Shown here one piece after another: positions 1 through 64,000 of a stretch of DNA of 64,000 nucleotides. Each line of letters opens with the position of its first letter. Positions within the stretch are counted from its first letter, which is position 1. The position numbers were made by a program, and so were the translations under genes. Origin of the DNA: Escherichia coli (GTDB lineage: Bacteria > Pseudomonadota > Gammaproteobacteria > Enterobacterales > Enterobacteriaceae); the NCBI RefSeq assembly GCF_030013595.1, contig NZ_CP122768.1; one strand, given 5' to 3'. Below the pieces are notes generated by a model. The model did no database searches. It was not told the origin of the DNA and saw only the letters and a list, made by a program, of their open reading frames with translations.

Positions 1-243
1 GAGTCCATGACCTTATCTGTCTGATTCCGCCACTCTGTGCCGGTTTACTGCACCGGCACATCCCCCCTCCGGCAAAATTTGTCCAACCTGTTGTACTCAA
101 TAAGAAAAAATCCGTGCGCTGATTCACAAATTTGTGCGTAATTTCTCCAGTCCGTTGGACGAGGAGCGGGATTTGATGCGCTTCACAATTTTACTCCCCC
201 TGAGCAACGAGACTGATTCCAGTATCTAAGACTGGAGTCCAGT

Positions 244-1027
244 ATGTTGGAATCAAGCAAAGTTCCCGCCCTAACACGGGCTATTGATATTCTCAATTTG
301 ATTGCCCGCATTGGCCCCTGTAGTGCTGCGACGATCATTGACACATTGGGGATCCCTAAAAGCACGGCCTATTTGCTGCTTAATGAACTCAGGCGTCAGC
401 GTTTTCTTAGCCTTGATCACCAGGAAAATTTTTGTTTGTGGACCAAGCTGGTGGAGCTTTCCGGTCATGCGTTAAGCAAGATGGATCTCCGGGAACTGGC
501 TCGACCGCGTTTGACGCAACTGATGGATACCACCGGGCTGTTATGTCACCTGGGGGATTATTGATAACGGCAGCGCTTATTACATTTTGAAAGTGGAGTC
601 ATCAGCCACTATCAGCGTGCGTTCCCATGAAGGAAAAAGCCTTTCGCTTTATCGCTCCGGAATAGGTAAATGCCTGCTTGCCTGGCAACCTGCAGCTGTA
701 CAGCAAAGTATTATCGAAGAGCTGGTCTGGGAGCAGATGACACCCACCACCATTACCCATCCACAACGGCTCTACGAGGAACTGGCGCGTATTCGCCGTC
801 AGGGCTGGAGTTATGACAACGGCGAAGATTATGCTGATGTCCGTTGTGTCGCTGCGCCGGTGTTTAACGCCAATAACGAGCTTACCGCTGCGATTTCGGT
901 GGTCGGTACCCGCTTACAAATCAATGAAGAATACCGTGATTATCTGGCGGGCAAGGCCATTGCCTGCGCCAGGGATATTTCACGTCTGTTGGGATGGAAA
1001 AGTCCCTTTGACTTACAGGCCTCATAA
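244..1027 (+). pseudogene. rhmR: IclR-family regulator of the L-rhamnonate operon, split by a +1 frameshift
   Basis: ORFs 244..564 (frame 1, HTH part) and 587..1027 (frame 2, effector part) together make a ~260-aa IclR-type protein. Removing one G from the GGGGG run at 552..556 joins them in frame (..LCHLG-IIDNGSAYYILKVESS..). Confidence 0.75.
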
Positions 1028-1041
1028 CAATGGAGAACATT

Positions 1042-2247
1042 ATGACCCTACCAAAAATCAAACAGGTTCGCGCCTGGTTTACTGGCGGTGCGACAGCAGA
1101 AAAAGGCGCTGGCGGCGGTGATTATCACGACCAGGGGGCAAATCACTGGATTGATGATCATATTGCCACCCCGATGAGTAAATACCGCGATTACGAGCAG
1201 TCACGCCAGTCATTTGGCATTAACGTTCTTGGCACGTTGATTGTTGAAGTCGAAGCAGAAAACGGCCAGACCGGATTCGCCGTTTCGACAGCCGGTGAAA
1301 TGGGCTGTTTTATTGTCGAAAAACATCTTAACCGTTTCATTGAGGGTAAATGTGTCAGTGATATCAAACTGATCCACGATCAAATGCTCAATGCCACCCT
1401 GTATTACTCCGGCTCTGGTGGCCTGGTGATGAACACGATTTCCTGTGTCGATCTGGCTCTGTGGGATCTGTTCGGCAAAGTGGTCGGGCTTCCGGTTTAT
1501 AAACTTTTAGGCGGCGCAGTTCGTGATGAGATTCAGTTCTACGCCACAGGTGCGCGTCCGGATCTGGCAAAAGAGATGGGCTTTATCGGTGGCAAAATGC
1601 CGACGCACTGGGGGCCACATGATGGCGATGCGGGGATCCGCAAAGATGCCGCTATGGTCGCGGATATGCGTGAAAAATGCGGTGAGGATTTCTGGTTAAT
1701 GCTCGACTGCTGGATGAGTCAGGACGTGAACTATGCCACCAAACTGGCCCACGCTTGCGCGCCCTATAACCTGAAATGGATCGAAGAGTGCCTGCCGCCA
1801 CAGCAGTATGAAGGTTATCGCGAACTGAAACGCAACGCGCCAGTCGGAATGATGGTCACCAGCGGTGAGCATCACGGCACACTGCAATCTTTCCGTACGC
1901 TTTCAGAAACCGGTATCGACATTATGCAGCCGGATGTTGGCTGGTGCGGTGGCTTAACCACGCTGGTGGAAATTGCCGCAATCGCCAAATCCAGAGGGCA
2001 ACTGGTGGTGCCGCACGGTTCGTCTGTTTACTCTCACCATGCGGTGATCACCTTCACCAATACGCCATTCAGCGAATTCCTGATGACCAGCCCGGATTGT
2101 TCAACGATGCGTCCGCAATTTGATCCGATTCTGCTTAATGAGCCAGTGCCGGTGAATGGTCGTATTCATAAATCAGTGCTTGATAAACCCGGTTTCGGCG
2201 TCGAACTCAATCGTGACTGCAATTTGAAACGCCCCTACAGCTACTAA
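1042..2247 (+). CDS. rhmD: L-rhamnonate dehydratase (enolase superfamily)
   Basis: ORF 1030..2247. The ATG at 1042 gives a ~401-aa product ([13 protein letters not shown]..); the upstream ATG at 1030 is an alternative. Identity from recall of the RhmD sequence. Confidence 0.85.
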
Positions 2248-2303
2248 TCACTCCGGGCGTTGCTGTGACAACGGTAACGCCCACATATTCTAAGGAGCTT
2301 TTT

Positions 2304-3593
2304 ATGAGCACCGCTTTGCTTGACGCCGTGGTGAAGAAAAACCGAGCGCGTATAATTCCGTTTATGTTGGCGCTGTATGTGCTGGCATTTCTCGACCGTT
2401 CGAATATTGGTTTTGCTAAACAGACCTACCAGATTGATACCGGGCTGAGTAATGAAGCTTATGCGCTGGGAGCAGGCATTTTCTTTGTGGTATACGCGTT
2501 TCTGGGGGTTCCGGCGAATCTTTTGATGCGCAAACTGGGGGCCAGAACCTGGATTGGTACGACAACACTGCTGTGGGGATTTCTTTCGGCAGCCATGGCA
2601 TGGGCCGATACTGAAGCGAAATTTCTGATCGTTCGTACTCTGCTTGGTGCTGCGGAGGCCGGGTTCTTCCCTGGTATGATTTATCTCACCTCGCAATGGT
2701 TTCCGCAGCGTAATCGCGCCAGCATTATGGGGTTGTTCTATATGGGCGCACCGCTGGCGTTAACACTGGGATCACCGCTTTCCGGCGCGCTGCTGGAGAT
2801 GCATGGATTTATGGGGCATCCCGGCTGGTTCTGGATGTTTGTGATTGAAGGATTGCTGGCAGTCGGCGCTGGGGTATTCACATTCTTTTGGCTTGATGAC
2901 ACACCGGAGCAGGCACGTTTTCTGAGTAAACAAGAAAAAACGTTGCTTATCAATCAACTGGCAAGTGAAGAACAACAGAAAGTGACTTCTCGATTGAGCG
3001 ATGCGCTGCGTAATGGCCGAGTCTGGCAACTGGCGATTATCTACCTGACCATTCAGGTGGCGGTTTACGGATTAATTTTCTTCCTGCCGACCCAGGTTGC
3101 TGCATTGCTGGGGACAAAAGTGGGCTTTACGGCGTCGGTGGTCACCGCCATTCCGTGGGTTGCGGCCTTGTTTGGGACCTGGCTTATTCCGCGCTATTCC
3201 GATAAAACCGGCGAACGGCGTAATGTCGCAGCGCTGACATTACTGGCGGCGGGCATTGGTATTGGTCTGTCCGGGCTGCTTTCTCCAGTACTGGCGATCG
3301 TAGCACTGTGTGTTGCAGCCATCGGGTTTATTGCCGTGCAGCCGGTGTTCTGGACGATGCCGACACAACTGCTTTCCGGTACGGCGCTGGCGGCGGGGAT
3401 TGGTTTTGTAAACCTGTTTGGTGCAGTGGGTGGGTTTATTGCCCCGATCCTGCGCGTGAAAGCAGAAACGTTGTTTGCCAGCGATGCGGCGGGATTACTG
3501 ACGCTGGCAGCGGTGGCGGTCATCGGTTCGCTGATTATTTTCACTCTGCGTGTAAATCGCACTGTTGCGCAGACCGACGTGGCACATCATTAA
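2304..3593 (+). CDS. rhmT: MFS transporter, putative L-rhamnonate transporter
   Basis: ORF 2265..3593. Start moved to ATG 2304, which is preceded by TAAGGAGC at 2291..2298. Multi-pass hydrophobic MFS-like protein of 429 aa. Confidence 0.85.
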
Positions 3594-3609
3594 TAGGTTA
3601 AGGAACACC

Positions 3610-4413
3610 ATGAACGCATTATTAAGCAATCCTTTTAAAGAACGTTTACGCAAGGGCGAAGTGCAAATTGGTCTGTGGTTAAGCTCGACTACTTCTTATA
3701 TGGCAGAAATTGCCGCCACTTCCGGTTATGACTGGTTACTGATTGACGGGGAGCACGCGCCAAACACCATTCAGGATCTTTATCACCAGCTACAGGCGGT
3801 AGCGCCCTATGCCAGCCAACCCGTGATCCGTCCGGTGGAAGGTAGTAAACCGCTGATTAAACAAGTCCTGGATATTGGCGCGCAAACTCTACTGATCCCG
3901 ATGGTCGATACTGCCGATCAGGCACGTCAGGTGGTGTCTGCCACGCGCTATCCTCCCTACGGTGAGCGTGGTGTCGGGGCCAGTGTGGCACGGGCTGCGC
4001 GCTGGGGACGCATTGAGAATTACATGGCGCAAGTCAACGATTCGCTTTGTCTGTTGGTGCAGGTGGAAAGTAAAACAGCACTGGATAACCTGGACGAAAT
4101 CCTCGACGTCGAAGGGATTGACGGCGTGTTTATTGGACCTGCGGATCTTTCTGCCTCGTTGGGCTACCCGGATAACGCCGGGCACCCGGAAGTGCAGCGA
4201 ATTATTGAAACCAGTATTCGGCGGATCCGTGCTGCGGGTAAAGCGGCTGGTTTTCTGGCTGTGGCTCCTGATATGGCGCAGCAATGCCTGGCGTGGGGAG
4301 CGAACTTTGTCGCTGTTGGCGTTGACACGATGCTCTACAGCGATGCCCTGGATCAACGACTGGCGATGTTTAAATCAGGCAAAAATGGGCCACGCATAAA
4401 AGGTAGTTATTGA
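3610..4413 (+). CDS. rhmA: 2-keto-3-deoxy-L-rhamnonate aldolase (HpcH/HpaI aldolase family)
   Basis: ORF 3565..4413. ATG at 3610 ([13 protein letters not shown]..) is preceded by AGGAACACC and gives 267 aa. Confidence 0.85.
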
Positions 4414-4419
4414 TATCAA

Positions 4420-4447
4420 AGGCCCATGGGGATCGGCTGTGGGCCTG
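4420..4447. terminator. hairpin between convergent rhmA and ypaA
   Basis: Inverted repeat AGGCCCA ... TGGGCCT immediately after the rhmA stop. Confidence 0.4.
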
Positions 4448-4453
4448 TGTTAA

Positions 4454-4675
4454 TTAGTGGTTATTCGCTGCCAGATCGGCTTCGCTTAGCTGGGTGGCCG
4501 CGAGCACCAGGTCACGATCAATGCCCTGTTCCAGCATGCGCAAGGCAATTTTAATGGCTTGTTCACGCATACCTTCCTGCAAACCTTCTAATTTACCCTC
4601 CTGCCAGCCTTCAAGCTTACCTTCCTGCCAGCCAATCTGATGCCCTTCCTGCCTCAGCCGTTCAGCAATAGTCAT
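4454..4675 (-). CDS. ypaA: small protein duplicating the Rpn C-terminal tail (YpaA / RpnS-like)
   Basis: 73-aa ORF ([31 protein letters not shown]..) about 85-90% identical at DNA level to the 3' end of rpnB. AAGGAGAG lies just upstream of the ATG at 4675. Confidence 0.6.
   Translation of the reverse strand: MTIAERLRQEGHQIGWQEGKLEGWQEGKLEGLQEGMREQAIKIALRMLEQGIDRDLVLAATQLSEADLAANNH
4572..4643. repeat. three 24-nt tandem units encoding G-W/L-Q-E-G-K/M-x-E octapeptides inside ypaA
   Basis: Period-24 repeat read directly from the sequence (ccttcctgccagcc...). Confidence 0.7.
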
Positions 4676-4687
4676 CAATCTCTCCTT

Positions 4688-5659
4688 TTAATGACAGTTC
4701 GGAATATCAGCATCAGTGAGTTGGGTTGTCGCCAGCACAATCTCACGTTCAAAGCCCTGCTCCAGCATGCGCAAGGCAATTTTAATGGCTTGTTCATGCA
4801 TGCCTTCCTGCAAACCTTCTAATTTCCCCTCCTGCCAACCTTCAATTTTACCTTCCTGCCAGCCTTCAATCTTACCTTCCTGCCAGCCAATTTGATGCCC
4901 TTCCTGCCGCAGCCGCTCAGCAATAGTCATCAATCTCTCCTTTTGTAGTGGTGAACGTTCGGCAATCTCCTGAATAAAACGGGTGAAACGGGAGGTATCG
5001 CCGCATTGCAGCAGATAATTAAACAGCGTTTGTAGCTGGCTGTCATTAGTGAAGCCTCTAACCAAAAGCGTGGTGATCCTGTCGACCATACCGATTAAAT
5101 CGCGGTCGCGAATATGCTTTTGAATCAGTTCAAGCAGAGCTATACGCCGATGTTGCATGATCTCATCGTCAGGTACGATGGTGATATCCACCAACGGAAA
5201 AGCTTCGGTGTACAACTGCCGGGCAAGTTGCGGATCGTCAAACTCATCCAGCCAGTTGAGTGAGTACGGGTAGGGCGAGGTTTCGCCATGATAAAACAGC
5301 AATGGCACCACCAGCGGAACTCTGTCATAGCCTTTATCCAGGTGACGCTGCATGGCGGCAGTGGCATAGCGCATTAGCCGAAAAGCCATATTCTTTTCTG
5401 CAGAGCTTTGATGTTCAATCACGCAGTAGATATAGCCTTCACTGTCGCTGGTTTCCACAGACCACAAAACATCCGAGTAGTAAGCGCGTAAACTTTTTTC
5501 AATAAAGCTGGTGGGTTCCAGGCGTAAAGTTTGCAGGTTGCAAAGCTTGCGCAGCGGCTCTGGTAGATGTATTTCCAGAAAATCCCGAGCGGTTTCGGGT
5601 GTGAACATAAAGGTTTTAAACACCGCATCATGCGGGGAGGAGGTTGTTGATTCGGTCAT
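4688..5659 (-). CDS. rpnB: Rpn-family (YhgA-like, PD-(D/E)XK) recombination-promoting nuclease
   Basis: 323-aa ORF with an N-terminal D..E-H-Q nuclease-like motif (YIYCVIEHQ) and a C-terminal WQEGKxEG repeat tail. An internal AAAAGGAGAG + ATG (MTIAERL..) near 4930 sits in frame with the tail. Confidence 0.8.
4801..4896. repeat. four 24-nt tandem units encoding the octapeptide repeat tail of RpnB
   Basis: Units at 4801..4824 (degenerate), 4825..4848, 4849..4872 and 4873..4896. Confidence 0.7.
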
Positions 5660-5805
5660 GGTTGTCCGTCACCTGATATTTATGATGACGCGACATTACG
5701 GTTATCCCAGGCCTTTGACATCTGCCAGTTTCAGCCTTTGCGAGACGTTTTCAGAGGAATTTTCACTGCGTTGCAACGCATACATTGGGCACGGAATCGT
5801 GTACG

Positions 5806-5838
5806 CAAAAATGCCCGGTAACAACATGCTTACCGGGC
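5806..5838 (-). terminator. rho-independent terminator after glpC
   Basis: On the minus strand: GCCCGGTAA-loop-TTACCGGGC followed by a T-run. Confidence 0.6.
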
Positions 5839-5851
5839 ATCAGAAAGGAGT

Positions 5852-9916
<4,065 letters not shown>

Positions 9917-10072
9917 TGTTATCCCTCTGAAGTTCGTTTTTTACCATTTAGCCATAGTAAAAACATGAATTGTTTGATTTCGCGCATATTCGCTCATAAT
10001 TCGAAAGTGAAACGTGATTTCATGCGTCATTATGAACATTTAACCCATCGTATTTAATAATGTGTGCGGTAA

Positions 10073-10088
10073 TTCACATTTAATTTAT
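10073..10088. promoter_or_regulatory. CRP-type site TGTGC-N6-TCACA in the divergent glpACB/glpTQ control region
   Basis: Sequence tgtgcggtaattcaca matches the CRP consensus half-sites. Confidence 0.5.
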
Positions 10089-10188
10089 GAATGTTTTCTT
10101 AACATCGCGGCAACTCAAGAAACGGCAGGTTCTCCCACTGAATCAGGCTGTTAATCATAAATAAGACCACGGGCCACGGAGGCTATCA

Positions 10189-11547
10189 ATGTTGAGTATT
10201 TTTAAACCAGCGCCACACAAAGCGCGCTTACCTGCCGCGGAGATCGATCCGACTTATCGTCGATTGCGCTGGCAAATTTTCCTGGGGATATTCTTTGGTT
10301 ATGCTGCTTACTATTTGGTTCGTAAGAACTTTGCCCTCGCTATGCCTTATCTGGTCGAGCAGGGCTTCTCACGCGGTGATTTAGGTTTTGCCCTTTCGGG
10401 GATCTCAATTGCTTATGGATTTTCGAAATTCATCATGGGCTCGGTGTCGGATCGCTCGAATCCGCGCGTTTTCCTGCCCGCAGGTTTGATTCTGGCGGCG
10501 GCAGTGATGTTGTTTATGGGCTTTGTGCCGTGGGCGACGTCGAGCATCGCGGTGATGTTTGTACTGTTGTTCCTCTGCGGTTGGTTCCAGGGGATGGGAT
10601 GGCCGCCGTGCGGTCGTACTATGGTGCACTGGTGGTCGCAGAAAGAACGTGGCGGCATTGTGTCAGTATGGAACTGTGCGCACAACGTCGGTGGTGGTAT
10701 TCCGCCGCTGCTGTTCCTGCTGGGGATGGCCTGGTTCAATGACTGGCACGCCGCGCTCTATATGCCCGCATTCTGCGCCATTCTGGTGGCACTGTTCGCC
10801 TTTGCGATGATGCGCGATACCCCGCAATCCTGTGGCCTGCCGCCGATCGAAGAGTACAAAAATGATTATCCGGACGACTATAACGAAAAAGCGGAACAGG
10901 AGCTGACTGCGAAGCAAATCTTCATGCAGTACGTGCTGCCGAACAAACTGCTGTGGTACATCGCTATCGCCAACGTGTTCGTTTATCTGCTGCGTTACGG
11001 CATCCTCGACTGGTCACCGACTTATCTGAAAGAGGTGAAACACTTCGCGCTGGATAAATCCTCCTGGGCCTACTTCTTCTATGAGTATGCGGGCATTCCG
11101 GGCACCCTGCTGTGCGGCTGGATGTCGGATAAAGTCTTCCGTGGCAACCGTGGGGCCACCGGCGTCTTCTTTATGACACTGGTAACCATCGCGACTATCG
11201 TTTACTGGATGAACCCGGCAGGTAACCCAACCGTAGATATGATTTGTATGATTGTTATCGGCTTCCTGATTTACGGCCCTGTGATGCTGATCGGTCTGCA
11301 TGCGCTGGAACTGGCACCGAAAAAAGCGGCAGGTACGGCAGCGGGCTTTACCGGGCTGTTTGGTTACCTGGGCGGTTCGGTGGCGGCGAGCGCGATTGTT
11401 GGCTACACCGTGGACTTCTTCGGCTGGGATGGCGGCTTTATGGTAATGATTGGCGGCAGCATTCTCGCGGTTATCTTGTTGATTGTTGTGATGATTGGCG
11501 AAAAACGTCGCCATCAGGAATTACTGCAAAAACGCAACGGAGGCTAA
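10189..11547 (+). CDS. glpT: glycerol-3-phosphate:phosphate antiporter (MFS)
   Basis: 452-aa ORF; GGAGG precedes the ATG at 10189. Confidence 0.92.
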
Positions 11548-11551
11548 TGGC

Positions 11552-12628
11552 ATGAAATTGACGCTAAAAAACCTTAGCATGGCGATCATGATGAGTGGAA
11601 TGATCATGGGAAGCAGTGCAATGGCGGCGGATAGCAACGAAAAAATAGTCATCGCCCATCGCGGTGCCAGTGGTTATTTGCCGGAGCATACGCTGCCAGC
11701 AAAAGCGATGGCGTATGCGCAGGGAGCGGATTATCTGGAACAAGATTTGGTGATGACCAAAGACGACCATCTGGTTGTCCTGCATGACCATTATCTCGAT
11801 CGTGTTACTGATGTTGCCGATCGTTTCCCGGCTCGGGCGCGCAAAGACGGTCGTTACTACGCGATAGATTTCACGCTCGATGAAATTAAGTCACTGAAAT
11901 TTACCGAAGGTTTCGATATTGAAAACGGTAAGAAAGTACAGACTTATCCGGGGCGTTTCCCGATGGGTAAGTCCGACTTCCGGGTGCACACCTTTGAAGA
12001 AGAGATTGAATTTGTTCAGGGGTTAAATCACTCTACCGGGAAAAATATCGGTATCTATCCAGAAATTAAAGCGCCGTGGTTCCATCATCAGGAAGGGAAG
12101 GATATTGCGGCAAAAACGCTGGAAGTGCTGAAGAAATATGGTTACACCGATAAGGACGACAAAGTTTATTTGCAATGTTTTGATGCCGATGAACTGAAGC
12201 GTATTAAGAATGAGCTGGAACCTAAAATGGGCATGGACCTCAATCTGGTACAGCTGATTGCCTATACCGACTGGAACGAAACTCAGCAGAAACAACCGGA
12301 CGGAAGCTGGGTTAATTACAACTACGACTGGATGTTTAAGCCGGGGGCCATGAAACAGGTGGCGGAATATGCTGATGGTATTGGTCCGGATTATCATATG
12401 TTGATTGAGGAGACATCGCAGCCAGGTAATATCAAACTCACTGGCATGGTGCAAGATGCTCAGCAGAATAAACTGGTAGTACATCCTTACACCGTGCGGT
12501 CAGATAAGCTGCCTGAATACACTACTGATGTGAATCAGTTATATGATGCTCTGTATAACAAAGCGGGTGTAAATGGGCTGTTTACTGATTTCCCTGATAA
12601 GGCAGTAAAATTCCTAAATAAAGAGTAA
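11552..12628 (+). CDS. glpQ: periplasmic glycerophosphodiester phosphodiesterase
   Basis: ORF 11495..12628 trimmed to the ATG at 11552 (MKLTLKNLSMAIMM.. signal peptide, HRGASGYLPEHT motif); 358 aa. Confidence 0.9.
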   Translation: MKLTLKNLSMAIMMSGMIMGSSAMAADSNEKIVIAHRGASGYLPEHTLPAKAMAYAQGADYLEQDLVMTKDDHLVVLHDHYLDRVTDVADRFPARARKDGRYYAIDFTLDEIKSLKFTEGFDIENGKKVQTYPGRFPMGKSDFRVHTFEEEIEFVQGLNHSTGKNIGIYPEIKAPWFHHQEGKDIAAKTLEVLKKYGYTDKDDKVYLQCFDADELKRIKNELEPKMGMDLNLVQLIAYTDWNETQQKQPDGSWVNYNYDWMFKPGAMKQVAEYADGIGPDYHMLIEETSQPGNIKLTGMVQDAQQNKLVVHPYTVRSDKLPEYTTDVNQLYDALYNKAGVNGLFTDFPDKAVKFLNKE

Positions 12629-12636
12629 TGCTACTG

Positions 12637-12662
12637 CAGGATGGCATTCATGCGCCATCCTG
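12637..12662. terminator. hairpin between convergent glpQ and the LysR gene
   Basis: CAGGATGGC-attcatgc-GCCATCCTG perfect 9-bp stem. Confidence 0.5.
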
Positions 12663-13547
12663 TCTCATATCAAATTTTCCACTCTCCACTAATTGTTCTG
12701 TGCACATTTGTAGTAAAAACAGTGGACTGCCTTCTACCGGCTTTTCTTTAGCCAGCAACGAAATCTGTCGATAGAAGGTTGGTTCGAGAGGAACGGAACA
12801 CAATTCATCTGCAATGGTTTTCAGCGTTAACTCTGGTAATAAGGCGATGCCTAATCCCTGTCGAATAAAACTGATCGCTGTATCCGGGTGATTAAATTCA
12901 TATTTTATCTGTGGGGTAATATTCTTTTCTTTAAATAGTGCCATAATGCTTAATTCATAGCGTCCTTTACTAATAATTAATGGTTCACCCATTAACTCTT
13001 CCACTGTAATAGTGCTGTTTTTTGCCAGAGCATGGTTGGGCGGTAACACTACGGTGAATTTATCCTGATAAATGGGCACGGAGTACATTCCGCTCACCGG
13101 AAAATGAACAAAACCGGCATCAATGGATTCATTCTGAAGGGAATCAATAATCGCTGTGCTATTTTCCTCAAAAGGAATAATTTTTATATTCGGATGATGA
13201 ATTTCAAAGTAGCGAATCACAGCCGGTAAGATACAGGCGCAGACGCTGGGGAAACAACCAAGTCTCAGCGTTCTTTGAGGGTTCTGCTTTTCCTGCTCGG
13301 CTATCTCTTTTACTGCGTTCACTTCCCGATTAATGGCGCGCAGATGATGCATAATGCGGTGACCTGCAGAGGTCAGTTGTATAGCTTTACGGCGATCGCG
13401 TAACAGTATATTCACGCCAAGTTCTTGTTCGAGGGCAGCAATTGCCTGACTTACCGCCGACTGCGTCATGAACAATCGCTTGCTGGCTTCAGTAAAGCCA
13501 CCGTAATCCAGTACGGCGAGTAAAGAATTTATTTGGGTAAGAGTCAT
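12648..13547 (-). CDS. LysR-family transcriptional regulator (intact counterpart of the K-12 yfaH remnant)
   Basis: 299-aa ORF with N-terminal HTH (..FTEASKRLFMTQSAVSQAIAALE..) and a LysR substrate-binding region; AT-rich coding sequence. Confidence 0.8.
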   Translation of the reverse strand: MTLTQINSLLAVLDYGGFTEASKRLFMTQSAVSQAIAALEQELGVNILLRDRRKAIQLTSAGHRIMHHLRAINREVNAVKEIAEQEKQNPQRTLRLGCFPSVCACILPAVIRYFEIHHPNIKIIPFEENSTAIIDSLQNESIDAGFVHFPVSGMYSVPIYQDKFTVVLPPNHALAKNSTITVEELMGEPLIISKGRYELSIMALFKEKNITPQIKYEFNHPDTAISFIRQGLGIALLPELTLKTIADELCSVPLEPTFYRQISLLAKEKPVEGSPLFLLQMCTEQLVESGKFDMRQDGA

Positions 13548-13682
13548 TAGAGTTTGCTAATCAATAATATTAAAACGATTAATTTCTCTAATAGCATGCC
13601 GCCATTTATACTTCTGTTCTGCAAAGTACATCACAATTTGACGCAACCGCAGTAACGGGAGTGTTGTCTGCGAGCGTCATCC

Positions 13683-13701
13683 TGACAGGCGGTAGGGTAT
13701 G
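13683..13701 (+). repeat. 19-bp direct repeat, copy 1 (tgacaggcggtagggtATG), ending at the MFS start codon
   Basis: 18 of 19 nt identical to 14954..14972. Confidence 0.7.
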
Positions 13702-14889
13702 AAAGAGAAGTTATGGACGAAGGATTTTTGGGCAATAACCATCATCAGCTTTATTATTTTCTTCGTCTTTTATGTTTTACTAACATTGTTGCCAATTTAT
13801 ATCTCTGACCGCTTGCATGCCTCTCCTGATAAAGCCGGTTTATTGGTGACTTTATTTTTAATTGCCGCCATTGTTATTCGCCCATTTGCCGGGCAATGGG
13901 TGGGTAAATACTCGAATAAAACTATTCTGGTGCTCTCTTCTCTGGCCTTTTTATTGGTCACAGCGTTGTATCCTTTTTGCCACTCAATTGAATCACTGCT
14001 TTTTATTCGGGTGCTTCATGGTATTACCTTCGGGGTTATCACTACGGTAAAAGGAACGATTTCCGCGCGGCTGATCCCGGCCTCCCGACGTGGGGAGGGC
14101 ATCAGTTTTTTCTCTCTGGCAATGGGGCTGGCAATGGTGGTCGGGCCGTGGATTGGCCTGAATATGGCGCGCTGGGAGGCCTTTAATATGGCTTTCTGGT
14201 TATGCACCGGCGTGGCAGCGGTGGGGATTATTCTGTCGCTGATTATGACAGTGCCGCCGGTTATCAGCCATGCTGATGGTTCAACGCCGAAAATGGGCTT
14301 CGCCGCCATGTTCGATCGCGCGGCGTTGCCATTTGCGATGGTCACCTTTTTTATGACCTTTTCGTATGCCGGGGTTTCTGCTTTTCTGGCGCTTTATGCA
14401 CGCGAACTTAACCTGATGTCGGCAGCCAGTAATTTCCTGCTTTGCTACGCTATCTTCCTGATGATTTGCCGTACCTTTACCGGCAATGTCTGCGACAAAA
14501 AAGGACCGAAATATGTGGTTTACCCTTGCCTTGTGTTCTTTACGGTAGGACTGGTGGTTCTCGGCTACACCCAGGGAAGCATAATGATGGTTGTTTCTGG
14601 CGCATTGATTGGTATCGGGTATGGTTCCGTGACGCCAGTTTTTCAGACGCAGATTATCAGTTCAGTGGAACCGCATAAAATCGGTGTCGCAAACTCCCTC
14701 TTCTTCAATGCGATGGATGCAGGCCTGGCGCTGGGAGCCTGTGTGATGGGGATGATGGTTGCACATACTGGCTACCGAATGATTTATCTGCTGGGTGCAC
14801 TATTAGTGGTAGTGGCTGGTGGAGTCTATGCGCTGCAAATGAAGGGTAAAAGCGGTGTCGCGCTAGTAGTGGCAAAAGAAATTCATTAA
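13699..14889 (+). CDS. MFS transporter, substrate unknown
   Basis: 396-aa ORF with about 12 hydrophobic segments; transcribed divergently from the LysR gene. Confidence 0.8.
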   Translation: MKEKLWTKDFWAITIISFIIFFVFYVLLTLLPIYISDRLHASPDKAGLLVTLFLIAAIVIRPFAGQWVGKYSNKTILVLSSLAFLLVTALYPFCHSIESLLFIRVLHGITFGVITTVKGTISARLIPASRRGEGISFFSLAMGLAMVVGPWIGLNMARWEAFNMAFWLCTGVAAVGIILSLIMTVPPVISHADGSTPKMGFAAMFDRAALPFAMVTFFMTFSYAGVSAFLALYARELNLMSAASNFLLCYAIFLMICRTFTGNVCDKKGPKYVVYPCLVFFTVGLVVLGYTQGSIMMVVSGALIGIGYGSVTPVFQTQIISSVEPHKIGVANSLFFNAMDAGLALGACVMGMMVAHTGYRMIYLLGALLVVVAGGVYALQMKGKSGVALVVAKEIH

Positions 14890-14953
14890 TACGACACGTT
14901 TCATTAAGATTTTTCGCAGGTAACCACCTATAGTCATTGTCGTAAATAAAAAA

Positions 14954-14972
14954 TGACAGGCGATAGGGTATG
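14954..14972 (+). repeat. 19-bp direct repeat, copy 2 (tgacaggcgatagggtATG), ending at the inaA start codon
   Basis: 18 of 19 nt identical to 13683..13701. Confidence 0.7.
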
Positions 14973-15620
14973 GCAGTTTCAGCAAAGCACGACGAATTTA
15001 ATCACTGGTGGGCAACAGAGGGCGACTGGGTTGAAGAGCCTAACTATCGCCGTAATGGTATGAGCGGGGTGCAATGCGTCGAGCGCAACGGCAAAAAGCT
15101 ATATGTAAAGCGCATGACGCATCATCTGTTTCATTCCGTACGTTATCCGTTCGGCCGACCAACGATTGTCCGTGAGGTTGCGGTAATTAAAGAACTGGAA
15201 CGGGCTGGTGTCATCGTGCCGAAGATTGTTTTTGGTGAAGCGGTGAAAATTGAGGGGGAATGGCGCGCGTTGCTGGTGACTGAAGATATGGCGGGGTTCA
15301 TCAGCATTGCTGACTGGTATGCCCGGCATGCAGTAACGCCCTATTCTGACGAAGTACGGCAAGCCATGTTGAAAGCAGTGGCGCTGGCGTTTAAGAAAAT
15401 GCATAGCGTTAATCGTCAGCATGGCTGTTGCTATGTTCGCCATATCTATGTGAAAACAGAAGGTAAGGCAGAAGCTGGATTTCTTGATCTGGAGAAAAGT
15501 CGTCGCCGCTTGCGTCGCGATAAAGCGATTAATCATGACTTCCGCCAGCTGGAAAAATATCTGGAGCCGATCCCCAAAGCGGACTGGGAGCAGGTGAAAG
15601 CGTATTACTACGCCATGTAA
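14970..15620 (+). CDS. inaA: acid-inducible Kdo/WaaP-family kinase-like protein
   Basis: 216-aa ORF recognised by recall of InaA. Confidence 0.85.
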   Translation: MAVSAKHDEFNHWWATEGDWVEEPNYRRNGMSGVQCVERNGKKLYVKRMTHHLFHSVRYPFGRPTIVREVAVIKELERAGVIVPKIVFGEAVKIEGEWRALLVTEDMAGFISIADWYARHAVTPYSDEVRQAMLKAVALAFKKMHSVNRQHGCCYVRHIYVKTEGKAEAGFLDLEKSRRRLRRDKAINHDFRQLEKYLEPIPKADWEQVKAYYYAM

Positions 15621-15623
15621 TCG

Positions 15624-15665
15624 TTGTAGGCCAGATAATACGCGTAAGCGTCGTATCTGGCGCTA
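15624..15665. repeat. REP-like palindromic element
   Basis: gccagataatacgcgtaagcgtcgtatctggc inverted repeat between inaA and yfaE. Confidence 0.5.
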
Positions 15666-15673
15666 GTACCCGA

Positions 15674-15928
15674 TCACAACTCGATTTCAATATCGCCTTT
15701 TGCCCGGCAACAACAGGGCAAAATTTCCCCCGGCTGAATAAAGGCTAACGGTTCGGCAATCCAGTCCACCTGGCCTGCAACAAGGCGCGTGCGACAGGAA
15801 CCGCAGTAACCTTCGCGGCACTGGTACTCAACCGCCACATTGTGGGATTCCAGCGCCGCCAGAAGGGAAGGGTGTTCATCCTGGCACAGCAGTTGTGTGC
15901 CAGTGATGCGCAGGGTAACGCGAGCCAT
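15674..15928 (-). CDS. yfaE: 2Fe-2S ferredoxin associated with ribonucleotide reductase
   Basis: 84-aa ORF with Cys cluster (CREGYCGSC..C); start overlaps the nrdB stop. Confidence 0.88.
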   Translation of the reverse strand: MARVTLRITGTQLLCQDEHPSLLAALESHNVAVEYQCREGYCGSCRTRLVAGQVDWIAEPLAFIQPGEILPCCCRAKGDIEIEL

Positions 15929-17058
15929 CAGAGCTGGAAGTTACTCAAATCGTCGGTGTCCACTTCCGAGTCAATCTGCCCGACCAGATAAGAACTGACT
16001 TCCACTTCCTGCGGAGCAACCTGCACGTTATCAGACACCAGCCAGGTATTGATCCACGGGATCGGGTTGGAGCGAGTCTGGAACGGCAGATCCAAACCGA
16101 CTGCCTGCATGCGGATATTGGTGATGTATTCAACGTACTGGCAGAGAATGTCTTTATTCAGACCAATCATCGAACCGTCACGGAACAGATAATCCGCCCA
16201 GTCTTTCTCTTGCTGTGCCGCCTGGACAAACAGGTCATAGCATTCCTGCTTACATTCTTCGGCAATTTCCGCCATCTCCGGATCATCCGCGCCGCTGCGC
16301 AGCAGATTCAGCATATGCTGAGTACCGGTCAGGTGCAGGGCTTCGTCGCGGGCAATCAGGCGAATAATTTTGGCGTTACCTTCCATCAGCTCACGTTCTG
16401 CAAAGGCAAAGGAACAAGCAAAGCTGACGTAGAAGCGGATCGCTTCCAGCGCGTTAACGCTCATCAGGCAGAGATACAGTTTTTTCTTCAGCTCGCGCAG
16501 GCTAACGGTTACGGTTTTACCGTTAACGGTGTGGGTACCTTCGCCCAGCAGATGCCAGTAGCTGGTCATTTCGATCAGCTCATCGTAATAGCTGGAGATC
16601 CCTTCCGCACGTTTCTGGATCTGCTCGTTGGTGACGATATCATCAAACACAACGGACGGATCGTTAACGATATTACGAATGATATGGGTATAAGAACGAG
16701 AGTGAATGGTTTCTGAGAACGCCCAGGTTTCGACCCAGGTTTCCAGTTCAGGGATCGAGATCAGCGGCAGCAGTGCCACGTTCGGGCTGCGACCCTGAAT
16801 GGAGTCCAGCAACGTCTGATATTTCAGGTTGCTGATAAAGATGTGTTTTTCGTGTTCAGGCAGTGCCTGGTAATCGATACGGTCACGAGAAACGTCAACT
16901 TCTTCCGGACGCCAGAAGAAAGAGAGCTGCTTTTCGATCAGCTTTTCGAAGATGTCATATTTTTGCTGATCGTAGCGAGCCACGTTGACCGGCTGACCAA
17001 AGAACATCGGTTCTTTGAGCTGATCATTTTTCGTCTGTGAAAAGGTGGTATATGCCAT
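15928..17058 (-). CDS. nrdB: ribonucleotide reductase class Ia beta subunit
   Basis: ORF trimmed to the ATG at 17058 ([14 protein letters not shown]..); 376 aa; radical site region [14 protein letters not shown]. Confidence 0.92.
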
Positions 17059-17079
17059 GAATGTGTCCTGTTGGGAGTT

Positions 17080-17198
17080 TAATGCCGGATAAGGCATTTT
17101 ACGCCGCATCCTGTGCCTGATGCGACGCTGGCGCGTCTTATCAGGCCTACAAACCGAGCCGTATGCCGGATAAGGCGTTCACGCCGCATCCGGCATCT
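17080..17198. repeat. REP cluster (BIME) in the nrdA-nrdB spacer
   Basis: Three REP-type palindromes (gccggataaggc..gccgcatcc, gatgcgacgctggcgcgtcttatcaggcctac, gccggataaggcgttcacgccgcatccggc). Confidence 0.8.
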
Positions 17199-17203
17199 CA
17201 ATA

Positions 17204-19489
17204 TCAGATCTTACATGCGCCGCTTTCGCAGCCATCGTCCTGGATTGACGGTACCAGATCGTCCTGCGCGTCTTCAGCGCCGTCACGGGTGTTCTGATAA
17301 TACAGCGTTTTGACCCCGAATTTGTAGGCGGTGAGCAGGTCTTTCAGCAGTTGCTGCATCGGCACTTTTCCTGACGGGAAGCGTGACGGATCGTAGTTGG
17401 TGTTAGCAGAGATCGACTGATCGATAAATTTCTGCATGATACCCACCAGTTGCAGGTAGCCATCGTTACCCGGCATTTCCCACAGCAGCTCATAGGCGTC
17501 GTGCAGATGCTCGTAGTCCGGCACCACCTGGCGCAGAATACCGTCTTTCGACGCTTTGATGCTGACGTAACCGCGCGGCGGTTCAATACCGTTAGTGGCG
17601 TTAGAGATCTGCGAAGAGGTCTCGGACGGCATCAGAGCAGAAAGCGTGGAGTTACGCAGGCCGTGCGTTTTGATTGACTCACGCAGTGCTTCCCAGTCGT
17701 AATGCAGCGGCTCATTAGCGATGGCATCCAGATCTTTCTTATAGGTATCGATCGGCAGGATCCCTTTCGCGTAAGTGGTTTCGTTAAACCACGGGCACGC
17801 GCCTTGCTCTTTCGCCAGCTCATTAGAGGCTTTCAGCAGGTAATACTGAATAGCTTCGAAGGTTTTATGCGTCAGGTTGTTGGCGCTGCCGTCGGAGTAG
17901 CGTTTACCGTGCTTCGCCAGGTAGTAAGCGAAGTTGATCACACCAATACCCAGCGTACGACGACCCATCGCTCCACGTTTGGCGGCCGGGATCGGGTAAT
18001 CCTGATAGTCCAGCAGCGCGTCGAGTGCGCGTACCGCCAGAATCGCCAGCTCTTCCAGTTCATCCAGGCTATTAATTGCGCCCAGGTTGAAAGCAGACAG
18101 CGTACACAGCGCGATTTCACCGTTCTCGTCGTTGACATCATTCAGCGGTTTGGTCGGCAGGGCGATTTCCAGGCACAGGTTAGACTGGCGCACTGGCGCG
18201 ATGGCCGGATCAAACGGGCTATGGGTATTGCAGTGGTCAACGTTCTGAATATAGATACGACCGGTAGACGCACGTTCCTGCATCATCAGCGAGAACAGCT
18301 CAACGGCTTTCACACGCTGCTTGCGGATGCTGTCGTCTTTCTCATATTTGGTGTACAGGCGTTCAAACTCTTCCTGATCGGCGAAGAACGCGTCGTACAG
18401 CCCCGGCACGTCGGACGGGCTGAACAGAGTGATATCTTCACCTTTCAGCAGACGGGTATACATCAGTTTGTTGATTTGTACCCCGTAGTCCATATGACGC
18501 ACGCGGTTGCCTTCAACCCCACGGTTGTTTTTCAACACCAGCAGGCTTTCCACTTCCAGATGCCACATCGGGTAGAACAGCGTAGCCGCACCGCCACGCA
18601 CACCGCCCTGAGAGCAGGATTTCACCGCTGTCTGGAAATGCTTATAGAACGGAATACAACCGGTATGGAACGCTTCGCCACCGCGAATCGGGCTACCCAG
18701 CGCACGAATACGCCCGGCATTGATGCCGATCCCGGCACGCTGGGAAACGTATTTAACAATCGCGCTGGAGGTGGCGTTAATGGAATCCAGGCTGTCACCG
18801 CACTCGATCAGTACGCAGGAGCTGAACTGACGAGTCGGGGTACGCACGCCGGACATGATTGGCGTCGGCAGCGAAATTTTAAATGTGGAAACCGCGTCGT
18901 AAAAACGCTTCACGTATTGCAGGCGCGTTTCACGCGGGTAGTTCGAGAACAGGCACGCGGCAACCAGAATATAAAGGAACTGGGCGCTTTCGTAGATTTC
19001 GCCGGTCACGCGGTTCTGTACCAGATATTTGCCTTCCAGCTGCTTAACGGCAGCATAAGAGAAGGTCATATCACGGTCGTGATCGATAAACGTGTCCATC
19101 TGCTTGAACTCTTCTTCCGTGTAGTCTTCCAGCAGATGATTATCGTATTTGCCCATCTCGACCATTTTCACCACGTGGTCGTACAGCGCAGGCGGCTCAA
19201 ACTGGCCGTAGGCTTTTTTACGCAGGTGGAAGATCGCCAGGCGCGCGGCGAGATACTGATAATCCGGCGCATCACGGGAGATCAGGTCTGCGGCAGCCTT
19301 AATAATGGTTTCGTGGATGTCAGAGGTCTTGATACCGTCATAAAACTGAATGTGGGAGCGCAGTTCGACCTGGGAAATCGAAACGTTATGCAGTCCTTCT
19401 GCCGCCCAATCCAGAACGCGATGGATTTTGTCGAGATTGATGCGCTCTGTGCTACCGTCGCGCTTTGTCACCAGCAGATTCTGATTCAT
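17204..19489 (-). CDS. nrdA: ribonucleotide reductase class Ia alpha subunit
   Basis: 761-aa ORF with N-terminal ATP-cone region; adjacent to nrdB. Confidence 0.93.
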   Translation of the reverse strand: MNQNLLVTKRDGSTERINLDKIHRVLDWAAEGLHNVSISQVELRSHIQFYDGIKTSDIHETIIKAAADLISRDAPDYQYLAARLAIFHLRKKAYGQFEPPALYDHVVKMVEMGKYDNHLLEDYTEEEFKQMDTFIDHDRDMTFSYAAVKQLEGKYLVQNRVTGEIYESAQFLYILVAACLFSNYPRETRLQYVKRFYDAVSTFKISLPTPIMSGVRTPTRQFSSCVLIECGDSLDSINATSSAIVKYVSQRAGIGINAGRIRALGSPIRGGEAFHTGCIPFYKHFQTAVKSCSQGGVRGGAATLFYPMWHLEVESLLVLKNNRGVEGNRVRHMDYGVQINKLMYTRLLKGEDITLFSPSDVPGLYDAFFADQEEFERLYTKYEKDDSIRKQRVKAVELFSLMMQERASTGRIYIQNVDHCNTHSPFDPAIAPVRQSNLCLEIALPTKPLNDVNDENGEIALCTLSAFNLGAINSLDELEELAILAVRALDALLDYQDYPIPAAKRGAMGRRTLGIGVINFAYYLAKHGKRYSDGSANNLTHKTFEAIQYYLLKASNELAKEQGACPWFNETTYAKGILPIDTYKKDLDAIANEPLHYDWEALRESIKTHGLRNSTLSALMPSETSSQISNATNGIEPPRGYVSIKASKDGILRQVVPDYEHLHDAYELLWEMPGNDGYLQLVGIMQKFIDQSISANTNYDPSRFPSGKVPMQQLLKDLLTAYKFGVKTLYYQNTRDGAEDAQDDLVPSIQDDGCESGACKI

Positions 19490-19566
19490 GTATGTCGTAC
19501 CTGTTTTTGGAATTCTTTCCGCAATAGTTTCATGCAGACTACCTGTAGTGAGGGAAGCTGCTTAGA

Positions 19567-19612
19567 ACACTATATATAGGGGGTATGTTTGGGATTCACT
19601 GCAAGATAGTGT
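19567..19612 (-). promoter_or_regulatory. candidate NrdR box pair in the nrdAB control region
   Basis: CCCCTATATATAGTGT (sense, 19567..19582) matches the recalled NrdR box consensus at 14 of 16 positions; a weaker box lies at 19597..19612, about 30 bp centre to centre. Confidence 0.35.
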
Positions 19613-19631
19613 GAAAATGGCCCTCTTGCAA
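19603..19631 (-). promoter_or_regulatory. candidate nrdAB sigma70 promoter (-35 TTGCAA, 17 bp, -10 TATCTT)
   Basis: Hexamers with 17-bp spacing sit about 110 nt upstream of the nrdA ATG. Confidence 0.35.
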
Positions 19632-19642
19632 GTGCATAACTT

Positions 19643-19651
19643 TGTGGATAA
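19643..19651 (-). promoter_or_regulatory. DnaA box TTATCCACA upstream of the nrdAB promoter
   Basis: Perfect 9-mer on the minus strand (plus strand TGTGGATAA). Confidence 0.55.
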
Positions 19652-20184
19652 CTCAGGAAGGAAAAAGTGGCTTTCGCGCACCTTAGGTCAGACAAGGTGT
19701 CCGGGAAAGTCAATGGGAAGAGAAAAATTTGTTAAAAATAACTGTTCGGCGATTTCTTGAACGGAAGAATAGGTTAGATAAATTGATATAGATGGTTTAT
19801 TAATCTTTTGGCTAATGATTGCAAAAATTGATCTAAGCACGAATCATCGCATAATCTGATGTATCAGTTCTGGTCAATATATAAGCGAATGTAAGCGATT
19901 GTTGATATCGAAATGGTTGTTTTCTCTTCGGTTATTGTTAAATGCGAAGCCATTTTGTTAATTTACCTTATATTATAAGAAAATTATTCATTACTTTAAT
20001 TCAGTTTAAATATAACTAATATCCCTTAAGGTGATTAACTTGAATTATGACGCACTGATATTATTCATGAAATAATAACAAAATAGCCATTGCACGGGGT
20101 TGAACAAATTACAAAAGAAAAATAACCCATATCGTATAATGCGATTAAATATGCCGTCTTATAGAAAATGATGGTCAGATTAAT

Positions 20185-23100
20185 ATGCGGATTATTTTTC
20201 TACGCAAGGAGTATTTATCTTTACTCCCGTCAATGATTGCGTCTCTTTTCTCTGCTAACGGTGTCGCGGCGGCCATTGATTTATGCCAGGGATATGATAT
20301 CAAAGCGAGTTGTCACGCCAGCAGGCAAAGCCTTTCAAGCTTTACGCAGGACTGGAGCATCGCCGATGGGCAATGGCTGGTTTTTTCGGATATGACTAAT
20401 AACGCCAGCGGTGGGGCCGTATTTTTGCAACAAGGAGCGGAGTTTTCTCTATCGCCAGAAAATGAAACTGGAATGACTCTGTTTGCCATTAATACTGTCT
20501 CAGGAGAATATAATAACGGCGGGGCAATATTTGCTAAAGAAAACTCAACGCTGAATCTTACTAATGTTATTTTTTCCGATAACGTTGCAGGTGGCTATGG
20601 TGGCGCAATCTATTCTTCTGGTACTAACGATACCGGTGTCGTCGATTTAAGTGTCACTAACGCCGTGTTTCGCAATAACATCGCTAATGACGGCAAAGGT
20701 GGTGCAATTTATACCATCAACAATGACGTCTATTTAAGTGAAGTTATTTTTGACAATAACCAGGCATATACATCAACAAGTTACAGCGATGGCGATGGGG
20801 GCGCAATCGATGTCACCGATAATAATAGCGATATCACGCATCCGTCAGGTTTCACAATAATAAATAACACCGCATTTACAAATAACACTGCCGAAGGTTA
20901 TGGCGGGGCAATTTATACCAATAGCGTGACGGCTCCCTATCTTATTGATATTTCGATTGATGACAGCTACAGCCAGAACGGCGGCGTGTTACTCGATGAG
21001 AACAATAGCGCGGCAGGTTATGGGGATGGTCCTTCCACTGCGGCGGGCGGCTTTATGTATCTCGGCTTAAGTGAAGTTACCTTTGATATTGCCGACGGAA
21101 AAACGCTGGTTATCGGCAATACAGAGAATGACGGAGCTGTTGACTCTATTGCTGGTACCGGGGTAATCACCAAAACAGGTTCCGGCGATCTGGTACTTAA
21201 TGCAGATAACAATGACTTTACTGGCGAGATGCAGATAGAAAACGGTGAAGTTACCCTGGGCCGCAGCAACTCCCTGATGAATGTCGGCGATACGCATTGC
21301 CAGGACGATCCGCAAGACTGCTACGGTCTGACGATAGGGAGTATTGATCAGTATCAGAATCAGGCTGAGCTAAACGTTGGCTCGACCCAACAAACTTTTG
21401 TGCACGCATTGACGGGCTTTCAGAATGGCACTTTAAATATCGATGCTGGTGGCAACGTTACTGTTAATCAGGGCAGTTTTGCTGGCACCATCGAAGGTGC
21501 TGGTCAGCTCACCATTGCGCAAAACGGCAGCTACGTGCTGGCAGGGGCTCAGTCGATGGCGCTAACTGGCGATATAGTCGTTGATGATGGTGCGGTGCTT
21601 TCACTGGAAGGCGACGCGACAGATCTCGCCGCTCTCCAGGACGATCCGCAGTCGATTGTGGTAAACGGCGGTGTGCTCGATCTCTCTGATTTCTCCACCT
21701 GGCAGAGCGGTACATCATACAACGATGGCCTTGAAGTCAGCGGCAGCGGCGGTACGGTTATCGGCAGTCAGGATGTGGTGGATCTCGCAGGTGGCGACAA
21801 TTTGCATATCGGCGGCGACGGTAAAGATGGCGTCTACGTGGTGATCGATGCGGGCGACGGGCTGGTTAGCCTGGCAAACAATAATAGTTACCTGGGCACC
21901 ACGCAAATCGCTTCCGGTACGCTGGTGGTGAGTGACAACTCGCAGCTTGGCAATACCGACGAAAACCGTCAGCTCATCTTTACTGATAGCCAACAACAAA
22001 GTGAGATGGAAATTACCGCTGACGTTGATACTCGTTCAGAGGCAGCAGGTCACGGGCGTGATATTGAAATGCGCGCCGACGGTGAAGTGGCGGTTGATGC
22101 GGGGGTAGACACGCAGTGGGGCGCACTGATGGCTGACAGCAGCGGGCAGCATCAGGATGAGGGTAGCACATTGACGAAAACGGGGGCGGGTACGCTGGAA
22201 CTGACCGCCAGCGGTACAACGCAGTCGGCGGTACGTGTCGAAGAAGGCACCCTGCAAGGTGATGTTGCGGATATCTTCCCTTATGCTTCGTCGCTGTGGG
22301 TCGGTGACGGGGCAACGTTCAAGACTGGCGCGGATCAGGATATTCAGTCAATTGATGCTACTTCCAGCGGCACTATCGACATCAGCGATGGTACGGTTTT
22401 GCGCCTGACCGGGCAGGATACTTCCGTCGCCCTTAATGCCTCACTGTTTAACGGCAATGGGACGCTGGTGAATGCCACCGATGGCGTGACGTTGACAGGC
22501 GAGCTTAATACCAACCTTGAAACTGACAGCCTGACCTATCTTGCCGACGTGACGGTTAATGGTGATCTGACCAATACGTCCGGTGCGGTTAGCCTGCAAA
22601 ATGGCGTCGCTGGCGATACGCTGACGGTAAACGGTGATTATACCGGCGGCGGTACGCTACTGCTCGATAGCGAATTAAACGGCGATGACTCGGCAAGTGA
22701 CCAACTGGTGTTGAACGGTAATACTGCTGGCAACACGACCGTGGTAATTAATCCCATTACGGGTATTGGTGAGCCGACATCTACAGGTATTAAAGTGGTT
22801 GATTTCGCAGCCGATCCAACGCAATTTCAAAACAATGCGCAGTTCAGTCTGGCGGGCAGCGGCTACGTCAATATGGGCGCGTATGACTACACGCTGGTGG
22901 AAGATAACAACGACTGGTATCTGCGATCGCAAGAAGTAACGCCACCATCGCCACCTGATCCAGACCCGACTCCCGATCCTGATCCCACGCCGGATCCTGA
23001 TCCAACACCCGACCCGGCCCCGGACCCTACGCCTGCCTACCAGCCGGTGTTGAATGCCAAAGTTGGTGGATATTTTAATAACCTGCGGGCGGCAAATCAG

Positions 23101-23943
23101 GCGTTTGTGATGGAGCGACACGATCACGCTGGTGGCGATGGTCAGACGCTGAATTTACGTGTTATCGGCGGACGTTATCATTACACAGCAGCGGGGCAAC
23201 TGGCTCAGCATGAAGACACTTCTACGGTGCAGCTTAGCGGCGACTTGTTTAGCGGGCGCTGGGGCGCGGATGGCGAGTGGATGCTTGGGGCGGTTGGTGG
23301 CTACAGTGATAACCAGGGCGACAGCCGCTCGAATATGACCGGAACTCGCGCCGATAACCAGAACCACGGTTATGCCGTTGGTCTGACCTCAAGCTGGTTT
23401 CAGCACGGTAATCAGAAGCAGGGGGCCTGGCTGGATAGCTGGCTGCAATACGCGTGGTTTAACAATGATGTTTCCGAACAAGACGATGGCACAGATCATT
23501 ACCATTCGTCGGGGATTATCGCCTCGCTGGAAGCGGGGTATCAGTGGTTACCGGGGCGTGGTGTGGTGATTGAACCGCAGGCGCAGGTGATTTATCAGGG
23601 CGTGCAGCAGGATGATTTTACCGCCGCTAACCATGCGCGCGTGTCACAATCGCAGGGTGATGATATTCAAACGCGGCTGGGTTTACACAGCGAATGGCGT
23701 ACCGCTGTTCATGTCATACCAACATTAGATCTGAATTATTATCACGATCCCCATGCGACGGAAATTGAAGAAGATGGCAGCACTATCAGTGACGATGCGG
23801 TGAAGCAACGGGGGGAAATAAAAGTGGGAGTAACGGGCAATATCAGCCAGCGAGTGTCCCTGCGCGGCAGCGTGGCGTGGCAGAAAGGGAGTGATGATTT
23901 TGCCCAGACGGCAGGGTTTTTGTCGATGACGGTGAAATGGTAG
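20185..23943 (+). CDS. yfaL: type V autotransporter adhesin
   Basis: 1252-aa ORF: signal peptide, G/N/T-rich beta-helix passenger repeats, proline-rich linker, C-terminal beta-barrel ending in W. Confidence 0.88.
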   Translation: MRIIFLRKEYLSLLPSMIASLFSANGVAAAIDLCQGYDIKASCHASRQSLSSFTQDWSIADGQWLVFSDMTNNASGGAVFLQQGAEFSLSPENETGMTLFAINTVSGEYNNGGAIFAKENSTLNLTNVIFSDNVAGGYGGAIYSSGTNDTGVVDLSVTNAVFRNNIANDGKGGAIYTINNDVYLSEVIFDNNQAYTSTSYSDGDGGAIDVTDNNSDITHPSGFTIINNTAFTNNTAEGYGGAIYTNSVTAPYLIDISIDDSYSQNGGVLLDENNSAAGYGDGPSTAAGGFMYLGLSEVTFDIADGKTLVIGNTENDGAVDSIAGTGVITKTGSGDLVLNADNNDFTGEMQIENGEVTLGRSNSLMNVGDTHCQDDPQDCYGLTIGSIDQYQNQAELNVGSTQQTFVHALTGFQNGTLNIDAGGNVTVNQGSFAGTIEGAGQLTIAQNGSYVLAGAQSMALTGDIVVDDGAVLSLEGDATDLAALQDDPQSIVVNGGVLDLSDFSTWQSGTSYNDGLEVSGSGGTVIGSQDVVDLAGGDNLHIGGDGKDGVYVVIDAGDGLVSLANNNSYLGTTQIASGTLVVSDNSQLGNTDENRQLIFTDSQQQSEMEITADVDTRSEAAGHGRDIEMRADGEVAVDAGVDTQWGALMADSSGQHQDEGSTLTKTGAGTLELTASGTTQSAVRVEEGTLQGDVADIFPYASSLWVGDGATFKTGADQDIQSIDATSSGTIDISDGTVLRLTGQDTSVALNASLFNGNGTLVNATDGVTLTGELNTNLETDSLTYLADVTVNGDLTNTSGAVSLQNGVAGDTLTVNGDYTGGGTLLLDSELNGDDSASDQLVLNGNTAGNTTVVINPITGIGEPTSTGIKVVDFAADPTQFQNNAQFSLAGSGYVNMGAYDYTLVEDNNDWYLRSQEVTPPSPPDPDPTPDPDPTPDPDPTPDPAPDPTPAYQPVLNAKVGGYFNNLRAANQAFVMERHDHAGGDGQTLNLRVIGGRYHYTAAGQLAQHEDTSTVQLSGDLFSGRWGADGEWMLGAVGGYSDNQGDSRSNMTGTRADNQNHGYAVGLTSSWFQHGNQKQGAWLDSWLQYAWFNNDVSEQDDGTDHYHSSGIIASLEAGYQWLPGRGVVIEPQAQVIYQGVQQDDFTAANHARVSQSQGDDIQTRLGLHSEWRTAVHVIPTLDLNYYHDPHATEIEEDGSTISDDAVKQRGEIKVGVTGNISQRVSLRGSVAWQKGSDDFAQTAGFLSMTVKW
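22941..23037 (+). repeat. proline-rich PDPT repeat linker in yfaL
   Basis: Encodes PPSPPDPDPTPDPDPTPDPDPTPDPAPDPTP; about three 18-nt units. Confidence 0.7.
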
Positions 23944-23949
23944 CTGCTT

Positions 23950-23998
23950 TGCGCCCGGCATTGTAGCCGGATGTGGTGCGAGCACCTTATCCGGCTAA
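23950..23998. repeat. REP-like palindromic element
   Basis: gccggatgtggtgcgagcaccttatccggc between the yfaL and ubiG 3' ends. Confidence 0.5.
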
Positions 23999-24003
23999 CA
24001 ATT

Positions 24004-24726
24004 TTATTTATTCTGCGTGTGCAGCATATAGTTCACATCCACGCCGGGGCCGAGCTTAAAGGAATTAGTGATCGGGTTGTAATGCAGCCCAGTCATATGC
24101 CGCTCTTTAAGGCTTGTCTGATCCACCCAGCCCAGCAGTTCTGCCGGTTTAATAAACTTCTTCACATCATGTGTACCTTTAGGCACCATGCGCAAAATAT
24201 ATTCCGCGCCGACTACCGCCATCAGCCATGACTTGCCGTTGCGGTTAAGCGTCGAGAAAAAGACATCGCCGCCCGGTTTCACCAGTTGCGCACAGGCTCT
24301 TACCACTGACTGCGGATCGGGCACGTGCTCCAGCATCTCCATGCAGGTCACCACATCATACTGCTCGGCATGTTTTGCCGCGTGCTCTTCCACGGTTTCC
24401 TGCACGTAATCCACCTGAATGCCGCTTTCCAGCGCGTGCAGCTTTGCCACCTGCAATGGCTCAAAGCCCATATCCAGACCGGTCACCGTCGCGCCTTCGC
24501 GCGCCATACTCTCGGCCAGAATGCCGCCGCCACAACCGACATCGAGTACCTTTTTGCCAAATAAACCGCCAGCACGCTCGGCAATATAGCCCAGACGCAG
24601 CGGGTTAATGCGGTGCAGCGGTTTGAACTCACCTTCAAGATCCCACCAGCGGGAGGCGACAGCTTCAAATTTAGCGATCTCTTCGTGGTCTACGTTATGG
24701 TTTACCGGCGATTTTTCGGCATTCAT
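24004..24726 (-). CDS. ubiG: ubiquinone biosynthesis O-methyltransferase
   Basis: ORF trimmed to the ATG at 24726 ([11 protein letters not shown]..); SAM-binding motif [12 protein letters not shown]; 240 aa. Confidence 0.9.
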
Positions 24727-24872
24727 TGGCACTTCTACTCCGTAATTGGCAAGACAAACGAGTATATCAGGCATTGGATGTGAATAAAGCGTATAGGTTT
24801 ACCTCAAACTGCGCGGCTGTGTTATAATTTGCGACCTTTGAATCCGGGATACAGTAGAGGGATAGCGGTTAG

Positions 24873-27500
24873 ATGAGCGACCTTGCGAGAGAAATTACAC
24901 CGGTCAACATTGAGGAAGAGCTGAAGAGCTCCTATCTGGATTATGCGATGTCGGTCATTGTTGGCCGTGCGCTGCCAGATGTCCGAGATGGCCTGAAGCC
25001 GGTACACCGTCGCGTACTTTACGCCATGAACGTACTAGGCAATGACTGGAACAAAGCCTATAAAAAATCTGCCCGTGTCGTTGGTGACGTAATCGGTAAA
25101 TACCATCCCCATGGTGACTCGGCGGTTTATGATACGATCGTCCGTATGGCGCAGCCATTCTCGCTGCGTTACATGCTGGTAGACGGTCAGGGTAACTTCG
25201 GTTCCATCGACGGCGACTCTGCGGCGGCAATGCGTTATACGGAAATCCGTCTGGCGAAAATTGCCCATGAACTGATGGCCGATCTCGAAAAAGAGACGGT
25301 CGATTTCGTTGATAACTATGACGGCACGGAAAAAATTCCCGACGTCATGCCAACCAAAATTCCTAACCTGCTGGTGAACGGTTCTTCCGGTATCGCCGTA
25401 GGTATGGCAACCAACATCCCGCCGCACAACCTGACGGAAGTCATCAACGGTTGTCTGGCGTATATCGATGATGAAGACATCAGCATTGAAGGGCTGATGG
25501 AACACATCCCGGGGCCGGACTTCCCGACGGCGGCAATCATTAACGGTCGTCGCGGTATTGAAGAAGCTTACCGTACCGGTCGTGGCAAGGTATATATCCG
25601 CGCCCGTGCCGAAGTGGAAGTTGACGCCAAAACCGGACGTGAAACCATTATCGTCCACGAAATTCCGTATCAGGTAAACAAAGCGCGCCTGATCGAGAAG
25701 ATTGCGGAACTGGTAAAAGAAAAACGCGTGGAAGGCATCAGCGCGCTGCGTGACGAGTCTGACAAAGACGGTATGCGCATCGTGATTGAAGTTAAACGCG
25801 ATGCGGTCGGTGAAGTTGTGCTTAACAACCTCTACTCCCAGACCCAGTTGCAGGTTTCTTTCGGTATCAACATGGTGGCATTGCATCATGGTCAGCCGAA
25901 GATCATGAACCTGAAAGACATCATCGCGGCGTTTGTTCGTCACCGCCGCGAAGTGGTGACTCGTCGTACTATTTTCGAACTGCGTAAAGCTCGCGATCGT
26001 GCTCATATCCTTGAAGCATTAGCCGTGGCACTGGCGAACATCGACCCGATCATCGAACTGATCCGTCATGCGCCGACGCCTGCAGAAGCGAAAACTGCGC
26101 TGGTTGCTAATCCGTGGCAGCTGGGCAACGTTGCCGCGATGCTCGAACGAGCGGGCGATGATGCTGCGCGTCCGGAATGGCTGGAGCCAGAGTTCGGCGT
26201 GCGTGATGGTCTGTACTACCTGACCGAACAGCAAGCTCAGGCGATTCTGGATCTGCGTTTGCAGAAACTGACCGGCCTTGAGCATGAAAAACTGCTCGAC
26301 GAATACAAAGAGCTGCTGGATCAGATCGCAGAACTGCTGCGTATTCTTGGCAGTGCCGATCGTCTGATGGAAGTGATCCGCGAAGAGCTGGAACTGGTTC
26401 GTGAACAGTTCGGTGACAAACGTCGTACTGAAATTACTGCCAACAGCGCCGACATCAACCTGGAAGATCTGATCACCCAGGAAGATGTGGTTGTGACGCT
26501 CTCTCACCAGGGCTACGTGAAGTATCAGCCGCTTTCTGAATACGAAGCGCAGCGTCGTGGCGGGAAAGGTAAATCTGCCGCACGTATTAAAGAAGAAGAC
26601 TTTATTGACCGACTGCTGGTGGCGAACACCCACGACCATATTCTGTGCTTCTCCAGCCGTGGTCGCGTCTATTCGATGAAAGTCTATCAGTTGCCGGAAG
26701 CCACTCGTGGCGCGCGTGGTCGTCCGATCGTCAACCTGCTGCCGCTGGAGCAGGACGAACGTATCACTGCGATCCTGCCGGTGACCGAGTTTGAAGAAGG
26801 CGTGAAAGTCTTCATGGCGACCGCTAACGGTACCGTGAAGAAAACTGTCCTCACCGAATTCAACCGTCTGCGTACCGCCGGTAAAGTGGCGATCAAACTG
26901 GTTGACGGCGATGAGCTGATCGGCGTTGACCTGACCAGCGGCGAAGACGAAGTAATGCTGTTCTCCGCTGAAGGTAAAGTGGTGCGCTTTAAAGAGTCTT
27001 CTGTCCGTGCGATGGGCTGCAACACCACCGGTGTTCGTGGTATTCGTTTAGGCGAAGGCGATAAAGTCGTCTCTCTGATCGTGCCTCGTGGCGATGGCGC
27101 AATCCTCACCGCAACGCAGAACGGTTATGGTAAACGTACCGCAGTGGCGGAATACCCGACTAAGTCGCGTGCGACGAAAGGGGTTATCTCCATCAAGGTT
27201 ACCGAACGTAACGGTTTAGTGGTTGGCGCGGTGCAGGTAGATGACTGCGACCAGATCATGATGATCACCGATGCCGGTACGCTGGTACGTACTCGCGTTT
27301 CGGAAATCAGCATCGTGGGCCGTAACACCCAGGGCGTGATCCTCATCCGTACTGCGGAAGATGAAAACGTAGTGGGTCTGCAACGTGTTGCTGAACCGGT
27401 TGACGAGGAAGATCTGGATACCATCGACGGCAGTGCCGCGGAAGGGGACGATGAAATCGCTCCGGAAGTGGACGTTGACGACGAGCCAGAAGAAGAATAA
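24873..27500 (+). CDS. gyrA: DNA gyrase subunit A
   Basis: 875-aa ORF; active-site region AAMRYTEIR; QRDR GDSAVYD with Ser83 and Asp87; acidic C-terminal tail. Confidence 0.95.
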
Positions 27501-27521
27501 TTTTACTTCTTCATGCCAAAA

Positions 27522-27541
27522 GGGAGCTATCTCCCTTGTTT
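27522..27541 (+). terminator. candidate terminator after gyrA
   Basis: GGGAG-ctat-CTCCC hairpin followed by TTGTTT. Confidence 0.4.
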
Positions 27542-27648
27542 GAATTGAAAAGTCCAGGCTGCAAAGTCTGGGCTTTTGTCGTATTAGGGCGCGGTAAAGT
27601 TTTGCTGTGCTCATAAAAAATGGCTGGCTTTACACAAGGAATGTGGCA

Positions 27649-34495
<6,847 letters not shown>

Positions 34496-36145
34496 GTGAA
34501 CTGGCGCAGAATCGTCTGGCTATTGGCGTTGGTTACTCTGCCAACGCTTGCGGAGGAGACGCCGTTACAACTGGTGCTGCGCGGTGCGCAGCACGATCAA
34601 CTGTATCAGCTGTCGTCATCAGGCGTGACCAAAGTCTCAGCATTACCTGACATGCTCACCACGCCGTTAGGGAGTTTGTGGAAACTGTATGTTTACGCCT
34701 GGCTGGAGGATACCCATCAACCGGAGCAGGCCTACCAGTGTCGTGGAAACTCCCCGGAAGAGGTTTATTGTTGTCAGGCTGGGGAGAGCATAACGCGCGA
34801 TACCGCGCTGGTACGTTCCTGTGGGCTCTATTTTGCGCCGCAGCGGTTGCATATTGGCGCAGATGTGTGGGGGCAATACTGGCAACAGCGTCAGGCACCT
34901 GCGTGGTTAGCGTCTCTTACTACGCTGAAGCCAGAAACCTCGGTAACGGTTAAATCACTGCTTGATTCATTAGCGACGTTACCCGCGCAAAACAAAGCTC
35001 AGGAAGTCTTACTGGATGTGGTGCTGGACGAGGCGAAAATCGGTGTCGCATCTATGCTCGGTAGTCGGGTACGGGTGAAAACCTGGAGCTGGTTTGCCGA
35101 TAATAAACAGGAAATCCGTCAGGGTGGTTTTGCTGGCTGGTTAACCGATGGTACACCGCTGTGGGCTACTGGCAGTGGCACCAGCAAAACGGTACTAACC
35201 CGTTATGCGACGGTGCTTAATCGAGTTTTGCCAGTGCCGACGCAGGTTGCCAGTGGGCAATGTGTAGAGGTGGAACTGTTTGCCCGCTATCCGCTGAAGA
35301 AAATCACAGCGGAAAAGAGTACGACGGCAGTAAAACCCGGCGTACTTAATGGGCGCTATCGTGTGACGTTTACTAATGGTAACCACATTACGTTTGTCAG
35401 CCACGGTGAGACGACCTTACTGAGCGAAAAGGGCAAACTGAAATTGCAGTCGCATCTTGATCGTGAAGAGTACGTTGCCAGAGTTCTGGATCGCGAGGCG
35501 AAAAGTACGCCCCCTGAGGCAGCGAAAGCCATGACCGTGGCGATTCGCACTTTTTTACAGCAAAACGCCAATCGGGAAGGCGATTGCCTGACCATCCCCG
35601 ACAGTAGCGCCACGCAGCGTGTTTCTGCTTCGCCAGCGACCACGGGGGCGCGAACGATGACCGCCTGGACGCAGGATCTCATCTATGCGGGCGATCCGGT
35701 TCATTATCACGGCAGTCGCGCTACCGAAGGGACGCTTTCCTGGCGGCAAGCCATGGCCCAGGCGGGGCAGGGGGAGCGTTACGACCAGATACTCGCGTTT
35801 GCTTATCCCGACAACAGCCTTAGCCGCTGGGGAGCGCCACGCTCAACCTGCCAGTTATTACCCAAAGCGAAAGCCTGGCTGGCGAAAAAAATGCCGCAGT
35901 GGCGGCGTATATTACAAGGTGAGACGGGGTACAACGAACCAGACGTGTTTGCGGTTTGCCGTTTAGTCTCAGGTTTCCCCTATACCGATCGGCAGCAGAA
36001 ACGGCTGTTTATTCGTAACTTCTTTACGCTTCAGGATCGGCTCGATTTAACCCATGAGTATCTGCATCTGGCCTTTGATGGTTATCCCACCGGGCTTGAT
36101 GAGAACTATATCGAAACGCTGACCCGACAATTATTAATGGACTAA
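34496..36145 (+). CDS. yfaQ: exported protein of unknown function
   Basis: 549-aa ORF with a GTG start directly abutting the yfaS TAA; signal peptide. Confidence 0.8.
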   Translation: MNWRRIVWLLALVTLPTLAEETPLQLVLRGAQHDQLYQLSSSGVTKVSALPDMLTTPLGSLWKLYVYAWLEDTHQPEQAYQCRGNSPEEVYCCQAGESITRDTALVRSCGLYFAPQRLHIGADVWGQYWQQRQAPAWLASLTTLKPETSVTVKSLLDSLATLPAQNKAQEVLLDVVLDEAKIGVASMLGSRVRVKTWSWFADNKQEIRQGGFAGWLTDGTPLWATGSGTSKTVLTRYATVLNRVLPVPTQVASGQCVEVELFARYPLKKITAEKSTTAVKPGVLNGRYRVTFTNGNHITFVSHGETTLLSEKGKLKLQSHLDREEYVARVLDREAKSTPPEAAKAMTVAIRTFLQQNANREGDCLTIPDSSATQRVSASPATTGARTMTAWTQDLIYAGDPVHYHGSRATEGTLSWRQAMAQAGQGERYDQILAFAYPDNSLSRWGAPRSTCQLLPKAKAWLAKKMPQWRRILQGETGYNEPDVFAVCRLVSGFPYTDRQQKRLFIRNFFTLQDRLDLTHEYLHLAFDGYPTGLDENYIETLTRQLLMD

Positions 36146-36149
36146 TGCT

Positions 36150-36926
36150 ATGCGAAAGATTTTTCTTCCGTTGTTACTGGTGGCGCTTTCGCCTGTTGCC
36201 CATGGCGAAGGTGTGCAGGAAGTCGAGATTGATGCACCGCTCTCTGGCTGGCATCAGGCAGAGGGCGAAGATGCCAGTTTTTCACAATCGATCAATTACC
36301 CGGCGTCGTCCGTCAACATGGCAGATGATCAAAATATCTCAGCGCAGATCCGCGGCAAAATAAAGAATTATGCTGCGGCGGGTAAAGTTCAGCAGGGCCG
36401 GCTGGTGGTCAACGGTGCCAGTATGCCGCAGAGAATTGAATCCGATGGTTCATTTGCACGCCCTTATATTTTCACTGAAGGCAGCAACAGCGTGCAGGTC
36501 ATCAGCCCGGATGGGCAAAGCCGACAAAAAATGCAGTTTTACTCAACGCCGGGCGCTGGAGCGATCCGCGCGCGTTTACGGCTGGTTCTCTCCTGGGACA
36601 CGGACAATACCGATCTCGACCTTCACGTTGTTACGCCCGATGGCGAACACGCCTGGTACGGTAACACCGTGCTGAAAAACAGTGGTGCACTGGATATGGA
36701 TGTCACGACGGGGTACGGACCCGAGATCTTCGCCATGCCAGCGCCAGTTCACGGACGTTATCAGGTGTATATCAACTACTATGGCGGACGCAGCGAAACG
36801 GAATTGACGACCGCCCAACTGACGCTGATCACCGATGAAGGATCGGTCAATGAGAAACAGGAAACATTTATTGTACCGATGCGTAATGCTGGCGAGCTGA
36901 CGCTGGTGAAAAGTTTTGACTGGTGA
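36150..36926 (+). CDS. yfaP: exported protein of unknown function
   Basis: 258-aa ORF; ATG 4 nt after the yfaQ stop; signal peptide MRKIFLPLLLVALSPVAHG. Confidence 0.8.
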   Translation: MRKIFLPLLLVALSPVAHGEGVQEVEIDAPLSGWHQAEGEDASFSQSINYPASSVNMADDQNISAQIRGKIKNYAAAGKVQQGRLVVNGASMPQRIESDGSFARPYIFTEGSNSVQVISPDGQSRQKMQFYSTPGAGAIRARLRLVLSWDTDNTDLDLHVVTPDGEHAWYGNTVLKNSGALDMDVTTGYGPEIFAMPAPVHGRYQVYINYYGGRSETELTTAQLTLITDEGSVNEKQETFIVPMRNAGELTLVKSFDW

Positions 36927-36963
36927 TTAATGGGGTTACCTTCGCCGTCGATGTTCAAGAAAA

Positions 36964-36995
36964 CGCCCGATAACTTTCGCTATCGGGTGTTTTTA
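36964..36995. terminator. bidirectional terminator between yfaP and atoB
   Basis: CCCGATA-loop-TATCGGG hairpin followed by TGTTTTT. Confidence 0.6.
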
Positions 36996-36999
36996 TTGA

Positions 37000-38184
37000 T
37001 TAATTCAACCGTTCAATCACCATCGCAATTCCCTGGCCGCCACCAATGCACAGTGTTGCCAGCCCCAGCGTTTTATCGTGTGCCTGCATGGCATGTAATA
37101 GTGTGACCAGAATACGAGCACCACTGGCACCGATAGGATGCCCGAGCGCGATGGCCCCGCCGTTGACATTCACTTTCTCAGAATCAAAGCCCAGGGTTTT
37201 CCCAACGGCAAGGAACTGTGCAGCAAATGCTTCATTAGCCTCAATGAGATCAATATCCGCCAGTTGCAGCCCCGCCAGTTGTAACGCTTTTTGCGTGGCA
37301 GGTACTGGCCCCATACCCATCAATGCGGGGGGCACGCCACCGCTGGCATAACTTTTAATGCGAGCCAGGGGGGTAAGGCCTGCTGCCAGCGCCGCAGATT
37401 CTTCCATAATCACCAGAGCGGCAGCACCGTCGTTAATACCAGACGCGTTCCCGGCGGTGACTGTTCCTGCTTTATCGAAGGCCGGGCGCAATGCGCCTAA
37501 CGCTTCAGTCGTAGAATCCGCTTTCGGGAATTCGTCTTGACTGAAGACGAAGGTTTTCTTCCGGGTGACAACATTTACCGGGACGATTTCGGCTGTAAAA
37601 GCACCGGACTCAATTGCGGCTGCCGCTTTACGCTGTGAATGTAGCGCCAGTTCATCCTGCATTTCTCGGGTAATTCCGTACTCTTTGGCCACGTTCTCGG
37701 CGGTAATCCCCATATGATAACCATGGGTGGCGCACATCAGACCATCGCGCAGGATTACGTCATAAACCTGTCCGTCTCCAAGACGATAACCAGCGCGTGC
37801 TTTTGCATCGAGTAAGTAGGGCGCTAAACTCATATTTTCCATACCCCCCGCCACAATGCTTTGCGCCTGACCTGCCTGAATTGCCTGGGCGGCAAGCGCC
37901 ACACTTTTAAGACCCGAACCACACACTTTATTGACCGTGAATCCGCATACCGTTTCTGCCAGCCCGCTTTTTAACAGTGCCTGACGTGCCGGATTTTGCC
38001 CCAACCCGGCTTGCAACACGTTACCCATAATCACTTCATCAATGTGTAGTGAATCGATTTTTGCACGTTCAATGGCGGCTTTAATTACTGTCGCCCCCAG
38101 GTCGATGGCGCTGGTGGAAGCGAGTGAACCGTTAAAACTACCGATAGCAGTACGTACCGCACTGACGATGACACAATTTTTCAT
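37000..38184 (-). CDS. atoB: acetyl-CoA acetyltransferase (thiolase II)
   Basis: 394-aa ORF with thiolase active-site regions (VNKVCGSG, C-terminal GGGQG). Confidence 0.92.
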
Positions 38185-38214
38185 TTTTTATTCCTTCTGT
38201 CTGTAGGGTTGCCG

Positions 38215-39537
38215 TCAGAACAGCGTTAAACCAATGACGAAAATGACGCCGGAGAAGAGCAGGGCAGTGATGCAATAGCCCATGATGTCGCGGACACCGA
38301 GTCCGGCGATTGCCAGTGCTGGCAGCGCCCAGAATGGTTGTGCCATGTTCATCCATTGCTCGCCGTAGGCGATCGCCATTACCGATTTACCGAGATCAGC
38401 GCCCAGCGCCTGGGCTGCGGGTATCACGAAAGGTCCCTGAATAACCCAGTGACCGCCGCCAGACGGAACGGCGAAGTTAATCAGTGCAGAACTAAAAAAG
38501 GTCATTACCGGGAAGGTGTCTTTGTTCGCAACATTGATGAAGAATTCGGTAATGAGTCCGCCCAGACCGGAATGCTCCATCATCAGTTGGATGCCAGCGT
38601 AGAAGGGGAATTGCACCAGAATACCGGCAGTACTGCGTGCTGCCGCGCTGATAGCACGCATATAAGCCATTGGCGTTTTATGTAGCAGCAGACCCGCAAT
38701 CATAAACATCAGGTTGACGGTATTGATGGTGATGTTGAAGCCATGTTCGCTGAAGTACATCGCAAGGTAAGCGATACCGAGTGCGCCGATGATCAACGTC
38801 AGAATGCGGCTTTCTTCCAGTCGCTCGGATGGTGGGGCATCTTTCGGTAGCTGCTTTTGGAAATCAGCCTCTTCCATGAGTAGTTTCGGATCGATACTCA
38901 CCACGTCAGACGGTTTTGGCATCATCATGCGGGTGATAAATGGCATCACCACAATCAACGCCACAGTGATGAAAATGTTAAAACCACTGAACAGAGTATC
39001 GCCCACCGGGATCAGCCCGGCGATATGCTCAACCGGGTTGCCCGGTGTTGCAGCCAACAGAGGCATTGAGCCAGAGAAACCGCCACCCCAGGTGAGAAAA
39101 CCAATGTAGGCGCAGGCAATGAGCAACGGATAATCAGAACCGGGTACTCGGCGGGCGACTTCACGGGCAAACATTGCGCCGACAACCAAACCAAATCCCC
39201 AGTTGATGACACAAGCGACTGAACCGAAGAAAGTAACCAGCATGACGCCCTGTACGGGCGTCTTTGCGGCGGAGGCGGCAGTACGCAGCAAACTTTTTAC
39301 CGGAGCAGAGCTGGCAAGGGCATGACCGGTAACGATGATAAGCGCCATCTGCATACCAAACGCCAGCAAGTTCCAGAAACCGTCACCCCACATTTTCACC
39401 ATGCTGATCGGCGTTTGTGGTGTTAACCAAAGCGCGATCACGAAAGTTAGCAATGTCAGCAACATGGCAAAGATCAGTGGATCGGGAAGCCACCGGCTGA
39501 CAAAACGCGTCATAAAACGCGATATGCGACCAATCAT
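38215..39537 (-). CDS. atoE: short-chain fatty acid transporter
   Basis: 440-aa multi-pass membrane ORF in the ato operon. Confidence 0.9.
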   Translation of the reverse strand: MIGRISRFMTRFVSRWLPDPLIFAMLLTLLTFVIALWLTPQTPISMVKMWGDGFWNLLAFGMQMALIIVTGHALASSAPVKSLLRTAASAAKTPVQGVMLVTFFGSVACVINWGFGLVVGAMFAREVARRVPGSDYPLLIACAYIGFLTWGGGFSGSMPLLAATPGNPVEHIAGLIPVGDTLFSGFNIFITVALIVVMPFITRMMMPKPSDVVSIDPKLLMEEADFQKQLPKDAPPSERLEESRILTLIIGALGIAYLAMYFSEHGFNITINTVNLMFMIAGLLLHKTPMAYMRAISAAARSTAGILVQFPFYAGIQLMMEHSGLGGLITEFFINVANKDTFPVMTFFSSALINFAVPSGGGHWVIQGPFVIPAAQALGADLGKSVMAIAYGEQWMNMAQPFWALPALAIAGLGVRDIMGYCITALLFSGVIFVIGLTLF

Positions 39538-40184
39538 AAATCACCCCGTTGCGTATTCAGATCGGCGGCGACTTCAAACCGAGCTTCTGTTTTGGCACGC
39601 ACGGTGGCTAAATCACACCCGTCGGCAATTTCGGTGAGCCACATTTTGCCGTCAATAAAACGAAAGACAGCCAGTTCAGTAACCAGCATATGCACCGCAT
39701 GTTGCGCAGTGAGTGGCATGGTGCAGCGGCGCAAAATTTTTGCTGAACCATCTTTGGCACAATGTTCCATGGCGATGATCACTTTGCGCGACCCGGTCAC
39801 CAGATCCATCGCGCCACCCATACCGGGCACCATTTTCCCAGGCACTACCCAGTTCGCGAGGTTTGCTTCTTCGTCTACTTGCAAACCGCCGAGCACGCAG
39901 GCATCAATATGACCGCCGCGGATTAGCGCAAATGACATGGCGCTATCAAACATGGCTGCACCGGGTAAAACACCGCACGGTTGCCCGCCAGCGTTCACCA
40001 GATCTGGATGCGCTGTCGTGACCGGGCCTAAACCGAGGAAGCCGTTTTCCGATTGCAGAGTGATATGAATACCCTCCGGTAAATAATTGGCGACCATTGT
40101 GGGTAAACCGATCCCTAAGTTAACGATGTCACCATCACGAAGCTCTTGCGCCACACGGCGCGCAATACGTTGTTTCGCATCCAT
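39534..40184 (-). CDS. atoA: acetate CoA-transferase beta subunit
   Basis: 216-aa ORF; overlaps atoE by 4 nt. Confidence 0.92.
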   Translation of the reverse strand: MDAKQRIARRVAQELRDGDIVNLGIGLPTMVANYLPEGIHITLQSENGFLGLGPVTTAHPDLVNAGGQPCGVLPGAAMFDSAMSFALIRGGHIDACVLGGLQVDEEANLANWVVPGKMVPGMGGAMDLVTGSRKVIIAMEHCAKDGSAKILRRCTMPLTAQHAVHMLVTELAVFRFIDGKMWLTEIADGCDLATVRAKTEARFEVAADLNTQRGDL

Positions 40185-40846
40185 TATTTGCTCTCCTGTG
40201 AAACGATGATGTGGTCGATAACGGCACCAGGGGTGACAATATGGTCAGGTTGCAGCTCGCCGGTTTCGACCAGTTCATCCGGCTCTACCAGCGTGATATC
40301 AGCCGCAAGGGCTATCAGGGGGTTAAAGTTGCGGGCGCTAAGGTGATAGGTCAGGTTGCCAAGTGTGTCGCAACGATGAGCGCGAATTAGCGCCAGGTCG
40401 GCGCGCAGCGGGCGTTCGAGCAGCCAGGTTTTACCGTCGAGTGTCAGTGTCTGTTTGCCTTCCTCTACGACGGTGCCGACACCCGTTGGTGTGAGAAAAC
40501 CACCAAGTCCAGCTCCACCACAGCGAATTTGCTCGATTAGCGTACCTTGCGGCACCAGAACGACGTCCATCTCACCAGATATCATGCGCCGACCTGTTTC
40601 CGGGTTGGTGCCGATATGTGAAGCAATCACTTTGCGGACTCGACCATTGACGATGAGCGGACCGATGCCAGTATCAACAAACGCGGTATCATTGGCTATC
40701 AATGTCAGGTCGCGAACACCAGATTCCAGTAATGCTTCAACCAGGCGGGATGGAGTGCCAATCCCCATAAATCCGCCCACCATGATGGTCATGCCGTCAC
40801 GAAAGAAGCCGGTGGCATCTTGTAATGTCATCAATTTTGTTTTCAT
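40184..40846 (-). CDS. atoD: acetate CoA-transferase alpha subunit
   Basis: 220-aa ORF; overlaps atoA by 1 nt. Confidence 0.92.
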
Positions 40847-41041
40847 TTTTTATCCCTCTTGCATACACCGTTGTGGGTACAGTCAGGGAATAGCAAGGGG
40901 AGTGCCAGAATGAGATTATTGGATTTTGTTATTTAACTAATTGAATATGAAGGGATAAATTGGATGGGGATTTATAAGGAGAATGAGCGGCTATGCAGAA
41001 AATTGCGCACTGTGCAAATTTCTGCATAGCAAGTTTTGGCG

Positions 41042-42427
41042 TTATACATCCGCCGGATCGATACCGTATTCCTGCAGTTTATACATCAATGCACGGCGAC
41101 TGATGCCCAGCATTAAAGCAGTGCGGGTTCGGTTTCCTTCTTGTTGTTCCAGCACTTCCATAATGATGCGTTTTTCGACGCGTTTAATTTCCTCTTTTAA
41201 ATTACGCTCACCGACAGGGGCTGTTTTTGCCTCACCAGCATTACAGACTGGCTGACGAATCTGTGGCGGAAGATCCTCAGAAAAAATGATCGGGCCTGAG
41301 TTCATCACGACGGCGCGTTCAATAACGTTGGAAAGCTCTCGAATATTTCCCGGCCATGACCAGGCGGTAAGCAGTGACATTGCCATCGGATCGATGTCGA
41401 TAATATCGCGCTGATTCTCACTACTGAATTTTTGCAAAAAGTGATTAGCTAACAGGGAAATATCTTCCCGGCGATCGCGCAGAGGCGGCAGTATTAAATG
41501 AATAACGTTAAGGCGATAAAAGAGATCTTCACGGAAGGTGCCTTCTTTTACCATTGCCTGCAAGTCACGGTTGGTGGCAGCAATGATGCGGATATCAACT
41601 TTTATGGTCTGATGGCCGCCAATCCGTTCAAATTCCCGTTCCTGCAGAATGCGTAGTAATTTGGCTTGCAGTACGAGCGGCATTTCGCCAATTTCGTCGA
41701 GGAGCAGAGTACCTTCGTTGGCACGTTCAAATAATCCCTGACGCAAGGTTTGTGCACCAGTAAATGCACCTTTTTCATGACCAAACAGTTCACTTTCGAG
41801 CAACGATTCCGGCAGCGCCGCGCAGTTGACTTTAATGAACGGCCCCTTTGCCCGCCGCGAATTGTAGTGAATCGCTCTGGCAATCAACTCTTTCCCGGTG
41901 CCGCTTTCACCGCTAATCAAGACGCTGGCCTGAGAAAGGGCAATTTTGGCGGTGTCTTTGCAGATGTCCATCATCGCCGGGCTGTTGGTGAGAATGTGCC
42001 CCCATTGCCAGCTGGTGCTCAGTGCCTGGTGCAGATGGCGGATCTCTTTTTTCATTGACTGGAGTTGTAAAGCGCGCTGAACGATTAAATTCAACTCATC
42101 GAGATCAAACGGTTTGATAACATAGTCGAAGGCTCCGCAGCGTAGCGCTTCGACGGCGTTTTCCACTTCAGCATAGGCCGTCATCAGAATAACGGGTGTC
42201 CGGGTCTCATTACTGCGCATCTCCTTGAGTGCCTTGATGCCGTCCATCTCTGGCATGCGGATATCCATCAACACCACGTCAGGGTGAATATCAGCAAACA
42301 GGTGTAATGCTGTGCGTCCGTTGTTCGCACAATGTGTTTCGAAACCTTGTAGTGCAAAAGCGGTGCTCAGCATACGGCGAACATTATCTTCATCATCCAC
42401 AATAAGGATGCGATTAATAGCAGTCAT
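41042..42427 (-). CDS. atoC: sigma54-dependent response regulator
   Basis: 461-aa ORF: receiver domain, AAA+ Walker A GESGTGKE, GAFTGA motif, C-terminal HTH. Confidence 0.93.
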   Translation of the reverse strand: MTAINRILIVDDEDNVRRMLSTAFALQGFETHCANNGRTALHLFADIHPDVVLMDIRMPEMDGIKALKEMRSNETRTPVILMTAYAEVENAVEALRCGAFDYVIKPFDLDELNLIVQRALQLQSMKKEIRHLHQALSTSWQWGHILTNSPAMMDICKDTAKIALSQASVLISGESGTGKELIARAIHYNSRRAKGPFIKVNCAALPESLLESELFGHEKGAFTGAQTLRQGLFERANEGTLLLDEIGEMPLVLQAKLLRILQEREFERIGGHQTIKVDIRIIAATNRDLQAMVKEGTFREDLFYRLNVIHLILPPLRDRREDISLLANHFLQKFSSENQRDIIDIDPMAMSLLTAWSWPGNIRELSNVIERAVVMNSGPIIFSEDLPPQIRQPVCNAGEAKTAPVGERNLKEEIKRVEKRIIMEVLEQQEGNRTRTALMLGISRRALMYKLQEYGIDPADV

Positions 42428-44250
42428 ACAGTCTGATTTCCCTGCGGGTTGATCGGTAAAATAAGGGTGAAGGTTGCGCCGTAGCCCGGCAAACTGGCGA
42501 CGCGAATATCACCCTGATGGGCATTAATGATGCGTTGACTTAACGCCAGACCAAGCCCGGTTCCTGAGGCTTTGGTGGTGAAAAAGGGATCGAAGATCTT
42601 TTTTTGCAGCGAGAGATCAATGCCACAGCCGTTGTCCTCTATCGAAATGGCCTGTTGTGAGTCGCTGTATTGCCAGGTTTGAATGCGAATTTTCCCTCGT
42701 GCGCTGATAGCCTGGACGGCATTGATCAGGATATTCAGTAGTACCTGTTTGAGCAGTTCACGATCGGCGTTAATCGGGTTTAATTCATTATCCAGTTCGC
42801 TTATGAAGTCGACCCGCGCTTGTACGCCGGCGGTTTGTACCAGTACCAGAGTTTCTTCAACCAATGCATTGAGACTGACTTGTTGCCATTGACTGTGGCG
42901 TGGACGTGAAAATTCGAGCAATTGCTGAATAACTTTGTTAATTGAATCGATTTCTTTGAGTACTACGGACAGATATTCCTGATGTATTAGGTCGCTGGTT
43001 TGTTGGCGCAAGATCTGTACATAACCACGAATAGCCGTTAGCGGATTACGTACTTCATGCGCGACGCCAGCCATCAGCTCACCCAGTGTAGCGAGGCGTT
43101 CTGCTTGCGCCATGCGGCGCTGGGTTTCTTTGCGGGCAGTTAAATCAGAGAAAATCACCAAAGCACCTATCATTTCACCATGCGTGTTATGAATACGACT
43201 GGTAGTGACACTGAGTTCAATGGTGCGGTCACGGCCTGGAAAACTGATCTCCAGCGCCACATGTTCGGTGCCATGTTCCAGCGTATCCAGTACGGGACTG
43301 TAGAACTGAGTATTGTCGAATAACATGGAGTAAGGCTGCCCTACCAGTTCATGACGTTGATAGCCAGTGATGACTTCTGCTGCCGGGTTCATGGTGGTTA
43401 CATCACCCTGGCGGTCAATGGCAATGACGCCATCGGCAGCGTTTTCAATAATCAGATCGTTAAGTGTCCGCGTTTCACGCAGTGCCTGGGCGAGGTTGTT
43501 AACACTCTGACTGATTTGCCCCATTTCACCGGGCAATTGTGGTAATCGAGTGGGAATATTTTGCGCCAGAGTCGAGAGGCCATCGGTGATGATATCAATA
43601 TTGGCGCTCAGGCGACGGGAGAAAAGGACAATCAACAGCAGGCTTATCAGCAAACCGGCGGTGAGCACAATGATAATCCTCACATCCATTTTCCAGGCCT
43701 GGCGGCGAATATCTTCGGTTAATTCATTGGCCCAGATATAGCCGAGGATTTCACCATTACGCTCAATGGGGATCATTGAATTCAAAATATCGCCGCGCAC
43801 CTGCCTGCCTGAATAAACCAAAGGGGTATTTGTACGCATGACTTCGCGACCAGGATGATCTGCGGCAATGGTAACGCCGACATTATTTTGATATAGCGCT
43901 GAAGGCGCGTAGGTGATTATCGCATCCAGCGTTTTGTTGTAATAACCAGCGCCGATGCCAGGGAAGGCGTGAGTGATATTTTCGGTAATGGGGGCAAGTT
44001 CTGCATTTAATGCGCGGATACGCTCCTCACGTGGTAAGTCGATGTAGAGATCATAGCGATCGCCTAGTGCCTGATTAAGCAGGTTGACCACGGCAGAAAG
44101 TTTTTTCTCTTTTTCAGATAAGACTGCTGAACGTCCTTCCGTTTCTACGATATAACCAATAGTAAGCGTTGGGACAATGACCATCAGGATTGCCATCAGG
44201 ATCATTTGATTGCGTAAGCGGCGTGGATAAATCCACTTCATATAATGCAT
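42424..44250 (-). CDS. atoS: sensor histidine kinase
   Basis: ORF trimmed to the ATG at 44250 (MHYMKWIYPRRL..); H-box HEVRNPL; 608 aa; overlaps atoC by 4 nt. Confidence 0.9.
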   Translation of the reverse strand: MHYMKWIYPRRLRNQMILMAILMVIVPTLTIGYIVETEGRSAVLSEKEKKLSAVVNLLNQALGDRYDLYIDLPREERIRALNAELAPITENITHAFPGIGAGYYNKTLDAIITYAPSALYQNNVGVTIAADHPGREVMRTNTPLVYSGRQVRGDILNSMIPIERNGEILGYIWANELTEDIRRQAWKMDVRIIIVLTAGLLISLLLIVLFSRRLSANIDIITDGLSTLAQNIPTRLPQLPGEMGQISQSVNNLAQALRETRTLNDLIIENAADGVIAIDRQGDVTTMNPAAEVITGYQRHELVGQPYSMLFDNTQFYSPVLDTLEHGTEHVALEISFPGRDRTIELSVTTSRIHNTHGEMIGALVIFSDLTARKETQRRMAQAERLATLGELMAGVAHEVRNPLTAIRGYVQILRQQTSDLIHQEYLSVVLKEIDSINKVIQQLLEFSRPRHSQWQQVSLNALVEETLVLVQTAGVQARVDFISELDNELNPINADRELLKQVLLNILINAVQAISARGKIRIQTWQYSDSQQAISIEDNGCGIDLSLQKKIFDPFFTTKASGTGLGLALSQRIINAHQGDIRVASLPGYGATFTLILPINPQGNQTV

Positions 44251-44416
44251 GCTGAAATCCACTAGTCTTGTCCGGTATATGACGATTATCAGAGGTTAAG
44301 GTGATGATTTCTCGGCGGTGTATCATATTCCAGAGAAGAGAGAACATTGCGGTAACACGCTTTTACCGCTACCTTAACCACACTCCATCGGTCACCTGAG
44401 GCGGAGCTTCGCCCCT

Positions 44417-47266
44417 TTGAAATACCTTGCTTCTTTTCGTACAACCCTGAAAGCCTCGCGCTACATGTTCAGAGCATTGGCGTTAGTGCTCTGGCTGTTG
44501 ATTGCTTTTTCATCCGTTTTTTACATCGTTAATGCGTTACATCAGCGAGAATCGGAAATTCGTCAGGAATTTAATCTGAGTTCCGATCAGGCTCAGCGCT
44601 TTATTCAACGTACCTCTGATGTGATGAAAGAGCTGAAGTACATCGCTGAAAATCGCTTATCGGCAGAAAACGGTGTGCTTTCCCCGCGTGGACGAGAAAC
44701 GCAGGCGGATGTGCCTGCGTTTGAACCGCTGTTTGCCGACTCCGATTGTTCCGCAATGAGTAACACCTGGCGAGGCTCTCTGGAGTCATTGGCGTGGTTT
44801 ATGCGCTACTGGCGCGATAATTTTTCTGCGGCTTACGATCTCAACCGGGTATTTTTAATCGGCAGCGATAACCTCTGCATGGCCAATTTCGGTCTGCGTG
44901 ATATGCCAGTGGAACGCGATACCGCGTTGAAAGCGTTGCATGAACGCATCAATAAATATCGAAATGCACCACAAGATGATAGCGGCAGTAACCTCTACTG
45001 GATCAGCGAAGGTCCGCGCCCTGGCGTCGGGTATTTTTACGCGTTGACGCCAGTTTATCTGGCGAACCGGTTGCAGGCGCTTTTGGGTGTCGAGCAGACC
45101 ATCCGGATGGAGAACTTTTTCTTACCTGGTACGTTGCCGATGGGGGTTACCATTCTTGATGAAAATGGTCATACCCTGATTTCGCTTACCGGACCAGAAA
45201 GCAAAATTAAGGGCGATCCTCGCTGGATGCAGGAACGCTCCTGGTTTGGCTATACGGAAGGGTTCCGGGAGCTGGTGCTGAAGAAAAATCTGCCACCCTC
45301 ATCGCTAAGCATCGTGTATTCGGTGCCGGTTGATAAGGTGCTGGAACGCATTCGCATGTTGATCCTTAACGCAATTTTGCTGAATGTGCTTGCCGGAGCT
45401 GCATTGTTTACTCTCGCGCGGATGTACGAGCGACGTATTTTCATTCCGGCGGAAAGCGACGCCCTGCGACTGGAAGAACATGAGCAGTTTAATCGCAAGA
45501 TTGTCGCCTCCGCGCCAGTGGGTATCTGCATTTTGCGTACCGCTGATGGCGTCAATATTTTAAGTAACGAACTGGCGCATACCTATCTCAATATGCTTAC
45601 GCATGAGGATCGCCAACGACTGACGCAAATTATCTGTGGGCAGCAGGTCAATTTTGTTGATGTCCTGACCAGCAACAATACCAATCTGCAAATCAGCTTC
45701 GTCCATTCGCGCTATCGTAATGAAAACGTGGCCATTTGTGTGCTGGTGGATGTTTCTTCGCGCGTGAAGATGGAAGAGTCGTTGCAGGAGATGGCACAAG
45801 CAGCGGAACAGGCGAGCCAGTCAAAATCGATGTTCCTTGCCACCGTCAGTCATGAGCTGCGAACGCCGCTGTATGGCATTATCGGTAACCTGGATCTGTT
45901 GCAAACCAAAGAGTTACCGAAAGGCGTCGATCGTCTGGTGACGGCAATGAACAACTCTTCCAGCCTGTTGTTGAAAATTATCAGCGATATTCTCGATTTC
46001 TCGAAAATTGAATCAGAACAGTTGAAGATCGAACTGCGTGAGTTTTCACCGCGTGAAGTGATGAACCATATCACCGCCAACTATTTACCGCTGGTGGTAC
46101 GCAAGCAGCTAGGCTTGTACTGCTTTATTGAACCGGATGTGCCAGTGGCCTTAAATGGCGACCCGATGCGTTTACAGCAGGTCATCTCCAACCTGTTGAG
46201 TAACGCCATAAAATTCACCGATACCGGCTGTATAGTTTTGCATGTTCGCGCTGATGGCGATTATCTCTCTATCCGCGTTCGCGATACCGGCGTGGGGATT
46301 CCGGCGAAAGAAGTGGTGCGCTTGTTTGATCCCTTCTTCCAGGTCGGAACGGGCGTACAGCGTAACTTCCAGGGGACCGGTCTGGGGCTGGCGATTTGTG
46401 AAAAACTGATCAGCATGATGGACGGCGACATCTCGGTAGATTCAGAACCGGGAATGGGCAGCCAGTTTACCGTGCGTATTCCGTTGTACGGCGCTCAGTA
46501 CCCGCAGAAAAAAGGCGTGGAAGGGTTGAGTGGTAAACGCTGCTGGCTGGCGGTCCGCAATGCGTCGCTCTGTCAGTTCCTGGAAACCAGTTTGCAGCGC
46601 AGCGGCATCGTCGTTACAACATACGAAGGGCAGGAACCGACTCCCGAAGATGTGTTAATCACTGACGAGGTAGTGAGTAAAAAATGGCAGGGCAGAGCGG
46701 TAGTGACCTTCTGTCGTCGCCATATTGGTATTCCGCTGGAGAAAGCGCCAGGGGAGTGGGTACACAGTGTGGCTGCCCCGCATGAGCTACCGGCATTGTT
46801 GGCGCGTATTTATTTGATCGAGATGGAGAGCGACGATCCTGCTAACGCTCTGCCGTTAACGGACAAAGCGGTCAGCGATAATGACGATATGATGATTCTG
46901 GTCGTGGATGATCATCCGATTAACCGACGTCTGCTGGCAGATCAGTTGGGATCGTTGGGTTATCAATGTAAAACCGCGAATGATGGCGTCGATGCGCTTA
47001 ATGTACTTAGCAAGAATCATATTGATATCGTGCTTAGCGACGTCAACATGCCAAATATGGATGGTTACCGCTTGACGCAACGCATTCGTCAGTTGGGACT
47101 GACGTTGCCGGTAATCGGAGTAACTGCTAATGCGTTGGCTGAAGAGAAGCAGCGGTGTCTGGAGTCCGGTATGGACAGCTGCCTGTCGAAGCCGGTAACG
47201 CTGGATGTGATAAAACAGACGCTAACGGTATATGCCGAGAGGGTCAGGAAATCGCGGGATTCGTAG
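44417..47266 (+). CDS. rcsC: hybrid sensor kinase of the Rcs phosphorelay
   Basis: 949-aa ORF with H-box SHELRTPL and C-terminal receiver domain; the ORF start at 44417 is a TTG. Confidence 0.9.
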   Translation: MKYLASFRTTLKASRYMFRALALVLWLLIAFSSVFYIVNALHQRESEIRQEFNLSSDQAQRFIQRTSDVMKELKYIAENRLSAENGVLSPRGRETQADVPAFEPLFADSDCSAMSNTWRGSLESLAWFMRYWRDNFSAAYDLNRVFLIGSDNLCMANFGLRDMPVERDTALKALHERINKYRNAPQDDSGSNLYWISEGPRPGVGYFYALTPVYLANRLQALLGVEQTIRMENFFLPGTLPMGVTILDENGHTLISLTGPESKIKGDPRWMQERSWFGYTEGFRELVLKKNLPPSSLSIVYSVPVDKVLERIRMLILNAILLNVLAGAALFTLARMYERRIFIPAESDALRLEEHEQFNRKIVASAPVGICILRTADGVNILSNELAHTYLNMLTHEDRQRLTQIICGQQVNFVDVLTSNNTNLQISFVHSRYRNENVAICVLVDVSSRVKMEESLQEMAQAAEQASQSKSMFLATVSHELRTPLYGIIGNLDLLQTKELPKGVDRLVTAMNNSSSLLLKIISDILDFSKIESEQLKIELREFSPREVMNHITANYLPLVVRKQLGLYCFIEPDVPVALNGDPMRLQQVISNLLSNAIKFTDTGCIVLHVRADGDYLSIRVRDTGVGIPAKEVVRLFDPFFQVGTGVQRNFQGTGLGLAICEKLISMMDGDISVDSEPGMGSQFTVRIPLYGAQYPQKKGVEGLSGKRCWLAVRNASLCQFLETSLQRSGIVVTTYEGQEPTPEDVLITDEVVSKKWQGRAVVTFCRRHIGIPLEKAPGEWVHSVAAPHELPALLARIYLIEMESDDPANALPLTDKAVSDNDDMMILVVDDHPINRRLLADQLGSLGYQCKTANDGVDALNVLSKNHIDIVLSDVNMPNMDGYRLTQRIRQLGLTLPVIGVTANALAEEKQRCLESGMDSCLSKPVTLDVIKQTLTVYAERVRKSRDS

Positions 47267-47347
47267 GACGGATAAGGCGTTTACGCCGCATCTGGCATTC
47301 AGTGCAAATGCCAGATGCGACGCTGACGCGTCTTATCTGGCCTACAG
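47266..47347. repeat. REP pair (BIME) between convergent rcsC and rcsB
   Basis: ggacggataaggcgtttacgccgcatctggca and gccagatgcgacgctgacgcgtcttatctggcctac. Confidence 0.8.
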
Positions 47348-47351
47348 ATGA

Positions 47352-48002
47352 TTAGTCTTTATCTGCCGGACTTAAGGTCACAGAAGAGAGATAATTCAGC
47401 AGGGCGATATCGTTCTCGACACCCAGCTTCATCATCGCAGATTTCTTCTGGCTACTGATGGTTTTAATACTGCGGTTCAGCTTTTTAGCGATCTCGGTCA
47501 CCAGGAAGCCTTCCGCAAACAGGCGCAGAACTTCACTCTCTTTTGGCGAGAGACGCTTGTCACCGTAACCACCAGCACTGATTTTTTCCAACAGGCGAGA
47601 AACGCTTTCCGGGGTAAATTTCTTCCCTTTCTGCAGCGCGGCGAGAGCTTTCGGCAGATCGGTCGGTGCACCTTGTTTCAGCACGATCCCTTCGATATCC
47701 AGATCCAATACCGCACTAAGAATCGCCGGGTTGTTGTTCATGGTCAGAACGATGATCGACAGGCTTGGGAAATGGCGCTTGATGTACTTGATTAAGGTAA
47801 TGCCATCGCCGTACTTATCGCCAGGCATGGAGAGATCGGTAATCAACACATGCGCATCCAGTTTCGGCAGGTTGTTGATCAGTGCTGTAGAGTCTTCAAA
47901 TTCGCCGACAACATTCACCCACTCAATTTGCTCAAGTGATTTGCGAATACCGAACAAGACTATCGGATGGTCATCGGCAATAATTACGTTCATATTGTTC
48001 AT
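47352..48002 (-). CDS. rcsB: Rcs response regulator (LuxR/FixJ type)
   Basis: ORF trimmed to the ATG at 48002 (MNNMNVIIADDHPIVLFG..); 216 aa. Confidence 0.92.
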   Translation of the reverse strand: MNNMNVIIADDHPIVLFGIRKSLEQIEWVNVVGEFEDSTALINNLPKLDAHVLITDLSMPGDKYGDGITLIKYIKRHFPSLSIIVLTMNNNPAILSAVLDLDIEGIVLKQGAPTDLPKALAALQKGKKFTPESVSRLLEKISAGGYGDKRLSPKESEVLRLFAEGFLVTEIAKKLNRSIKTISSQKKSAMMKLGVENDIALLNYLSSVTLSPADKD

Positions 48003-48018
48003 GTAATAGGCTACCTTG

Positions 48019-50691
48019 CTACAGCAAGCTCTTGACATAACTGTCAATGTCGCTGATGTATTTTTCTATTCCTGGAACATCCTTTTCACGAATCAGATGT
48101 TCCAGCGTTTCACATAACTGCTTGCCGGGTACCAGATTTAGCATGGCAAACACGCCTTTAAGACGATGAGCCGTTTGGGCTAACGCAGCAAAGTCACTGG
48201 TTGCTGCTTCAGTATACAGCCTCTTAACATCATCCGGTACTGTGTCTACAAAGAGCGCATAATAGCCGCTGGCATGGAGTTGCGCATTTTCATCTCCGCC
48301 CAGAGGCGATTCTGTCACCTCTTCCTGCGCCAGTTGCACTTCAATTAATTGTAAGACCGCTTCCTGCATAGCGTTGCTCATATTGAAGTTGACGCACAAT
48401 TGACCAGGCCCAATTTCCCGTACGCCAGACTCATCATCGCTTAAAAGCAAGCCAGAGGCAGTAAGATTAGACGGATTATCCGTTAAAAAGATATCATAAT
48501 CTTGACTAATTAATCTTTCATCGGGTGTGATACAGGTTGCACCCCAATTTTCTAACTGGCGAGTGACAATATTCCGAATTTCTGCCGAAGTAACATCCAC
48601 CATTACGCAGACATCATCCAGTAATCGCTCTTCTTCCTCTTCAACTTCCGGGTCAGCTGCGAGCATTTTGATATGCACAGAGTAGCGTGTACCAAGCCCA
48701 TCCCGCGTTTTGATGTTTAAATGACCGCCCAGTTTACGCGCCAGTTGATCGCTCAGCCAGAATGCCAGCGGGTCCGCCTTGCCATAGCGATCGTTTTGGG
48801 TCTGGTTGATAAACGGGAAGTGCAAATTATCCATTTCATGAATGCTTACGCCTTCTCCGGTGTCCAGAATGCGGAACGTCAGGCGGTCTTCGGAGGACTC
48901 ATCCTGATCAACCTCAAGGGTGATTTTTCCCAATTGCGTTGAGGTCACGGCATATTGCATCAGTAGCAGCAAAATACGTCGTAAGGCATCGCGATCGCCG
49001 CGGCGCATATCGTGTGCTTTCAGATGATTGTTAATCAGCAGTTGCAGACCTTTACGCTTGATGGCAGGCAACACTGAAGGCACAACTTCATCAATCAAAT
49101 CCTGCACGGAGAACAGCACCGTCTCACTTTTCCAGCTATCGTCCGCAAGCATGTTCGCTAACTGTATTTCATCGACCAGCCGCACCAGCACATCAGCCTG
49201 ATTCGCCAGTTGTTTGCTTTCCGGGGCGTTGAGTTTAGCCGCGCTCTCCGCCAGGGACTGTGCGGGTTCTTTCAGCGCATCGCCAATGTTTTTCATAAAG
49301 GTCATCCGCCCCTGCTGGTTTTTCTCATACAGACGCTGCGCCTGCTTGAGTTTCTTGTTTACCAGCACTTCGCGATCCTGATCGCGAATAATGAAAATTT
49401 GTGTGCGCGGCGCGACCTGGCTGCGGAACATGCGGATCTCATACAGCTCGTTATTGATCGTCGCCTGAATAATCCCCTGATGCTGTTCCGCCATGGTGGT
49501 GATGTTTTGCAGATTCAAATGCGGCAGCAAATGATCGGCAATTTTGTTACTTATGACAGTGCGGTTCGATTCCTGATCGTGAACCAGCAGGCCGAGCGGC
49601 AGCAGTGAGACTATCTCTTCATTGATTGCCCGTAAAATGCGCAATTCGTTATTGACCGCCGTGTTGGGTAGACTTTCTGTACTGCGACTGGAGAAATGGC
49701 GGAATGTGGTATAGCCAAATAACGCCAGCGCCAGCAAACCGATGTTCAGCAGCAGTGGCAGCAGAATGTTTTGCAACGTATCTAGCAATAAGGTGCCATA
49801 AGGAACCTGCCAGACCAGGCGCATATCGGTAGAGTTGAGTGCCGAGGAGATTTCAATCTTCGTACTGTTAAAGTGGATACTGACGCTATCCGTCCCTTCT
49901 TTCTCATTATCATTGTTTCCCGTTGCCGTCGCGTCTGGCTCAAGGCGGAAACTGTCCAGCGGCATACCCGGTGGGATCAAATCATTAATCGGCAGATCAA
50001 AAGCCACGACCGTTGCCAGATGTCCTGGCTGGTTAAAGGTAGTACGCAAGGTAAAGTAATGACCGTTCTGCCAGGCCAGGCGGCGCATGTTAGAAAAGCT
50101 TTCGCGTTCATCGAGGGCGTTGGCCTGTTGCAACATCTCTGCACGACGTGAATCAACAATGTCGCTGACGGTCGATTCTTTAAATCCGGAGGTGAGATCT
50201 TTGAGGGGCAGGGTTGAGATCAGCACCAGACTGTTATCCTGACCATTCAGGTAATACATCGACCATGGTACATTTTCTGCGCCCCACAACGTGTCAAGAT
50301 AAGTGGACATCCGTTGAGTCATCTCAAGCGTTGAGTTGTCGTGAGAGCCAAAGATTAACGCTTCCGTTTTGCGACGAGGTTTTTCCAGATAGTAGACATC
50401 CTGTTTCAGGCGCGTCTCTTGTAAACCTTCGCCGGAGGAGGGGGAGGTCGTCGCGGCAATGTTGTCGTAGATCTGCCAGGTCACGTAACGCCAGGTATCG
50501 ACGCGCTTTTGGATAGCGTGGGTAATGTCGACAATCTGGTAACTTTTATCTTTCAGCCAGGCGTTAACGGCGCTTTGTACCATTACCCCCATCGTCACCA
50601 GTAACACAATGATCAACAGTAAAAAGAAGCGGGTAATGCTCCCCGGTAGGAGTGAAAAGCGGGTCGTGGCCGTTGTCTCTTTCTGACGCAT
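48019..50691 (-). CDS. rcsD: Rcs phosphotransfer protein (Hpt)
   Basis: 890-aa ORF with N-terminal membrane anchor and C-terminal Hpt region. Confidence 0.9.
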   Translation of the reverse strand: MRQKETTATTRFSLLPGSITRFFLLLIIVLLVTMGVMVQSAVNAWLKDKSYQIVDITHAIQKRVDTWRYVTWQIYDNIAATTSPSSGEGLQETRLKQDVYYLEKPRRKTEALIFGSHDNSTLEMTQRMSTYLDTLWGAENVPWSMYYLNGQDNSLVLISTLPLKDLTSGFKESTVSDIVDSRRAEMLQQANALDERESFSNMRRLAWQNGHYFTLRTTFNQPGHLATVVAFDLPINDLIPPGMPLDSFRLEPDATATGNNDNEKEGTDSVSIHFNSTKIEISSALNSTDMRLVWQVPYGTLLLDTLQNILLPLLLNIGLLALALFGYTTFRHFSSRSTESLPNTAVNNELRILRAINEEIVSLLPLGLLVHDQESNRTVISNKIADHLLPHLNLQNITTMAEQHQGIIQATINNELYEIRMFRSQVAPRTQIFIIRDQDREVLVNKKLKQAQRLYEKNQQGRMTFMKNIGDALKEPAQSLAESAAKLNAPESKQLANQADVLVRLVDEIQLANMLADDSWKSETVLFSVQDLIDEVVPSVLPAIKRKGLQLLINNHLKAHDMRRGDRDALRRILLLLMQYAVTSTQLGKITLEVDQDESSEDRLTFRILDTGEGVSIHEMDNLHFPFINQTQNDRYGKADPLAFWLSDQLARKLGGHLNIKTRDGLGTRYSVHIKMLAADPEVEEEEERLLDDVCVMVDVTSAEIRNIVTRQLENWGATCITPDERLISQDYDIFLTDNPSNLTASGLLLSDDESGVREIGPGQLCVNFNMSNAMQEAVLQLIEVQLAQEEVTESPLGGDENAQLHASGYYALFVDTVPDDVKRLYTEAATSDFAALAQTAHRLKGVFAMLNLVPGKQLCETLEHLIREKDVPGIEKYISDIDSYVKSLL

Positions 50692-51002
50692 TCGTGTTTA
50701 TGACCTGTTAAAACTTCGCGAAGTGATAGGGCAGTATAAAGGGTACAGTGTGAAATTCCAGACTCTTACCTGATTGATGATTCTCTATTCTCCCGTGATA
50801 TTTATCATCCTGCATTGGGGAAAATAGATGTACAAGCGCCATTTTGCTGTACAAATAACCTACAAAAAGCCCAACGAAATTAATTGCAAATAAACGAAGA
50901 TTGCTGGAAATTATGCTGATGTTAATTGTTTGTGAAATAGTTAACAAGCGTTATAGTTTTTCTGTGGTAGCACAGAATAATGAAAAGTGTGTAAAGAAGG
51001 GT

Positions 51003-51095
51003 AAAAAAAACCGGATGCGAAGCATCCGGTTGAAATAGGGGTAAACAGACATTCAGAAATGAATGACGGTAATAAATAAAGTTAATGATGATAGC
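51003..51095 (-). ncRNA. micF: MicF antisense sRNA, divergent from ompC
   Basis: Minus strand reads GCTATCATCATTAACTTTATTTATTACCGTCATTCATTTCTGAATGTCTGTTTACCCCTATTTCAACCGGATGC..GCATCCGGTTTTTTTT with a terminal hairpin and T-run. Confidence 0.85.
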
Positions 51096-51259
51096 GGGAG
51101 TTATTCTAGTTGCGAGTGAAGGTTTTGTTTTGACATTCAGTGCTGTCAAATACTTAAGAATAAGTTATTGATTTTAACCTTGAATTATTATTGCTTGATG
51201 TTAGGTGCTTATTTCGCCATTCCGCAACAATCTTAAAAAGTTCCCTTCTATTTACATTT

Positions 51260-51290
51260 TGAAACATCTATAGCGATAAATGAAACATCT
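51260..51290 (+). promoter_or_regulatory. OmpR-binding region of the ompC promoter (TGAAACATCT direct repeats)
   Basis: The 10-mer TGAAACATCT occurs twice (51260..51269 and 51281..51290) about 140 nt upstream of the ompC ATG. Confidence 0.55.
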
Positions 51291-51414
51291 TAAAAGTTTT
51301 AGTATCATATTCGTGTTGGATTATTCTGCATTTTTGGGGAGAATGGACTTGCCGACTGATTAATGAGGGTTAATCAGTATGCAGTGGCATAAAAAAGCAA
51401 ATAAAGGCATATAA

Positions 51415-52557
<1,143 letters not shown>

Positions 52558-52576
52558 TCTCGATGGATATCGAACA

Positions 52577-52598
52577 AAGGGCCTGCGGGCCCTTTTTT
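52577..52598 (+). terminator. rho-independent terminator of ompC
   Basis: AGGGCC-tgcg-GGCCCT hairpin followed by TTTTTT. Confidence 0.8.
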
Positions 52599-52668
52599 CA
52601 TTGTTTTCAGCGTACAAACACAGTTTTTTGGTGTACTCTTGCGACCGTTCGCATGAGGATAATCACGT

Positions 52669-53724
52669 ATGGAAATAAGCTTTACCCGCGTGGCACTGCT
52701 GGCTGCCGCGCTCTTCTTTGTTGGTTGCGATCAAAAACCACAACCCGCCAAAACCCACGCTACTGAAGTTACCGTCCTTGAAGGCAAAACTATGGGTACC
52801 TTCTGGCGTGCCAGCATTCCGGGCATTGACGCCAAACGCAGTGCCGAACTTAAAGAAAAGATTCAAACCCAGCTGGACGCCGACGATCAGCTGCTTTCGA
52901 CCTATAAAAAAGATTCCGCGCTGATGCGATTTAACGACTCGCAAAGTTTATCGCCGTGGCCGGTAAGTGAAGCGATGGCCGATATCGTCACTACCTCGCT
53001 ACGCATTGGCGCGAAGACCGATGGCGCGATGGATATAACCGTCGGGCCGCTGGTGAATCTGTGGGGTTTCGGTCCGGAACAACAGCCGGTTCAAATTCCG
53101 AGCCAGGAACAGATCGATGCGATGAAAGCCAAAACCGGCTTACAGCACCTGACGGTGATTAATCAGTCCCACCAGCAATATCTGCAAAAAGACCTGCCGG
53201 ATTTATATGTCGATCTCTCTACCGTCGGTGAAGGTTATGCGGCGGATCACCTGGCACGCTTGATGGAGCAGGAAGGGATTTCCCGCTATCTGGTGTCGGT
53301 GGGCGGCGCGCTGAACAGCCGTGGTATGAACGGTGCAGGCCAGCCGTGGCGGGTAGCGATTCAAAAACCAACCGCTCAGGAAAATGCGGTTCAGGCGGTG
53401 GTGGATATCAACGGTCATGGCATTAGCACCTCTGGCAGCTACCGTAACTATTACGAACTGGACGGCAAACGTCTTTCCCATGTTATCGATCCGCAAACCG
53501 GGCGTCCCATCGAACACAATCTGGTATCCGTGACGGTGATTGCTCCGACGGCGCTGGAAGCCGATGCCTGGGATACTGGCTTGATGGTACTCGGGCCGGA
53601 GAAAGCCAAAGAGGTTGTTCGCCGGGAAGGGCTGGCGGTTTATATGATCACCAAAGAAGACGATAGCTTTAAAACCTGGATGTCACCACAGTTTAAAAGC
53701 TTCCTTGTCAGCGAAAAAAATTAA
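52669..53724 (+). CDS. apbE: FAD:protein FMN transferase lipoprotein
   Basis: 351-aa ORF with lipobox FFVGC; GAGGA upstream of the ATG. Confidence 0.9.
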   Translation: MEISFTRVALLAAALFFVGCDQKPQPAKTHATEVTVLEGKTMGTFWRASIPGIDAKRSAELKEKIQTQLDADDQLLSTYKKDSALMRFNDSQSLSPWPVSEAMADIVTTSLRIGAKTDGAMDITVGPLVNLWGFGPEQQPVQIPSQEQIDAMKAKTGLQHLTVINQSHQQYLQKDLPDLYVDLSTVGEGYAADHLARLMEQEGISRYLVSVGGALNSRGMNGAGQPWRVAIQKPTAQENAVQAVVDINGHGISTSGSYRNYYELDGKRLSHVIDPQTGRPIEHNLVSVTVIAPTALEADAWDTGLMVLGPEKAKEVVRREGLAVYMITKEDDSFKTWMSPQFKSFLVSEKN

Positions 53725-53731
53725 AGCGCAA
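53719..53731 (+). promoter_or_regulatory. Ada box (AAT-N6-GCAA / AAAGCGCA) upstream of ada
   Basis: aattaaagcgcaa lies about 70 nt upstream of the ada ATG and overlaps the apbE stop. Confidence 0.5.
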
Positions 53732-53797
53732 GATTGTTGGTTTTTGCGTGATGGTGACCGGGCAGACTAAAGGCTATCCTTAACCAAGGAGCTGATT

Positions 53798-54862
53798 ATG
53801 AAAAACGCCACATGCTTAACTGACGATCAACGCTGGCAATCTGTCTTAGCCCGCGACCCGAATGCCGACGGCGAATTCGTTTTCGCCGTGCGCACCACGG
53901 GTATCTTTTGCCGTCCGTCTTGCCGCGCCAGACATGCCTTGCGGGAAAATGTCTCCTTCTACGCAAATGCCAGCGAGGCACTCGCCGCCGGATTTCGCCC
54001 CTGCAAACGTTGTCAGCCAGACAAAGCCAATCCCCGGCAACATCGCCTTGATAAAATTACCCACGCCTGCCGACTGCTGGAACAGGAAACGCCTGTAACG
54101 CTGGAGGCCTTAGCCGATCAGGTGGCGATGAGTCCGTTCCATCTGCATCGATTGTTTAAAGCCACCACCGGGATGACACCGAAAGCCTGGCAACAGGCCT
54201 GGCGCGCTCGCCGTTTGCGCGAGTCGTTAGCGAAAGGGGAGAGCGTGACTACATCTATTCTTAACGCCGGATTCCCCGACAGCAGCAGTTACTACCGCAA
54301 AGCCGACGAAACGCTGGGCATGACGGCTAAACAATTCCGTCACGGTGGCGAAAATCTGGCGGTGCGTTACGCGCTGGCTGATTGTGAGCTGGGCCGTTGC
54401 CTGGTGGCAGAAAGCGAGCGGGGGATTTGCGCGATATTGCTGGGCGATGATGACGCGACACTAATCAGCGAGTTGCAGCAGATGTTTCCCGCTGCCGACA
54501 AAGCGCCTGCCGATCTGACGTTTCAGCAACATGTGCGTGAAGTGATCGCCAGCCTCAATCAACGCGATACGCCGCTGACGTTACCGCTGGATATTCGCGG
54601 CACTGCTTTTCAGCAACAAGTCTGGCAGGCACTGCGCACGATACCTTGTGGTGAAACCGTCAGTTATCAGCAACTGGCGAACGCCATCGGCAAACCGAAA
54701 GCGGTACGTGCCGTTGCCAGCGCCTGTGCCGCCAACAAGCTGGCTATCATAATACCCTGTCATCGGGTGGTCCGTGGTGATGGCACACTTTCCGGTTACC
54801 GCTGGGGCGTGTCGCGCAAAGCGCAACTGCTGCGCCGCGAAGTTGAAAATGAGGAGAGGTAA
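53798..54862 (+). CDS. ada: bifunctional Ada regulator / O6-methylguanine-DNA methyltransferase
   Basis: 354-aa ORF: N-terminal Cys cluster (CRPSCRARH..C..C), C-terminal active site PCHRV. Confidence 0.93.
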   Translation: MKNATCLTDDQRWQSVLARDPNADGEFVFAVRTTGIFCRPSCRARHALRENVSFYANASEALAAGFRPCKRCQPDKANPRQHRLDKITHACRLLEQETPVTLEALADQVAMSPFHLHRLFKATTGMTPKAWQQAWRARRLRESLAKGESVTTSILNAGFPDSSSYYRKADETLGMTAKQFRHGGENLAVRYALADCELGRCLVAESERGICAILLGDDDATLISELQQMFPAADKAPADLTFQQHVREVIASLNQRDTPLTLPLDIRGTAFQQQVWQALRTIPCGETVSYQQLANAIGKPKAVRAVASACAANKLAIIIPCHRVVRGDGTLSGYRWGVSRKAQLLRREVENEER

Positions 54863-55512
54863 TGTTGGATCTGTTTGCCGATGCTGAACCGTGGCAAGAG
54901 CCACTGGCGGCTGGAGCGGTGATTTTACGGCGTTTTGCTTTTAACGCTGCGGAGCAACTGATCCGCGATATTAATGATGTTGCCAGCCAGTCGCCGTTTC
55001 GCCAGATGGTCACTCCAGGCGGATATACCATGTCGGTGGCGATGACCAACTGTGGGCATCTGGGCTGGACGACCCATCGGCAAGGTTATCTCTATTCGCC
55101 CATTGATCCGCAAACAAATAAACCGTGGCCCGCCATGCCACAAAGCTTTCATGATTTATGTCAACGTGCGGCTACGGCGGCGGGCTATCCAGATTTCCAG
55201 CCAGATGCTTGTCTTATCAACCGCTACGCTCCTGGCGCGAAACTGTCGCTGCATCAGGATAAAGACGAACCGGATCTGCGCGCGCCGATTGTTTCTGTTT
55301 CTCTGGGCTTACCCGCGATTTTTCAATTTGGCGGCCTGAAACGAAATGATCCGCTAAAACGTTTGTTGTTGGAACATGGCGATGTGGTGGTATGGGGCGG
55401 TGAATCGCGGCTGTTTTATCATGGCATTCAACCGTTGAAAGCGGGGTTTCATCCACTCGCCGGCGACTGCCGCTACAACCTGACATTCCGGCAGGCAGGT
55501 AAAAAAGAATAA
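54862..55512 (+). CDS. alkB: Fe(II)/2-oxoglutarate-dependent DNA/RNA demethylase
   Basis: 216-aa ORF with HQDKDE (His-x-Asp) motif; ATG overlaps the ada stop by 1 nt. Confidence 0.93.
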   Translation: MLDLFADAEPWQEPLAAGAVILRRFAFNAAEQLIRDINDVASQSPFRQMVTPGGYTMSVAMTNCGHLGWTTHRQGYLYSPIDPQTNKPWPAMPQSFHDLCQRAATAAGYPDFQPDACLINRYAPGAKLSLHQDKDEPDLRAPIVSVSLGLPAIFQFGGLKRNDPLKRLLLEHGDVVVWGGESRLFYHGIQPLKAGFHPLAGDCRYNLTFRQAGKKE

Positions 55513-55587
55513 AAATAAGAATTATTATTGCTGTGTGCGCGAAGATGTTTAAACTGCGGGCTGTAATTCATTGTCCGGGTTTTCTGC

Positions 55588-57231
55588 ATGGAACTTCTTG
55601 TACTTGTCTGGCGGCAGTATCGCTGGCCATTTATCAGTGTGATGGCGCTAAGCCTCGCCAGTGCGGCTTTAGGCATTGGCTTAATTGCTTTTATCAATCA
55701 GCGCCTTATCGAAACGGCGGATACCAGTCTGCTGGTGTTGCCGGAGTTTCTGGGATTATTGCTGCTGTTGATGGCAGTCACTCTCGGATCGCAACTGGCG
55801 CTCACCACTTTGGGGCATCACTTCGTTTACCGACTGCGTAGTGAATTTATCAAGCGGATTCTCGATACTCACGTTGAGCGCATTGAACAACTCGGTAGCG
55901 CCTCGTTGCTGGCGGGATTAACCAGCGATGTGCGCAATATCACCATTGCTTTTGTGCGTCTGCCGGAACTGGTGCAGGGGATCATCCTCACTATCGGTTC
56001 CGCGGCGTACTTGTGGATGCTGTCGGGCAAAATGTTGCTGGTAACGGCTATCTGGATGGCAGTCACCATCTGGGGCGGTTTTATACTGGTGGCGCGGGTG
56101 TACAAACATATGGCGACCCTGCGTGAAACCGAAGATAAGCTGTACACGGATTTTCAAACCGTACTCGAAGGGCGCAAAGAGCTGACTCTGAACCGTGAAC
56201 GCGCCGAGTATGTGTTTAACAACCTCTACATTCCTGATGCGCAAGAATATCGCCATCATATTATCCGCGCAGACACCTTCCATCTTAGTGCCGTGAACTG
56301 GTCAAACATCATGATGCTGGGCGCAATCGGTCTGGTGTTCTGGATGGCGAACAGTCTCGGTTGGGCTGATACCAACGTTGCCGCGACCTATTCGTTGACG
56401 CTGTTATTCCTGCGTACGCCGCTGCTTTCGGCGGTTGGTGCATTACCGACGCTGCTGACGGCGCAGGTGGCGTTTAACAAGCTGAACAAATTCGCACTCG
56501 CGCCTTTCAAAGCAGAGTTTCCGCGCCCACAGGCGTTTCCCAACTGGCAAACGCTGGAGCTGCGTAACGTGACGTTTGCTTATCAGGATAACGCGTTTTC
56601 CGTTGGGCCGATTAACCTCACCATCAAACGTGGCGAGCTGCTGTTTCTGATTGGCGGCAACGGTAGCGGAAAATCGACGCTGGCGATGTTGCTGACGGGC
56701 TTGTATCAGCCACAAAGCGGCGAAATCTTGCTGGATGGCAACCCTGTCAGCGGCGAACAACCGGAAGATTATCGCAAACTGTTTTCGGCAGTGTTTACCG
56801 ATGTCTGGCTGTTCGATCAACTGTTGGGGCCGGAGGGTCAACCCGCTAACCCGCAACTGATTGAGAAGTGGCTGGTGCAGCTGAAAATGGCTCATAAGCT
56901 TGAGTTAAGCAACGGGCGTATTGTTAACCTGAAGTTATCAAAAGGGCAGAAAAAACGCGTCGCGCTGTTGCTGGCGCTGGCAGAAGAACGCGATATTATC
57001 CTGCTGGATGAATGGGCGGCGGATCAGGATCCACACTTCCGTCGTGAGTTTTATCAGGTGTTGCTGCCGCTGATGCAGGAGATGGGTAAAACTATTTTCG
57101 CCATCAGTCATGATGATCATTACTTTATCCACGCCGACCGCCTGCTGGAAATGCGCAACGGGCAACTTAGCGAGCTGACGGGCGAAGAGCGCGATGCCGC
57201 TTCGCGTGATGCTATTGCCCGGACGGCATAA
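55588..57231 (+). CDS. yojI: ABC transporter (fused permease and ATPase), peptide/microcin exporter type
   Basis: 547-aa ORF: N-terminal transmembrane half, Walker [10 protein letters not shown], signature region LSKGQKKR, Walker B ILLLDE. Confidence 0.88.
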
Positions 57232-57436
57232 TATTACGACGCTGACCTGGCGGACTGCTGCCGCCAGGTCAATATGCTAAAAATCCCTTCATTTCTAATA
57301 ACCCTATAATTAATCAACGAAATTATAATGTTTCTAAAATTAGAATATAATTTATAAACATTATTTAAATGTTGTTACTTAAGTGTTACCGTTGATGCCG
57401 CGCAAATCTCACCTGCAATAAAGCGACTAAAAGTAA

Positions 57437-59095
<1,659 letters not shown>

Positions 59096-59099
59096 TGAT

Positions 59100-59226
59100 A
59101 TGCCACATCCGGCATGGTATGCCGGATGTGGCTTATGCTGATAAGACGCGCCATCGTCGCATCAGTCAACCGGCTCGGGCGTTAGATGTCGGATGCGGCG
59201 TGACCGCCTTATCCGACCTACGGGGT
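59100..59226. repeat. REP cluster (BIME) between mqo and eco
   Basis: Several REP palindromes (tgccacatccggcatggtatgccggatgtggc; gataagacgcgcc..; ggatgcggcgtgaccgccttatccgacctac). Confidence 0.8.
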
Positions 59227-59244
59227 GCCGCACTTCACAGCAGT

Positions 59245-59733
59245 TTAGCGAACTACCGCGTTGTCAATTTTCTCTTCCGCCTTCCAGATGCGGTATTTCA
59301 CATCCACATTGTCTGGCGTATACACCACGATCGGCAGCTTGCTGTTGTAACGCAGCATTCCAGCATCGCCCAGATACGCGGTGACAAATTTCTTCTCTTT
59401 TTTGCCATCCGGGCAGGCCATCATCGTGGAAACCGGGGAACTGACTTTATCAAAGACATAATAATCATAGCCCCAGCCTTCCAGCGTTTTGCTTTCCAGC
59501 TTCCCGCCGAGACGATGCAAATTGCAATCGACTTCCAGCGTCTGACCGATTAACAGTTCTACTTTCAGGGTAGATTCATCTTTTTGCGGGGTTAACTGAA
59601 TCACCTGACGCTTCATGCCTTTTTCAGCTTGTGGATAAGGCGCGATTTTTTCCAGTGGCTGGACACTCTCTGCCGCCCAGGCGGAAGTGGTGGCGAAAGC
59701 GGCAAACAATACTGCAGGTAGAATGGTCTTCAT
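59245..59733 (-). CDS. eco: ecotin, periplasmic serine protease inhibitor
   Basis: 162-aa ORF with signal peptide [20 protein letters not shown]. Confidence 0.92.
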
Positions 59734-59992
59734 TTTTTTGCTTTCCTTCTTTATTTATAGGTTTTCACCGATGATGTCGCTGAAGGTTAACATATTCATC
59801 AGATTTATTAATTTGCTTTATGAATAACTTAAAGAACATTCAGACAATTTTACCTGCTCTTTTAGTGTTAAATTCTGATGAGGGAGCAAACCGACATAAA
59901 TATCTCTGGTGAATTAATCGCTATATAAATATGTTTATAACCATTTGAAATGTGAGCAAAAGCCAGTTTTTGCCACGCTTCCCGCCACTCTT

Positions 59993-60028
59993 TTGATCCT
60001 GCTACAGGTTTTACCCCGATCGGGGTAT
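59993..60028 (+). promoter_or_regulatory. napF control region: candidate FNR site and NarP/NarL 7-2-7 palindrome
   Basis: TTGATcctgCTACA at 59993..60006 is a degenerate FNR site; TACCCCG-AT-CGGGGTA at 60013..60028 is a perfect palindrome; centres are 20 bp apart. Confidence 0.6.
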
Positions 60029-60140
60029 GCATCTTTGACACATCCTTTAATATCTTAGCGGCTATAAAAATGGCTTATTAATTATGCGGTTTATTTGGTC
60101 GCTCTCAATTTTCAGAGCGCGTTAATGATGGAAGGTCAAT

Positions 60141-60635
60141 GTGAAGATTGATGCATCCCGTCGGGGCATACTCACTGGTCGCTGGCGCAAAGCCAGTAAC
60201 GGTATCCGTCCGCCCTGGTCCGGTGATGAATCTCATTTTCTGACCCATTGCACCCGCTGCGACGCCTGTATTAATGCTTGTGAAAACAACATTCTGCAAC
60301 GCGGCGCGGGCGGCTATCCGAGCGTTAACTTCAAAAATAACGAGTGCAGCTTCTGTTACGCCTGCGCGCAGGCTTGCCCCGAATCGCTATTTTCTCCGCG
60401 CCACACCAGGGCCTGGGATTTGCAGTTCACCATTGGGGACGCGTGCCTGGCGTATCAGTCAGTTGAATGCCGCCGCTGTCAGGATAGCTGTGAGCCAATG
60501 GCAATTATCTTTCGCCCGACGCTCTCCGGGATCTACCAGCCGCAACTTAATAGCCAACTTTGCAACGGATGTGGAGCATGTGCAGCCAGCTGTCCGGTAT
60601 CAGCCATAACTGCGGAGTATCTCCATGCACACTAA
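60141..60635 (+). CDS. napF: ferredoxin-type protein of the periplasmic nitrate reductase system
   Basis: 164-aa ORF with GTG start and multiple CxxCxxCxxxCP clusters. Confidence 0.9.
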   Translation: MKIDASRRGILTGRWRKASNGIRPPWSGDESHFLTHCTRCDACINACENNILQRGAGGYPSVNFKNNECSFCYACAQACPESLFSPRHTRAWDLQFTIGDACLAYQSVECRRCQDSCEPMAIIFRPTLSGIYQPQLNSQLCNGCGACAASCPVSAITAEYLHAH

Positions 60636-60888
60636 CTGGCAAGTTTGCAGCCTGGTCGTGCAGGCCAAAAGCGAACGAATTTCAGACATCAGCACCCAAC
60701 TGAACGCCTTTCCCGGCTGTGAAGTTGCTGTCAGCGACGCGCCGAGCGGTCAGTTGATTGTGGTGGTGGAAGCAGAAGACAGCGAAACGCTGATTCAAAC
60801 CATTGAGTCAGTACGCAACGTAGAGGGCGTGCTGGCGGTGTCGCTGGTTTATCACCAGCAGGAAGAGCAAGGTGAGGAAACACCATGA
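60625..60888 (+). CDS. napD: NapA maturation chaperone
   Basis: 87-aa ORF overlapping napF by 11 nt and napA by 4 nt. Confidence 0.9.
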
Positions 60889-63371
60889 AACTCAGTCGTC
60901 GTAGCTTTATGAAAGCTAACGCCGTTGCGGCCGCTGCGGCGGCTGCCGGTCTCAGCGTGCCGGGCGTTGCCCGCGCCGTTGTTGGTCAGCAGGAAGCCAT
61001 TAAATGGGATAAAGCGCCGTGCCGTTTCTGCGGTACTGGTTGCGGCGTTCTGGTCGGAACGCAGCAGGGGCGTGTGGTGGCCTGTCAGGGCGACCCGGAC
61101 GCACCGGTTAACCGTGGTCTGAACTGCATTAAGGGCTATTTCCTGCCCAAAATCATGTACGGTAAAGACCGTTTGACGCAGCCGCTTCTGCGTATGAAAA
61201 ACGGTAAATATGACAAAGAAGGCGAATTTACCCCAATCACCTGGGATCAGGCCTTCGATGTGATGGAAGAGAAATTCAAAACCGCCCTGAAAGAAAAAGG
61301 GCCGGAATCGATCGGTATGTTCGGTTCTGGTCAGTGGACTATCTGGGAAGGTTATGCCGCGTCCAAGCTGTTTAAAGCGGGATTCCGTTCGAACAACATC
61401 GACCCGAACGCGCGTCACTGTATGGCGTCGGCGGTAGTTGGCTTTATGCGTACCTTTGGTATGGATGAGCCGATGGGCTGCTATGACGACATCGAGCAGG
61501 CTGATGCGTTTGTGCTGTGGGGCGCGAACATGGCGGAGATGCACCCGATCCTCTGGTCGCGCATCACTAACCGTCGTCTCTCCAACCAGAACGTCACCGT
61601 GGCGGTGCTTTCTACCTACCAGCATCGTAGCTTCGAGCTGGCGGATAACGGCATCATCTTTACGCCGCAATCAGACCTGGTGATCCTGAACTACATCGCC
61701 AACTATATCATTCAAAACAATGCGATAAATCAGGACTTCTTTAGCAAACACGTTAACCTGCGCAAAGGGGCGACGGACATCGGCTACGGTTTACGTCCGA
61801 CCCATCCGCTGGAAAAAGCAGCGAAGAATCCGGGTTCTGATGCTTCCGAACCGATGAGCTTTGAAGATTACAAAGCCTTCGTTGCTGAGTATACGCTGGA
61901 AAAAACCGCTGAAATGACCGGCGTGCCGAAAGACCAGTTAGAACAACTGGCGCAGCTGTATGCCGATCCGAACAAGAAAGTCATCTCCTACTGGACGATG
62001 GGCTTCAACCAGCATACTCGTGGCGTGTGGGCCAACAACCTGGTCTACAACCTGCACCTGCTGACCGGCAAAATTTCCCAGCCGGGTTGCGGTCCGTTCT
62101 CCCTGACCGGGCAGCCTTCCGCGTGTGGTACTGCGCGTGAAGTGGGCACCTTTGCTCACCGTCTGCCTGCGGACATGGTGGTAACTAACGAGAAACATCG
62201 TGATATCTGCGAGAAGAAGTGGAATATCCCGAGCGGCACCATTCCGGCGAAAATCGGTCTGCATGCGGTAGCACAAGACCGTGCGCTGAAAGACGGCAAG
62301 CTGAATGTTTACTGGACCATGTGTACCAACAACATGCAGGCCGGGCCGAACATCAATGAAGAGCGTATGCCGGGCTGGCGCGATCCGCGCAACTTCATCA
62401 TCGTCTCCGATCCGTATCCGACAGTCAGTGCGCTGGCCGCCGACTTGATCCTGCCGACCGCAATGTGGGTAGAGAAAGAGGGGGCTTACGGTAACGCCGA
62501 ACGCCGTACTCAGTTCTGGCGTCAGCAGGTACAGGCACCGGGCGAAGCGAAATCGGATCTCTGGCAGTTAGTCCAGTTCTCCCGCCGCTTCAAAACAGAA
62601 GAAGTATGGCCGGAAGAGCTGCTGGCGAAGAAACCGGAACTGCGTGGCAAAACGCTGTACGAAGTGCTGTATGCCACCCCCGAAGTGAGCAAATACCCGG
62701 TATCCGAACTGGCGGAAGATCAGCTGAACGATGAATCCCGCGAGCTGGGCTTCTATCTGCAAAAAGGGCTGTTCGAAGAGTACGCATGGTTTGGTCGCGG
62801 TCACGGTCACGATCTCGCGCCGTTCGATGACTACCACAAAGCGCGCGGTCTGCGCTGGCCGGTGGTGAACGGTAAAGAAACGCAGTGGCGTTACAGCGAA
62901 GGTAACGACCCGTACGTGAAAGCGGGCGAAGGCTACAAGTTCTACGGTAAACCGGATGGCAAAGCGGTGATCTTCGCACTGCCATTCGAACCGGCGGCGG
63001 AAGCACCGGATGAAGAGTACGACCTGTGGCTCTCTACCGGACGCGTTCTGGAGCACTGGCACACCGGCAGTATGACTCGCCGTGTACCGGAACTGCACCG
63101 CGCCTTCCCGGAAGCGGTCCTGTTTATTCACCCGCTGGATGCGAAAGCGCGCGATCTGCGTCGTGGCGACAAAGTGAAAGTGGTTTCTCGCCGTGGCGAA
63201 GTGATCTCGATTGTCGAAACGCGCGGTCGTAACCGTCCGCCGCAGGGCCTGGTATACATGCCGTTCTTCGACGCCGCACAGCTGGTTAACAAACTGACGC
63301 TGGACGCGACCGATCCGCTCTCGAAAGAGACGGACTTCAAGAAGTGCGCGGTCAAACTGGAGAAGGTGTAA
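60885..63371 (+). CDS. napA: periplasmic nitrate reductase catalytic subunit
   Basis: 828-aa ORF: Tat signal [19 protein letters not shown], 4Fe-4S motif CRFCGTGC, molybdopterin oxidoreductase body. Confidence 0.95.
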
Positions 63372-63377
63372 GCCATT

Positions 63378-64000
63378 ATGTCCCGGTCAGCGAAACCTCA
63401 AAATGGTCGCCGCCGCTTTCTGCGCGATGTCGTTCGCACAGCAGGCGGGCTGGCTGCCGTGGGTGTGGCGCTGGGGTTACAACAGCAAACCGCACGCGCA
63501 TCTGGCGTGCGGTTGCGCCCGCCCGGAGCCATAAACGAGAACGCCTTTGCCAGTGCCTGTGTGCGTTGCGGTCAGTGTGTTCAGGCTTGCCCTTACGACA
63601 CCTTAAAACTGGCGACGCTGGCCTCTGGCCTGTCGGCGGGCACGCCATATTTTGTTGCACGGGATATTCCTTGCGAAATGTGTGAGGACATTCCGTGCGC
63701 CAAAGTGTGCCCGAGCGGTGCGCTGGATCGTGAGATCGAATCGATCGACGACGCGCGGATGGGGCTGGCGGTGCTGGTGGATCAGGAAAACTGTCTCAAC
63801 TTTCAGGGGCTGCGCTGCGATGTTTGTTATCGCGAATGCCCGAAAATTGATGAGGCCATCACCCTGGAGCTGGAGCGCAACACGCGTACCGGTAAGCACG
63901 CCCGCTTTCTGCCGACGGTTCACAGCGACGCCTGTACCGGTTGCGGTAAGTGCGAAAAAGTGTGCGTGCTGGAACAACCGGCAATCAAGGTGTTACCGCT
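63378..64000 (+). CDS. napG: ferredoxin-type subunit NapG, truncated by the window end
   Basis: Open frame from ATG 63378 to the window edge ([18 protein letters not shown].. Tat-like RRxFLR, CxxCxxCxxxCP clusters); no stop inside the window. Confidence 0.85.

Follow-up and report, generated by a model that had tools for sequence, protein, structure and literature searches.

A one-base insertion in the regulator gene rhmR (yfaX) of an Escherichia coli clone: a probable inherited frameshift upstream of intact rhmD, rhmT and rhmA

In the stretch of Escherichia coli DNA analysed here (64,000 nt, hereafter the window), the gene of the IclR-type regulator RhmR (YfaX) is split by an extra G in a short G run. 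The best overall explanation, held with good confidence, is that one G was gained in a GGGG run of rhmR, that this change was fixed in one clone, and that the regulator was lost. According to the proposed course of events, the G would have been inserted in the run at codons 104–105 of rhmR, probably by replication slippage on the short homopolymer, a one-G gain in a GGGG run being a classic outcome of strand slippage. The insertion would then have been fixed in a single clonal E. coli lineage that includes the window. Translation would now end at the TGA at 562–564, yielding a 106-aa fragment with the winged helix-turn-helix (HTH), and the rest of rhmR would be left out of frame, devoid of a convincing ribosome-binding site.

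Apart from the G, the rhmR DNA of the window is identical to widespread intact alleles. Since rhmR carries no other change, the insertion event is likely to be recent. The mutation represents an ordinary, clone-specific frameshift pseudogene with nothing mechanistically new about it, and the 5-G allele is already known: it is present in public databases in the form of two adjacent “IclR family transcriptional regulator” genes. The significance of the finding is small beyond the annotation of the strain, where yfaX/rhmR should be marked as a frameshifted pseudogene, neither “corrected” nor recorded as two IclR-family genes, as is the case in some records.

Reading frame and domain content of rhmR

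Positions 541–570 of the window read directly as ttatgtcacc tgggggatta ttgataacgg. With four Gs, the codons CTG GGG ATT ATT GAT (LGIID) belong to a continuous protein of 260 aa. With five Gs, the locus comprises the following features:

244..564, plus strand: 5' part of rhmR (yfaX), encoding the 106-aa truncated product (open reading frame list, translation, Pfam boundaries on the repaired protein)
552..556, plus strand: GGGGG run, site of the one-base insertion; GGGG in every other complete-genome allele examined (sequence)
557..1027, plus strand: out-of-frame remainder of rhmR, residues 105–260 of the intact protein (translation, open reading frame list)
562..564, plus strand: premature TGA stop in the shifted frame (sequence, translation)

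The run at 552–556 is the sole run of five or more G or C residues in rhmR. The open reading frame (ORF) 244..564 (plus strand) encodes 106 aa ending in ...LCHLGDY*, i.e., the winged HTH (residues 9–58), 30 residues from the start of IclR_C and an out-of-frame DY. In the ORF list, the second frame appears as 587..1027 (plus strand), a 146-aa product with a TTG start equivalent to residues 115–260, and the two frames are offset by +1 (244 mod 3 = 1; 587 mod 3 = 2). Translated from 557, the second frame starts IIDNGSAYYILK... and is open to 1027, the reading from this position being IIDNGSAYYILKVESS...; in the opposite direction, it is open back to the TGA at 521–523, i.e., from 524. Gene callers put the start of the C-terminal ORF at 587 or 617, and inspection of the candidate starts revealed no Shine–Dalgarno-like sequence upstream of TTG 587, GTG 593 or GTG 617.

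These readings bear out an earlier note on this DNA, which had reported the GGGGG run and the split ORFs at the same coordinates and had recognized the gene as the IclR-type rhmR upstream of rhmD-rhmT-rhmA. Its proposal that deletion of one G restores an IclR-type protein holds as well: the exact repaired 260-aa sequence occurs on at least 1000 public contigs of the public protein collection, under the name of IclR family transcriptional regulator.

In the repaired protein, Pfam HTH_IclR (PF09339) spans residues 9–58 (E=2.8e-08), in agreement with the precomputed Pfam hit of the 106-aa product, and IclR_C (PF01614) spans residues 75–247 (E=1.4e-62, model positions 2–174 of 174). A full-length alignment was obtained with the Thermotoga IclR structure 1mkm_A (E=8e-30) together with a match to KdgR 1ysp_A (E=2e-22); for KdgR, AllR, IclR and YiaJ, the crystallized constructs of the effector domain align from residues 74–81 onward. 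The HTH_IclR + IclR_C architecture is the same as in KdgR, IclR, AllR and Salmonella SL1344_3500/XynR. Still, the repaired RhmR is an orthologue of none of KdgR, IclR, AllR and XynR: the NCBIfam search yielded no equivalog for it, and its scores against BhcR, KdgR, PcaR, IclR and AllR all fell far short of the equivalog cut-offs.

The break at codon 105 is situated 30 residues into IclR_C. The earlier note had described the split as one between an “HTH part” and an “effector part”; the frames of the two parts do differ, but the break does not follow the domain boundary, since codon 105 lies inside the Pfam-defined IclR_C. The 106-aa fragment keeps 30 of about 173 IclR_C residues, the second ORF lacks the first 40, and neither piece constitutes a complete effector domain. 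In functional members of the IclR family, both domains reside on one polypeptide of about 250–280 aa, and the window encodes no such polypeptide for rhmR. With the frame interrupted at codon 105, within IclR_C, the window holds, judging by its sequence, a pseudogene of an IclR family member. Compared with the E. coli YfaX/RhmR locus, the neighbours are the same (yfaY upstream; rhmD, yfaV/rhmT and yfaU/rhmA downstream), and the difference is in the frame, broken at codon 105 to give 106 aa and an unlinked remainder instead of 260 aa. Other truncated YfaX forms are also encountered in public data, e.g., products of 180 aa and 114 aa as well as a form with another +1 insertion located upstream.

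The C-terminal domain of IclR-family proteins is responsible for the response to the ligand and for the oligomerization underlying operator binding. Since only an HTH fragment with a stub of the effector domain is left, and the remainder is out of frame and lacks a convincing ribosome-binding site, RhmR in the window is most likely a null regulator. One could also imagine that the 106-aa fragment retains DNA binding and operates as an effector-blind repressor, so that the operon is locked off. Such an outcome would profit from the retention of the complete HTH_IclR domain (residues 9–58) and the following helix, as well as from the dimer contacts to which, presumably, the DNA-binding domains contribute in the Thermotoga IclR structure 1MKM. 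However, the C-terminal domain is generally needed in this family for stable dimer or tetramer assembly and for cooperative binding to the operator, and a polypeptide cut off after the first 30 residues of a beta-rich domain is likely unstable. Overall, a permanently repressing fragment is considered unlikely, and the null regulator remains the preferred interpretation.

Inherited mutation or assembly error

The earlier note had offered two origins for the extra G, a genuine mutation and a homopolymer error, and had called for comparison with other alleles. The comparison speaks for the former: the 5-G allele recurs in the clone, and four Gs are found elsewhere in complete genomes. The extra G is, very probably, a real mutation inherited within one clone, and the part of the earlier note invoking an error is not upheld, the same allele being present in five further samples, in sequence otherwise free of indels.

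The 81-nt stretch used as the query is present in 3977 of the 5426 complete RefSeq E. coli genomes; none of these 3977 genomes with the locus reaches 99% identity over the 81 nt, and in the best among the matches listed, a one-base gap is the sole departure from the window. No match in the complete RefSeq E. coli genomes was obtained with a 41-mer having the run at its centre, for which a megablast seed is possible only if five Gs are present. Four Gs are therefore taken for the ancestral state, given the lack of a 5-G match in the 3977 complete genomes and the occurrence of the repaired protein on at least 1000 contigs.

The nearest complete relative, E. coli HCP5S3_I2 (NZ_CM149870.1), carries four Gs and an intact yfaX. 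Among the complete RefSeq E. coli genomes, two isolates from pigs in the UK match best (99.9%), both with four Gs; no identical genome was found. Over the 64 kb, 40 substitutions separate the window from NZ_CM149870.1, an IS3 element is present only in the latter, and there is exactly one indel of a single base, the G at 552–556. By this comparison, the window assembly is clean.

The exact 106-aa product is encoded on 48 public contigs from NCBI, Logan and UniRef (88 index blocks), and the matching C-terminal ORF on 49 contigs (81 index blocks). Six 5-G loci from five samples (L003–L008; GCA_001650605.1, GCA_021649405.1, GCA_017839865.1, SRR30668406 and SRR19716120) share the reading CACCTGGGGGATT. 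Over 2.4–11 kb, their identity with the window amounts to 100% or 99.98% (0–2 SNPs), with no indel in the stretches overlapping it and with all neighbouring genes intact. A small number of SNPs and an upstream indel of 13 bp distinguish these loci from one another and identify them as distinct isolates of one clone, not as one data set assembled repeatedly. A systematic error shared by these samples is improbable, the lack of any further indel in the loci speaking strongly against it. The nearest four-G genome is separated from the 5-G clone loci by 17 substitutions in 12 kb.

The opposite possibility is that sequencing or assembly of the homopolymer produced a spurious G, the strain actually possessing four Gs and an intact rhmR. 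On several platforms, indel errors do typically arise in runs of G, alleles resembling errors occur at the same site in public assemblies (GGG in L009–L014, five Gs in L015), and five Gs are found in no complete RefSeq E. coli genome. Nevertheless, the same allele was recovered from five other, independently assembled samples of the clone with intact neighbouring genes; moreover, no single-base indel other than the G separates the window from its nearest relative over 64 kb, and an error-prone assembly would display many such indels. A sequencing error is hence regarded as very improbable and was rejected, since the allele is clone-wide, the indel is the sole one and alleles of the error type look different.

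The appearance of the latter is documented by the contigs serving as the error control. The GGG contigs (L009–L014) carry 2–9 indel events within 1–6 kb, mostly in homopolymers and mostly in the form of one-base deletions, and their neighbouring genes are split. Exact-sequence matching listed four contigs with the GGG allele, and six contigs were read; it gave a single contig for five Gs in the Arg68 background. In the GGG set, which includes two single-contig chromosomes (GCA_949812085.1 and GCA_949813125.1), the homopolymer deletions split yfaY, rhmD and yfaV. The contigs of this set appear to be unpolished long-read assemblies, and the truncated proteins derived from them pollute the protein collection.

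L015, the only contig combining five Gs with a K-12-like Arg68 background, has one further homopolymer deletion, by which yfaY is split. Possibly, it is an assembly error as well, and a recurrence of the slippage thus lacks support. The related idea of a mutational hotspot with recurrent slippage was dropped, since the many other homopolymer indels of the GGG contigs mark these alleles as assembly errors. At the rhmR site, the indel load of the neighbouring sequence cleanly separates the real homopolymer mutation from alleles of the error type.

Ribosomal slippage and phase variation at the G run

Even with a real insertion, full-length RhmR might be made in a useful amount by ribosomal +1 slippage, for which two routes are conceivable. 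By the first, tRNA-Gly would re-pair from GGG (553–555) to GGG (554–556), restoring the wild-type sequence exactly. By the second, the shift would take place at UAU-UGA (559–564) after the Shine–Dalgarno-like GGGGG, a configuration superficially similar to AGGGGG-UAU-CUU-UGA of prfB. The sequence is accommodating in several respects: GGG-G permits perfect +1 re-pairing; since the correct frame is open from 524, a +1 shift anywhere between 524 and 562 restores the protein; and a G-rich, Shine–Dalgarno-like element is located 2 nt before the last sense codon, beside the UGA. In addition, regulators are needed in few copies, so even a small leakage could matter.

The likeness to prfB, encoding release factor 2, comprises the G-rich Shine–Dalgarno-like element, the sense codon and the in-frame UGA, a +1 shift leading to the full-length product. 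It ends with the P-site codon, the spacing, the strong stop context and the non-conservation of the site and is, therefore, a resemblance only. Re-pairing of UAU to AUU is poor, unlike that of CUU to UUU at prfB, and UGA-U is an efficient stop context, unlike UGA-C. Together with the spacing of 2 nt (3 nt in prfB), these features are unfavourable for slippage. At the first site, the codon after GGG is GAU, i.e., there is no rare “hungry” codon. In other words, GGG-G offers perfect re-pairing and no slow A-site codon, and UAU-UGA offers a stop and a Shine–Dalgarno-like GGGGG at 2 nt combined with poor re-pairing. On runs of this kind, spontaneous slippage usually stays far below 1%.

A site of the prfB type would be expected to be conserved among orthologues. 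At rhmR, four Gs are present in every other complete-genome allele seen, with no 5-G allele detected in the 3977 complete genomes harboring the locus; this lack of conservation indicates that the run arose by recent mutation and did not evolve as a signal for recoding. Taken together, production of useful amounts of full-length RhmR by slippage seems highly unlikely. The same low probability is assigned to the clone being a leaky hypomorph, with a few full-length RhmR per cell, rather than a null; if true, it would represent a natural, fresh frameshift partly rescued by the very sequence creating it.

Another function suggested by the run is that of a reversible on/off switch (phase variation) of rhamnonate-operon regulation. 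As in phase-variable loci, a length change of one unit occurs in a mononucleotide run inside a coding sequence, and in public assemblies the run length changes both ways. However, most of the other length variants belong to contigs full of homopolymer indels, L015 being the one with a single other homopolymer indel. Known contingency tracts typically comprise 7 or more units, so the run of 4–5 Gs is far shorter than these. Contingency loci are characterized by a long tract of mixed lengths within a clone; here, the tract is 5 nt, the clone members examined (six loci) all have five Gs and none has four, no within-clone variation being seen, and no variation was found in about 3977 complete genomes. 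Phase variation is considered very improbable, and the insertion fixed in one clone remains the preferred one.

The rhm operon and other features of the window

Downstream of rhmR, the window contains the following features:

1042..2247, plus strand: rhmD, L-rhamnonate dehydratase, intact (NCBIfam NF011968, 820 bits against a cut-off of 393; annotation of the relative)
2304..3593, plus strand: rhmT (yfaV), MFS transporter, intact (annotation of the nearest relative; MFS matches all below the curated cut-offs)
3610..4413, plus strand: rhmA (yfaU), 2-keto-3-deoxy-L-rhamnonate aldolase, intact (NCBIfam NF007521, 596.5 bits against a cut-off of 441)
4420..4446, plus strand: terminator-like hairpin 3' of rhmA (pattern scan; a consensus match only, without a good T-run)

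The rhmR stop is 14 nt away from the rhmD start. A regulator gene and the genes of L-rhamnonate dehydratase, an MFS transporter and KDR aldolase reside on the same strand, as expected of the rhm operon, and the hairpin at 4420..4446 probably marks its end. A sigma-70 promoter scan of positions 1–4600 found nothing. The nearest annotated genome likewise has rhmD, yfaV and yfaU after yfaX (“IclR family transcriptional regulator”). The only other difference between the window and its nearest relative in the rhm operon is the last codon of rhmD at position 2242: it is TAC (Tyr) in the window and in all 5-G clone loci extending that far (L003–L007) and CAC (His) in the nearest four-G relative.

In the literature, yfaX-rhmD-yfaVU is given as one transcription unit (PMC8743547), and the transporter, dehydratase and aldolase content of the operon matches the YfaX and YjhI regulons (PMC12445098). 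YfaX/RhmR itself figures only as a predicted regulator (PMC8743547, PMC12445098), which would be expected to bind the operon promoter and to respond to L-rhamnonate or a pathway intermediate. The ChIP-exo paper cited for RhmR (PMC8464067) does not mention yfaX, and the “RhmR” of Rodionova et al. (2013) is an unrelated LacI-type regulator from Chloroflexus.

Two effects of the insertion on rhmDTA may be envisaged. Firstly, the control by RhmR would be lost, with derepression as the probable consequence. Derepression is the better guess because the characterized relatives are mostly repressors, the closest ones (KdgR, IclR, AllR and Salmonella XynR) among them: KdgR, IclR and AllR are named as such, and Salmonella SL1344_3500/XynR is described as acting through gene suppression. 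Secondly, polarity is possible, as about 480 nt ahead of rhmD would turn into an untranslated leader. Because the yfaX-rhmD-yfaVU operon begins with rhmR, a fall in expression through polarity can be imagined just as well as derepression, and Rho-dependent polarity could reduce the expression of rhmDTA. The region 685–804 is moderately C-rich and G-poor (C 31–34%, G 21–26%), a composition that gives only a weak hint at a Rho entry site. Being naturally mutated in rhmR and retaining intact rhmD, rhmT and rhmA, the clone could be used to learn whether RhmR represses or activates the operon.

A match to positions 200–1100 of the window (yfaX and the start of rhmD) was detected in 3979 of the 5426 complete E. 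coli genomes and was lacking in the other 1447. By this count, the rhamnonate locus is absent from about 27% of the species and is dispensable in E. coli.

The region upstream of rhmR harbors several repeats. These include a perfect 12-bp palindrome, CACAAATTTGTG, at 125–136, a further AAATTTGT copy at 75–82, and the direct repeats GAnTCCAGTAT at 215–225 and 235–245. The start codon of rhmR is flanked by an 8-bp inverted repeat, TGATTCCA/TGGAATCA, at 214–221/248–255. These repeats represent candidate operators for RhmR or another regulator.

Beyond the operon, ten substitutions relative to the nearest relative are concentrated within 46 bp at 4826–4871, inside the ORF 4688..5659 (minus strand). 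This ORF is a Transposase_31/Rpn-type gene (“ISNCY family transposase” according to PGAP), the substitutions are confined to its QEGK(I/L)EGW repeat part, and a truncated paralogous copy is situated beside it at 4454..4678. The cluster looks like a result of gene conversion or repeat reshuffling rather than of point mutation. Finally, at 44306–44310, the window has an empty site where, between atoS and rcsC, the nearest relative possesses an IS3-family element of 1.3 kb; the alignment blocks of the two sequences overlap there by 5 bp.

Follow-up and report, generated by a model that had tools for sequence, protein, structure and literature searches.

The rpnE-ypaA locus of Escherichia coli: an Rpn nuclease-family gene with an internal start and a free-standing copy of its tail

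Identity of the locus and its nuclease domain

The window analysed here is a 64,000-nucleotide stretch of Escherichia coli DNA (assembly GCF_030013595.1, contig NZ_CP122768.1). According to its list of open reading frames (ORFs), yfaU (3565..4413) and glpC (5852..7117) flank a minus-strand gene for a 323-aa protein, which is followed directly by a small ORF, ypaA. The features of the locus are compiled in Table 1.

Table 1. Features of the rpnE-ypaA locus in the window
Feature	Position	Strand	Basis
GC-rich hairpin between the convergent genes yfaU and ypaA	4420..4446		Terminator scan
ypaA (= rpnE-Ss), 73 aa plus stop, ancestral "Y-type" C-terminus ending IDRDLVLAATQLSEADLAANNH	4454..4675	-	ORF list; rpnE equivalog match
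ypaA repeat region, variable segment of 24 aa, shorter than the in-gene copy by two 4-aa units	4571..4633	-	TRF, period 24, 3 copies at 4562-4633
ypaA Shine-Dalgarno AAAAGGAGAG, marking the 5' limit of the duplication	4680..4689	-	Sequence
rpnE (yfaD), encoding the full-length RpnE-L of 323 aa; coordinates include the stop	4688..5659	-	ORF list; NF007418; RefSeq label
rpnE-S, in-frame internal ORF from M244, 80 aa, derived "E-type" C-terminus	4688..4930	-	Sequence; K-12 Ribo-RET and SPA tagging at the homologous start
In-gene tail repeat region, GWQE/GKIE units, variable segment of 32 aa (own count)	4802..4888	-	TRF, period 24, 3.5 copies at 4803-4885
Internal Shine-Dalgarno AAAAGGAGAG, 4 nt 5' of the internal ATG	4935..4944	-	Sequence
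YhgA-like/Transposase_31 domain, residues 8-209, with predicted PD-(D/E)XK core D11, D63, E82, Q84	5033..5638	-	Pfam PF04754, E 2.7e-87

The original prediction had named the larger gene rpnB (yfcI), and this name is wrong. The orthologous K-12 coding sequence, which likewise lies between glpC and yfaU, carries the RefSeq label rpnE. The 323-aa product scored 721 bits against the rpnE-type NCBIfam equivalog NF007418 (cutoff, 583), and its score of 415 bits against the RpnA equivalog model lay under the cutoff of 583. By definition, RpnE is YfaD and RpnB is YfcI (Kingston 2017), and the small gene downstream of rpnE has been described as ypaA/rpnESs (Zhong 2023). The rejection of rpnB was based on synteny, the RefSeq label, and these definitions; rpnE is the name to use. 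We are highly confident that the locus is the chromosomal rpnE (yfaD)-ypaA locus of E. coli, a published Rpn "gene-within-a-gene" case, and this confidence refers to the best explanation as a whole, with its reading of ypaA included. For this very locus, papers of 2019 and 2023 have already described the internal start of rpnE and how it relates to ypaA, as well as the Rpn toxin-antitoxin model.

The locus was matched in 5420 of 5426 complete E. coli genomes, with at least 99% identity over 1351 nt in only two of the 5420. The database labels for the locus are misleading, since rpnE is listed as "ISNCY family transposase" and ypaA as "pseudogene." The former is the product name in both NCBIfam and RefSeq, but we give almost no credence to an ISNCY-family transposase at this locus: rpnE keeps its position between glpC and yfaU in all 5420 matching genomes and in four other Escherichia species, and it adjoins glpC in Salmonella diarizonae; in addition, no terminal inverted repeats or target-site duplications were found, and a transposase function has been argued against (Zhong 2023). 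The setting is a conserved metabolic neighbourhood of rhm and glp genes, in which rpnE is a near-universal syntenic core gene, and it is no defence island.

A PD-(D/E)XK-like N-terminal region of the Rpn/YhgA type had been proposed for the 323-aa ORF from its sequence, together with a search against models of the YhgA-like nuclease family. This search confirmed the assignment. The Pfam domain PF04754 was matched over model positions 1-202 of 203, and TIGR01784 gave 176 bits (cutoff, 52). RpnE is colinear with the RpnA model (1-256 on 1-256), and its residues D11, D63, E82, Q84, R94, and D165 have the same numbers as the functional residues of RpnA, which are known from mutational data (Kingston 2017). 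RpnE-L is a YhgA-like PD-(D/E)XK nuclease-family protein, and its predicted catalytic residues are intact.

The internal start and the free-standing tail

Within rpnE, an in-frame ATG at 4930..4928 forms codon 244, and the strong start signal AAAAGGAGAG-N4-ATG gives an 80-aa tail protein, RpnE-S. This agrees with the original proposal that an internal Shine-Dalgarno (SD) sequence and ATG allow the tail to be made as a separate small protein, and translation has been seen at the homologous start in K-12. As reported previously, the internal start in rpnE gives a Ribo-RET peak in K-12, and its product, the likeness of which to YpaA was recognized, was given as 98% identical to YpaA (Meydan 2019). 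RpnE-S and YpaA/RpnESs were later detected by ribosome profiling and SPA tagging, and an internal transcription start site was found by dRNA-seq (Zhong 2023), so that all three products (RpnE-L, RpnE-S, and YpaA) have been detected in K-12. The internal SD was kept in 31 of 31 E. coli loci examined.

The ypaA ORF encodes 73 aa from the ATG at 4675, or 74 aa if read from an upstream TTG. Its SD is identical to the internal one of rpnE and overlaps the rpnE stop codon TAA (4690..4688). YpaA matched positions 244-308 of the rpnE equivalog model (E 2.3e-33). The two copies of the tail segment comprise 257 nt and 236 nt, and 203 of 233 ungapped columns were identical (87.1%; blastn E 7e-66), a match far beyond chance; the alignment contained one 24-nt and one 3-nt indel. 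A duplicate of about 230 bp of the 3' end, with about 85-90% identity, a 73-aa ORF, and the same SD and ATG, had been anticipated, and the alignment bears this out. Identity was uneven along the copies, amounting to 95.6% in the first 160 columns and 68% in the last 73. As a separate ORF with its own SD, directly downstream of rpnE and homologous to its tail, ypaA is an RpnSs as the term is defined.

Both tails contain 12/24-nt tandem units coding for G-W/L-Q-E and G-K-I/L-E (TRF), which begin at residue 15 in RpnE-S and YpaA alike. According to the literature, RpnS proteins are recognized by 4-aa repeats, the first of which lies 8-20 residues downstream of the initiating Met and the number of which differs from strain to strain. 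In 24 loci with both copies, these repeats spanned 8 to 40 aa in the gene and 8 to 32 aa in ypaA.

The AF2 model of YpaA consists of three helices (residues 3-49, 54-61, and 65-70; pLDDT 72). With this model, the top Foldseek match was PDB 7th0, the structure of RpnA-S (prob 1.00; TM 0.76 on the target), with an E value of only 0.05, and the same entry was matched by sequence (E 5.5e-4). These matches suggest, with moderate confidence, that YpaA adopts a three-helix fold like that of RpnA-S. Designer pentatricopeptide repeat proteins ranked first when the PDB was searched with the YpaA sequence, but they were dismissed as spurious, each stretch having an i-E above 100 and the scores being summed over repeats. 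Matches to FliH (NCBIfam) and Yae1_N (Pfam, E 3.5e-4) reflected the EG-K-LEG repeat composition and no homology; the latter was the sole Pfam match of YpaA, which did not match DUF4351 in Pfam.

The hairpin between yfaU and ypaA was the only terminator-like element found downstream of rpnE/ypaA (minus-strand RNA, -12.1 kcal/mol; z, -2.1), and its U tract is weak. Terminator and sigma-70 scans found no terminator-like or promoter-like site in the interval between rpnE and ypaA. The sigma-70 scan of 4380-5900 yielded nothing, including for the published internal promoter in this allele, and no RNA family was matched by Rfam over 4000-6200. The duplication starts precisely at the SD, with no such site between the genes, so ypaA probably lacks a promoter of its own and would be expressed from transcripts of rpnE and of the internal rpnE-S.

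Ancestry, selection, and repeat number

A single tail and no ypaA, with the order glpC-rpnE-yfaU, were found in Escherichia albertii, Escherichia whittamii, and Escherichia sp. E1V33 and MOD1-EC7003. In these outgroups, the last 69 nt were identical to the ypaA end at 57-67 of 69 positions vs 43-45 of 69 to the in-gene end. Because the single-copy outgroups match the ypaA end, it is ypaA that preserves the ancestral tail, and rpnE itself carries the derived copy. Other rpn paralogs and plasmids were searched for a source of the derived E-type 3' end and none was found, the apparent plasmid matches being mislabelled chromosomes or large chromosome-like records. Either in situ divergence or import may have given rise to the E-type end.

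Of 5426 complete E. coli genomes, 3009 have the junction of an E-type end with ypaA (about 55% in the two-copy form), and 3133 have the E-type end itself, always at one place per genome. ypaA is missing from about 42-45% of E. coli genomes, and five of five single-copy alleles sampled carried a Y-type end. An explanation of the single-copy alleles as simple "fusion" deletions was rejected, because the outgroups show that single-copy Y-type is also the ancestral state; any given single-copy allele of E. coli could be either ancestral or secondary. When metagenomes were scanned with the 40-nt junction of the rpnE stop and ypaA start, only three loci were detected, two of them truncated or aberrant, and the sample was not enlarged by them.

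Among the 24 two-copy loci, the ORF, SD, and ATG of ypaA were intact in every case. For the non-repeat core (53 codons, summed pairwise counts), pN/pS was 0.07 in ypaA and 0.13 in the in-gene tail of these loci. ypaA is thus under purifying selection, despite being called a pseudogene by PGAP.

Equal repeat lengths in the RpnE tail and YpaA were found in none of these 24 loci, which comprised 11 distinct combinations and which were picked by rank from BLAST tables and are phylogenetically non-independent. The in-gene and ypaA repeats measured 32 vs 24 aa in this window and 8 vs 12 aa in K-12. Random pairing would also give no matched pair with a P of about 0.39, so selection against matching was rejected. 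The counts show that repeat matching between YpaA and the resident RpnE tail is not maintained, and avoidance is not implied. A single experiment on RpnC showed that neutralisation by RpnC-S is lost with one extra 4-aa repeat, and repeat-number specificity was tested for RpnC only. This rule may not apply to RpnE, or to copies two repeats (8 aa) apart, like those in this window.

Possible roles of ypaA and comparison with known systems

Toxin-antitoxin behaviour has been demonstrated for RpnA, RpnB, RpnC, and RpnP2, which are paralogs other than RpnE, and antiphage activity has been demonstrated for the plasmid-borne RpnP2 only. When K-12 RpnE was overexpressed, no recombination, toxicity, or SOS phenotype was observed (Kingston 2017); the construct also carried the internal start and so also RpnE-S. 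RpnE is the sole K-12 paralog without demonstrated activity. The original prediction was right that intragenic products of rpn genes act as antitoxins; a toxin-antitoxin or antiphage function is overstated for this paralog, since that behaviour was demonstrated for other Rpn proteins and K-12 RpnE was inactive when overexpressed. Such a role for RpnE would be an extrapolation by analogy with other Rpn proteins. PADLOC v2 matched no Rpn model here, giving only a weak "putative invertase" (E 0.0019), and its library may predate Rpn.

By analogy with RpnA, RpnB, RpnC, and RpnP2, RpnE-S would bind the tail of RpnE-L, to which it is identical, by means of a long first helix that contains the repeats, and would keep the nuclease inactive. 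For ypaA, our preferred reading is that YpaA is an expressed and selected paralog of the antitoxin domain, which would pair mostly with itself and neutralise the RpnE-L of its own locus weakly at best. The 160-nt, 96%-identical 5' part of ypaA would serve as a recombination partner, repeatedly regenerating the single-copy alleles consisting of rpnE and a Y-type tail (about 42% of strains).

Alternatively, YpaA might bind RpnE-L as RpnE-S does and so enlarge the antitoxin pool. The original prediction had raised such extra dosage, and we regard it as possible, although in its simple form it is somewhat disfavoured. YpaA shares with RpnE-S the SD, the start, the 96%-identical 5' part, and the fold family; it is expressed in K-12 and under purifying selection, and K-12 RpnE is nontoxic even when overexpressed in a ypaA+ strain. 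However, the repeat numbers of YpaA and the RpnE tail differ in all 24 two-copy loci, the region of the third helix is divergent (68% nucleotide identity), one extra repeat abolished cross-neutralisation in RpnC, and about 42% of E. coli strains and the other sampled Escherichia species manage without ypaA.

It is improbable that ypaA is a non-functional remnant of the tandem duplication, as the PGAP description "pseudogene, missing N-terminus" would have it. In most genomes, RefSeq lists the product as an incomplete hypothetical protein, and the absence of ypaA from 42-45% of E. coli genomes and from the other sampled Escherichia species would fit a leftover, but the reading frame and start signals are intact in all 24 loci, the pN/pS is low, and the protein has been detected in K-12 (Zhong 2023). 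Moreover, a newer PGAP name for the product is "Rpn/YhgA-type helix-turn-helix domain-containing protein." Even less probable is the suggested decoy or anti-antitoxin, in which YpaA would heterodimerise with RpnE-S or a phage factor and tune the release of RpnE-L. RpnS proteins are reported to dimerise through helix 1, which is common to YpaA and RpnE-S, and the two are probably cotranscribed; yet the repeat mismatch that counts against binding to RpnE-L counts equally against pairing with RpnE-S.

A further reading, which we consider rather unlikely, is that ypaA is no redundant copy but preserves the ancestral antitoxin domain, and that the tail attached to the nuclease has escaped from it through changes in third helix and repeat number. 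Selection would then keep YpaA for some function unrelated to neutralisation of the resident RpnE-L. In that case, YpaA could provide immunity against ancestral-type RpnE alleles arriving by recombination. ypaA could also be a stored cassette that allows the tail type to be switched by a single crossover, which would explain the coexistence of two-copy and single-copy forms at about 55:45 across E. coli phylogroups. Together, the ancestral tail in ypaA, its purifying selection, and the absence of repeat matches in 24 loci offer a testable handle on the role of free-standing RpnSs copies, a question raised by Zhong 2023.

The closest known system is K-12 rpnE-ypaA (Kingston 2017; Meydan 2019; Zhong 2023), which is the same locus and shares the flanks, the SD and ATG at both starts, and the E-type and Y-type C-termini. 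The window carries an allelic variant of it, with 323 vs 299 aa for RpnE-L, 80 vs 56 aa for RpnE-S, and 73 vs 61 aa for YpaA; apart from a few substitutions, the alleles differ only in how many 4-aa repeats they contain. The experimentally characterised toxin-antitoxin pairs RpnA-L/RpnA-S (yhgA) and RpnB-L/RpnB-S (yfcI) share with RpnE the PF04754 domain, catalytic residues at identical numbering, an in-frame internal start, and a three-helix tail. They are other paralogs at other chromosomal loci and, unlike K-12 RpnE, are toxic and SOS inducing (Kingston 2017), and no free-standing copy follows either of them in K-12. In other species, stand-alone RpnS-like genes of the DUF4351 family (PF14261) encode Rpn-tail proteins separately, like YpaA, which differs in having no DUF4351 match in Pfam. 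Another rpn gene with a free-standing tail gene directly downstream represents the same phenomenon as rpnE-ypaA, of independent origin according to phylogeny (Zhong 2023).

Identity of the nuclease gene and its duplicated tail

The large ORF belongs to the Rpn nuclease family, as the original prediction had proposed. In Pfam, the whole PF04754 model (Transposase_31/YhgA-like) matched residues 8-209 (E = 2.7e-87), the Rpn family model TIGR01784 scored 176 bits (cutoff, 52), and the RpnA model aligned colinearly with the ORF (1-256 to 1-256). At RpnA residue numbers, the ORF has D11, D63, E82, Q84, R94, and D165, which are essential or modulatory in RpnA (Kingston et al.).

The gene had been named rpnB, which was rejected as an error. 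The NCBIfam equivalog used by RefSeq for rpnE scored 721 bits (cutoff, 583), and the RpnA equivalog scored 415 bits, below its cutoff. By definition, RpnB is YfcI and RpnE is YfaD (Kingston et al. 2017), and ypaA lies downstream of rpnE (Zhong et al. 2023, PMC10400941). When positions 4400-5750 were searched by megablast, 5420 of 5426 complete E. coli genomes gave a match, always chromosomal and named rpnE in RefSeq. The K-12 gene order is rhmD-yfaV-yfaU, a 198-nt "pseudogene," and rpnE-glpC-glpB. Thus, the locus is, with high confidence, rpnE-ypaA, producing the full-length RpnE-L, the small protein RpnE-S from the internal start, and YpaA (RpnE-Ss), the free-standing tail copy. The allele in the window is rare, with at least 99% identity over the 1351-nt query in 2 of the 5420 matching complete genomes; the closest one, from strain HCP5S3_I2 (pig faeces; 99.3%), still carries different repeat units in the in-gene tail.

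Features of the rpnE-ypaA locus in the window
Feature	Position	Strand	Remark
yfaU/rhmA	3565..4413	+	flanking ORF
ypaA	ATG 4675, end 4454	-	73-aa ORF
second AAAAGGAGAG	4689..4680		overlaps rpnE stop
TAA stop of rpnE	4690..4688
internal ATG	4930..4928	-	codon 244, in frame
AAAAGGAGAG SD 5' of internal ATG	4944..4935		4-nt spacer
rpnE	5659 to 4688	-	323-aa ORF
glpC	5852..7117	-	flanking ORF

An in-frame SD plus ATG inside the nuclease gene, and an approximately 230-bp duplicate of its 3' end forming a small ORF with the same arrangement, had been described from the sequence. This description was accurate, because the in-gene tail and ypaA are identical at 203 of 233 ungapped positions (87.1%; 24-nt and 3-nt indels; blastn E = 7e-66), a duplication far beyond chance. 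The two AAAAGGAGAG sites are identical, and the internal ATG would yield an 80-aa protein. Counted from SD to stop, the tail segments span 257 nt (in gene) and 236 nt (ypaA), both with 12/24-nt tandem units. Identity is strongly polar: 95.6% in the first 160 aligned positions, comprising the SD, helix 1, the repeats, and helix 2, and 68% in the last 73, which encode the C-terminal helix.

This architecture and the general mechanism cited for it are already known, because earlier work covers exactly the rpnE-ypaA locus. By Ribo-RET, each of the five rpn genes gave a peak at an internal start in frame, and the product from the rpnE start shared 98% identity with ypaA, an independent gene (Meydan et al., bioRxiv 10.1101/520783). 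Zhong et al. (2023, PMC10400941) presented ribosome profiling of "rpnE-ypaA/rpnESs," detected RpnE-L, RpnE-S, and YpaA by SPA tag, reported a transcription start inside every rpn gene, described 4-aa repeat variation, and noted that the downstream tail copy can disappear through deletion or fusion.

Ancestry and variation of the two tails

Of 5426 complete genomes, 3009 carry the junction of the derived in-gene C terminus (E-type), TAA, SD, and the ypaA start. The E-type 3' end occurred in 3133 genomes, always at one place per genome, and the remaining ~42% carry one tail only. In all five single-copy alleles read (BL21, O157:H7, and three others), the C terminus fused to rpnE was that of ypaA (Y-type). 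Scanning one genome from each species for the pattern gave 13 loci, each with a single SD plus ATG. E. albertii, E. whittamii, and Escherichia sp. E1V33 and MOD1-EC7003 have the order glpC-rpnE-yfaU with a single tail, ypaA being absent; over the final 69 nt, these tails match the ypaA 3' end at 57-67 positions and the in-gene 3' end at 43-45. Because the outgroup tail ends are nearer to ypaA, ypaA preserves the ancestral tail and the nuclease-attached copy is derived. Neither other E. coli loci nor plasmids yielded a donor of the E-type end.

Several variant loci were seen. A single-copy allele of E. coli SCPM-O-B-8794 (NZ_JAATUR010000019.1) has a mosaic C terminus, E-type-like in its first half and Y-type at its end, a pattern that a crossover within the divergent 3' region would produce. 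E. coli WB61 (NZ_CP020025.1; locus 184-1292) has a different duplication, whose second copy extends past the SD on its upstream side by ~45 nt of rpnE coding sequence; the rpnE frame enters this copy out of frame, so that RpnE-L has 307 aa and a scrambled C terminus, and this is the only locus with equal repeat length in both small ORFs (12 aa). In metagenome contig SKEH01015850.1 (406-640), rpnE ends normally (E-type) and is followed by the usual SD+ATGACTATTGCTGA, after which the small ORF diverges into a different Rpn-tail-like protein (MTIAERLQEVGRRKGKREGQHAEALRIAQRMLDDGIARETVVKITGLTADEIAALAH); the flanking DNA, judged by appearance rather than alignment, does not resemble yfaU. Either the locus is a recombinant that took its tail from a different Rpn lineage or species, or the assembly is chimeric. 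In metagenome contig OEQM01000798.1, the rpnE tail frame runs past "…RMLEQGI" into unrelated sequence (140-aa ORF), which suggests an insertion, rearrangement, or assembly chimera at the third helix. E. coli QML220601 combines an RpnE-L of only 264 aa with a truncated yfaU pseudogene, and yfaU of E. coli RM14723 has an internal stop; the neighbouring gene is decaying in some strains. Six rpn genes of Citrobacter spp. share 58-67% identity with RpnE in the N-terminal 240 aa, and their tails, of 53-73 aa, differ by 4-aa units. The internal start is conserved well beyond Escherichia, because these genes retain the same GGAGAGATTRATGAC internal SD and start.

Selection on ypaA and the role of its product

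The ORF, SD, and ATG of ypaA were intact in 24 of 24 two-copy loci, and the summed pairwise pN/pS of the non-repeat core (53 codons) was 0.07 among 14 unique ypaA sequences and 0.13 among 15 unique sequences of the in-gene tail. ypaA is thus under purifying selection, and an annotation artefact probably explains why PGAP labels it a pseudogene ("hypothetical protein; incomplete; missing N-terminus"). This label was found in the window (4454-4687), in the comparison locus L001 (2555-2752), and in most RefSeq loci fetched; its coordinates reach the rpnE stop, so the SD and ATG are ignored. rpnE is annotated as "ISNCY family transposase," and some newer ypaA records read "Rpn/YhgA-type helix-turn-helix domain-containing protein."

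The duplicated segment starts exactly at the SD, and no promoter-like or terminator-like element was found between rpnE and ypaA, so ypaA would most likely be expressed from the transcripts of rpnE and the internal rpnE-S. The only hairpin lies after ypaA. In the AF2 model (13-sequence alignment; pLDDT, 72), YpaA forms a long helix (3-49) and two short helices, and its best PDB match is RpnA-S (7th0).

The length of the variable segment was never equal between the copies in the 24 two-copy loci (11 distinct combinations), for example, 32 aa in gene versus 24 aa in ypaA in the window and 8 versus 12 aa in K-12. Random pairing of the observed lengths gives zero matches with P of about 0.39, so the data show that matching is not maintained rather than avoided.

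These data argue against YpaA as a simple extra dose of cognate antitoxin: its repeat number does not match the resident tail, its third helix is divergent, and a one-repeat mismatch is enough to break specificity in RpnC, where RpnC-S with one added repeat no longer neutralises unless RpnC-L has the same extra repeat (PMC10400941). A decoy and a transposase were further readings named for the locus. A dead remnant is disfavoured by the purifying selection and by detection of the protein. The favoured reading is that YpaA would be a selected paralog, mainly self-associating, and that the highly similar 5' part of ypaA may mediate recombination interconverting two-copy and single-copy forms.

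RpnE stands apart from the other four K-12 paralogs: when overexpressed, it gave no increase in RecA-independent recombination and caused neither toxicity nor SOS induction (Kingston et al. 2017). Because that construct also held the internal start, RpnE-S was co-expressed. No antitoxin assay for RpnE-S or YpaA is reported in the literature, and no later literature on the function of RpnE or YpaA was found. As a core gene, the locus keeps its synteny in E. coli and in four further Escherichia species, adjoining glpC even in Salmonella diarizonae; it is not in a defence island, and PADLOC gave no relevant match. For these reasons, the "toxin-antitoxin or antiphage module" of the original prediction was extrapolated and is an analogy, not a demonstrated property. 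The family and architecture in that prediction stand.

What is modestly new here is that the free-standing copy is the ancestral one and that its repeat number is not kept in step with that of the resident tail. For RpnA, RpnB, RpnC, and plasmid RpnP2, the RpnS protein counters its matching RpnL, blocking toxicity, SOS induction, or DNA cleavage, and RpnP2 protects against phages (Zhong et al. 2023, PMC10400941). By analogy, and with moderate confidence, RpnE-S would pair with the identical tail of RpnE-L via the repeat-bearing first helix; with similar confidence, this pairing would keep the RpnE-L nuclease inactive.

Follow-up and report, generated by a model that had tools for sequence, protein, structure and literature searches.

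The closest described counterpart of the locus studied here is the rpnE-ypaA region of Escherichia coli K-12, for which two earlier studies are relevant. By the definitions of Kingston et al. 2017 (PMC5350276), RpnB is YfcI and RpnE is YfaD; the same authors found that residues D11, D63, E82, Q84, R94 and D165 matter in RpnA, and that K-12 RpnE showed no activity on overexpression when assayed for recombination, toxicity and SOS. Zhong et al. 2023 (PNAS, PMC10400941) reported that a small protein (RpnS) is translated from an internal start site in all five K-12 rpn genes, placed ypaA downstream of rpnE, and detected the proteins RpnE-L, RpnE-S and YpaA in K-12. Neutralisation of the cognate long form was shown for RpnA, RpnB, RpnC and RpnP2, with RpnA-S and RpnB-S each blocking its own long form only, and RpnA-S was found to be a three-helix-bundle dimer (Zhong et al. 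2023, PMC10400941).

According to the same study, repeats of four residues, placed within the first helix of the small protein, are variable in every RpnS and RpnSs protein of E. coli as well as in distant bacteria. One KGIE unit added to RpnC-S or to RpnC-L abolishes neutralisation unless it is present in both, an effect of repeat number on pairing that was described for RpnC and for a single added unit only (Zhong et al. 2023, PMC10400941). How the dodecamers expand and contract was said to need further study, and a fusion event between rpnE and ypaA was already mentioned (Zhong et al. 2023, PMC10400941). A parallel cited by these authors is HsdS of EcoR124I/EcoR124II, where the count of TAEL repeats, each of four residues, in a helical spacer changes specificity; these repeats alter by unequal crossing-over of 12-nt units.

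The locus in the window, by which we mean the whole stretch of 64,000 nucleotides of E. coli DNA that was analysed, is the same as that of K-12 (Zhong et al. 2023, PMC10400941; Kingston et al. 2017, PMC5350276), with the same neighbours glpC and yfaU and a common architecture, in which a long nuclease gene contains a small gene starting at Met244 and is followed downstream by a duplicate of that small gene. It is the allele alone that differs, as rpnE has 6 extra repeat units in the window vs 0 in K-12, and ypaA has 4 vs 1. The likeness to RpnC-L/RpnC-S (Zhong et al. 2023, Fig. 4D) consists in a four-residue unit (KGIE in RpnC) in the first helix, present in both forms; RpnC differs in being another paralogue and in that one unit was added, whereas the mismatch in the window amounts to 2 units (RpnE 6, YpaA 4). 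HsdS differs in that its TAEL repeats set the spacing of the DNA-recognition domains in a restriction enzyme and do not form part of a toxin/antitoxin interface.

Results

Identity of the nuclease gene

The 323-aa protein scores 721.2 bits against the NCBIfam equivalog model NF007418, with a cut-off of 583 bits, and this is the only equivalog model that it passes; the RpnA model NF007361 gives 414.6 bits and so falls under its own cut-off of 583. With TIGR01784 the score is 176 bits (cut-off 52.1). The product name attached to NF007418, "ISNCY family transposase", is the one borne by the genes labelled rpnE in RefSeq, and orthologues of the 323-aa gene are named rpnE there. Gene order is glpC-rpnE-ypaA-yfaU, with yfaU/yfaV on one flank and glpC on the other in the window, and the same neighbours surround the 900-nt (299-aa) gene of the K-12-derived strain EC600 (L001). 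The first-pass annotation had labelled the gene rpnB, which was wrong: locus, RefSeq name, NF007418 and the downstream position of ypaA identify it as rpnE (yfaD). Orthology with RpnB (yfcI) was rejected, as RefSeq name, locus and the published definitions all point to rpnE.

A length difference of 323 vs 299 residues from the K-12 protein, which the first-pass annotation had given for RpnB, does exist, 299 aa being the length of K-12 RpnE. The excess of 24 residues lies wholly inside the repeat array and corresponds to exactly six 4-aa units (Table 1). In the N-terminal 243 residues, the window protein and K-12 RpnE are identical at 238 positions, and D11, D63, E82, Q84, R94 and D165 (PDDE) are all kept in the window RpnE at the RpnA positions.

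Table 1. Positions of genes, domain, translation signals and repeat arrays of the rpnE-ypaA locus within the window.
Feature	Position	Strand	Basis
rpnE (yfaD) CDS, 323 aa; RpnE-L, Rpn/YhgA-type PD-(D/E)XK nuclease	4688..5659	-	ORF, NF007418, RefSeq naming, synteny
Transposase_31 / PD-(D/E)XK nuclease domain, aa 8-209	5033..5638	-	Pfam PF04754, E = 1.9e-87
Shine-Dalgarno stretch AAAAGGAGAGATTG, immediately 5' of the rpnE-S ATG	4931..4944	-	sequence reading
rpnE-S, 80-aa internal frame from Met244, predicted intragenic antitoxin	4688..4930	-	sequence, 12 of first 13 residues as in RpnA-S, translation in K-12 (Zhong et al.)
rpnE array, nine 12-nt (x-x-E/I-G) units	4802..4909	-	Tandem Repeats Finder and reading in 12-nt steps
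Six rpnE-array units absent from K-12 rpnE (72 nt, 24 aa)	4802..4873	-	comparison with K-12-derived EC600 (L001)
Shine-Dalgarno stretch AAAAGGAGAGATTG of ypaA, overlapping the rpnE stop codon (4688-4690)	4676..4689	-	sequence reading
ypaA (rpnE-Ss of Zhong et al.), 73-aa stand-alone second RpnE-S module	4454..4675	-	ORF, NF007418 alignment, DNA duplication
ypaA array, seven 12-nt units	4571..4654	-	Tandem Repeats Finder and reading in 12-nt steps
Strain-variable part of the ypaA array, last four units	4571-4618	-	allele comparison

The small modules RpnE-S and ypaA

The open reading frame of ypaA (4454..4678) has 74 codons, of which 73 remain when counted from the ATG at 4675, and its product can be aligned to profile positions 244-308 in the RpnE model NF007418. 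At the DNA level the 3' end of rpnE and ypaA are 87-92% identical at a spacing of 231 nt, and the same 14 nt (AAAAGGAGAGATTG), followed by ATG, stand in front of both Met244 and ypaA. These two features make ypaA a tandem copy of the 3' module of rpnE, extending from the ribosome-binding site to the stop codon. With its own ribosome-binding site and an in-frame start, rpnE-S is predicted to be separately translated in the window. A promoter scan found no sigma-70 consensus inside rpnE, although the scan must be considered insensitive given that internal transcription starts are published, Zhong et al. 2023 (PMC10400941) citing start sites inside all rpn genes.

Comparison of RpnE-S with the crystallised RpnA-S (PDB 7TH0) gave a weak match (E = 0.16) in two stretches, residues 1-13 and 41-76; among the first 13 residues, 12 are the same. 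From these stretches, the array would be an insertion in the region matching the N-terminal part of RpnA-S. Judged from this alignment, the repeats are inserted where the small domain of RpnA-S has its first helix, which fits the published placing. The array covers residues 8-43 of RpnE-S and its variable units begin at residue 20, while repeats in RpnS proteins were described as starting 8-20 residues after the Met. When the 80-aa RpnE-S was modelled with AlphaFold2 from its single sequence, the array came out unstructured at low confidence (pLDDT 44), so that the model is uninformative; predicted structures of this type are given by Zhong et al. 2023 (PMC10400941). The Pfam domain DUF4351, which Zhong et al. 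tied to stand-alone RpnS genes, was matched by neither protein at E <= 0.01.

RefSeq marks ypaA as a pseudogene fragment with a "missing N-terminus" and extends its drawn span to the rpnE stop codon; newer RefSeq records call it "Rpn/YhgA-type helix-turn-helix domain-containing protein". Between the convergent genes yfaU and ypaA, in an interval of 40 nt, there is a 10-bp G+C-rich hairpin (4420-4446). It is likely a terminator shared by the two, an assignment on weak evidence, as similar sites are about as frequent in shuffled sequence.

The repeat arrays

Two period-24 arrays, of 3.5 copies at 4803-4885 (score 111) and of 3.0 copies at 4562-4633 (score 88), were returned by Tandem Repeats Finder, which also output a period-12 row; both arrays are in frame within minus-strand ORFs. 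That both genes carry in-frame repeats had been noted in the first-pass annotation and is real, with its coordinates off by no more than about 10 nt. In 96-nt windows, self-identity at a lag of 24 nt reaches 0.81 in the rpnE array and 0.67 in the ypaA array, compared with a mean of 0.27 (sd 0.059) for the 64-kb background; the two arrays are the top two lag-24 windows of the entire 64 kb, and their repetition greatly exceeds chance.

Within the arrays (rpnE/ypaA), DNA identity is 0.77/0.73 at lag 24 and 0.42/0.47 at lag 12, and therefore the 24-mer consists of two alternating types of 12-mer, encoding (W/L)QEG and K(I/L)EG. Each 12-nt unit specifies four residues, G-x-x-x, so that glycine occupies every fourth position, and the GWQEGKI/LE octapeptides described earlier are present as such four-residue units read in pairs. 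At the protein level the arrays themselves give sub-threshold matches to Yae1_N (deca-GX3; E = 1.9e-4) and to FliH models (E = 1e-5 to 2e-8). In FliH/YscL (GxxxG-repeat helices) and in Yae1/Lto1 (deca-GX3 motif), helices with glycine at every fourth residue serve dimerisation; these proteins are not known to have a part in toxin-antitoxin or defence systems. As the matches stay below the curated cut-offs and the shared feature is the glycine at every fourth residue, we attribute the resemblance to motif composition and not to homology.

Variation between strains

The locus was found in 5,420 of 5,426 complete E. coli genomes, and among these 5,420 its length lies between 928 and 1279 nt and varies by multiples of 12. 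An alignment-span census with the 3' part of rpnE was only partly usable, as BLAST joined pieces across the duplicated modules, and our account of the variation rests on fetched loci and on a full-locus systematic sample of 40 genomes. Among about 25 fetched loci, rpnE has 0 (K-12), 1, 3, 5, 6 or 8 units beyond the core and ypaA has 0, 1, 2, 4 or 6. All differences in array length are multiples of 12 nt and in frame, and the small reading frames stay open. The 24-nt period proposed for the arrays is thus only part of the description: it is seen by Tandem Repeats Finder, but odd unit numbers occur (alleles with 1, 3 and 5 extra units), so that 12-nt steps exist besides those of 24 nt. That copy number varies between strains, making the antitoxin-bearing tail variable in length, is borne out by the alleles counted across the fetched E. 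coli genomes.

Arrays of equal length may differ in the order of their units. The rpnE array of the window has KIEG WQEG twice and then KLEG LQEG once, and that of strain HCP5S3_I2 (L002, NZ_CM149870.1) has the reverse proportions. The two loci differ at 11 of 1,831 positions, of which 10 fall inside the rpnE array (4826-4871), so that change is concentrated in the array. Having the same length but another unit order, the L002 array looks like the outcome of recent unit turnover rather than of point mutation. The ypaA array of two other loci (L005 and L020) is identical to the rpnE array of L002. The composition of the window rpnE array is uncommon in complete RefSeq genomes and was seen in two of them (L016 and L024), where it is combined with a different ypaA.

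Several fetched loci deviate in other ways. In L016 and L024, ypaA lacks two units, HQIG WQEG, that every other allele retains, which indicates that the "core" part of the array can lose units too. Strain XJ34 (L026, NZ_CP098231.1) has an rpnE of 317 aa with 4 units and a third type of C-terminal end (…TEADLAPLSLQ); its rpnE adjoins yfaY, and the neighbours found on the yfaU side of other loci are absent. The 3' end of rpnE is truncated by an IS2 insertion in L015 (NZ_CP157104.1), and a 1-nt frameshift, possibly a sequencing error, affects the N-terminal part of rpnE in L025 (NZ_CP059723.1), where the RpnE-S frame is intact.

Loss of ypaA by fusion

In the systematic sample of 40 genomes, an expanded rpnE array together with ypaA was present in 13 and the K-12 type (0 units in rpnE, 1 in ypaA) in 10, while one locus was disrupted by IS2. 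The remaining 16 have no separate ypaA; genomes of this kind include O157:H7 and B-type laboratory strains. The fetched loci comprise a single representative of the main K-12-type class (1123 nt) and one of each span class without ypaA (952 and 928 nt). The two without ypaA, from O157:H7 strain G5295 (L010) and strain PEC1020 (L011), proved to be fusion alleles in which the N-terminal part of rpnE continues in frame into a tail and array of the ypaA type. Recombination of the two modules, which are spaced 231 nt apart, would be expected to give this outcome, with ypaA deleted and its tail fused onto rpnE. Going by these alleles, fusion is a second route of change, absent from the first-pass annotation and concerning about 40% of the sampled genomes.

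Discussion

Probable routes of array change

Near-identical 12-mers at a spacing of 24 nt, together with modules of 87-92% identity at 231 nt, suggest that the arrays probably change by slipped-strand mispairing or unequal recombination. By such events they would gain or lose 12 or 24 nt at a time and stay in frame, and the modules themselves may recombine in a way that deletes ypaA and grafts its tail onto rpnE. From the allele patterns, slippage, unequal recombination and exchange between modules are all plausible routes.

It may be asked whether the variation arises mainly through exchange of the rpnE tail with ypaA, by gene conversion and unequal crossing-over, and not by slipped-strand mispairing within an array. 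The high identity of the modules would favour such exchange, the fusion alleles show that the rpnE tail and ypaA do recombine, and one and the same array occurs in rpnE of L002 and in ypaA of L005 and L020. However, the window and L002 have identical ypaA genes from which neither of their rpnE arrays could have been copied, which points to an event within the array, and the window shares its rpnE array with L016 and L024 but not the ypaA array. We regard a predominance of exchange between modules as possible but doubtful; it and slippage within arrays are not mutually exclusive.

It is improbable that the arrays are neutral, a slippage-prone low-complexity sequence in a decaying paralogue, with RpnE inactive, ypaA a pseudogene fragment and array length functionally meaningless. 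The lack of activity of K-12 RpnE in all assays of Kingston et al. (PMC5350276) would agree with this, as would the RefSeq status of ypaA, its absence from about 40% of the sampled genomes, and the rpnE copies disrupted by IS2 (L015) or frameshifted (L025). Yet decay is difficult to reconcile with array lengths that differ by multiples of 12 nt only and small frames that remain open at roughly 25 loci, with the conservation of the catalytic residues, or with a Shine-Dalgarno stretch and ATG that are identical and intact in both small genes. RpnE-L, RpnE-S and YpaA have been detected as proteins in K-12 (Zhong et al. 2023, PMC10400941), all but six of 5,426 genomes have the locus, and where ypaA is lost, this occurred by an in-frame fusion that keeps a complete tail and not by decay. 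The construct with which K-12 RpnE was overexpressed and found inactive probably also gave expression of the co-encoded small protein.

An on/off phase-variable contingency locus was considered and rejected, as the units are of 12 nt and the frame is kept in all array-length variants seen, so that protein length changes and not the expression state. Finally, although short tandem repeats can in principle be mis-assembled, we found no support for the extra units being an assembly or sequencing artefact of the window, and this is refuted by the occurrence, in exactly this form, of the 323-aa protein on 68 and of the 73-aa protein on 63 contigs of independent sources, by the identical rpnE array in the complete genomes L016 and L024, and by array lengths (84-108 nt) below that of a sequencing read.

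Proposed pairing of long and short forms

The locus is the E. coli rpnE-ypaA module, which very probably combines a repeat-tuned pairing of its products with in-frame turnover of its arrays, its function being deduced by analogy with the paralogues. Like the short forms of RpnA, RpnB and RpnC, RpnE-S would bind the long form and block its expected toxicity. It is probable that the helix by which long and short forms pair is made longer by the repeats, and their number would then set which short form neutralises which long form.

In the 13 distinct combinations of rpnE and ypaA alleles, the two arrays are unequal in length in every case, with rpnE usually the longer. Selection for such inequality has no statistical support, as the marginal distributions predict about 0.7 equal pairs among 13 combinations and the strains are not independent. 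The inequality goes beyond the available text of Zhong et al. and is non-significant. If the published result on RpnC mismatches applies here, a mismatch between the arrays of rpnE and ypaA would prevent neutralisation. One might then speculate that YpaA is no redundant antitoxin for the RpnE of the same cell but a stored alternative tail cassette, an idea to which we give only a small chance. If it were true, the long and the short form of RpnE would change their C-terminal specificity together, through deletion-fusion or gene conversion.

Implications

Strain-variable dodecamer repeats, internal RpnS antitoxins and ypaA as a second copy of RpnE-S are already published (Zhong et al. 2023, PMC10400941), and in the literature since 2023 we found nothing relevant on ypaA, rpnE, RpnS or DUF4351 beyond that study. 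The proposal of a length-variable, antitoxin-bearing tail is accordingly correct but not new, being the main message of that paper, and the window contributes one more allele, with 6 units in rpnE and 4 in ypaA, of a published hypervariable region.

For annotation, the gene should be given as rpnE/yfaD and not as rpnB, and ypaA as a real small gene and not a pseudogene fragment. The current RefSeq labels for rpnE ("ISNCY family transposase") and for ypaA hide a small gene whose protein was detected in K-12. Differences in length between assemblies at the rpnE-ypaA locus are to be taken as genuine. The repeats probably lie at the interface that pairs the intragenic antitoxin with the nuclease toxin, and the speed at which they turn over is read as evidence of an arms race with phages.

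Follow-up and report, generated by a model that had tools for sequence, protein, structure and literature searches.

Which sequences in the spacer between the divergent glpA and glpT genes of Escherichia coli are the units that regulators bind, and does a perfect palindrome lying among them have a role of its own? A first interpretation from the letters alone, here called the sequence-only reading, took positions 9917-10188 of the window (the whole 64-kb stretch of DNA analysed here) for a divergent glpACB/glpTQ control region. It pointed out one CRP match and a second inverted repeat that could be a CRP-like or other operator. It also held that both operons are catabolite-controlled and GlpR-repressed, in which it agrees with the literature: both operons depend on CRP and are repressed by GlpR unless glycerol-3-phosphate frees the repressor, and CRP at its site nearest glpT (site 1) is indispensable for glpT.

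The glpTQ-glpACB divergent switch is a long-studied E. coli control region and its content is already known. The K-12 region is reportedly the subject of papers by Larson, Cantwell and van Loo-Bhattacharya in 1992 (J Biol Chem 267:6114) and by Yang, Gerhardt and Larson in 1997 (Mol Microbiol 24:511). It is the same locus as the present one (Larson 1992; Yang 1997; Kurabayashi 2017, PMC5352689). Our overall reading, which we hold to be highly probable, is that the spacer comprises three sites of the CRP/FNR family with interleaved GlpR operators, and that the palindrome is without a role of its own.

The locus and its allele

The ORF ends in the window delimit 9917-10188 as the exact 272-bp intergenic region between glpA (minus strand) and glpT (plus strand), with the ATG codons at 9916 and 10189, respectively. 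The flanking ORFs are annotated as glpA and glpT by RefSeq in genomes of 100% identity. The ORF bounds, these names and the layout known from K-12 all confirm the divergent control region. The features discussed below are collected in Table 1.

A stretch of 901 bases round the region is 100% identical to E. coli chromosomes and is found in 5419 of 5426 complete E. coli genomes. The spacer is 97% identical to that of K-12 MG1655, differing by nine substitutions (10032, the block 10042-10046, 10050, 10070 and 10135). The 5-nt block, between CRP sites 2 and 1, reads AACCC here and TGTAA in K-12, and position 10070 in the spacer of CRP site 1 is T here and C in K-12. The three CRP/FNR-family sites, the four GlpR operators, both -10 regions and both ribosome-binding sites are shared with K-12 unchanged.

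An allele at least 99% identical to the present one over 9960-10095 is carried by about 8% of the complete E. coli genomes. Among seven sampled E. coli alleles, 9929-10031 is invariant and the variation is concentrated in the adjoining 10032-10050.

Table 1. Features of the glpA-glpT control region (window positions; a dot marks features without a strand)
Feature	Position	Strand	Basis and remarks
glpA-glpT intergenic control region	9917..10188	.	Flanking ORFs 8288-9916(-) and 10189-11547(+); RefSeq names
GlpR operator GAAGTTCGTTTTTTACCATT	9929..9948	.	Published +33..+52 of glpA; 14/20; median 14 (36 species)
Putative extended -10-like element TGgCTAAAT (9954 to 9946)	9946..9954	-	Conservation; predicted glpA start ~9939
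GlpR operator ATTGTTTGATTTCGCGCATA	9969..9988	.	Published -8..+12; 15/20; median 15; overlaps FNR-type box
Site 3, FNR-type box TTGAT-ttcg-CGCAT	9970..9991 (core 9974-9987), centre 9980.5	.	FNR core, conservation, footprint
Published glpA start (+1)	9980	-	Derived from published operator coordinates fitted to the sequence
GlpR operator TTCGCTCATAATTCGAAAGT	9989..10008	.	Published -28..-9; 10/20, weak; 20-bp phase with neighbour
Palindrome TGAAA-cgtga-TTTCA	10008..10022	.	Fortuitous dyad; -28..-42 of published glpA promoter
Candidate CRP site 2 AAACGTGATTTCATGCGTCATT	10010..10031, centre 10020.5	.	Matrix, phylogenetic profile; weak in E. coli
GlpR operator CATGCGTCATTATGAACATT	10021..10040	.	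Published -60..-41; 13/20, right half 8/10; median 12
CRP site 1	10060..10081 (core 10063-10078), centre 10070.5	.	Matrix rank 1, footprint, conservation
glpT -10 hexamer TAACAT 10100-10105; start ~10111-10112	10100..10112	+	Published footprint numbering, T-A-n-n-A-T conservation
Published IHF site	10126..10162	.	+15..+51 of glpT (PMC3050690); best core match AATCAGGCTGTTA 10141-10153
glpT ribosome-binding region CACGGGCCACGGAGGCTATCA	10169..10188	+	Shine-Dalgarno GGAGG 10179-10183; sequence, conservation

CRP site 1 and the glpT promoter

The best CRP match of the window has the core TGTGCGGTAATTCACA (TGTGC-ggtaat-TCACA). The sequence-only reading was right about its identity but set it at 10073..10088, and the true place is 10 bases to the left. 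We scored the window with a symmetrised CRP matrix, which is approximate and was built from 21 classical sites. The site 1 22-mer reaches 18.0 bits, within the top of the training range, and ranks first of 63,979 positions. It is also the single occurrence of TGTG-N8-CACA in the 64 kb. Across 36 Enterobacteriaceae, both arms are near-invariant in most species, with a variable 6-nt spacer between them and a median score of 14.4 bits.

The top score coincides with a published protection. On the K-12/EHEC allele, which differs from the present site by one spacer base, the DNase I footprint of cAMP-CRP covers 25 bp including AATGTGTGCGGCAATTCACATT, at -30..-52 of glpT (PMC5352689). This footprint overlaps the glpT -35 box TCACAT, and glpT expression is undetectable in crp and cya mutants (Kurabayashi et al. 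2017, PMC5352689). By the numbering given there for the footprint and the -35 box, the glpT +1 is 10110-10112.

Site 1 is thereby centred at -41.5 of glpT, the class II position, and at -90.5 of the published glpA +1. The glpT promoter has the characters of a class II CRP-dependent promoter, namely a CRP centre near -41.5, overlap with the -35 box and a recognisable -10 hexamer whose T-A-n-n-A-T at 10100-10105 is conserved in the alignment of the 36 Enterobacteriaceae spacers. A scan with the sigma-70 consensus recovered neither real promoter, as expected for activator-dependent promoters.

Downstream of the start, IHF sites were reported at +15..+51 and +193..+227 of glpT (Yang et al. 1997, restated in PMC3050690), and the core match within the first of them agrees with WATCAANNNNTTR at 8/9 positions. 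Most columns of the ribosome-binding region are invariant or nearly so in the 36 Enterobacteriaceae, and the remaining 5′ UTR is variable. The folding of the glpT leader is unremarkable (z=-1.7). An Rfam search matched no family in the intergenic region, its sole hit (E=0.11) being within glpA. The TSS supplement of Kim 2012 holds no entry close to the glpT or glpA start, and in the Crp ChIP-exo supplement glpTQ appears only as a transcription unit.

GlpR operators and the published glpA start

The GlpR operators had been left unplaced by the sequence-only reading, and a consensus scan together with published coordinates now places four. For the scan we used a 20-bp operator consensus that we take to be WATGTTCGWTAWCGAACATW, presumably repeated in tandem with a 20-bp phase. 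This consensus is validated upstream of K-12 glpD, where it finds a 20/20 match followed by an adjoining 14/20; upstream of glpF it finds adjoining matches of 15 and 14.

Scores of at least 14/20 occur at 23 of the ~64,000 window positions, and three of these lie in the spacer (9929-9948, 9969-9988 and 10061-10080). The 15/20 at 9969-9988 is equalled at just one other position of the window. The 14/20 at 10061-10080 was discounted since, by a hand count, a perfect CRP consensus itself gives 12/20 in that register.

Larson et al. 1992 gave the positions of four glpACB operators relative to the glpA start (restated in PMC3050690; Table 1). Fitting them to the sequence at 85 candidate +1 positions yields a unique optimum at 9980 with a score sum of 52, the next best being 36 (mean 27.7, sd 4.7). 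The published operators thus map uniquely to the four intervals in Table 1, and the glpA +1 falls at 9980, 132 bp from the glpT start.

The positions that stand out in the scan, including 9929, 9969 and 10021, are also the peaks of the cross-species GlpR-consensus profile. A half-site scan found a run at 9969(+), 9979(-), 9989(-) and 10000(-), and conserved half-sites, 9989-9998(-) and 10000-10009(-), underlie the operator that is weak as a full-length match. The rightmost operator, 10021-10040, overlaps the right half of CRP site 2. The tandem GlpR operators of glpD and glpFK share the 20-bp consensus and phasing with those of glpA, but the glpA operators are weaker (10-15/20) and interrupted by gaps of 12 bp and 20 bp.

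The FNR-type box

A scan for FNR sites identified a box at 9974-9987, our site 3. It has 7/10 core matches to TTGAT-N4-ATCAA, the joint best in the spacer, and scores 8.5 bits on the CRP matrix (rank 18). The box is near-invariant in Enterobacteriaceae, and a TTGA-type half-site is present in 34 of the 36 species. In 17 sampled lineages it rises to 9/10 of the FNR consensus (TTGATaaggAACAA and variants); these comprise each of the 13 genera sampled from outside Enterobacteriaceae and four genera sampled from inside the family.

FNR is known from the literature to bind the glpA-proximal part of the spacer and to raise anaerobic expression. The footprint of FNR-D154A begins 32 bp upstream of that of CRP and is 70 bp long, and the paper that reports it also names the motif (PMC5352689). 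The protected region maps to roughly 9957-10026, including site 3, the left part of site 2 and the palindrome. Both glpTQ and glpABC are listed as FNR-activated, and an FNR ChIP peak was seen in an hns stpA mutant and none in the wild type in glucose minimal medium. From the published footprint we infer that the box is an FNR site giving the anaerobic induction. A search of the literature for the sequence of the box returned a PCR primer only.

The centre of the box lies at -131.5 relative to glpT and at -0.5 relative to the published glpA +1, which at 9980 coincides with it. Such a place at +1 is odd for an activator unless a second start exists.

ArcA is another regulator considered for this region. 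With a crude matrix of the ArcA box (direct TGTTA repeats 11 bp apart), the best match, at 10073-10090(-), scores 12.5 bits, less than any of the 16 training boxes (14-23 bits). The ArcA ChIP supplementary files searched name glpD, do not name glpT and have glpA only in a reference list. Neither the score nor these files, which show no ChIP peak here, support ArcA.

A putative second glpA start

The surroundings of the box point to a second, FNR-dependent class II promoter of glpA with a predicted start at about 9939, 41 bp downstream of the published one, from which the box would be centred at -41.5. Judged by sequence conservation, we give this promoter an even chance. When 22 sampled Enterobacterales lineages are anchored ungapped on the FNR-type box, an extended -10-like element stands at a fixed distance from the box, with T-17, T-15 and T-7 in 100% of the lineages and G-14 and A-9 in 91%. 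The A at the predicted +1 is present in 95%. In these lineages the box and the ATG are separated by anything from 59.5 to 111.5 nt.

The near-invariant TAGCCA of the element (9949-9954) is outside all four published operators. Taking 9939 as the only glpA start was dropped, as the published operator coordinates fix +1 at 9980. The conserved extended -10 for an FNR-dependent start may be the one new by-product of this analysis, and the second start itself may already be described (Eiglmeier et al. 1989; Iuchi et al. 1990).

If the start at about 9939 is true, two of the published GlpR operators would lie at -9..+11, on the start, and at -30..-49, on the FNR box. The glpA operon would then switch between a CRP-driven start, with site 2 at -40.5, and an FNR-driven start, and FNR bound for the latter would occlude the CRP-driven one. 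The comparative map could guide a test of such a separate FNR-dependent start.

The E. coli ansB promoter is co-activated by FNR at -41.5 and CRP at -91.5. With a glpA start at about 9939, the putative promoter would resemble it in having the FNR box at -41.5 and, farther upstream at -81.5, a CRP site that shares its helical face; in the genera outside Enterobacteriaceae the CRP site would be at -101.5. It would differ from ansB in the spacing of the two sites, 40 (or 60) bp instead of 50, in that the sites also serve a divergent promoter and in the overlay of the activator sites by a repressor, GlpR. The glpA start at about 9939 is a predicted one.

Candidate CRP site 2 and its possible occupants

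The third member of the CRP/FNR family lies between the other two. Presumably it is already on record: the DPInteract compilation reportedly lists exactly these three 22-mers for glpACB/glpTQ, and AAACGTGATTTCATGCGTCATT is reportedly given as a CRP site in both Larson et al. of 1992 and DPInteract. Its centre is at -40.5 of the published glpA +1, again the class II position, at -91.5 of glpT and at -81.5 of the putative FNR-dependent start.

In E. coli the site is weak, with a score of 4.7 bits that ranks 143 of ~64k positions; chance alone would put about 0.6 hits of this quality into 272 bp. Its left half CGTGA is good and its right half GCGTC is poor, matching TCACA at 1/5 positions. The relatives give a stronger site. 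The median CRP-matrix profile of the 36 Enterobacteriaceae (mean -6.3, sd 5.2 over the alignment columns) has exactly three peaks, at 9980.5, 10020.5 and 10070.5, of 8.5, 8.8 and 14.4 bits, respectively. The orthologues of site 2 have a median of 8.8-8.9 bits and a maximum of 15.4, reached in Entomohabitans; Klebsiella oxytoca has 12.5 and Superficieibacter 13.7 bits.

The geometry is also kept. Site 2 is 40 bp from site 3 in 30/36 species and 49-51 bp from site 1 in 33/36. In distant members of the Enterobacterales (Yersinia, Serratia, Pectobacterium, Dickeya, Providencia, Edwardsiella, Brenneria and others) the middle site mostly scores 12-17 bits on the CRP matrix, and its distance to the proximal box is 60 bp in most of them versus 40 bp in Enterobacteriaceae.

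Reports of several or multiple cAMP-CRP sites in the glpTQ-glpACB spacer exist in a review (PMC4790336) and from Genomic SELEX (PMC3105977), and the 2017 footprint with 20 pmol of protein gave a single CRP-protected region (PMC5352689). Given this single region, the E. coli site 2 may be occupied only with more CRP or with cooperativity, or its occupancy may be marginal. Most likely, candidate site 2 binds CRP with low affinity, activating glpA and perhaps also helping glpT.

Another possibility is that 10010-10031 is used in E. coli mainly by FNR, or by FNR together with CRP, so that FNR on GTGAT-ttca-TGCGT would activate the published glpA start anaerobically. The FNR and CRP registers share their centre here, GTGAT matches TTGAT at 4/5 positions and the 70-bp FNR-D154A footprint exceeds one dimer, covering site 3 plus the left half of site 2 (PMC5352689). 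Anaerobic expression of glpA needs FNR, in keeping with its listing as FNR-activated. This need is reportedly a finding of Iuchi and colleagues in 1990.

Several observations nevertheless make the FNR use rather unlikely. The 14-mer 10014-10027 stays below 6/10 FNR core matches, the long protection came at a high protein dose and wild-type FNR ChIP on glucose has no peak at the spacer. The half-sites also diverge in type across the 36 Enterobacteriaceae, with GTGA at site 2, GTGA/GTGC at sites 2 and 1 and TTGA at site 3. The G of GTGA conserved at site 2 favours CRP over FNR, and site 3 keeps TTGA. In the distant taxa, likewise, the middle site is near-consensus for CRP and the proximal one near-consensus for FNR. 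FNR use of site 2 and our main reading of it as a CRP site do not exclude each other.

That 10008-10031 is inert in E. coli we regard as improbable. Site 2 would then have decayed, as its 4.7 bits against the median of the relatives and the single protected region of 2017 may suggest, and 10008-10031 would be merely a poor glpA -35 region conserved by low divergence. However, Escherichia, Citrobacter and Enterobacter have kept both CGTGA and the 40/50-bp geometry. Low divergence also fits poorly with the variation among the E. coli alleles, which piles up at 10032-10050 right beside the invariant 9929-10031, and decay fits poorly with the several or multiple CRP sites of the literature (PMC4790336, PMC3105977).

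The palindrome

The inverted repeat noticed at the start, TGAAACGTGATTTCA (TGAAA-cgtga-TTTCA), is present, but one base to the right of the 10007..10021 given for it, with its centre at 10015. A CRP-family site does overlap it, as had been suspected; that site is read in another register, though, and is centred 5.5 bp rightward at 10020.5. The parts of the palindrome are accounted for by site 2: its spacer CGTGA is the left half-site, its left arm contributes the AAA flank and its right arm TTTCA is part of the variable stretch that separates the half-sites. The left arm also abuts the GlpR operator 9989-10008, and the repeat fills the 12 bp that part two of the published GlpR operators, in the poor -35 region of glpA.

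Symmetry of this extent is ordinary. At least one perfect 5-N5-5 inverted repeat occurs in 33% of dinucleotide shuffles of the region (P=0.33), and the 64-kb window has 85 of them (1.3 per kb). Perfect inverted repeats with 5-nt arms and spacers of 0-12 number 9 in the region against 5.0 +/- 2.8 expected.

Nor is the symmetry conserved. The palindrome is invariant across the seven sampled E. coli alleles but perfect in only 5/36 Enterobacteriaceae species, and the arm changes are one-sided and uncompensated, such as TTTCG in E. albertii and many Citrobacter and TGAAG in E. whittamii. The chance level and these relatives speak against an operator dyad.

Known regulators were fitted to it one by one. 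Read in its own register, the palindrome scores -5.9 and -6.5 bits on the CRP matrix; it has a 5-5-5 geometry versus 5-6-5, and its dyad axis falls on a base and not between bases. No register overlapping it reaches 6/10 core matches to the FNR consensus. As a GlpR operator it was rejected for its place in the inter-operator gap. The Cra (FruR) consensus TGAAWC.SNTHHW fits 10008-10019 with one mismatch; it was set aside as a half-site, with 54 matches of at most one mismatch in the window versus 51.7 expected. The main text of the Cra ChIP-exo paper has no mention of glpT.

The palindrome might still be a genuine operator of another dimeric regulator (NsrR, Cra/FruR or an unknown factor) acting on the glpA -35 region between the GlpR operators. 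Its perfect 5+5 dyad sits in the sole 12-bp stretch of the glpA promoter free of published operators, and TGAAACG, the left arm with part of the spacer, resembles a Cra half-site. NsrR ChIP-seq in CFT073 gave a peak in the spacer, and the half-site predicted for it, ACGTTTCACTT, is the reverse complement of 10005-10015; but this half-site has a low score (4.95) and the peak is centred 58 bp off, at ~9957, which is 41 bp upstream of the start codon of glpA. With a dyad of this size expected by chance, kept in so few relatives, unenriched for Cra and remote from the NsrR peak, we consider such an operator very improbable. In our reading the symmetry of the palindrome is fortuitous, and the repeat neither forms a binding unit nor plays a separate part.

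Joint control of the two operons

In the mechanism that we propose, the three CRP/FNR-family sites, with centres 40 and 50 bp apart, would lie on one helical face, and the GlpR operators would be interleaved with them. The literature shows that cAMP-CRP on site 1, a class II activator, overlaps the glpT -35 region and that glpT does not fire without it. Candidate site 2 would act as a class II site of low affinity for the published glpA promoter, and GlpR at 10021-10040 would probably compete for it.

On its four operators, GlpR would lie over the start and the -10 region of glpA as well as over the FNR-type box and one half of site 2. As published, GlpR keeps glpA shut, and glpT too through action at a distance, as long as glycerol-3-phosphate has not released it.

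Spacers of this kind are known. Shimada et al. 2011 (PMC3105977) grouped the glpTQ-glpABC spacer with those of malEFG-malK, nagB-nagE and melR-melAB, all of them divergent, CRP-controlled and provided with more than one CRP site. In all of them each CRP site is class II for one promoter and distal for the other. The glpTQ-glpABC spacer differs from the rest in that one of its three sites is of the FNR type.

The region is an example of classical multi-operator, action-at-a-distance control and holds little new biology. The main use of the re-analysis is correction, both of the coordinates and of the functional units: in our reading these are the four GlpR operators together with three phased boxes of the CRP/FNR family, and not the conspicuous palindrome. 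The same region sets the GlpT levels and therefore the fosfomycin uptake.

The glpA start

An extended -10-like element, TGgCTAAAT, is conserved in 22 sampled Enterobacterales lineages and keeps a constant distance to the FNR-type box, the centre of which coincides with the published glpA +1 (9980). This element implies that an FNR-dependent glpA start would lie at about 9939, some 41 bp downstream of the published one.

Comparison across taxa

In the Enterobacteriaceae the FNR-type box and the middle CRP site are 40 bp apart; Yersinia, Pectobacterium, Dickeya, Providencia, Edwardsiella, Brenneria and others have them at 60 bp (sampled loci L031-L078 compared with L003-L054). Two alphaproteobacterial records, the complete chromosome of Bartonella choladocola BBC0122 (L074) and a 'Bartonella' MAG (L070), encode GlpT with 86-87% identity to that of E. 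coli, and in the latter a divergent glpA is also present, across a spacer like those of the Enterobacteriaceae. This likeness suggests that both loci may have been acquired by horizontal transfer or, for the MAG, that it may have been mis-binned.

Variation in the spacer

The patch between CRP sites 2 and 1 (10032-10050) is hypervariable within E. coli, and the adjoining 9929-10031 shows no variation in seven sampled alleles. The base at 10032 can be A, T or C; at 10042-10046 the window strain has AACCC, K-12 has TGTAA and other strains have either AAACC or CAACC. The GTAAA of K-12 in this patch, which is similar to a CpxR half-site, is absent from the window strain. Only 411 of 5415 genomes have alleles at least 99% identical to the window strain's over 9960-10095.

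Across 36 Enterobacteriaceae, the sequence around the glpT Shine-Dalgarno is almost invariant and the remainder of the 77-nt leader highly variable. The conserved block reaches about 10 nt upstream of GGAGG for no obvious reason.

In E. coli strain 361 (NZ_CM132954.1), a human blood isolate, an IS1 insertion at the equivalent of 10090/10091 separates CRP site 1 from the -10 hexamer of glpT. The insertion should uncouple glpT from CRP and is plausibly a fosfomycin-resistance lesion.

For perfect 5-N5-5 inverted repeats, those with a 5-nt spacer, the intergenic region holds three against 0.39 expected. Two of them (Table), additional to TGAAA-cgtga-TTTCA, have arms similar to the GlpR half-site ends (ATGTT/AACAT), with a spacing 3 bp less than that of the GlpR operator; the left arm of the glpT-side repeat is not conserved.

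Other CRP-like sites

The second-ranking CRP-like site of the window is flanked by genes for a divergent, intact LysR-family regulator, whose C-terminus has a match to the family of the K-12 yfaH pseudogene remnant, and for an MFS transporter. Two further strong sites are 59 bp apart near the start of the window.

Table. Features of the spacer and the wider window; scores are on the CRP matrix
Feature	Position	Strand	Sequence	Bits
Strong CRP-like site	110-131		ATCCGTGCGCTGATTCACAAAT	14.3
Strong CRP-like site	169-190		GGATTTGATGCGCTTCACAATT	14.2
Extended -10-like element	9946-9954	-	TGgCTAAAT	
Inverted repeat, spacer	9961-9975		AAACA-tgaat-TGTTT	
Inverted repeat, spacer	10091-10105		ATGTT-ttctt-AACAT	
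Conserved glpT Shine-Dalgarno block	10169-10188		CACGGGCCACGGAGGCT	
LysR-family regulator	12648-13547	-		
Strong CRP-like site	13617-13638		TTCTGCAAAGTACATCACAATT	15.6
MFS transporter	13699-14889

Follow-up and report, generated by a model that had tools for sequence, protein, structure and literature searches.

The 19-nt repeat shared by the start regions of an MFS transporter gene and inaA in Escherichia coli coincides with a predicted GcvB pairing site

The window analysed here, a 64,000-nt stretch of E. coli DNA (contig NZ_CP122768.1), carries between glpQ and yfaE a LysR-type regulator gene (12648..13547, minus strand, 299 aa), a divergently transcribed MFS transporter gene (13699..14889, plus strand, 396 aa) and inaA, encoding the lipopolysaccharide kinase family protein InaA (14970..15620, plus strand, 216 aa; NCBIfam equivalog NF007383, 510 bits). 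An earlier sequence-only reading had described this divergent pair, and open reading frames and domain matches bear it out; the regulator call also agrees with the RefSeq annotation of an identical genome. That reading had further called both genes AT-rich compared with their neighbours, which is true in a weak form only, given GC contents of 43.1% (LysR) and 48.3% (MFS) vs 45.6% for glpQ, 50.2% for inaA and 51.7% for the whole window. As read from the sequence, the LysR stop codon lies inside the loop of the glpQ terminator hairpin (CAGGATGGC/GCCATCCTG, 12637..12662).

The regulator has the two-domain architecture of LysR-type transcriptional regulators (LTTRs), with an N-terminal HTH_1 domain (Pfam PF00126, residues 3-63, E=1.2e-17) and a C-terminal LysR_substrate domain (PF03466, residues 88-267, E=1.5e-36). 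The transporter belongs to the MFS according to Pfam (MFS_1, residues 14-336, E=8e-45, together with a second-half match), and a crude hydropathy scan gave about 11 hydrophobic segments. Since every NCBIfam match fell under its cut-off (best PRK05122, 110 bits vs 374), no characterised subfamily or substrate could be assigned and the similarity is generic, efflux-like only. Identity to YdeA, NepI and YdeE was at most 23%, and SetC gave a 42-residue local match only. The two genes share a 151-bp control region (13548..13698); an alignment of 19 orthologous intergenic regions brought out conserved blocks. Near-invariant in all 19, across Escherichia, Salmonella, Citrobacter, Kluyvera, Klebsiella, Superficieibacter and Leminorella, is ATTAAAACGATTAAT, a T-N11-A dyad of the form ATTAA-N5-TTAAT (13569..13583). 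A divergent target gene and such a dyad in the shared control region are LTTR features, and by this family rule the box is likely the binding site of the regulator. We read the pair as an ordinary, ancient regulator-transporter unit in which the LTTR would bind the T-N11-A box and control the divergent transporter. Among the papers searched with the locus tags of K-12, Salmonella and O157, none studied the LysR/MFS pair, the matches being incidental mentions. Downstream of the MFS gene, the inaA promoter region (14893..14935, plus strand) was likewise read from the sequence, with a putative -10 element (TATAGT, 14930-14935) and a putative marbox-like site (14893-14912, ACGACACGTTTCATTAAGAT). 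A TATAKT element and an upstream TTAAG block are kept in inaA-only genomes, and PinaA is activated by MarA (PMC5257004).

The order glpQ-LysR-MFS-yfaE proved common to about ten enterobacterial genera, among them Salmonella arizonae/diarizonae, Citrobacter, Kluyvera, Klebsiella spallanzanii, Superficieibacter, Phytobacter and Pluralibacter, while other Escherichia species have the complete order with inaA included, glpQ-LysR-MFS-inaA-yfaE; in this survey, tblastn matches to glpQ served solely to show that the gene was there. The proposal that the strain-variable pair is an acquired accessory cassette therefore does not survive comparison across about ten genera. By its synteny the pair is ancestral, not acquired, and because the order spans other genera its absence in E. 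coli represents loss.

Within E. coli the locus is strain-variable, as had been claimed: among 5426 complete genomes, about 1219-1231 carry both LysR and MFS in full, and in K-12 only remnants are left. In MC1061, 243 bp survive from the 3' end of LysR and 105 bp from that of MFS, which confirms the statement that K-12 has only yfaH at this position. This pseudogene corresponds to the last 80 codons of the intact LysR gene (residues ~213-291), and the NCBIfam model PRK09729, built on the K-12 YfaH fragment, matches LysR residues 226-291. The K-12-type allele (3112/5426 genomes) arose by a 1879-bp deletion between two 8-bp TTTATCTG copies (12904..12911 at the left endpoint, 14783..14790 at the right), the junction of which was read directly. 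The ST131/B2-type allele carries an older deletion of ~2.1 kb with endpoints different from the K-12-type; the alleles lacking MFS keep LysR and MFS remnants. Other strains have a 1709-bp AT-rich insert at ~12660, in the glpQ terminator (O157:H7 comparison), and ~105 E. coli genomes a xenologous LysR/leader allele (3PT-type). In most E. coli, the pair was lost by microhomology deletions unrelated to the 19-nt repeat described below. The variability of the locus and the yfaH pseudogene are already known and ordinary.

The start codons of the MFS gene and of inaA lie in two copies of a 19-nt sequence, TGACAGGCGGTAGGGTATG (13683-13701) and TGACAGGCGATAGGGTATG (14954-14972), both on the plus strand, 18/19 identical and each ending on the start-codon G, as the sequence-only reading had noticed. 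Each copy constitutes the translation-initiation region of its gene, with Shine-Dalgarno (SD) sequence and ATG. The repeat is also found in independent assemblies, with the MFS-side copy in 1119 complete E. coli genomes, and no further copy of the 19-mer occurs in the window or in 100 shuffles. When positions -16..-1 of the 46 annotated genes of the window were compared (1035 pairs), the MFS/inaA pair scored 15/16, the next best pair 12 and the mean was ~4.4. Folding z-scores of the leaders ranged from -0.5 to +1.6, none of them significant, and Rfam returned two sub-threshold chance matches only; on these grounds a riboswitch or other structured RNA was rejected. Sequence reading also led us to discard a CsrA site (inaA leaders of other genera are ANGGA-like, but the E. 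coli module has no GGA) and a dimeric transcription-factor operator, the 19-mer being without dyad symmetry.

Comparison of leaders across genera indicates which of the two changed. The sequence TAACGGRYGGTA is common to the inaA leaders of 10 other lineages, and a different genus that lacks the MFS gene (nrdB 87% identical to E. coli) has the inaA leader TAACGGGCGGTAGGGT-ATG, which matches the E. coli MFS leader at 14/16 positions. Because this unrelated, MFS-less genus carries the same leader, we conclude from the sequences compared that these 16 nt belonged to inaA originally. The nearest orthologous MFS leader, Citrobacter GGACAGGTTGTCGAAT, differs from the Escherichia MFS leader at 6 positions, and at all 6/6 the Escherichia leader has the inaA state. 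In Escherichia, an inaA-type leader thus appears to have taken the place of a Citrobacter/Salmonella-type MFS leader. Outside Escherichia, MFS and inaA leaders share on average 5.1/16 positions, which is background, and ancient homology of the two was rejected on this ground. E. fergusonii could not serve as an outgroup and is uninformative for polarity because the inaA allele there is xenologous (76.7% identity vs 97% in the flanks).

GcvB is an Hfq-dependent small RNA whose regulon, centred on amino-acid and peptide transport, is among the largest. Pairing of inaA with GcvB has reportedly been published (Lalaouna 2019), and the reported targets of the R3 seed comprise inaA, phoP, ydeE, map, sucC and panD (Coornaert 2013; Lalaouna 2019; Miyakoshi 2021). 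Our own search confirmed inaA as a verified R3 target (PMC9299463; PMC8313858), its physical interaction with GcvB having been published for K-12 (PMC9299463 Table 1). The GcvB sequence used here was confirmed by Rfam (199 bits), and its numbering agrees with G156/G160/C162 of the published work. We used seed-restricted RNAduplex with nulls and positive controls; long-sequence RNAduplex over-extended the duplexes and was dropped. In the predicted duplex, GcvB nt 150-162 (UACCCUGUCUGUC) pair with mRNA positions -15..+1 (GACAGGC[GNU]AGGGUA); the 13 bp enclose a 3-nt bulge and span SD and AUG. Its energy, -18.3 kcal/mol for the inaA and MFS modules alike, takes no account of accessibility or Hfq, as holds for all RNAduplex values given here. 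The sole difference between the copies (-7 G/A) falls in the bulge. Both start regions thus show extended complementarity to the R3 seed (nt ~150-168). Random 28-mers reached -18 in 0.45% of cases, and the remaining 44 start regions of the window averaged -8.5 (best -14.8). The module is the best R3 site across the entire inaA and MFS mRNAs, no segment of GcvB does better than R3 on either of them, and for MFS the pairing is retained in the cofold MFE dimer. In the calibration, verified R3 targets ranged from -15.2 to -18.4 and controls from -5 to -11.7, and for map and sucC the method recovered the pair C-8:G160 that had been published. MFS leaders of the ancestral type, including the xenologous E. 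coli allele, gave background values of -6 to -12. These data place a predicted R3 site at -15..+1 of inaA and, since the repeat is the inaA ribosome-binding region matching the GcvB seed, make the MFS gene a predicted new GcvB target. At both genes R3 pairing would block ribosome binding because the duplex covers SD and AUG. In the large O157:H7 clade the MFS copy has a G-to-A change at -3 that leaves a weaker duplex (-15.7), so conservation of the pairing is not strict.

How the two copies came to be alike can be weighed against these data. The sequence-only reading had seen in the repeat a recombination substrate or an insertion scar, mediating precise loss or gain of the transporter. The MFS gene is indeed exactly bracketed by the repeat, and short repeats do delete at this locus, 8 bp having sufficed for the K-12-type allele. 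However, the predicted 1271-bp deletion junction, searched with a synthetic LysR-intergenic-19mer-inaA query, was found in 0/5426 genomes; alignment to K-12 and other E. coli mapped the indel endpoints, and every observed deletion ends elsewhere than at the 19-nt repeat. A natural junction with a single remaining copy exists for TTTATCTG (3112 genomes) and was not found for the 19-mer, nor did we find an empty site with one repeat copy and no trace of the cassette. A deletion through the repeat would also take the MarA-dependent promoter of inaA along. In about ten genera MFS is found at this position and the repeat is missing, and MFS and inaA occur together without it in L016, L050 and L056. 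Their leaders are dissimilar in some genomes (by hand count 6/16 in Pseudocitrobacter L016, 5/16 in L050 and 7/16 in the E. coli 3PT-type allele), which speaks against a scar of MFS insertion. The stretch from glpQ to yfaE has no ORF for a transposase or integrase, no flanking inverted repeats were found at the locus, and 'empty' alleles hold MFS and LysR remnants, for which reasons a mobile element with target-site duplication was discarded as well. The 19-nt repeat is not a deletion or insertion scar, and we consider this route highly improbable. Barely credible is a chance likeness of two SD regions. Leaders are compositionally biased, with an identity tail of up to 12/16 in the window, and both lineages ancestrally had an SD-like ACAGG or ACGG core; yet 15/16 is an outlier among the 1035 pairs, leaders outside Escherichia are no more alike than background, and all six lineage-specific changes went toward the inaA state.

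The remaining accounts agree on the module and differ in how it arose or whether it acts. In the ancestry shared by E. coli, E. whittamii and related Escherichia, the 16 nt at the end of the MFS leader would have come to match those of inaA, most likely through gene conversion or a template switch that used the inaA leader, 1.27 kb downstream, as template for a short tract. Point mutations under selection for pairing with the same 13-nt R3 seed, in the same register, could instead have produced the similarity by convergence. In favour of this, 13/16 shared positions pair with GcvB in the predicted duplex, four of the six changes from the Citrobacter type create new GcvB pairs (-9, -5, -3, -2), ancestral MFS leaders already hold a partial seed GRACAGG (-7 to -12), and the unlinked map and sucC leaders, in the same R3 register, are 11/16 identical. 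On the other hand, 15/16 exceeds any pair of verified R3 targets (maximum 11/16), both modules have the 3-nt bulge at the same place, three of the four unpaired positions are identical, with two of them (-16, -8) having moved to the inaA base in the MFS lineage, and the perfect complement GACAGACAGGGUA would be an equally good or better endpoint of selection. We regard convergence without copying as unlikely. Slightly more improbable to us is a neutral copy or drift, in which the GcvB complementarity of the MFS leader would be a by-product without regulatory effect, for example if the MFS mRNA were rarely made or its 5' end inaccessible. The 16-mer shows no extra constraint, since the entire 45 nt upstream of the MFS ATG are equally conserved among Escherichia species; the O157 clade carries its weakening substitution, the ~105 genomes with the xenologous allele manage without the module, and the leaders have no significant RNA structure or Rfam family. 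Against neutrality stand published reports that the identical site functions in inaA (its position in inaA being predicted), the usual repressive geometry of a duplex over SD and AUG, and an energy at the top of the verified R3 range.

The best reading is that of a shared start module responding to a small RNA, either copied or convergent. Our leading, still tentative version, which we would put a little short of even, is that the repeat is a shared translation-initiation module complementary to GcvB R3 whose inaA leader was copied to MFS; the copy event, its direction and the repression of MFS by GcvB are all inferred. More doubtful, though possible, is its stricter form, in which a 16-nt R3-bearing element was transplanted from inaA to the non-homologous MFS gene by a templated event and admitted it to the GcvB regulon in one step. 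Against the copy model, it is unusual as a mechanism for a 16-nt patch to be templated across 1.27 kb between sites that are not homologous. Copying and convergence are also not cleanly separable, the unlinked map and sucC leaders being already 11/16 alike.

What is new here is that the repeat falls on the site at which a verified GcvB target is predicted to pair with the small RNA. An equivalent site lies on the MFS gene, which has escaped every GcvB target screen because K-12 lacks it. If confirmed, it would be a strain-specific addition to one of the largest small-RNA regulons, would hint at an amino-acid- or peptide-related compound as the cargo of the transporter, and would offer a rare datable case of target-site gain, by copying or convergence. 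A true transplant would mean a mode of regulon growth distinct from the gradual gain of seed matches by point mutation. The Escherichia-type and 3PT-type leader alleles provide natural controls within E. coli. The data also correct a tempting misreading, since a variable gene may be flanked by a repeat that is not the cause of its variability.

Set beside known systems, the LysR-MFS pair resembles other divergent pairs of LysR-type regulators and MFS transporters in its HTH_1 and LysR_substrate domains, its 151-bp control region with a T-N11-A dyad and its transporter with ~12 TM segments, and it is kept as a unit as far away as Neobacillus (Bacillaceae; LysR ~36% and MFS ~34% identity); it differs in having no characterised orthologue, and all its NCBIfam matches are sub-cut-off. 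The locus is the known yfaH site, and the K-12-type deletion resembles classical illegitimate recombination in lying between short direct repeats, which are the 8-bp TTTATCTG copies inside both genes and not the 19-nt module; beyond the yfaH allele, the species also has an independent B2-type deletion, an insertion allele and a xenologous one. With short-tract ectopic gene conversion and quasi-repeat mutagenesis the module shares a 16-19 nt patch matching a nearby template in direct orientation, with pre-existing microhomology (GACAGG, GT, ATG) framing the tract. Known cases involve homologous genes or sites tens of bases apart, whereas here the flanks are non-homologous, the distance is 1.27 kb and the event is inferred. 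Like GcvB R3 targets, the two start regions would engage the same single-stranded R3 loop (nt ~150-168) with overlap of SD and AUG, the predicted -18.3 lies inside the verified range and one copy (inaA) is itself verified. The R3 target ydeE also encodes an MFS exporter, of which the present transporter is not a close paralogue (no significant similarity). Unlike the known R3 targets, the MFS gene has no counterpart in K-12 beyond a remnant and is a target by sequence prediction, and its site is a near-exact duplicate of that of its neighbour and not an independent partial match.

The E. coli window, 100% identical to the genome of a pig isolate, has the gene order glpT-glpQ-[LysR]-[MFS]-inaA-yfaE-nrdB-nrdA. 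The LysR regulator gene (12648-13547, minus strand) encodes 299 aa with HTH_1 and LysR_substrate domains, and the MFS transporter gene (13699-14889) a generic MFS_1 protein of 396 aa to which family-profile matches assigned no subfamily. The AT-richness ascribed to both genes in a sequence-only reading held weakly, with GC contents of 43.1% (LysR) and 48.3% (MFS) and, for comparison, 45.6% (glpQ) and 50.2% (inaA). The 151-bp divergent region contains a putative LTTR motif, ATTAA-N5-TTAAT (T-N11-A; 13569-13583), which is near-invariant between genera in the orthologous control regions compared, and the arrangement has the appearance of standard LTTR architecture. By the rules of this family, the regulator would repress or activate its own gene and, together with a co-inducer, switch on the transporter. 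Within the MFS 5' leader, the block TGCG(T/C)GCGCC(G/A)TCTGAACAGG (13650-13682) is kept in most MFS-carrying genera and degenerate in Kluyvera ascorbata, Pseudocitrobacter and Leminorella, whereas the final ~9 nt ahead of the ATG vary freely. The block may serve the LTTR in activation, form part of a promoter, or represent a weak ancestral site for R3, a seed region of the sRNA GcvB. Elsewhere, RefSeq annotates two strain-specific IS insertions in the identical genome: an ISNCY-family transposase (4454-5659), downstream of yfaU and beside a truncated hypothetical gene, and an IS3-family element (44402-45630) between atoS and rcsC. The inaA-yfaE gap holds a sub-threshold Rfam match to naRNA4 (15629-15696; 27 bits, E=0.046) that overlaps a 14-nt inverted repeat (15630-15661) and is probably a REP-type element.

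The 19 nt that end at the MFS start codon (TGACAGGCGGTAGGGTATG, 13683-13701) recur at the inaA start codon (TGACAGGCGATAGGGTATG, 14954-14972), exactly as had been described. Shuffled sequence gave zero matches to this repeat, and among 1035 pairs of leaders (the 16 nt before the ATG) from the 46 annotated window genes, the MFS/inaA pair agrees at 15/16 positions and the next best at 12; the repeat is therefore not due to chance. Upstream identity between the two genes breaks off sharply at -17 and past the ATG.

Among 5426 complete E. coli genomes we found several deletion, insertion and xenologous alleles, bearing out the proposal of a strain-variable locus. The full LysR-MFS pair is present in about 1219-1231 of them. 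The K-12-type allele (3112/5426) has lost 1879 bp between two copies of the 8-bp microhomology TTTATCTG (at 12904 and 14783 in the window); one copy remains at the junction, and the fragment known as yfaH and 35 MFS codons are left. The B2/ST131-type allele (~1060/5426), with degenerate remnants of the LysR and MFS 3' ends, reflects a larger and older deletion. A 1709-bp stretch of 33.6% GC separates the glpQ terminator from the LysR stop (window ~12660) in 1053/5426 genomes, O157:H7 included (L003:766-2474), and since it is missing from other Escherichia species it is an insertion. Its 356-aa ORF has no Pfam or NCBIfam match. The insert also occurs combined with the K-12-type deletion, and glpQ of O157:H7 FRIK944 (L003:1-729) is an annotated pseudogene with an internal stop. 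In ~105/5426 genomes a xenologous segment (~76-80% identity) covers LysR, the intergenic region, the MFS leader and the start of the MFS gene (~60 codons), as in strain 3PT (L056:2286-3500, equivalent to window ~12600-13880). Its nearest relative is Salmonella arizonae (78%), the MFS body to which it is joined is of the usual E. coli type, and it lacks both the 19-nt module and GcvB complementarity. Precise loss of the transporter through the repeat, as had been suggested, finds no counterpart here: the predicted LysR-intergenic-19mer-inaA junction occurs in 0/5426 genomes, and the K-12-type deletion uses the 8-bp sequence instead. The locus is hypervariable and the repeat is not involved. Every deletion allele retains the 80 bp upstream of inaA, which we take to contain inaA's own promoter. 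This promoter is activated by MarA (PMC5257004).

The pair is also no acquired accessory cassette; being syntenic between glpQ and yfaE in many genera, it is ancestral. MFS with a divergent LysR occupies this site in Salmonella arizonae and diarizonae, many Citrobacter, Kluyvera, Klebsiella spallanzanii, Superficieibacter, Phytobacter and Pluralibacter; in these loci inaA is not present and only a few bases separate the stop codons of MFS and yfaE. The order glpQ-inaA-yfaE without LysR/MFS is found in E. fergusonii, C. tructae, C. sedlakii, Intestinirhabdus and L047-L049, and both genes occur together in Escherichia species, a Pseudocitrobacter MAG (L016) and L050. The simplest account is an ancestor with both genes followed by differential loss. 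Where the genes coexist outside Escherichia, their leaders match at 6/16 (L016) and 5/16 (L050) positions, and at 7/16 in the xenologous E. coli allele (hand counts); having both genes side by side thus does not in itself produce the repeat, which speaks against a scar of MFS gain. E. fergusonii inaA (L043:3501-4151) is 76.7% identical to that of E. coli, with the flanking yfaE, nrdB and nrdA at 97%, and sequence comparison indicates inter-genus allelic replacement of its glpQ-inaA segment. Throughout Enterobacteriaceae this site seems to be a hotspot of recombination. MFS homologues in Firmicutes (L027, Desulfosporosinus sp. FKB; L029, Bacillus sp. EB600) share 55% protein identity, and their first 21 nt (ATGAAAGAAAAATTATGGACG) are identical to those in Salmonella and Citrobacter; Neobacillus loci L031-L033 encode MFS (~34%) and LysR (~36%) proteins, and the unit may have undergone inter-phylum transfer. 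A 3.5-kb contig of a 'Collinsella sp.' MAG (L030) encodes LysR (99% protein identity) and, over its first 194 codons, MFS (100% protein identity to the window); its presence in the bin is almost certainly due to E. coli contamination.

inaA is a verified GcvB target through the R3 seed (PMC9299463; PMC8313858). Using GcvB from an E. coli genome (Rfam RF00022, 199 bits; numbering in agreement with G156/G160/C162 of PMC9299463) and seed-restricted RNAduplex, whose energies take no account of accessibility or Hfq, we predicted pairing of GcvB 150-162 (UACCCUGUCUGUC) with mRNA positions -15..+1 (GACAGGC[GNU]AGGGUA). The duplex of 13 bp with a 3-nt bulge (-18.3 kcal/mol) is the same for inaA and MFS, and the sole mismatch between the module copies falls in the bulge. 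The module is the strongest predicted R3 site in either entire mRNA, no other part of GcvB pairs with either start region as well as R3, and full-length cofolds retain the duplex. For the 44 other window start regions the mean is -8.5 and the best value -14.8; among random 28-mers, 0.45% attain -18. K-12 positive controls (map, phoP, ydeE, sucC, panD) gave -15.2 to -18.4 and recovered, for map and sucC, the C-8:G160 pairing that has been published; six negative controls gave -5 to -11.7. Ancestral-type MFS leaders, the xenologous E. coli allele included, reach only -6 to -12, and in the O157 clade a G-to-A change at -3 weakens the MFS duplex to -15.7. In a different register, the 3' half of R3 (CUGUCCAUAGU) is complementary to the inaA leader motif (A)CUAUAACGGAUGG (-21..-1) of other genera (L044, L046, L049, L053), with energies of -13 to -19 kcal/mol, so that GcvB may have controlled inaA before Escherichia arose, the register having shifted.

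The module is native to inaA, because TAACGGRYGGTA is common to the inaA leaders of ten other lineages and because L048, a separate genus (nrdB at most 87.5% identical to any compared sequence) in which MFS is absent, has the inaA leader TAACGGGCGGTAGGGT-ATG, matching the E. coli MFS leader at 14/16 and the inaA leader at 13/16 positions. Orthologous MFS leaders of other genera end in CTGGACAGGTTGTCGAAT or CTGAACGGGTCGTTAAGA; six positions (-16, -9, -8, -5, -3, -2) set the Escherichia leader apart from the nearest of them, 6/6 carry the inaA state, and the identity ends abruptly. Since E. coli, E. whittamii and E1V33 all have the module on MFS, it was in place there before they split. A short templated copy of the inaA leader is modestly favoured over convergence: both copies share register and bulge position, 3/4 unpaired positions agree, two of these having changed to the inaA base in the MFS lineage, and 15/16 identity exceeds that of any verified R3-target pair. 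Selection on the same GcvB seed could also have shaped the MFS leader, given that 13/16 positions are base-paired with GcvB, 4/6 changes generate new pairs, and map and sucC, R3 targets not linked to each other, reach 11/16 leader identity.

The repeat itself thus stands, and its reading as a recombination repeat or scar is not supported. A duplicated or convergent GcvB-R3 target site, acting as a shared translation-initiation and sRNA-response module, would be the better explanation. GcvB is predicted to pair across the SD and AUG, repressing InaA and, where present, MFS. The cassette is ordinary and its loss in K-12 already annotated, but the GcvB-R3 reading predicts a new strain-specific target, one that no GcvB screen could have detected because K-12 lacks MFS. 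The GcvB regulon comprises amino-acid and peptide transport, the MFS exporter YdeE included, and this content, together with the GcvB link, suggests amino-acid or peptide compounds as the place to seek the substrate.

Follow-up and report, generated by a model that had tools for sequence, protein, structure and literature searches.

The first descriptions of REP/BIME elements date from 1984. The BIME-2 class was defined as y and z2 units joined by short linkers (Ton-Hoang et al. 2012, PMC3333891), and variation in copy number from locus to locus was described as a property of BIMEs (PMC3333891). The K-12 counterparts of the clusters analysed here were listed as BIME-2s (PMC6379681 supplement). 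The K-12 nrdA–nrdB BIME-2 was assigned gyrase cleavage values of 2, 3, 0, and 3, and the eco–mqo BIME-2 values of 11, 7, 2, and 5, for Cfx, RifCfx, Micro, and Oxo, respectively (PMC6379681 supplementary table DS3). The gyrase cuts of Espeli & Boccard 1997, in the form in which they were tabulated in the PMC6379681 supplement, numbered 2 at nrdA–nrdB and 6 at eco–mqo. REP stem-loops were described to impede 3′ exonucleases (PMC12306157; PMC12320835). In addition, REPs located 15 nt or less from a stop codon were described to stall ribosomes, and nrdAB is one of the transcripts for which this was reported (Liang, Rudd & Deutscher 2015, cited in PMC12306157). The K-12 nrdA–nrdB BIME-2 was catalogued as a target of gyrase, and it was also a published case of translation control through REPs.

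REP units of the window

The window, the whole stretch of 64,000 nt that was analysed, contained the glp–nrdAB–gyrA–rcs–ompC–mqo/eco region of the E. coli chromosome. According to the annotations of K-12 and of the closest public record, CFSAN018748, the gene order was glpQ, LysR/MFS, inaA, yfaE, nrdB, nrdA, yfaL, ubiG, and gyrA, followed by ato, rcsC, rcsB, rcsD, micF/ompC, mqo, eco, and nap. The names nrdB–nrdA, rcsC–rcsB, and mqo–eco, given to the spacers in the earlier note, agreed with those annotated in homologous records of E. coli. At 12648..14889, between glpQ and inaA, where K-12 has only the yfaH pseudogene, the window had an intact LysR-family regulator and, divergent from it, an MFS transporter. 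An ISNCY-family transposase gene was located at 4688..5659 (−) between yfaU and glpC, following the annotation of the homologous CFSAN018748 record.

Five sites in the window hold copies of the REP family that is dispersed in the E. coli genome. The 34-nt REP consensus of the literature, GCCGGATGCGGCGTGAACGCCTTATCCGGCCTAC, as quoted in PMC12306157, gave three matches in the window at no more than 3 mismatches, at 17161–17194 (1 mismatch), 47263–47296 (3 mismatches), and 59188–59221 (3 mismatches), against 0.00 expected from shuffles. The REP tail motif, CTTATCMGGCCTAC, was matched 7 times against 0.32 expected, each time within one of the five sites. A profile HMM whose only sources were a published y consensus, a z2 consensus, and both hairpins in the Rfam consensus of naRNA4 recovered nine REP units at E ≤ 1e-3 exclusively at the five sites, and the next match in the 64-kb window had an E value of 0.22. 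The Rfam naRNA4 model (RF02564), which represents a Y-l-Z2 REP unit, also matched the five sites and nothing else in the window. It exceeded its gathering threshold of 59.5 bits at rcsC/rcsB only (73.8 bits), and the other four sites, including mqo/eco (54.8 bits) and nrd (53.7 bits), were below it. Across 5,425 E. coli genomes, a query containing the nrd spacer recurred many times, with a median of 28 or more places in each genome.

A REP-family motif scan had been named in advance as the test of the earlier note, and it returned REP matches at every site. The arrays that the note had placed at 17080..17198, 47266..47347, and 59100..59226 were found essentially there by consensus, HMM, and naRNA4, all of them intergenic, and its single REP-like elements at 15624..15665 and 23950..23998 were both recovered by the profile HMM, the tail motif, and naRNA4. 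The list of five sites was complete, with no tenth HMM unit at E ≤ 1e-3 elsewhere in the window.

The REP units were imperfect palindromes of 35–38 nt, arranged as inverted repeats, with unit hairpins of −9 to −24 kcal/mol. All nine aligned as one 13-pair consensus hairpin with an internal mismatch, seen as an unpaired column pair, and compensatory double changes were present among the nine copies at 5 of the 13 pairs. The GTAG/CTAC foot was intact in five units, namely the nrd z2 unit, the inaA/yfaE unit, both rcs units, and the mqo y unit. In the remaining four, the nrd y unit had GTAT, the degenerate nrd y unit had lost the foot, and CTAC was replaced by TAAC at yfaL/ubiG and by TAAG in the mqo z2 unit. 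Each of the five sites was extragenic, lying between stop codons or in the nrdA–nrdB spacer.

Outside the nrdA–nrdB spacer, all sites were located between convergent genes. A single z2-like REP at 15626..15663 (+) lay between inaA and yfaE, at the 3′ end of the nrdAB-yfaE operon, and its stems began 9 nt past the stop codon of inaA and 12 nt past that of yfaE. A single y-like REP with the degenerate foot was located at 23962..23999 (+) between yfaL and ubiG. Between rcsC and rcsB, a y and z2 pair was located at 47263..47345 (+), in which y (47263–47297) and z2 (47309–47345) faced each other head to head across a linker of 11 nt. The TAG stop of rcsC lay within the GTAG of the REP (47263..47266), so that the REP started inside the rcsC coding sequence. 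In K-12, the rcsC–REP junction was identical and the entire y–z2 pair after it was duplicated in tandem; the array measured 85 nt in the window strain against 199 nt in K-12. Within rcsC, a sub-threshold Rfam match to the Rev24 antisense RNA was also observed at 45220..45674 (−), at 119.8 bits where the gathering score is 246; it probably represents conserved rcsC coding sequence rather than an RNA gene.

The cluster between mqo and eco, at 59100..59221 (+), was composed of a perfect 14-bp hairpin (59100–59134), a degenerate z2-like unit (59132–59170), and a y unit (59186–59221), with a linker of 15 nt between z2 and y. The 14-bp hairpin consisted of two y head halves. The mqo–eco spacer was 149 nt in the window strain against 714 nt in K-12, where at least 10 units were present. 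In CFSAN018748, otherwise the closest genome, the 14-bp hairpin was partly absent through a 28-nt gap and a 2-nt gap (21758..21876 there).

The gap from stop codon to stem was 7 nt for nrdA, 9 nt for inaA, 12 nt for yfaE, 6 nt for ubiG, 2 nt for rcsC, 10 nt for rcsB, and 6 nt for mqo. Seven of the nine flanking genes hence had a REP stem no more than 15 nt from their stop codon, the exceptions being yfaL (20 nt) and eco (27 nt).

All clusters in the window were of y and z2 units and BIME-2-like, and the nrdA–nrdB cluster, with alternating y and z2 units and short linkers, is by its sequence of the BIME-2 type. No unit of the clusters scored best as z1, and no long linker was present either. 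The IHF consensus, WATCAANNNNTTR, occurred in the window only at 51161 and 63983, in none of the clusters. An assignment to BIME-1/RIP with IHF binding was rejected for clusters that had neither z1 nor a long linker nor an IHF consensus, and for the same reasons the IHF part of the earlier proposal, that these elements bind gyrase or IHF, does not apply here. The gyrase part is plausible and agrees with the cleavage of BIME-2s in K-12 (PMC6379681). A full-length MicF sRNA was located at 51003..51096 (−), upstream of ompC, with 118.7 bits, and one of the two IHF matches lay nearby at 51161..51173.

The nrdA–nrdB spacer in E. coli and other species

The nrdAB-yfaE operon was located on the minus strand of the window. 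The ORF list and the annotation of homologous records placed nrdA, the class Ia ribonucleotide reductase alpha subunit of 761 aa, at 17204..19489 (−), nrdB, the beta subunit of 376 aa, at 15928..17058 (−), and yfaE, 3′ of nrdB, at 15674–15928 (−). The interval 17059..17203 was exactly the nrdA–nrdB spacer, 145 nt from the nrdA stop codon TGA (17204–17206, −) to the nrdB ATG (17056–17058). A putative nrdB Shine-Dalgarno sequence, AGGA, at 17066..17069 (−) lay between the last REP unit and this ATG, 10 nt from the former and 7 nt from the latter. Beside the spacer, CFSAN018748 additionally carried a partial nrdB together with a partial ribonucleotide reductase pseudogene (19736..20359). Both were absent from the window, and they suggest either a duplication at this place or an error in the assembly of that record.

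On the mRNA (minus) strand, the spacer contained three REP units in the order y, z2, and degenerate y. Unit 1, of y type, at 17161..17196 (−), had one mismatch to the published consensus and a GTAT foot in place of GTAG on the plus strand. In the RNA, its stem began at 17196, 7 nt past the nrdA stop. A C-to-A change converted the foot from CTAC to ATAC and gave two extra base pairs compared with K-12, and the hairpin was calculated at −24.3 kcal/mol against −21.3 kcal/mol in K-12. A 10-nt tail-to-tail linker (17151..17160, −) separated unit 1 from unit 2, of z2 type, at 17114..17150 (+), which was inverse to the y units and had an intact CTAC foot and a hairpin of about −21 kcal/mol. Unit 3, the degenerate y unit, at 17080..17113 (−), abutted the z2 unit head to head with a 0-nt linker; its foot tetranucleotide was lost and its hairpin was weak, at about −10 to −12 kcal/mol. 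The degenerate unit also supplied the last codons and the TAA stop of a homologue of YoaM, an 11-aa small protein annotated in K-12, which lay antisense across the nrdB start (17057..17092, +).

The whole spacer RNA folded at −66.5 kcal/mol, with z = −4.4 against shuffles. In the minimum free energy fold, the two y units were paired together around the z2 hairpin instead of forming three local hairpins, and the exact structure of the spacer RNA in vivo is uncertain. No sigma-70-like promoter was found on a scan of the spacer, and an internal nrdB promoter within the spacer was rejected for want of a promoter-like site. The terminator scan of the minus strand from 16800 to 17500 returned no site.

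A 901-bp stretch around the spacer was matched over at least 80% of its length by 5,415 of 5,426 complete E. coli genomes, and the spacer itself differed widely in length. REP-bearing alleles had roughly 3 to 5 units. The 233-nt spacer of K-12, with the arrangement y–z2–y–z2–y′, accounted for about 36% of a spread sample of 59 genomes. The window type of 145 nt, equivalent to the K-12 spacer minus one 88-nt y–z2 unit, was found in about 19% of the genomes sampled, a 226-nt spacer, as in O157:H7, in about 7%, and a 189-nt spacer, containing a y unit and a shorter z1-like unit twice, in about 5%. An 88-nt spacer with no REP was carried by 1,684 of the 5,426 complete genomes, an exact count equal to 31%, which means that REP control of NrdA is neither essential nor universal in E. 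coli. The identity of the nrd cluster, its geometry, the calculated RNA fold, and its variation among strains were all shown directly.

The 88-nt spacer had a core hairpin, CCCCTCTCCCC/GGGAGAGGG, starting about 29 nt after the nrdA stop, and occurred once per genome at megablast sensitivity. Its G/C-tract palindrome, which is possibly boxC-like, had no copy in the window. In this allele (E. coli Z0117EC0032, 55989), the CCCCTCTCCCC/GGGAGAGGG-TTAGGGTGAGGGG element resembled the long G/C-tract palindromes of Enterobacter, Lelliottia, and Pseudocitrobacter.

When GTDB representative genomes were scanned for the NrdB N-terminus, 72 loci were found, and the nrdA–nrdB spacer was recovered for 61 and scored for 60. 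Among these representatives, E. coli-type y/z2 REPs in the spacer were confined to Escherichia, apart from single weaker matches in Citrobacter and Salmonella. The spacers of E. albertii, E. whittamii, Escherichia sp. MOD1-EC7003, and Escherichia sp. E1V33 contained 5, 3, 3, and 1 units, respectively. Other REP subtypes with CCTAC feet were present in Salmonella, Citrobacter, Klebsiella, Kosakonia, and Leclercia, long G/C-tract palindromes in Enterobacter, Lelliottia, Pseudocitrobacter, and Pluralibacter, and a plain GC hairpin in Pantoea, Enterobacter soli, and strain LSJC7. E. albertii, E. whittamii, Escherichia sp. MOD1-EC7003, and every REP-bearing E. coli allele examined had a gap of 7–9 nt from the nrdA stop to the first stem.

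A hairpin of −10 kcal/mol or stronger, starting no more than 15 nt past the nrdA stop, was found in 50 of 60 species, and the control gave 24 of 37 genes in the window. With a threshold of −16 kcal/mol, the values were about 77% of species, which are not independent, against 46% of window genes. The placement of a hairpin after the nrdA stop is suggestive of conservation across species, and it was taken as a lead and not as a result, because 24 of the 37 window genes satisfied the lax threshold and the species are not independent. It is improbable that the slot after the nrdA stop is under selection for a strong stem-loop across Enterobacteriaceae and is filled by lineage-specific repeat families. 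If this were true, E. coli strains with the natural alleles of 0, 3, 4, and 5 REPs would differ heritably in their NrdA:NrdB stoichiometry and, through it, in dNTP supply.

Possible roles of the nrd cluster

The REP cluster would be transcribed within the nrdAB-yfaE mRNA and would form very stable stem-loops. Since the first stem lies 7 nt after the nrdA stop, a terminating ribosome would have to melt it first. Ribosomes may consequently stall at the nrdA stop, which would lower the output of NrdA relative to NrdB. The hairpins could also block 3′-to-5′ exonucleases as a second, non-exclusive effect, and the y/z2 cluster, as DNA, may be a target of gyrase cleavage. A literature search on nrdA/nrdB with REP returned nothing locus-specific. 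In the study of Liang and colleagues, stalling is said to lead to mRNA cleavage and trans-translation, and at nrdAB the effect was reportedly partly reversed by overexpression of RNA helicase and overcome after UV stress. The window allele has the geometry of that case, with a gap of 7 nt, and translational down-regulation of NrdA relative to NrdB is therefore the best-supported mechanism. The joint reading, of a three-REP BIME-2-type cluster that lowers NrdA relative to NrdB through ribosome stalling, blocks exonucleases, and serves as a gyrase target, is considered very probable; its functional parts, namely stalling, mRNA protection, and gyrase binding in this strain, are carried over from the literature and would apply here by analogy. 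The gyrase or RAYT activity of K-12 need not transfer to this strain, whose allele contains 1.5 BIME-2 units and has a mutated GTAG in its first y unit.

The earlier note had proposed that the copy inside the operon may tune the ratio of alpha to beta subunit. This idea was already in the literature, because nrdAB is a reported example of REP stalling, and it was published there as translational down-regulation of NrdA (PMC12306157).

A first alternative, held to be possible but less than likely, is that the REP array is a neutral or selfish passenger, which accumulated at a tolerated intergenic site and has no selected role in nrdAB expression. Such an array would expand through RAYT activity or unequal recombination. 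The polymorphism of the locus in presence and copy number, with spacers of 88, 145, 189, 226, and 233 nt, is consistent with this explanation, as are the strong strain differences of the rcsC–rcsB and mqo–eco arrays, the degenerate units without a GTAG foot, and the different repeat families that other genera hold in the same spacer. However, an effect on the nrdAB transcript was reported in the literature (PMC12306157), the gap from stop to first stem was constant in all REP-bearing Escherichia alleles examined, and a stable hairpin of some kind followed the nrdA stop in nearly all sampled Enterobacteriaceae.

The same modest chance was given to stabilisation of mRNA as the main role, in which the stem-loops would shield the upstream nrdA from 3′-to-5′ exonucleases and raise NrdA relative to NrdB. 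The hairpins of units 1 and 2 were very stable (−20 to −27 kcal/mol), the spacer had no terminator, and REPs are exonuclease barriers in the literature (PMC12306157; PMC12320835). Stabilisation of the upstream mRNA had been put forward in the earlier note. The effect reported for REPs so near a stop codon is nevertheless reduced translation, which is the opposite direction for NrdA, and for nrdAB the documented effect was lowered NrdA translation and not simply stabilisation (PMC12306157).

Stalling at the nrdA stop was also weighed against a dominant role at the DNA level, in which the BIME-2 would act as a gyrase site that manages supercoiling in a strongly cell-cycle-regulated operon. Gyrase cleavage of the K-12 nrdA–nrdB and eco–mqo BIME-2s, which persisted or rose after rifampicin (PMC6379681), points in this direction, but gyrase cleaves only a subset of BIME-2s (PMC6379681), the window allele has fewer units than that of K-12, and the nrd spacer has no such element in one third of E. 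coli genomes. A dominant role of this kind is unlikely. An intrinsic terminator or attenuator in the nrdA–nrdB spacer is highly implausible, since none of the REP hairpins was followed by a U-run on the mRNA strand and the minus-strand scan was empty, even though the spacers of Enterobacter soli and Enterobacteriaceae LSJC7 hold a plain GC hairpin and then a T-rich stretch.

Comparison with described systems

The REP clusters of the window are real, were correctly identified, and were already known, being ordinary REP/BIME copies. The modest added value lies in the population picture, in which the nrd element is polymorphic in E. coli and unrelated palindromes replace the REPs in other genera.

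When the window sites were compared with the REP/BIME-2 family, they shared palindromes matching the consensus, the conserved stem mismatch, the alternation of y and z2 units, and the short linkers. They also shared the extragenic location, the multiple copies per genome, and the variation in copy number from strain to strain. The BIME-2 at the nrd locus differed in having 1.5 units in this strain, compared with 2.5 in K-12.

The naRNA4/REP325 element (RF02564; Qian et al. 2015, PMC4550694) has a two-hairpin Y-l-Z2 unit, which it shares with the window pairs. The naRNA4 match reflects this shared REP sequence and does not imply an HU-binding RNA from the window loci. The BIME-1/RIP type, composed of y and z1 units with a long IHF-binding linker, has the y REP in common with the window clusters, whereas the z1 unit, the linker, and the IHF site are missing here.

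The nrdAB case of Liang et al. (2015, Mol Cell 58:431) concerns the same locus, and in both alleles a REP stem follows the stop codon of nrdA within 15 nt, at 7 nt in the window and at 9 nt in K-12. The window allele differed from it in having 3 REPs against 5, and its first stem was two pairs longer.

Follow-up and report, generated by a model that had tools for sequence, protein, structure and literature searches.

Organization of the nrdA-yfaL intergenic region

The genes nrdA and yfaL are transcribed divergently and, according to the ORF calls (nrdA minus, yfaL plus), are separated by a spacer of 695 bp (19490..20184) within the window, the 64-kb stretch of Escherichia coli DNA that was analysed. 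The names nrdA, ypaB and yfaL follow the RefSeq annotation at this place in nearly identical E. coli genomes. Among 5426 complete genomes, 5415 contained 80% or more of the query, and this control region is an ordinary one that is already known in E. coli.

17204..19489, minus strand: nrdA, class Ia ribonucleotide reductase alpha subunit (ORF; RefSeq annotation of matching E. coli genomes)
20185..23943, plus strand: yfaL (ehaC), AIDA-I family autotransporter adhesin (ORF; RefSeq annotation)
19617..19760, plus strand: annotated ORF ypaB, 47 aa, antisense across the nrdA promoter (RefSeq annotation)

The GC content of the spacer was 34.0% as compared to 51.7% for the window, confirming the AT-rich divergent spacer of the original prediction, the coordinates of which were all correct on checking. 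Positions 19490-19700 contained 43.6% GC and positions 19701-20184 only 29.8%. Sequence features, their statistics, their conservation and a junction within the spacer were directly observed and are described in the following sections.

The nrdA promoter and its DnaA boxes

The nrdA-proximal part carries a candidate promoter and two DnaA boxes.

19626..19631, minus strand: -35 hexamer TTGCAA (from sequence), 17-bp spacer to the -10
19603..19608, minus strand: -10 hexamer TATCTT (from sequence), last base 114 nt before the nrdA ATG
19490..19599, minus strand: putative nrdA leader (5' UTR), approx. 107-110 nt; the -10 ends at 19603 and the literature start site lies within NrdR box 0
19643..19651, minus strand: perfect DnaA box TTATCCACA, exact match to the 9-mer consensus TTATNCACA
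19631..19639, minus strand: second DnaA box TTATGCACT, weaker, differing from TTATCCACA at two positions and adjoining the -35

TTGCAA-17-TATCTT agrees with the consensus at 8 of 12 positions, which is under the 9/12 threshold of our promoter scan and by itself not above chance. The hexamers are, however, conserved among the 33 species sharing the type-1 layout defined below: TATCTT is invariant and at a fixed distance from NrdR box 1 in 32 of them, and TTGCAA is exact in 24 and differs at one position in most others. Together, the 8/12 match and this conservation bear out the predicted promoter with 17-bp spacing about 110 nt upstream of the nrdA ATG. The nrdA leader presumably comprises about 110 nt, in line with start mapping in K-12; a putative start at 19599 is only 4 nt past TATCTT. 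Since folding of the leader RNA was no better than that of shuffled sequences (z = -0.22), the idea of a structured leader was dropped.

Perfect DnaA boxes were found three times in the window, where 0.5 are expected, and the other two are located inside long ORFs. The exact match at 19643..19651, already noticed in the original prediction, has a counterpart in the same orientation in 75 of the 79 Enterobacterales species sampled (among the matches listed). Its position relative to NrdR box 1 is fixed within each layout, the distance being 69 bp in Escherichia and Pseudocitrobacter and 77-79 bp in the other type-1 species. The second box is restricted to Escherichia and Pseudocitrobacter, and TTGTTCACT is present at the same place in other type-1 species.

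Regulation of the nrdAB promoter by DnaA boxes has been reviewed, and two nucleotide-independent DnaA boxes plus one ATP-DnaA box are counted in the literature. Two tandem boxes directly upstream of the -35 may operate at nrdA as described there, with DnaA-ADP or low DnaA-ATP aiding RNA polymerase and high DnaA-ATP repressing transcription. Such a switch would couple dNTP synthesis to replication initiation. The E. coli dnaA promoter region is similar in that it contains ATP/ADP-dependent DnaA boxes and shares the regulators Fis and IciA with nrdAB, as reviewed. It differs in that it controls another gene, is purely autorepressed by DnaA and is devoid of an NrdR operator.

Three NrdR boxes upstream of nrdA

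Scoring of the key positions C4, A6, A8, T9, T11 and G13 revealed three NrdR boxes.

19567..19582, minus strand: NrdR box 1 CCCCTATATATAGTGT, the anchor box, 6/6 key positions
19536..19551, minus strand: NrdR box 2 TCACTACAGGTAGTCT, 5/6 key positions (G at position 9), 15-bp linker to box 1
19599..19614, minus strand: NrdR box 0 TCACACTATCTTGCAG, the older predicted partner, 5/6 key positions (C not A at position 6), 16-bp linker to box 1, overlapping the -10

Boxes 1+2 and boxes 0+1 were the only box pairs in the 64-kb window (four hits, representing both pairs on both strands). Markov simulations yielded a mean of 0.56 hits and reached four in 3 of 100 runs. Both pairs have the composition of an NrdR operator, two 16-bp partly palindromic boxes with 15-16 bp between them, and the operator is located 46-93 nt upstream of the nrdA ATG in the ribonucleotide reductase control region. 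Box 1 scored 6/6 in 32 of 33 type-1 species and in all 42 type-2 species. In K-12 it is experimentally essential, as its mutation abolishes NrdR binding. The NrdR box predicted at 19567..19582 is therefore both a full match and a published site. A weaker partner about 30 bp away, the second element of that prediction, does exist, but its identity was ambiguous because 5/6 partners occur on both sides of box 1; the functional one in K-12 is box 2.

An operator consisting of box 0 and box 1 would imply repression by direct promoter occlusion, as box 0 spans the -10 and the nrdA start site in the literature, and would render box 2 irrelevant. The 5/6 score and 16-bp linker of box 0 are compatible with such an arrangement, and the score is kept in 32 of 33 type-1 species. 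Moreover, an equivalent upstream partner box without a downstream box is conserved in 40 of 42 type-2 species, and mutation of either box increased nrdAB expression in Salmonella according to the literature. The conservation of box 0 in type-1 species is, however, confounded with that of the invariant -10 (CACTATCTTG), and NrdR binding was unaffected by mutation of box 0 in earlier gel shifts. Furthermore, work published in 2025 identified downstream box 2, not upstream box 0, as the functional partner of box 1: E. coli NrdR bound K-12 boxes 1+2 with a Kd of 113 nM (ATP-dATP) in vitro as compared to >6000 nM for boxes 0+1. A C6A change in box 0 conferred tenfold higher NrdR affinity. On balance, we regard the pairing of boxes 0 and 1 as improbable. 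By analogy to K-12, we infer that the NrdR operator of this strain is formed by box 1 and box 2, 15 bp apart, and would lie in the transcribed leader.

Among type-1 species a box 2 scoring 5/6 in the same register was confined to Escherichia, Pseudocitrobacter and Rouxiella; most other species exhibit an ACACTA-like first half near the box 2 position. The E. coli nrdHIEF and nrdDG operators likewise consist of two 16-bp boxes with a 15-bp linker and C4 and G13 in both boxes, and NrdR binds them with similar affinity (96-187 nM). At nrdAB, in contrast, the operator follows the start site and is part of the leader, the centre of box 2 reads AG and not AT, and there is a third box, the decoy-like box 0, over the -10.

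Far-upstream elements of the nrdA control region

Upstream of the DnaA boxes, an inverted repeat is followed by a conserved block.

19671..19709, minus strand: imperfect inverted repeat CTTTCCCGGACACCTT...AAGGTGCGCGAAAG (DNA fold -7.2 kcal/mol, z = -2.07)
19710..19763, minus strand: conserved far-upstream block, 96-99% identical among E. coli lineages
19708..19713, minus strand: TTGACT in the far-upstream block
19723..19741, minus strand: AT-rich tract TTATTTTTAACAAATTTTT in the far-upstream block
minus strand: CGTTCAAGAAATC, a further part of the far-upstream block

The block can be aligned to E. albertii and Pseudocitrobacter and is visibly homologous in both layouts. The repeat at 19671..19709 is probably the published '45 bp inverted repeat' required for cell-cycle control. 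Positions 19710..19763 presumably contain the Fis, IciA and AT-rich cis elements described in the literature. The published Fis, IciA and cell-cycle elements would then all belong to the stretch formed by this repeat and the AT-rich block.

In a review, IciA, Fis and DnaA are listed as activators and H-NS and NrdR as repressors of nrdAB. A degenerate consensus scan for Fis sites gave 41 matches against 45.7 expected and was not above chance; within the spacer it matched only at 19819 and 19872, both in the yfaL half. The H-NS motif was matched seven times in the window, again not above the chance expectation of 4.7. Both scans thus neither support nor refute binding. The original prediction had suggested motif scans for four proteins, and the outcome was divided: matches for DnaA and NrdR stand out, whereas simple consensus scans for H-NS and Fis remain at chance level. 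Its description of the spacer did not include the second DnaA box, the upstream inverted repeat, the AT-rich block, the ypaB annotation or the composite origin of the spacer.

ypaB and other candidate genes in the spacer

The ypaB ORF covers much of the region described above, and it is conceivable that 19617-19760 is conserved as a real small protein gene and not as regulatory DNA of nrdA. It is annotated in most E. coli RefSeq genomes, and the reading frame is intact in the window and in K-12, L007 and Pseudocitrobacter. However, all substitutions within E. coli fall on codon positions 1 and 2, so that the third-position bias of a coding sequence is lacking; E. albertii contains an in-frame stop, and the ATG is absent from PBP8-class E. 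coli. An NCBIfam search with ypaB gave no match. The ORF runs across the DnaA boxes, the -35 hexamer and the elements further upstream, all of which are conserved far beyond its taxonomic range. Coding function was rejected on these grounds. Judged by its substitution pattern, ypaB is probably not a real gene, and we consider it very unlikely that a small protein accounts for the conservation of this segment. Other small ORFs in the spacer encode only 20-50 aa and none was supported.

For intergenic DNA of E. coli the spacer is long, and 115-140 bp of it are shared with P1-family phages, which might point to a concealed small RNA or the remnant of a mobile element. The shared phage segment is the promoter itself, already annotated as 'nrdA-like promoter'. 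An Rfam scan of 19000-20700 at E <= 1 gave no match, and no terminator-like sites appeared in the scan for them. The repeat search detected no direct repeats and a single 13-nt inverted pair, which spans the yfaL start and is probably due to chance. This explanation is hardly credible, even less so than a functional ypaB.

The yfaL-proximal half is a putative H-NS-bound promoter island

Conservation falls sharply at approx. 19763. Beyond this junction, identity to the window is 94% in K-12, 84% in PBP8 and about 50% in L007, E. albertii and Pseudocitrobacter.

19764..20184, plus strand: yfaL-linked AT-rich region, about 30% GC, a 'promoter island' (composition; promoter-like sites; conservation break; literature)
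19775..19784, plus strand: TAGATAAATT, one mismatch from the H-NS high-affinity motif TCGATAAATT (motif scan)
19828..19855, plus strand: TTGATC-16-CATAAT, predicted yfaL promoter (promoter scan; identical hexamers in PMC3946193)
20135..20140, plus strand: perfect TATAAT, candidate proximal yfaL -10 (from sequence), 45 nt before the ATG, without a good -35

A/T tracts of at least four bases occur at 2.27 per 100 bp in this half as compared to 0.93 window-wide. This agrees with the A/T tracts that the original prediction had placed in the yfaL-proximal part. Six promoter-like sites fall into 19801-20300, the densest 500 bp of the window. Any other 500-bp stretch contains two at most, and the window-wide density is 0.7 per kb. 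Shuffled sequences of the same composition contained 3.9 +/- 2.3 sites, which indicates that the excess is a by-product of AT richness. TATAAT at 20135..20140 is kept in K-12 and reads CATAAT in PBP8.

The same spacer has been studied in K-12. The yfaL/ypaB region is one of 78 'promoter islands', bound by H-NS in all ChIP studies compared and transcriptionally poor, and it binds RNA polymerase in vitro. Genomic SELEX flagged the yfaL-nrdA spacer for H-NS sites, and one such study lists the same TTGATC/CATAAT hexamers for yfaL (PMC3946193). A biofilm phenotype of YfaL was obtained with a constitutive promoter inserted before the gene. The suggestion that yfaL is probably silent in the laboratory is supported by this literature, that is, by H-NS binding, poor transcription and the use of forced expression to obtain a phenotype. 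The region studied here resembles promoter island 2342143_534 yfaL/ypaB (Panyukov and Ozoline 2013) as it is the same AT-rich region beside a patchily distributed gene and has the densest cluster of promoter-like sites of the window. It differs in that the data on occupancy by H-NS and RNA polymerase come from K-12, and in that the site density in our simple scan is no greater than composition predicts.

Reviews also list H-NS as a repressor of nrdAB itself, an aspect absent from the original prediction, which dealt with silencing of yfaL only.

Composite origin of the spacer

Among the matches listed, five of the sampled species carry yfaL beside nrdA, and in about 68 species ubiG directly adjoins nrdA. 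Two E. coli lineages share only 74% identity in the passenger-domain half of YfaL. Judged from the species distribution, yfaL is an accessory gene that was inserted between its neighbours ubiG and nrdA, and the 30%-GC DNA of the yfaL half would have arrived with it.

The yfaL half might instead be neutral, fast-evolving filler left by this insertion, with a weak proximal promoter driving yfaL. Its hypervariability across lineages, from 84% identity down to unalignable, fits such an origin, and composition accounts for both the motif and the promoter-density signals. Evidence against it comes from K-12, where H-NS is reported to occupy the region in the ChIP studies compared and RNA polymerase to bind it in vitro, and from a spacer of similar length (approx. 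660-705 bp) that accompanies yfaL in five lineages. We give this explanation little weight, slightly less than the pairing of NrdR boxes 0 and 1.

In our preferred reading, to which we assign a probability of roughly 0.93, the spacer consists of two regulatory regions placed end to end, the nrdAB control region and the H-NS-type yfaL half. Protein binding and regulatory effects in this strain would correspond to those found in K-12. A weak σ70 promoter (TTGCAA-17-TATCTT) would give rise to the nrdA leader of about 110 nt. An H-NS-coated promoter island would keep yfaL essentially silent in laboratory culture, and the reported repression of nrdAB by H-NS could plausibly proceed from the yfaL half.

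The corresponding K-12 region has the same locus and element order, with 272 of 276 bases (98.6%) identical over 19490-19765, including both DnaA boxes, the -35, the -10, box 0 and box 1. Box 2 starts with TC here and with GT in K-12 (GTAC at positions 1-4), a difference at non-key positions, and one substitution at 19621 in the -35/-10 spacer also alters codon 2 of ypaB. The yfaL half is 94.3% identical. The analysis has thus re-identified one of the best-characterised E. coli promoters together with a catalogued H-NS-bound region and adds little that is new. The locus can serve as a positive control, in which a DnaA box, an NrdR box and a promoter were placed to the base from the letters alone.

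Two layouts of the nrdA control core in Enterobacterales

Upstream control sequences were compared in the 80 best matches. The comparison covered 79 Enterobacterales species for the DnaA box and 33 type-1 and 42 type-2 species for the NrdR boxes; the Salmonella promoter sequence was taken from a chromosome fragment filed as a plasmid.

In the type-1 layout, the DnaA box precedes the -35, and its distance to NrdR box 1, which lies downstream, is 69-79 bp. It is present in Escherichia, Pseudocitrobacter, Yersiniaceae, Hafniaceae, Budviciaceae, Xenorhabdus and most Pectobacteriaceae. In the type-2 layout of Salmonella, Citrobacter, Enterobacter, Raoultella, Kluyvera, Pantoea, Erwinia and others, the DnaA box directly adjoins box 1 at its 3' end, a second box in inverted orientation follows 30 bp on, and the NrdR partner is located upstream.

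We tentatively propose, as a possibility that is rather doubtful at present, that the nrdA core (approx. -215 to -1) exists in two unalignable layouts that disagree with the nrdA tree and are followed, host by host, by the copies on P1-like phage-plasmids. Escherichia is nested among type-2 genera, so that its core was either kept despite widespread replacement or re-acquired laterally. The 69-bp spacing, the second DnaA box and box 2 occur together only in the three taxa with a closely related adjoining yfaL, and the Escherichia core could have been re-acquired laterally together with this gene. The discordance with the nrdA tree and the host-matching phage-plasmid copies may be new.

If the proposal is true, sister genera would differ in the side of the start site from which DnaA acts. 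The comparison further suggests that the box 1 + box 2 operator of E. coli is a lineage-specific arrangement, and that most relatives use an upstream NrdR partner box and DnaA boxes in the leader. The layouts would represent a natural experiment in which the same two regulators, NrdR and DnaA, act from different positions.

The nrdA-like promoter of phage P1

Matches to positions 19613-19727 of the window were obtained in some E. coli plasmids. These matches were rejected as a new finding because they correspond to the P1 'nrdA-like promoter', annotated since M95666. This element (GenBank M95666; P1 and P7 annotation) comprises 115-140 bp that are 83-95% identical to 19603/19613..19727/19742. 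It shares the AT-rich tract, both DnaA boxes and the -35 with the chromosomal region, as well as the -10 in some phages, and differs by the absence of NrdR box 1. The P1 copy runs antisense into upfN, upfM and pmgV and adjoins hot and lxr. Near lxr, the P1-like phage-plasmids from E. coli and those from Citrobacter have a copy in the layout of their respective host.

Composition and conservation of the nrdA-yfaL spacer

The spacer is bounded by two open reading frames:

17204..19489, minus strand, nrdA (ORF call)
20185..23943, plus strand, yfaL (ORF call)

Because of these ORF ends, the spacer extends from 19490 to 20184, is exactly 695 bp long and separates divergent genes, precisely as the original prediction had it. 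The AT richness claimed for it was likewise found, with a GC content of 34.0% compared with 51.7% for the window. The composition is not uniform: GC amounts to 43.6% in 19490-19700 and 29.8% in 19701-20184, where the density of A/T tracts is 2.4 times that of the window overall. A search of the spacer for Rfam families, terminators and repeats returned no family, no terminator and no meaningful repeat. The 1.1 kb around the spacer is 99.9% identical to E. coli CFSAN018748, the nearest of the complete genomes, and 96.3% identical to K-12 MG1655. At least 80% of this query was present in 5415 of 5426 complete E. coli genomes, where the annotation reads nrdA, ypaB and yfaL; only a handful of the 5426 lack most of it.

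Alignment of E. coli lineages and relatives revealed a sharp conservation break at about position 19763. Towards nrdA, the window is 98.6% identical to K-12, 97.0% to the PBP8 class of E. coli, 96.4% to the GTDB representative E. coli (L007), 89.9% to E. albertii and 82.4% to Pseudocitrobacter. Towards yfaL, the identity is 94.3% for K-12 and 84.4% for PBP8 and then falls to about 50%, which is unalignable. Given this break, the spacer is composed of a nrdA control region proper of about 275 bp and about 420 bp of fast-evolving DNA travelling with yfaL, in agreement with the earlier distinction of a yfaL-proximal part of 400 bp. The original observation was confirmed to the base and its interpretation is supported with minor refinements. 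The nrdA-yfaL control region itself is an already known feature, and the comparative side results are leads.

Scanning species-representative genomes with the NrdA N-terminus yielded 80 Enterobacterales loci, 79 of them with usable upstream sequence. In approximately 68 species the gene immediately upstream of nrdA is ubiG, on the same strand and 320-610 bp away. An intervening yfaL was restricted to E. coli, E. albertii, a Pseudocitrobacter MAG, Enterobacteriaceae strain RIT691 and Rahnella bonaserana. Strongly divergent yfaL alleles exist within E. coli: YfaL of L007 is only 74% identical over the first ~600 aa (window 20185-22000), and the 420 bp upstream of its gene (19764-20184) are unalignable to the window. 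In CFSAN018748 (L087 3136-3759), two partial ribonucleotide reductase pseudogene fragments lie between nrdB and nrdA, representing either a strain-specific duplication or an assembly artefact; the window does not contain them, and its nrdB ends 94 bp from nrdA.

DnaA boxes and promoter of nrdA

The nrdA side carries the following elements:

19643..19651, nrdA strand (minus), perfect DnaA box TTATCCACA (motif match)
19631..19639, nrdA strand (minus), second DnaA box TTATGCACT, read from the sequence and touching the -35 hexamer
19626..19631 and 19603..19608, minus strand, nrdA promoter with -35 TTGCAA, a 17-bp spacer and -10 TATCTT
19671..19709, imperfect inverted repeat (z = -2.07)
19599..19614, nrdA strand, NrdR box 0
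19567..19582, minus strand, NrdR box 1 CCCCTATATATAGTGT (motif match)
19536..19551, minus strand, NrdR box 2, reading TCACTACAGGTAGTCT

The predicted perfect DnaA box was present, and 75 of 79 Enterobacterales species have one on the nrdA strand. The window contains three perfect boxes (0.5 expected), this being the sole intergenic one; the remaining two (32926-32934 and 59630-59638) lie inside a 1539-aa alpha-2-macroglobulin family gene and eco. The candidate promoter with 17-bp spacing upstream of nrdA was also recovered. It matches the consensus at 8 of 12 positions, which is why it was absent from the output of a generic promoter scan. Among the 33 species sharing the layout of Escherichia (type 1), the -10 hexamer is invariant in 32 and the -35 hexamer exact in 24. 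As evidence for the promoter assignment, this phylogenetic footprint outweighs the hexamer match. A fold test of the nrdA leader RNA displayed no unusual structure, and a scan with the Fis consensus was uninformative. PBP8-class strains (~90% identity) carry a 13-bp deletion (GGAATTCTTTCCG) in the leader at window 19509-19521, about 20-32 nt before the nrdA ATG. A published 45-bp inverted repeat is reportedly needed for cell-cycle control, and the repeat at 19671..19709 probably corresponds to it.

The DnaA boxes, the promoter and the NrdR boxes are all published for K-12, which is identical to the window at 272 of 276 bases over 19490-19765. DnaA controls K-12 nrdAB through three boxes, two of them nucleotide-independent and one specific for ATP-DnaA; the operon is activated by low DnaA-ATP or by DnaA-ADP and repressed by high DnaA-ATP, and Fis and IciA are regulators common to the nrdAB and dnaA promoters (review). 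For the class Ia enzyme, a review of ribonucleotide reductases names three activators (IciA, Fis and DnaA) and two repressors (H-NS and NrdR).

The NrdR operator

The NrdR element was confirmed: box 1 exhibits all six key positions (C4, A6, A8, T9, T11, G13), and does so in 32 of 33 type-1 species and in all 42 species of the second layout (type 2). The whole window was scanned for box pairs with at least 5/6 key positions in each box, 6/6 in one of them and a linker of 15-16 bp. Pairs occurred at this locus only, giving four matches compared with a mean of 0.56 in composition-matched simulations (each pair counted on both strands). They represent two overlapping pairs that share box 1, its partner being box 0 in one and box 2 in the other. 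The weaker partner predicted about 30 bp away is therefore correct but ambiguous, since box 1 has partners on both sides.

A 2025 study of E. coli NrdR changes the older picture of this operator. The originally predicted pair of box 0, which lies over the -10 region, and box 1 was bound with a Kd >6000 nM, whereas box 1 together with the newly recognised downstream box 2 gave a Kd of 113 nM, comparable to nrdHIEF and nrdDG. Binding required dATP plus ATP or ADP. A 2026 preprint put the weakness of box 0 down to C at position 6. By analogy, the functional partner of box 1 in the window is predicted to be box 2. The K-12 box starts with GTAC, and its differences from the window fall at non-key positions. 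Positions 1-2 (window 19550-19551) are polymorphic, with TC in the window, PBP8, E. albertii and Pseudocitrobacter, GT in K-12 and GC in L007, while the six key positions are unchanged.

Two layouts of the nrdA control core

Comparison of window 19490-19700 with the corresponding regions of L007-L086 and L090, a Salmonella Infantis record, revealed two layouts among Enterobacterales that could not be aligned with each other. In type 1 (33 species, including Escherichia, Pseudocitrobacter, Serratia, Yersinia, Rahnella, Hafnia, Edwardsiella, Budvicia, Xenorhabdus, Dickeya and Brenneria) the DnaA box lies ahead of the -35 hexamer, 77-79 bp upstream of box 1, the distance in Escherichia and Pseudocitrobacter being 69 bp. 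In type 2 (42 species, including Citrobacter, Enterobacter, Raoultella, Kluyvera, Cedecea, Kosakonia, Pantoea and Erwinia, plus Salmonella from L090) it directly adjoins the 3′ end of box 1, with an inverted second box 30 bp further. Type-2 cores also have a conserved NrdR partner box upstream, preceded by a near-consensus TAGAAT, and lack a downstream box 2.

From its first 150 nt onwards, the nrdA coding sequence agrees with the species tree: Citrobacter is 93% identical to the window over those 150 nt and 88% overall, and Serratia 75% and 84%. By blastn, the E. coli core matched Serratia, Rahnella, Dickeya and Brenneria at 69-76% and no type-2 species. As the layouts conflict with the coding-sequence tree, one of the two lineages appears to have had its control core replaced. 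The 69-bp spacing, the second DnaA box and a full box 2 are confined to the three taxa in which a closely related yfaL is also present. A non-exhaustive literature search found no discussion of this discordance.

The yfaL-proximal half

The A/T tracts of this half had been taken as typical of H-NS binding, and published K-12 data show H-NS occupancy here. Among the 78 promoter islands that Panyukov and Ozoline list for K-12 is one of 534 bp in the yfaL-ypaB interval, which was scored as H-NS-bound in all ChIP studies compared; such islands are described as binding RNA polymerase and yielding little full-length RNA. The yfaL-ypaB gap in K-12 is 424 bp, and the island must therefore span nearly the whole of window 19761-20184. 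Shimada et al. reported H-NS sites in the yfaL-nrdA spacer and predicted a yfaL promoter, which our promoter scan found independently:

19828..19855, predicted yfaL promoter TTGATC-16-CATAAT
19775..19784, near-perfect H-NS motif TAGATAAATT

Six promoter-like sites make 19801-20300 the densest 500 bp of the window (0.7 per kb overall, at most two elsewhere). Since shuffles of the same composition are expected to contain 3.9 ± 2.3, the island property is a consequence of AT richness. The H-NS motif match is not statistically remarkable. The Ghigo laboratory observed a YfaL biofilm phenotype after insertion of a constitutive promoter in front of yfaL, which fits silence of the native gene without proving it. 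The predicted silencing of yfaL is supported by the published K-12 data, and by nothing computed here, and would probably extend to this strain by analogy.

The annotated ypaB frame

19617..19760, plus strand, ypaB, 47 codons, antisense over the DnaA boxes and upstream elements

Several observations argue against ypaB as a coding gene. Its substitutions are not biased towards the third codon position, the frame is interrupted by a stop in E. albertii, the ATG is missing in PBP8-class strains and no NCBIfam model matched. From these sequence features, ypaB is probably an annotation artefact over the nrdA promoter, its conservation being due to the nrdA elements on the opposite strand.

Copies on phage-plasmids and plasmids

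A stretch of 115-140 bp with 83-95% identity to window 19603/19613..19727/19742 is present in P1, P7 and related phage-plasmids (P1, L004 1560-1615; P7, L006 1501-1629; L002 4001-4115), as well as in several hundred plasmids of E. coli, Salmonella and Shigella. The phage-plasmid copies include the AT-rich tract, the two DnaA boxes and the -35 hexamer, some of them also the -10 hexamer, and lack NrdR box 1. The phage copy is annotated as 'nrdA-like promoter' with a dnaA box (M95666, P1 genome record); in P1 it is oriented antisense into upfN, upfM and pmgV.

Citrobacter freundii plasmids (85-99 kb, predicted non-mobilizable) contain a Citrobacter-type nrdA control region with 91-92% identity, including both NrdR boxes and the first DnaA box (L091 2501-2681, NZ_CP056338.1; also hits H56 and H57). 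In one plasmid, L091, a gene for a P1 Lxr homologue (67% aa identity) follows 570 bp downstream of the copy, and the two are oriented alike. These copies, which may be new, parallel the E. coli-type copy in P1/P7, each being host-matched; this suggests repeated capture or ongoing exchange with the chromosome. Several records in the plasmid collection, among them L090 (CP148755.1), H16 (NZ_CP141089.1) and H53 (CP125156.1), are misfiled chromosomes or fragments of chromosomes; examples are the 500-kb Salmonella Infantis record with ubiG-nrdA, an E. coli record of 4.9 Mb and a K. pneumoniae record of 5.4 Mb.
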